A stretch of DNA of 12,935 nucleotides from Thermostichus sp. DRC_bins_24 (GCA_039794845.1 JAUQVK010000061.1:1-12935); one strand, 5' to 3'; shown: positions 1-12,935, counted from the first letter of the stretch. Notes: a model not told the origin generated them from the sequence alone. Made by a program: numbers and translations.

Positions 1-1
1 T

Positions 2-595
2 ATGAAAGTTGAGGGTGACAAGATCGAGGGATCCCTGCAGGAGGGCACCGATGCGGAGGTGTTTCTGGCCCTGAAGGCGGGGCAGCCGCAAGCTTTGGCA
101 ATTCTCTACGACCGACATGTGGGTCTGGTGTACGGGATCGCCTACAAGATGCTGGGCAATGCTGCCGAAGCCGAGGACCTCACCCAAGATATTTTCTTAA
201 ATTTGGCCCGTTCCTCCTTTGATGCCCGCCGCGGATCCCTGCGTACCTATTTGGGCATCTGGGTTCGCTCCCGCTGTTTGGATCGGCTGCGGTCTTGGCG
301 CAATCGACAGCGCTCTCTCGAACGGGGCAAAGTGGAATTACTGGGCAGTTCCAGTGGGGATCCCTCCCTGGAGCAGCTTTCCCAAACGGAGCAGGTGAAA
401 GAAGTGCAAACGGCTTTGGCAGAGCTATCCGAAAGTCAACGACAAATTTTGAAAATGGCCTACTACGAGGGCATGAGCCAATCCGAGATTGCCAAGCAAT
501 TGGATCTGCCTCTGGGAACCGTCAAGGCCAGAGCCCGGCGAGGGTTATTGCGGCTGCGCCAAATTTTGGATCCCAAAATGGGAGGCCCCTCATGA
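2..595 (+). CDS. ECF-subfamily RNA polymerase sigma-70 factor
   Basis: 197-aa ORF with region 2 motif (AEAEDLTQDIFL...W) and region 4.2 helix-turn-helix (YYEGMSQSEIAKQLDLPLGTVKARARRGL). The ATG is at the window edge, so the true start could lie upstream. The stop overlaps the next start (ATGA 592-595). Confidence 0.93.
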   Translation: MKVEGDKIEGSLQEGTDAEVFLALKAGQPQALAILYDRHVGLVYGIAYKMLGNAAEAEDLTQDIFLNLARSSFDARRGSLRTYLGIWVRSRCLDRLRSWRNRQRSLERGKVELLGSSSGDPSLEQLSQTEQVKEVQTALAELSESQRQILKMAYYEGMSQSEIAKQLDLPLGTVKARARRGLLRLRQILDPKMGGPS

Positions 596-1356
596 GTGTA
601 GACTCCGTATCTCCCGAAGCGTTGCAACTGTGGCTGGCGGGCTACATCCTTGGGGATCTCTCCCCAGAAGAAGCCAACCATCTGGAGAACATCCTCAAGT
701 TGCACCCGGAGCTGCAGCAGGAACTGCAGGCTCTGCAACAAACTCTGGAAATGGCCTACGAGGTGGAAGAACTGCAACCCCCCCCTGCTTTGCGGGCTTC
801 TCTTTTGCAGGCGCAGGCGGAACAGACCGTCAATCCCGTCGCTCCCCTTCCCTCCTCTGCACCTGTACCCAAGGGATCCCCTCTTTGGCTGCGGGGAATA
901 GGGGCCTTGGCGGCAGGCTTGATCGTCGCTCTGGGGCTGGGGAACCTTTACCTGTGGCGCAGGCTGCAGGTGGCTCAAATTCAGGAAATCCCCACGGAGG
1001 TGCTGACCTACGAATTGCAACCGACAGCAGAAACCCTCACCGGCTCAGTCACGGTGCAGGTGGATCCGAATCGTTTGCAGGGGAGCTTAGTGGCCCGAGA
1101 TTTACCGCCTCTGCCAGAAGGTCGAGTTTATGCCCTGTGGGTAGTATTAGAACCTGGAGCCCCTTTTACCACCGATGAAGCGGGGGCAATCTTAACCGCA
1201 GCCTTTCGGGTGGATGAAGCCGGGAATCGGGAACAGCCGCTGCATCTGCCACCGGTGTTTCAATCTTTAGAATGGGTGCGGGCGGTGGCCATTACTGAAG
1301 AAGAGGATGGCCGTCCGCAAGACCATCAGGGATCCCCGCTGTGGATCGCCAGTTAA
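592..1356 (+). CDS. Membrane-anchored anti-sigma factor (RskA/anti-sigma-K-like)
   Basis: Start reassigned to ATG 592 (MSVDSVSPEALQLWLAGYILGDLSPEE). It has an anti-sigma-type N-terminus, a PPPALRASLL linker, one TM helix (GIGALAAGLIVALGLGNLYLW), and C-terminal LPPLPEGRVYALW and AVAITEE motifs typical of RskA-like domains. Coupled to the ECF sigma gene by an ATGA overlap. Confidence 0.88.
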   Translation: MSVDSVSPEALQLWLAGYILGDLSPEEANHLENILKLHPELQQELQALQQTLEMAYEVEELQPPPALRASLLQAQAEQTVNPVAPLPSSAPVPKGSPLWLRGIGALAAGLIVALGLGNLYLWRRLQVAQIQEIPTEVLTYELQPTAETLTGSVTVQVDPNRLQGSLVARDLPPLPEGRVYALWVVLEPGAPFTTDEAGAILTAAFRVDEAGNREQPLHLPPVFQSLEWVRAVAITEEEDGRPQDHQGSPLWIAS

Positions 1357-1455
1357 TGGAGACGGTTGACGCCCATTCAAGACGGGATCCCTTGCGATTA
1401 AGATAGGAGTCGCCACCCTGGCAATGCAGCAATCCGGCAACGTGGAGGCAACCCG

Positions 1456-1677
1456 ATGGGCGAAGCTAAACGCCGCAAAACCCGCGACACCCAAGATCCT
1501 GACCAAGAGTTGGTGTTTCCCAAACTCAAAGACATTCCCCTTACCAAAGGGCAAGCGCGCACGATCTACAATTGGACAACCCGTGGAGCCTGGGCAGGCA
1601 TCATTCTGCTGGCCGTTTTTTGGGTCGTGGTTCGATTCATAGGCCCGACCTTCGGCTGGTGGCATTTGGTCGGTTAA
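1456..1677 (+). CDS. DUF2839 family small membrane protein
   Basis: MGEAKRRK N-terminus and C-terminal TM segment ending RFIGPTFGWW, characteristic of this cyanobacterial family. GGAGG RBS at 1444-1448. Confidence 0.85.
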   Translation: MGEAKRRKTRDTQDPDQELVFPKLKDIPLTKGQARTIYNWTTRGAWAGIILLAVFWVVVRFIGPTFGWWHLVG

Positions 1678-1717
1678 GCCTGTCGGATCCCATTTCAGCA
1701 TCCTGTGGAGTCCCGTT

Positions 1718-2545
1718 ATGCGCCCCTATTTGGCAGCCGCCATCCAGATGACCAGCGTTCCCAACCTGGCCAGCAATTTGCAGCAGGCGGAAGAGTGGAT
1801 CGATTTTTCTGTGCGGCAGGGGTGCGAGCTGGTGACACTGCCGGAAAACTTCGCGTTTATGGGGCCAGAGGAGGAGAAAACCCGCCTTGCACAAGAGATC
1901 TCGGAGCGGGCGGAAGAATTTTTGGGCAAAATGGCCCAGCGCTACCAGGTGTTTGTCTTGGGAGGGGGGTATCCTGTACCGGATCAGCAGGGCAAAGTCT
2001 ACAACACCGCCGCCCTTTACAATCCCGATGGAAAGGAGATCGCCCGTTACCGCAAAATTCATCTGTTCGATGTCAATTTGCCCGATGGCAATACCTACCG
2101 CGAGTCCAGCACGGTGGTGAGCGGGGATGAACTGGTAACCTGTGAGCAAGAGCATCTGGGGAGCCTCGGTTTATCCGTCTGTTACGATGTCCGCTTTCCC
2201 GAGTTGTATCGCTCCTTGGTGGATCGGGGGGCCCAGATTCTGCTCATTCCAGCGGCTTTTACGGCCTACACCGGGCGAGATCACTGGCAAATTTTGCTGC
2301 AATGCCGAGCGATTGAGAATACCTGTTATGTGATCGCTCCCGCCCAAGTGGGCAACCACTACGAACGGCGACAATGCCATGGCCACGCCATGATTCTGGA
2401 TCCCTGGGGGGCGATTTTGGCGGATGCAGGCGGGGAAAAACCGGGGGCGGCGATTGCCGAAATCGATCCAGATCGCCTTCAGTCGGTACGGCGGCAAATG
2501 CCCTCCCTGCAACACCGTCGGCTGGCCTGTGCGGTTACCCACTAA
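1718..2545 (+). CDS. Carbon-nitrogen hydrolase (nitrilase superfamily, Nit1/deaminated glutathione amidase-like)
   Basis: Catalytic Glu-Lys-Cys motifs LPENF, YRKIHLFDV and SVCYDVRFPE, plus PAAFT..TG..HW, RAIEN and GHAMILDPWG. GGAG RBS upstream. Confidence 0.92.
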   Translation: MRPYLAAAIQMTSVPNLASNLQQAEEWIDFSVRQGCELVTLPENFAFMGPEEEKTRLAQEISERAEEFLGKMAQRYQVFVLGGGYPVPDQQGKVYNTAALYNPDGKEIARYRKIHLFDVNLPDGNTYRESSTVVSGDELVTCEQEHLGSLGLSVCYDVRFPELYRSLVDRGAQILLIPAAFTAYTGRDHWQILLQCRAIENTCYVIAPAQVGNHYERRQCHGHAMILDPWGAILADAGGEKPGAAIAEIDPDRLQSVRRQMPSLQHRRLACAVTH

Positions 2546-2554
2546 GGACAACCC

Positions 2555-2815
2555 ATGTCTTGGCCCCCCCTGATTCTCTACAGCAAGCCCGGCTGTCACC
2601 TTTGTGAAGGTTTGGCGGACAAGTTGCGGCAAATCCCCGAGCTCCCCTCTTTGGAAATCCGCGACATTACCTCCAACCCCAACTGGTGGGAGCGATACCA
2701 GTTGGAAGTTCCGGTGATCAGCCTGGCAGGGGATCCCGAACAGCCCCTGCCGCGTCCTTCTCCCCGGCTGACGGTAGCCCAGTTGCGCACTTGGCTGCAG
2801 AAATGTCTCCGTTAA
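2555..2815 (+). CDS. Glutaredoxin-like protein (DUF836 type)
   Basis: LYSKPGCHLC CxxC motif, RDIT...W..RY..EVPV. AAGGA RBS just after the upstream stop. Confidence 0.88.
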   Translation: MSWPPLILYSKPGCHLCEGLADKLRQIPELPSLEIRDITSNPNWWERYQLEVPVISLAGDPEQPLPRPSPRLTVAQLRTWLQKCLR

Positions 2816-2906
2816 GCTCATCCATTGTGTAACGTACTCCCGACACCGATGTAAGCCTACGGCGCGGGCTGAGATAGCACGAGCTGCATTGTGGCCACGA
2901 TGGGCG

Positions 2907-3890
2907 TTAGGGAAAGGATCCCTTGAGAATGGCCACAATGTGGATCAGAGTTTCTTGAAACGCCCCCCGTTCCGGCTGCCCTTGCTTGAGGCCATATTCC
3001 AGGTGCAGAAGCTGTTGCATCACCTTCAACAAGGTGACGGCTTTCAGGGATGCTACCTCCCTTTGCAGGAAATAAACCCGGTTGGGGTTGCCAATCTCAG
3101 CTTTTTGGGCGATGACCTTGGGATCTCGTTCTCCTTGATCCAGCAACAGCCGTACCCATAGCCATGTCCGAAACTGTCCCACCAACACCGCCAAAATTTT
3201 CAGGGCGGGCTCGTTTTGATCCAACAGATGGGTCAAGATTACCAAGGCCTGATCCAGATCCCCTTTGCGCAGGGATCCTGCCAATTGAAAACTGTTGTAG
3301 GCACTCGCAGGAACCAGGGCTTCGATCTGTTCTGGCGTAATCGGTTGCTGTTGACCGGCCGTGAATAGGGCTAATTTTTCCAGCTCCATCGCCAACCGGC
3401 GCGAGTCATTGCCCACCGCTTCCGCCAGCTTCTGGGCTGCTGCCGGGCTGAGCTTGAGCTCCCGCTGAGCAGCTTCACTGTGTACCTGCTTCAAAATCCC
3501 CTCTTCGTCCCAGGCCGCCAGTTGCGGAAACTCCCGCACGATCGCCGTTCTCTTGAGAATCTTGGTGGATTTCAGGCGTCCATCTGGCTTGCCGGTAGTG
3601 GTCAACAGCAAATGGGTTGTTGGGGGCAACTGCGCCAAGGTTCGCTCCACCTCTTCCCACAGTTCCTCTGGGCAGTGTTGGGTCAAGTGGGTGTCTTCCA
3701 ACCAAACCAAGCGGGCAGCGGCTCCCAAAGGTGGGGTCATGGCCTGATTGAGTCCGGCAACGGTGGATTCTGGGGGTAGGCGATCGTAATTAAAGGCCGC
3801 CCAATCGGGATCCAACACTTGATCCCTTAACTGTTGCACCGCCTGTAGGAGGCGATAGTGATCTTCTCCCCAGTAAAAGTAGACAGGCAC
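2907..3890 (-). CDS. holA: DNA polymerase III subunit delta
   Basis: Probable GTG start at 3890 gives MPVYFYWGED, followed by AFNY, QAMTPP, KPDGRLKSTK, LAEAVGNDSRRLAMELEKL and EPALKI..LVGQFRTWLWV, as in cyanobacterial HolA. The ORF track extends to 3923. Confidence 0.92.
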   Translation of the reverse strand: MPVYFYWGEDHYRLLQAVQQLRDQVLDPDWAAFNYDRLPPESTVAGLNQAMTPPLGAAARLVWLEDTHLTQHCPEELWEEVERTLAQLPPTTHLLLTTTGKPDGRLKSTKILKRTAIVREFPQLAAWDEEGILKQVHSEAAQRELKLSPAAAQKLAEAVGNDSRRLAMELEKLALFTAGQQQPITPEQIEALVPASAYNSFQLAGSLRKGDLDQALVILTHLLDQNEPALKILAVLVGQFRTWLWVRLLLDQGERDPKVIAQKAEIGNPNRVYFLQREVASLKAVTLLKVMQQLLHLEYGLKQGQPERGAFQETLIHIVAILKGSFP

Positions 3891-3923
3891 GTTCTTCCAG
3901 CCAGCGTGAACCGGTCTTCTCAT

Positions 3924-4517
3924 TCAATCAAACCGGCAGGGGATCCGGAACGACTCTTGCAGCTGCTCCAGGTAGTCCTGTCCCGCCATCTGAAACGCGC
4001 CGAAGCGAGCCAAGTGCGGGTTCATCAACTGAGCATCGAACAGGCGAAACCCTCGTGCCTGCAAATGCTGCACCAACTTCACCATCGCCACCTTCGAGCC
4101 GTTGGGGATACGGTAGAACATCGACTCCCCGATGAAGACTGCCCCGAGGGTGATGCCGAGGATCCCGCCCGCCAACACCTCTCCCTGCCAGGTTTCAAAG
4201 CTATGGGCAAACCCCGCCTGATGGAGCGCCGCGTAGATCTGCTTCAGCTCTGGACTAATCCAGGTCCGTGGGCGGGCCGCACACCCCTCCACCACCTCAG
4301 TAAAAGCACCATTGATCCGCACCTGAAAGCGATCGCTGCGCACCAAAGGCCGCAAAGAACGGGGGCAGTGGAACCGCTCGTCAAGGGGAATGATTGTGCG
4401 ACACTCTGTGCCATACCAATCCAGGGATCCCGTCTCTTCATCCGCCATCAGGAAGTAGCCCTGGGCATAGCCTTCCAAAATGGCGGCAACATCGATGGAG
4501 TGGCTCCCCTTTCCCAT
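3924..4517 (-). CDS. aat: Leucyl/phenylalanyl-tRNA--protein transferase
   Basis: [38 protein letters not shown] and [14 protein letters not shown] motifs. ATG 4517 chosen because it is purine-rich upstream and does not overlap the upstream gene; the ORF track starts at 4559. Confidence 0.93.
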
Positions 4518-4527
4518 CGCGCCCCGC

Positions 4528-5016
4528 TCAAGATTGCCAATCGGGGGAGAGGCTGGCAAAATCTCCCTGGTTCACCCGCGGGTGACAATCCACACAGCTG
4601 CTCACCCGCACCGGGCTGGGGAACTCCACCTGGAGATGCAAGGCCCGGAAATAACGAGAATCCGCCAGACGGTAGGGCACCTGTTCCCGCTGCATCAAGG
4701 GTCGAGAATTGGGCCGCAAATAGCCCCAGGCCAACTGCAAAGGCACACCTGTCAAGGGCTGAATCTGCTGACCATAGTGGTTGGGATCCTGCAACAGCCG
4801 TCGCCAGGTTTCGGTGGGCAACACCTGTGCGGGCAAGGCCACATGGCAACCGCCACAACTGCGGACATATTGGGCTTGCTCCAGTTGGCTTTGACTCAGA
4901 CCCTGCTGCGCCCGTACCCCCCGGCCCGGCCAGGATCCTGTTAACAGGGATCCCGCCAGAACTGCGATCAATCCCCAAACCCAAATCTGTCTGTGTCTTC
5001 CCCGTAAACGAGGCAT
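4528..5016 (-). CDS. Dihaem cytochrome c (DHC family), exported or membrane-anchored
   Basis: Two CxxCH haem-binding motifs (CGGCH, CVDCH) with the LP..TW..LL....HYG signature. From ATG 5016 there is a basic N-terminus followed by a hydrophobic stretch. Confidence 0.85.
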
Positions 5017-5125
5017 CCTCTCACACCCACTGCCACTGTCCTTCCAATGTGAACCACTCAACACCCCAAGGGCAAGTTTGCCAAACACGCTGATGCCGGC
5101 AATGGCCAGGATCTGCACGAGCTGA

Positions 5126-6106
5126 TCAACTCTGGGCAAGGGATCCCGATGCAGCCAAACCAATTTCCGTCAAGCGTTGGGTTAGGTATTCTCCGGCCGT
5201 CCAGGAAGGGAACCGCGGGATCCCGCCGGTACGGGCCACACAAGTTGGCAAAGGCGTGAGATCCGCCTCCGCCCGCGGATGCACAAAAAAGGGGATGGAA
5301 AAGCGGCGTTCGCGGTCGTTTTCGGGGTTGGTCACCCGATGGGTGGTGCTGCGCAACAGGCCATTGGTAAGGTTTTGCAGCATATCCCCGGCATCGACAA
5401 TGATCTGGCCAGGCAGAGCGGAAATGGGTAACCAGGATCCGTCGCGTTGCAGCAGTTCCAGCCCCGGCGCCGTGGCCTCACACAAGAGGGTGATCAAATT
5501 AATATCTTCGTGGGCCGCTGCTCGCAAACTCTGGGGAGGGGCCTCGGCAGGGATGGGCGGATAGTGAATCACCCGCAAGAGGTTGGCTCCCCCTCTGACA
5601 GTTTCTGGCAAATAGTCGGCAGGCTCCCCCAAATACAATGAGACCGCCTGTAACAAACCTTCCCCACAGGCTTCCAATTGGGCAAACAGCTCCACCATCA
5701 CCTGCTGAAATACAGGCACCTCCCGGGGCCAGACATTGGCAGGCAAGTTCGGATCCCCTTCTCGCCCAATGTGCCAAAACTCCTTCAGGTCGGGGTAGGG
5801 GTAATCCTTGGCGTGCTCTTTGCCGAAATGGGTGTACCCCCGCTGCCCCAAAAGAGCCGGATCTTCGTAGACTCGCTTGACCGGCTCTGGCAGGAGAAAA
5901 ACTGCCTCTGCCGCCTGATAGGCCTCATGGATCAGTTCTGGCGCTAAGCCATGGTTAATCAGGGCGAAAAAGCCAATCTGCTCCAGCGCTTCCCCCACCT
6001 GCTGCACAAACCGTTCCCGCTCAAGTGCCGTCCCTTTCTGAAAGGAGGCGAAATCGACAACAGGGATGGTCTGGCGTTGAGGAGTGGGCGACATGGTGGA
6101 GATCAT
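5126..6106 (-). CDS. 2-oxoglutarate/Fe(II)-dependent oxygenase, isopenicillin N synthase-like family
   Basis: IPVVDF, GFFALINHG, LRVIHYPP, HxD (AAHEDINLITLL), distal His (STTHRV) and RxS (RFSIPFF). The start is uncertain among 6115 (TTG), 6106 and 6094 (ATG). Confidence 0.92.
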   Translation of the reverse strand: MISTMSPTPQRQTIPVVDFASFQKGTALERERFVQQVGEALEQIGFFALINHGLAPELIHEAYQAAEAVFLLPEPVKRVYEDPALLGQRGYTHFGKEHAKDYPYPDLKEFWHIGREGDPNLPANVWPREVPVFQQVMVELFAQLEACGEGLLQAVSLYLGEPADYLPETVRGGANLLRVIHYPPIPAEAPPQSLRAAAHEDINLITLLCEATAPGLELLQRDGSWLPISALPGQIIVDAGDMLQNLTNGLLRSTTHRVTNPENDRERRFSIPFFVHPRAEADLTPLPTCVARTGGIPRFPSWTAGEYLTQRLTEIGLAASGSLAQS

Positions 6107-6368
6107 CTTGCTCAAGAAAGGGAACGCGTCTACAGGTGAAGTGCCTAACCCTCTATGCTACCCTCCATACATCGTCCGGCGTCGAGGCTTAGGCGCTGGC
6201 AGGCTGCTGATGAACATATCTACAGTATCTAGCGTCCAAAGCTCTCTATCTATGGATTCTTCACACAATATGCAGGTAAAAAATCTTGAAGGATATCCAT
6301 TCGGTTTTGTTGTATTTCTGCGCAGATTGTGCCTGAAATAACGATGAGTGCCCCTTTTGAGAGGGCTG

Positions 6369-6377
6369 TGATACAGT
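6369..6377 (+). promoter_or_regulatory. Putative extended -10 promoter element (TGaTACAGT)
   Basis: Matches TGnTAnnnT and would place a transcription start near 6384, just before the strong hairpin at 6386-6437. No properly spaced -35 seen. Confidence 0.35.
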
Positions 6378-6385
6378 CAATGGAG

Positions 6386-6437
6386 GTTACGACTGAGCCC
6401 TCTCCTGAAAGCAAAGAGAGCTCTGCTCGGTCGTGAC
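6386..6437 (+). ncRNA. Candidate structured small RNA or 5' leader hairpin
   Basis: 13-bp stem GTTACGACTGAGC (6386-6398) / GCTCGGTCGTGAC (6425-6437) with two G-U pairs that form only on the + strand, and an inner CTCTC/GAGAG stem. Confidence 0.4.
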
Positions 6438-6649
6438 AGTTTTAAGTCTCTAAACTCTAAGGTTTCTAAGGTTGTCTTCCTACTTCTGGATGGATCAACA
6501 TTCTTGTAGAGAATCTCTTCTATTTTTGTAAGTTGTTATTACATTTAGGCTTGCCGAGATTGATAAGTTTTGCGGAGAGCATCCCTATAGTTTTTTGTTT
6601 GCCTTTTGTTGTTTCTGAATCCGGTTCTCCTTTCAAGCTTCACTGCCCT

Positions 6650-7132
6650 ATGACAGACACTCGCCCTTGTGCCCCTTGTATTGTGGATGCTGGAACCTTG
6701 GTTAGCAAGCGCGATATCTACCGACTGCTGTCAGATTTGGGGCGTGTTCGCTACTTCGACATTGTCGATGGTCTGGTGCGAAAGCAGGGGGAGGGCTATG
6801 TGATGGAGGTGTTTCAGGATCCGAAGGCGGCCACGTTGGTGGTGAATCGTAGCCTTTACCTAAATCTTGACAGTTTCGACTACGTTCGACTGCAGGATCT
6901 CTCTCCGTCAGAAGCCGCCAATTCCAGCGCGGATCAGCCCGCTGTGGTGATTGATTTGGTTCAGGACAGCCGCATTTTACGTCTGGTTCCTTTGTCCGAT
7001 CCTCTGTCGGATCCTGTGCAATTGTTGGAAGATACTCAGGCACTGCGGGCAGCGGCAGTGGATGTTTTGGCTGCCGGCTGGGGGACAGAAGAGACAGAAG
7101 AGGAAGACAGCTCCTCCAACTCGCTGGACTGA
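6650..7132 (+). CDS. Conserved cyanobacterial hypothetical protein
   Basis: From ATG 6650: APCIVD.G.LV.K.D..RLL.DLGRVRY and ATLVVNRSLYLN..SFDY, which resemble a recurrent uncharacterised cyanobacterial family, with an acidic C-terminal tail. The TTG extension to 6533 lies in AT-rich non-coding-like sequence. Confidence 0.75.
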   Translation: MTDTRPCAPCIVDAGTLVSKRDIYRLLSDLGRVRYFDIVDGLVRKQGEGYVMEVFQDPKAATLVVNRSLYLNLDSFDYVRLQDLSPSEAANSSADQPAVVIDLVQDSRILRLVPLSDPLSDPVQLLEDTQALRAAAVDVLAAGWGTEETEEEDSSSNSLD

Positions 7133-7303
7133 GAGGAGATAGCCCAGAGAACAGACCCCCGAGCAGGGATGTGATGCAAATCATTGTGGTCAGGATTGTC
7201 GTAGCCGGTATGATCCGTCTGGGCGCCAGGGCATCTTTGCTGTCTTCGGCCTGGTTTTTAGCCTGGGTTTCGGATGAACATTTTTTGGAAGCTGCAGCAG
7301 TGC

Positions 7304-8281
7304 ATGGACAGATCCTGGAGCCTACGCTTGATGGGATCCCTGATGGCCATGATTTTGGTGCTGGCGCTGAAAGCCTGCGGCGGTGGTGGTGGATCCCCTC
7401 CCGTGAGCGTCATTCCCACCCCCGTCCCAACGACAGCTCCTACCCCGCCTTTGCCGCCGGTGGCCCAGTTCACCATTGACGTTCGCTTTCCAGACAACAC
7501 CCTTAGTCCCAGCCAGCAATCGATCATCCGCAGCGCCGCCCTGCGCTGGCAACAAATCATTGTGGGCGATCAACCGGATTTGCCCCCCACCAACATCCGG
7601 GCCAACGAATGCGATCAGGGCTTCCCCAGCACACCGCTGAATTTTCCGATTGATGATTTGTTGGTGGAAGTGCGGGCGAGAAACCTCAACGACGACCGAA
7701 TCTTGGGGGGAGCCTCCCCCTGCTTTGTGCGCGCCTCGAACGGGTTACCCTTTTATTCCGTCATCCTGTTCAATATCCAAAATCTGTCGGACTTGGAAGG
7801 CCGCGGCGACCTGCCCGTGACCGCCCTGCACGAATTGGGCCATGCCCTCGGCTTTCTGCCCAGCGTTTGGGAGCCTAAGGGGCTGACGGTTGGTTTGGTG
7901 GGGCGGGAGCAGCCCACCCCTCCTGGCTACGATCCTCGGTTTATTGGCCTGGGTGCCGTCAATGCCTTCAATATTCTTGGGGGCAATGCCACCTCGGTGC
8001 CTCTGGAAAATCAGTTTGGGGCGGGATCCCGAGATTCCCACTGGCGGGAGAGCGTTTTGGGCCGAGAATTGATGACCACTCGCATCGATCGGGAGGTGGC
8101 CAACCCCCTCAGCCTTATCACCGTCGGCTCGATGGCGGATCTGGGGTATGGGGTGAATCTGTCGGCAGCCGATAGCTTTAGTTTGGGGCGCGGTGGTGGG
8201 GCCTCTCAACCTTTGGAGCTAGAGGAACTGGATTGGGCGGTACCGATTCACCGGATCGACCCAGAGGGCAGGCGGGTTTAG
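7304..8281 (+). CDS. Leishmanolysin (peptidase M8)-like zinc metalloprotease, predicted lipoprotein
   Basis: Signal peptide with lipobox-like LKA-C followed by GGGGG and a Pro/Thr linker. Zinc motif HELGHALG, downstream GSRDSHW (third ligand His), ELMT Met-turn and LS.IT...MADLGY. The start may be 7274 or 7304. Confidence 0.82.
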   Translation: MDRSWSLRLMGSLMAMILVLALKACGGGGGSPPVSVIPTPVPTTAPTPPLPPVAQFTIDVRFPDNTLSPSQQSIIRSAALRWQQIIVGDQPDLPPTNIRANECDQGFPSTPLNFPIDDLLVEVRARNLNDDRILGGASPCFVRASNGLPFYSVILFNIQNLSDLEGRGDLPVTALHELGHALGFLPSVWEPKGLTVGLVGREQPTPPGYDPRFIGLGAVNAFNILGGNATSVPLENQFGAGSRDSHWRESVLGRELMTTRIDREVANPLSLITVGSMADLGYGVNLSAADSFSLGRGGGASQPLELEELDWAVPIHRIDPEGRRV

Positions 8282-8401
8282 AGCCGCTCAGCTCTGTGAA
8301 AAGAGCATATTTACTCATGGCCAAGTTGTGGGTTCTTAACAATAATGAAGGTCAAGTTGTATAACTTCACAACCTTCAACGAGCTTTCGTCACAATCAGC
8401 C

Positions 8402-8740
8402 ATGAGTATTCTAAAAAAGCTTTTCGGTGGCCTGTTCTCCTTCTTCGGCATTCTTTTCGGTGGTCTTTGGGATTTCGTCTCCGGTCCTTTTCGCTCTGCG
8501 CCGGATCCCGCCCAGGTGGCCAGCACCCCGATCCAGTCAGCAACCCCTGAGGTGGTGGCAGCCGCTGCGTCCAGTCCTGTGACGATGGCTACCCCCGCTC
8601 CCGCCAGCAAGCCCAAGGTAGTGGTTGAGAAACCCTTTGTCCCCAATGAAGTGCCCGCGCCGCGGCCCAATCGTCGCCCCGGCCCAGCCCTGGATGTGTT
8701 CCGAGGGATGGTTCAGGAGATTCCCTCTGCGCGGGCGTAG
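8402..8740 (+). CDS. Hypothetical protein (amphipathic N-terminus, Pro/Ala linker, RRPGP C-terminal motif)
   Basis: ATG 8402 gives MSILKKLFGGLFSFFG. The C-terminal RRPGPALDVFRGM resembles a motif seen in small cyanobacterial proteins. Confidence 0.7.
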   Translation: MSILKKLFGGLFSFFGILFGGLWDFVSGPFRSAPDPAQVASTPIQSATPEVVAAAASSPVTMATPAPASKPKVVVEKPFVPNEVPAPRPNRRPGPALDVFRGMVQEIPSARA

Positions 8741-8800
8741 TGCACCCATCCCCGGAGACAGCCCTTAAGATGGAGACGACGATGCTGAAAGTTGCTCCCT

Positions 8801-9148
8801 ATGTCTGATCTCTCCTTCTCAGAGCAAGAGCGGCTGAAACAGCTTGAGCGTGAACTGGAGCAGGAGGCTGCGGCCTCGGGTACTTCAGGAGCTTCGGCTG
8901 CGTCTCAGGGTAAAAACGTTGTTCAGTCTTGGATTAAGACTTGGGGGCGCTCGTTGCTCACCGTCTTCGCCATTCTGGGCTGTATCCTGCTGGTGGGGCT
9001 GTTCTTCCGGGTGTTTGGCACCGTCCTCAAGTTGGCGGTGGTGGCAGGGTTGGGCTATTTGCTCTACGCCTTTGTGGTAGCACCGCGATTGGGCCTAAGC
9101 TCTGGGGCTAAGTCGGATCCGGAGAATAGCGATCTCGACGGCTTTTGA
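8801..9148 (+). CDS. Hypothetical membrane protein (two TM helices, N-terminal charged helix)
   Basis: ATG 8801; EQERLKQLERELE helix then two hydrophobic segments. The stop overlaps the next ATG (TGATG 9146-9150). Confidence 0.7.
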   Translation: MSDLSFSEQERLKQLERELEQEAAASGTSGASAASQGKNVVQSWIKTWGRSLLTVFAILGCILLVGLFFRVFGTVLKLAVVAGLGYLLYAFVVAPRLGLSSGAKSDPENSDLDGF

Positions 9149-10071
9149 TGCCTTTTTTTCCCAGGGTGAGCCAGGATCCCTTGCGAGCCTACTTTTATTT
9201 GGCGGCGGCCATCTTGGGTTGGGCCACGGCTGCGAGCGCCTTTAAGCTGGGGTTGCAGCACCTCTCGCCGACGGTGTTGCTGATCTTTTCTGCCCTCAGT
9301 TCCTGCTTGGTGCTGGGGGTTGTTTTGGTGGTGACTGGGCGCACGCGCTTGATCCGGGAGCAGAGTCGAGCCCAGGTGCGGCTGTCGGCTGTGCAAGGGT
9401 TGCTCAACCCCTTCGGTTACTATCTGGTGTTGTTCCAGGCTTATGATCGCTTGCCGGCTCAGGCAGCGCTGGCTTTGAACTACACTTGGCCGCTGGTTTT
9501 GGCTCTGTTGGCGGTTCCTGTTTTGGGTGAACGGTTTCGCTGGCGGATGCTCTTTGCTTTGGGGGTGAGCCTGCTGGGGGTGGTGCTGGTGGCCACGGGG
9601 GGATCCTGGCACACCTTACAGGGAGGGGATCCCTGGGGGGTGCTGCTGGCGGTGGGCAGCGCCGGGATTTGGGCGCTCTACTGGCTGCTCAATGTGCGGG
9701 ATGGGCGGGATGGGGTGTTGAAGCTGTGGCTGGGGTTTGTCTTCGGCAGCCTCTACTGTCTGTTGCTGTTGCCTTTTCAGGAGGTGCCCCCCACTGCGGC
9801 TGGGCTGGGCTGGGCTGCCTACATTGGCTTGGCGGAGATGGGGTTAACCTTTGTTTTCTGGTTGCGGGCCTTGGAGTTGGCGGGCCATCGCGGATCCCTG
9901 GCCAATTGGGTGTATGTGACGCCATTTTTGTCTTTGGGGTTGATCGCCTGGGTTTTGAGGGAAGCAATCGCGCTGGGATCGGTGGTAGGGTTGGGGCTGA
10001 TCCTGGCCAGTAACCTCTGGGGATCCCGTGGGGAAAAACCTGCTCAGGATGCGGATCCCGTGCTTGACTGA
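9148..10071 (+). CDS. DMT/EamA family transporter
   Basis: About 10 hydrophobic helices in two repeats; W.TAASAFKLGL, GLLNPFGYYLVLF.AY, LNYTWP and EMGLTFVFW..AL motifs. Confidence 0.9.
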   Translation: MPFFPRVSQDPLRAYFYLAAAILGWATAASAFKLGLQHLSPTVLLIFSALSSCLVLGVVLVVTGRTRLIREQSRAQVRLSAVQGLLNPFGYYLVLFQAYDRLPAQAALALNYTWPLVLALLAVPVLGERFRWRMLFALGVSLLGVVLVATGGSWHTLQGGDPWGVLLAVGSAGIWALYWLLNVRDGRDGVLKLWLGFVFGSLYCLLLLPFQEVPPTAAGLGWAAYIGLAEMGLTFVFWLRALELAGHRGSLANWVYVTPFLSLGLIAWVLREAIALGSVVGLGLILASNLWGSRGEKPAQDADPVLD

Positions 10072-10080
10072 GCTTTTTCC

Positions 10081-11178
10081 ATGAACCCGATCCCTCTCTA
10101 TGTTGCGGTGACCGCCCACGGCTTTGGGCACACCACCCGTTTGGCGGCGGTGATCAACACGTTGCTCCAGCGGGATCCCGATATTTTGCCCATATTCGTT
10201 ACCCCGGCTCCCCGTTGGCTACTGGAGCGCTATGTGCAGGGGAAATTCCTACATCGACCGCGCCAGTTGGATGTGGGGGTGGTGCAGCCGGATGGCCTAC
10301 AGGCGGATTTGCCCGCCACCCTGAAGGCCTTACAAGCTTTCCAAACGGGATCTGCTGCCCTGATCCGAGCCGAAGCCGATTTCATTCGCACCAACCGGGT
10401 GTCCCTGGTGTTCGGAGATGTACCGCCCATCGCCACGGCCATTGCCAAGGCTGCCGGGATCCCCTGTTGGATGGCCAGCAATTTCGGGTGGGACTTCATC
10501 TACCGGGACTACGGCCCTGAGTTTCAGCCCTTTGTGGCCTGGATTGCAGAGCTCTACGGGAAGTGTGATCGCCTGTTTCGCCTACCCTTTAGCGAGGCCA
10601 TGAGCGCTTTTCCCCGTCAACAGACGGTGGGTTTAACGGGCGGGGATCCCCGGTATTCGGCGCAGGAGGTGGCCGCCCGGCTGGGGGTATCGGTGGATTG
10701 CCCGACGGCTTTGTTTACCTTCGGGGGATTGGGGCTACAGGGGTTCCCCTACGAGCGCCTACAGGATTTTCCCGACTGGCAGTTCCTCACCTTTGACCCA
10801 GCAGCCCCGAGGTTACCCAACCTGACCCGTTTGGATGGACAGGTGTGGCGACCTGTCGATGTCATGCCCCTGTGTCGTTGGGTGGTCTCCAAACCGGGCT
10901 ATGGCACGTTGGCAGAAGCGTTGCGCAGCTGTACCCCGATGGCCTGTGTCGCCCGTTCTGGGTTTGCCGAGTCGGAGCTGTTGATCGAGGGGCTACGGCG
11001 CTACGGCCAGCACCGCATTCTCTCTCCAGAAGACTTTTTTCAGGGATCCTGGTCCTTTTTAAGGGATCCCGCCCTCCCACCCCAGGCCCCTGATGAACAA
11101 CTGGATTTACAAGGGAATGAGACGATTGCGGCAGCCATTCAGAACTACCTTCGTACCGCAGGGTGGGCAGAAACGTAG
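10081..11178 (+). CDS. GT-B fold glycosyltransferase-like protein (similar to the N-terminal domain of L-arabinokinase)
   Basis: N-terminal HGFGHTTR, DVPP, SNFGWDFIY, TFGGLG and C-terminal VVSKPGYGT.AEA, R.GFAE. Starts 9 bp after the EamA stop. Confidence 0.85.
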   Translation: MNPIPLYVAVTAHGFGHTTRLAAVINTLLQRDPDILPIFVTPAPRWLLERYVQGKFLHRPRQLDVGVVQPDGLQADLPATLKALQAFQTGSAALIRAEADFIRTNRVSLVFGDVPPIATAIAKAAGIPCWMASNFGWDFIYRDYGPEFQPFVAWIAELYGKCDRLFRLPFSEAMSAFPRQQTVGLTGGDPRYSAQEVAARLGVSVDCPTALFTFGGLGLQGFPYERLQDFPDWQFLTFDPAAPRLPNLTRLDGQVWRPVDVMPLCRWVVSKPGYGTLAEALRSCTPMACVARSGFAESELLIEGLRRYGQHRILSPEDFFQGSWSFLRDPALPPQAPDEQLDLQGNETIAAAIQNYLRTAGWAET

Positions 11179-11246
11179 CTGCAAGGTTCGCCGGTGCAGA
11201 TCAACCTTTTGTCTTTTGTTTGAGTTTGTTGGCCCACAGGGTAGAC

Positions 11247-11259
11247 GTTACAGCCCTTT
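11247..11259 (+). repeat. Direct repeat copy 1, GTTACAGCCCTTT
   Basis: Exact 13-bp match to 11640-11652. Confidence 0.9.
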
Positions 11260-11373
11260 TGCCAGTCACATGTAACAACTGTGGAAGTTGAGATCCACTC
11301 TCTAGAGGGCTAGTGCTCCACACCTCGTGGAGCGAGAACAGGAATCACAATTCCTGCTGTAGAAAACCCGCGC

Positions 11374-11383
11374 AAGGGCTGTA
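11374..11383 (-). repeat. Inverted copy of the repeat core (AAGGGCTGTA on +)
   Basis: Exact reverse complement of TACAGCCCTT in both direct repeats; extends to 12 bp with one G-U pair (11374-11385). Confidence 0.85.
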
Positions 11384-11639
11384 GCGGGGGTTGAGGTAAC
11401 TCACCTAGCTCAGAATCTGTGTAGGTTGCAGGCCGTGCGCAGCAGCAGGGAATCTTTGGAGTAATCCGAAAAATCTCCATGTATAGTTTTTGATTTGCGT
11501 GGAGAGTATGTCAATGAAGATCACCGAGGAATAGCTGCGATAGGGCACATCGAAAAATCAAGCCTTTCGACACACAACTCGATACCCAGGGAGCCGAAAG
11601 GGTGGCTCTCTCGGAAACGTGGTGGAGCAGGCGCGTTCT

Positions 11640-11652
11640 GTTACAGCCCTTT
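11640..11652 (+). repeat. Direct repeat copy 2, GTTACAGCCCTTT
   Basis: Exact 13-bp match to 11247-11259, 393 bp downstream. Confidence 0.9.
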
Positions 11653-11730
11653 CGGTAAGGTTCAGCCCAGCAGCAAGAAGCAGTATGATCTCAATGAGAA
11701 GTACTTGCAATAGGAAAGGAAACCCCTCCA

Positions 11731-12384
11731 ATGGTTGCGACCCGAGTCTCTGCCCAAGAATTGTTTCGTGCCGCCTACGAAAACCGCTACACCTGGGATG
11801 CGGCATTTCCCGGCTACAGCGCTGAGGTGACCTACTGGGATGGCCAGCAAACCTTTGTCGGGCAAGTGCGGGTGGGGGCAGATTTGAAGGCTACCGTCAC
11901 CGGCGTTGCGGATGAAGAGGCCCAAAAAGCCATTCACAACCAAATCTGGGAGATCACCATCCACCGGGTACGCCGCAGCTTTGCCGACACCCATGGCCAA
12001 AACACCTTCCGTTATGGGGAGACCTTACCCGATGGGTCGGTGGAAATTCTAATGGGAGGCAAAGCGGAAGGGGATCGCTACCATGTGCGCGACAACCAAG
12101 TGACGATGGTCCACCGCCACATTCACGGGGTGGTGGTGACGATTCACACCTTTAGCAGTCACGATACCGGCTCAGGCTACCTCTCCCACCGCTACGATTC
12201 CGTTTATCATGACCCCAAAACCGGCGAGCAAAAGGGCGGGCGCAACCAGTTCGAGGATCTCTACGAAAAAGTTGGCGACTACTTTATCCTCTCGGAGCGG
12301 CGCATTCAAACCGAGACGGAAACGGGCTCCGTTGAAAAGAGGTTCACCTTCTCCAACCTGACCTTGCTTGATTCTGCGGCCTGA
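11731..12384 (+). CDS. DUF3386 family protein
   Basis: A.ELFRAAYENRYTWD..FPGY N-terminus and IHRVRRSF...HG.N.F, characteristic of DUF3386. AGGAAAGGA purine tract upstream. Confidence 0.88.
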   Translation: MVATRVSAQELFRAAYENRYTWDAAFPGYSAEVTYWDGQQTFVGQVRVGADLKATVTGVADEEAQKAIHNQIWEITIHRVRRSFADTHGQNTFRYGETLPDGSVEILMGGKAEGDRYHVRDNQVTMVHRHIHGVVVTIHTFSSHDTGSGYLSHRYDSVYHDPKTGEQKGGRNQFEDLYEKVGDYFILSERRIQTETETGSVEKRFTFSNLTLLDSAA

Positions 12385-12514
12385 CCCCAGGCGTTTTGAG
12401 AGAGTGGTCAACGAAATGCTAACGTCAAAACAGGGATCTTAAGATTTCGCAATGGATCCCACCTGCCGTTGTACCTGGTTGCACCGGTTTGTGGCCCCCT
12501 CCCCCGAGACCTAG

Positions 12515-12935
12515 ATGTTAAAAGCCGGCATTGTTGGCCTGCCCAATGTGGGCAAATCTACCCTCTTCAACGCCCTCTGCGAAAATGCCAAGGCGGAGGC
12601 GGCCAATTTTCCCTTCTGTACCATCGAGCCGAATGTGGGCCGGGTGGCGGTGCCGGACGAGCGCCTGCAGGTGCTGGGGAAAATCAGCAGTTCCGCCGAG
12701 ATCATTCCCAGCCAGATCGAGTTTGTGGATATTGCCGGGCTAGTGGCAGGAGCAAGCCAAGGGGAGGGCTTGGGCAACCAGTTTTTGTCCCACATTCGCC
12801 AGGTGGATGCAGTGGTGCATGTGGTGCGCTGCTTTGACGACGAAAACATTGTGCACGTGGCCGGTTCGGTGGATCCCTTACGGGATATAGGGGTGATTAA
12901 CCTGGAGCTGGCCCTGGCGGATCTGGCCACGATTG
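12515..12935 (+). CDS. ychF: Redox-regulated Obg-family ATPase YchF (5' part, runs off the window)
   Basis: Missing from the ORF track because it has no stop in the window. ATG 12515 translates to [21 protein letters not shown]...[13 protein letters not shown]...[26 protein letters not shown]. Confidence 0.97.

Follow-up and report, generated by a model that had tools for sequence, protein, structure and literature searches.

The intergenic region between a 365-aa open reading frame (ORF) and a DUF3386 gene in Thermostichus sp. DRC_bins_24 is most probably (roughly 85%) an accumulation of fragments of mobile elements that belong to at least four families, to the exclusion of any reading as one element. 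By the window we mean the whole stretch of DNA analysed, 12,935 nt long; positions are counted from its first letter. A preliminary description of 11247-11652 had proposed a non-autonomous mobile element or else an undescribed large non-coding RNA. The general idea of non-autonomous mobile DNA holds, though not in the form of one bracketed element, and removing this false lead leaves neither a new large RNA nor a new kind of mobile element at 11247-11652. The two main components of the region, an IS630-type MITE and the IS200/IS605 TnpB right end of a protein-less derivative, are both of known kinds. What may be novel is the particular MITE family, which is modular, has about 180 matches here and was seen in no other genome searched.

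A sensitive BLAST search of the intergenic region against its own genome (115 contigs) gives a coverage profile with sharp edges at 11249/11261 and 11383. Between these edges 110-158 matches overlap. Both 11165-11245 and 11406-11460 are covered by about 3 matches, 11540-11566 by 3 and 11603-11630 by 2, and the remaining intergenic sequence has none; high copy number is confined to 11261-11383. Only sub-parts of the segment recur, each with its own edges and copy number. We distinguish the following features, in which E1, E3 and E4 are our names for repeats, C numbers designate contigs of this genome and G numbers other genomes.

10081-11178 (+): upstream 365-aa ORF, from an ORF scan; labelled a glycosyltransferase in the preliminary description
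11160-11250 (+): left fragment of E1, 5′-truncated; matches intact copies on C13, C41 and C101 and copies in G015 and G003
11249-11383 (+): MITE, short variant, 135 bp (TA + 131 bp + TA), with termini CAGCCCTT.../...AAGGGCTG
11384-11514 (+): right end of E1, an omega-RNA-like scaffold ending in ...GTATGTCAA; aligned with tnpB 3′ ends and protein-less copies
11515-11539 (+): unique flank directly after the right end, with no other copy in the genome; the TnpB guide position, if an RNA is made
11540-11566 (+): E4 fragment of about 27 nt, the start of a repeat of about 100 nt with inverted ends
11567-11602 (+): spacer with no match elsewhere in the genome, carrying one arm of the GGGAGCC/GGCTCTC stem; folds at shuffle level
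11603-11641 (+): E3 fragment, the first ~38 nt of a low-copy repeat of about 120 nt with inverted ends
11642-11654 (+): lone left terminus of a MITE (TA + 11 nt), with the same sequence as the short-variant end TACAGCCCTTTCG of many copies
11655-11730 (+): conserved upstream region of the DUF3386 gene; aligns up to the start codon in 11 of 11 relatives, beginning at about 11657
11731-12384 (+): DUF3386 gene, 217 aa (Pfam PF11866, E = 2.9e-94)

The TnpB-related element E1

A 417-aa ORF on C16 matches the Pfam families OrfB_IS605 (5.1e-18), Cas12f1-like_TNB (1.4e-13) and HTH_OrfB_IS605 (6.3e-10), a combination of domains that identifies it as TnpB. The right part of E1 shows homology to this tnpB gene at its 3′ end and to the sequence downstream of it, while full E1 copies share their first ~58 nt with the sequence that precedes the gene. 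As both ends match the C16 element, E1 is, judged by its sequence, derived from a TnpB insertion sequence of which it has the two ends but no protein gene: PATE-like and of the IS200/IS605 family.

Further TnpB loci or fragments were detected by tblastn on C21, C35, C25, C86, C59 and elsewhere. The 3′ ends of the loci on C16, C35, C25, C21, C59 and C86 align with 11384-11514 (alignment A1); all these TnpB right ends stop at ...GGATGTCA(A/C), with the fixed end ...GATGTCAA. For 16 right ends, RNAalifold gives a consensus of 28 pairs, 19 of which show at least one compensatory double change. The 16 sequences are related (effective number 2.67), so that counts of covarying pairs overstate their independence; in the alignment, compensatory changes are clear for the distant C21 and C59 ends. 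The consensus fold includes a GNRA-capped hairpin (11455-11470) and a long stem (11474-11505). Both had been listed in the preliminary description and lie, together with its stem at 11392-11403, within the right end of E1. A covariance model, R1, recognizes 19 such right ends in the genome, at least six of them at TnpB frames detected by tblastn; it scores the window at 92.3 bits, a value that is not independent, the window being part of the training alignment.

An RNA that covers the tnpB 3′ end together with the right end of the element is the omega (right-end) RNA, which reportedly serves as the guide of TnpB. In intact copies of E1 the right end would be transcribed as a putative omega RNA of this type.

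Uninterrupted copies of E1 are found at C13:23173-23548 and, on the minus strand, at C41:9449-9666. At the MITE site, the MITE-free copies (C13, C41, G015 and G003) run on without a break and read ...GACGTTAAAC...; in G015, which belongs to another genus of the family, the sequences that flank the MITE are 26 nt apart inside a multi-copy repeat. The window reads ...GACGTTA, followed by the MITE and then by TA and GCGGGGG. Its left MITE junction matches the GACGTTA of the uninterrupted copies, and its right junction, with a 27-nt deletion, is not that of a clean insertion. From this comparison it follows that the MITE entered at that TA and that 27 nt of E1 to the right of it are gone.

The left end of E1, common to the copies on C13, C101, C44 and C16, is also absent from the window, where similarity starts at about 11160; from the alignments, we estimate the missing part at ~115 nt. 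Neither an ORF scan nor tblastn found a tnpB gene in the window, and its copy is therefore filed as a protein-less remnant and not as an insertion sequence. Like IS200/IS605 TnpB elements, it has a right part (131 nt) that aligns with tnpB 3′-end sequences and has covarying stems and an end in common with them, and other copies of E1 retain the left end of the TnpB-bearing element. Contrary to those elements, the window copy carries neither tnpB nor a left end, is split by the MITE and is 27 nt short. Four pairs of the 5′ helix are lost as well, and the copy is probably a fossil.

It is nonetheless conceivable that transcription still reaches the 131 nt past the MITE, as read-through of the upstream gene or starting within the MITE, and that the product is processed to an orphan omega RNA that would load a TnpB encoded elsewhere (e.g. 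on C16) with a guide starting at 11515, a scenario compatible with the mosaic. The window keeps the sequence for 24 of the 28 consensus pairs, the scaffold is on the strand of the upstream gene, and C16 provides an intact TnpB gene. Moreover, a preprint describes protein-less PATE-like IS200/IS605 elements, which often encode omega RNAs necessarily used in trans (Meers et al. 2023, bioRxiv 10.1101/2023.03.14.532601). Yet the 5′ helix lacks its four pairs, and the part of the scaffold upstream of the MITE is now 135 bp away. Without its left end, the window element cannot transpose. The would-be guide has no second target either, as the 16-mer at 11515-11530 has no other site with fewer than two mismatches in the genome. 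Finally, consensus scans of 11100-11760 returned zero promoter-like sites, and zero terminators. The one RNA run from the study of the matching DNA run gave no alignment to this stretch, a result that argues neither for nor against expression. We regard such an orphan RNA as improbable.

A second copy of E1, at C101:~107550-107800 (L043), is also broken, by an inverted fragment of the same MITE family; this makes two broken copies among the handful in this genome. One may imagine that the scaffold past the MITE still yields an orphan guide RNA for a TnpB encoded elsewhere and, more broadly and in view of this second case, that the MITE, with its burst in this lineage alone, may recurrently disable the guide-RNA genes of a rival transposon family; we hold this extended idea to be quite improbable.

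The genome’s only match to a Y1 transposase (TnpA) is weak: located at C103:11473-11631 on the minus strand, in a 154-aa open frame, it reaches 21 bits alone and 34.8 bits with neighbouring matches. If real, it would be a candidate mobiliser of the TnpB and E1 elements.

A high-copy MITE with TA target sites

The preliminary description saw no terminal inverted repeats. The MITE does have them: 11246-11258 pairs with 11374-11386 over 13 nt, with 92% complementarity. In this genome its family has 182-189 BLAST core matches. We aligned 98 left and 144 right ends, which all begin TACAGCCC; nearly all aligned copies start with TACAGCCCTT and end with AAGGGCTGTA, and their left arms fall into three length classes. 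With one mismatch allowed at most, the genome contains 184 left and 197 right termini, and the lengths delimited by paired termini cluster near 100, 130 and 150-180 bp. Copies are numerous and lie mostly outside genes.

TA flanks both ends in 107 of 122 paired copies. For three copies we found precise paralogous empty sites with a single TA (72 nt, 97-100% identity): the flanks of C105:842-997 match C108 at 100% identity, those of C113:11616-11723 match C103, C77, C25 and C12 at 98.6-100%, and those of C113:569-676 match C37 at 97%. As the flanks joined via a single TA match these sites, a TA target-site duplication is demonstrated. Such a duplication is a hallmark of IS630/Tc1-mariner transposition. 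Other IS630/Tc1-mariner MITEs of bacteria are likewise small (~100-180 bp), devoid of ORFs, bounded by inverted repeats, flanked by a TA duplication and present in high copy number; unlike them, the window’s family is modular, with its three left-arm lengths and two alternative internal hairpins.

The stem at 11315-11333 belongs to one of these two hairpin modules of the core, and both it and the stem at 11339-11356, listed in the preliminary description, lie within the MITE. RNAalifold on 57 MITE cores recovered neither hairpin, because the region is modular and rich in indels. When copies were folded one by one, 30 of the 31 that could be anchored (of 57) formed a hairpin of -5 kcal/mol or lower. 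A>G at 11320 is accompanied by T>C at 11328 in contigs from other MITE copies, and these two positions form a single base pair in the hairpin; the window has GCTCCAC/GTGGAGC, and most copies of its subtype GCTCCGC/GCGGAGC. At C94:~30377-30588, two MITE copies stand head to tail with one TA between them, which fits the insertion of one copy into the flanking TA of the other.

No member of the family was found in 11 further genomes from this genus at a cut-off of E ≤ 1e-5 (one positive genome in 12). In a large collection with one genome per species, searched for exact matches only, a 21-mer of the right terminus gave no match. A degenerate 18-mer of the MITE end, searched likewise, gave 15 single matches in unrelated non-cyanobacterial taxa, by our estimate about the level of chance. 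The literature covered on MITEs in hot-spring cyanobacteria and Thermostichus has no name for this family, which is weak evidence, many subscription papers lying outside that coverage.

An IS630-family transposase would mobilise the MITE. Two fragments of DDE_3 (IS630-type) occur in the genome, at contig ends or beside a gap, an IS630-type element being broken at the ends of contigs C47 and C23. The one on C47 adjoins a terminus, TACAGCGCTTTCGCTAAT, very similar to the MITE end and different from it at a few positions; as this fragment is interrupted by an N-gap and the contig end, it is a candidate only for the autonomous partner. Fourteen pairs of MITE termini are spaced by 400-3000 bp. We read the ORFs of 12 of them, all but a 474-bp pair on C15 and the one in the window itself, and saw no transposase-like ORF; judged by eye, the enclosed frames look like ordinary genes. 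A MITE copy also sits inside an IS630 copy on C13, whose far flank is truncated. Neither an autonomous element with exactly the MITE termini nor an intact cognate transposase was found in this genome.

A repeat of this copy number could also have caused two unrelated loci to be joined in the assembly. In the one public DNA run that covers this stretch, depth summed over contigs climbs from ~17 in the flanks to 310-2853 within the MITE, and the contigs stop there, none of them spanning 11300-11356; in addition, the genes on either side are neighbours in no relative. Against such an artefact, the two sides of the MITE are consecutive parts of E1 in the same orientation, which makes a chance misjoin unlikely, and in the same run the two flanks have equal depths (16.8 and 17.3). 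Continuity across the MITE rests on the given assembly, and we take a misjoin to be very improbable.

The 13-bp direct repeat GTTACAGCCCTTT, exact at 11247-11259 and 11640-11652 as had been reported, was the basis for a single non-autonomous, possibly RNA-mediated element of about 393 bp with a 13-bp target-site duplication. In this genome, counting both strands, the 13-mer is found at 15 sites and its 11-nt core TACAGCCCTTT at 109, since it forms one end of a repeat with many copies. What had been taken for a target-site duplication is in fact two copies of the MITE terminus: the first is the inverted-repeat partner of 11374-11386, and the second, at 11642-11654, is 92% complementary to the right MITE terminus (11371-11383), again in disagreement with the reported lack of inverted repeats. 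The exactness of the repeat, its 393-bp spacing and the fact that the region is missing from relatives would suit one inserted element. However, a BLAST search of its own genome found no second copy of the 11247-11652 unit, whose sub-parts recur separately, and none of the 11 aligned relatives has a single GTTACAGCCCTTT at the site; a 393-bp element is scarcely credible.

Folding signal and downstream fragments

As a whole, the segment folds modestly better than dinucleotide-shuffled controls, with z = -2.63 on the plus strand (1 of 100 shuffles as good) and z = -2.18 on the minus strand (3 of 100), and the stems listed in the preliminary description are recovered in minimum-free-energy predictions. 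The signal is unevenly distributed. The MITE reaches z = -3.42 on the plus and -4.20 on the minus strand, folding well on both as a DNA palindrome would. The omega-like end (11384-11515) has z = -2.21 on the plus and -0.85 on the minus strand, and the 137 nt of 11516-11652 stay at shuffle level (z = -0.98 and -0.29). Selection at the RNA level on the plus strand, which had been suggested for the segment, is retained for 11384-11514 and not for the rest. The impression arose because 11384-11515 beats its shuffles on the plus strand only, and the GNRA hairpins work on this strand because 11384-11514 is an omega-RNA scaffold. The last two stems of the preliminary description, GGGAGCC/GGCTCTC among them, are chance juxtapositions of fragments within 11515-11654.

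The segment was correctly described as free of credible ORFs, its longest having at most 82 aa, and of known RNA signatures. Rfam gave no match at gathering score over the whole window, and none of its 4227 models matched the window at E ≤ 1; relaxing the threshold to E ≤ 10 over 11100-11800 yields three chance-level matches (E = 2.4-8.6), all far under gathering. Intact copies of E1 match tRNAs and, below gathering, Plastid-psbl-rps4 twice, the latter on tRNA genes (30.2 and 22.5 bits, gathering score 68), and no other family; full copies of E3 match none. HEARO, the IscB omega RNA, is an example of a transposon-associated RNA in Rfam. Families of this sort are likewise multi-copy, structured and transposon-linked, but the window and the intact copies of E1 have no match to their models.

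An undescribed large structured RNA gene across the segment could appeal to the plus-strand score of the whole, to the GNRA-capped stems and to this silence of Rfam. It is hardly tenable, given that the fold signal is that of a strand-symmetric MITE and an omega-like end with 137 other nt at shuffle level, that homology to the right ends of a TnpB family in the same genome explains the structured part, and that the unit is conserved in none of the 30 relatives searched.

Past the unique flank of E1, the window contains the start of E4 and the start of E3, separated by the unmatched spacer. Full copies of E4 (C86:43993, C11:6667, C72:8883, C43:1683 and C73:28090) continue for about 100 nt, which the window copy does not. 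Their inverted ends read GGGCACATCGA...TCGAAGTGCCC; on C43 and C73, E4 adjoins copies of the high-copy MITE or is interrupted by them. The E3 fragment matches G004 twice (92% and 87%) and C101, C48, C12 and C43 of its own genome, with flanks that differ upstream of the common start. Full copies, at C48:~20990-21219, on C12, C43 and C101, and at L024:~1501-1625 in G004, start with GGCTCTCCYGG, end with CAGGAGAGCC and are intergenic in two species of the genus; E3 may be either a small MITE or a family of small RNA genes.

Flanking genes and a proposed order of events

The upstream ORF, which matches no Pfam family at E ≤ 0.001, has orthologues of 365 and 367 aa in G004 and G008, with a different sequence of the last ~7 residues and different downstream neighbours. 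In the window, similarity to the repeat starts at 11156-11165, so the final codons and the stop of this ORF lie in E1-derived sequence. On the other side, similarity upstream of the DUF3386 gene begins only at about 11657 in all 11 aligned relatives. The differing neighbours and the E1-derived gene end lead us to read the region as a lineage-specific breakpoint filled with mobile-element debris.

From the boundaries of the pieces, we infer the following order of events. A PATE-like, TnpB-less element, E1, would have landed or been truncated beside the upstream gene; deprived of its left end, it supplies the last codons and the stop of that gene, and its right 131 nt encode a TnpB guide (omega) RNA scaffold on the plus strand. 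A TA-targeting MITE of ~135 bp and IS630/Tc1-mariner type would then have inserted into E1 at a TA, with the loss of the adjacent 27 nt. Finally, other small repeats and a second MITE would have inserted and been mostly deleted. The leftover of the second MITE would be the 13-nt solitary terminus that sits 393 bp downstream of the first one and borders the conserved sequence preceding the DUF3386 gene. All these fragments are presumably inert now.

For annotation, the mosaic provides a high-copy, apparently lineage-specific family of TA-targeting MITEs that fragments the assemblies of this organism; a set of related TnpB right ends (omega-RNA scaffolds), protein-less copies included; and a rearrangement breakpoint at which repeat DNA gives a gene its stop codon and adjoins the conserved upstream region of the DUF3386 gene. 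Such pile-ups help to date transposon bursts and to account for synteny having been lost between genomes of hot-spring cyanobacteria.

In none of the relatives G001-G011 do the upstream ORF and the DUF3386 gene lie side by side, as they do here; in G004 they are ~300 kb apart. Downstream of the upstream ORF there is another ORF in G004 and, as seen by eye, a tRNA-gene-like sequence in G008.
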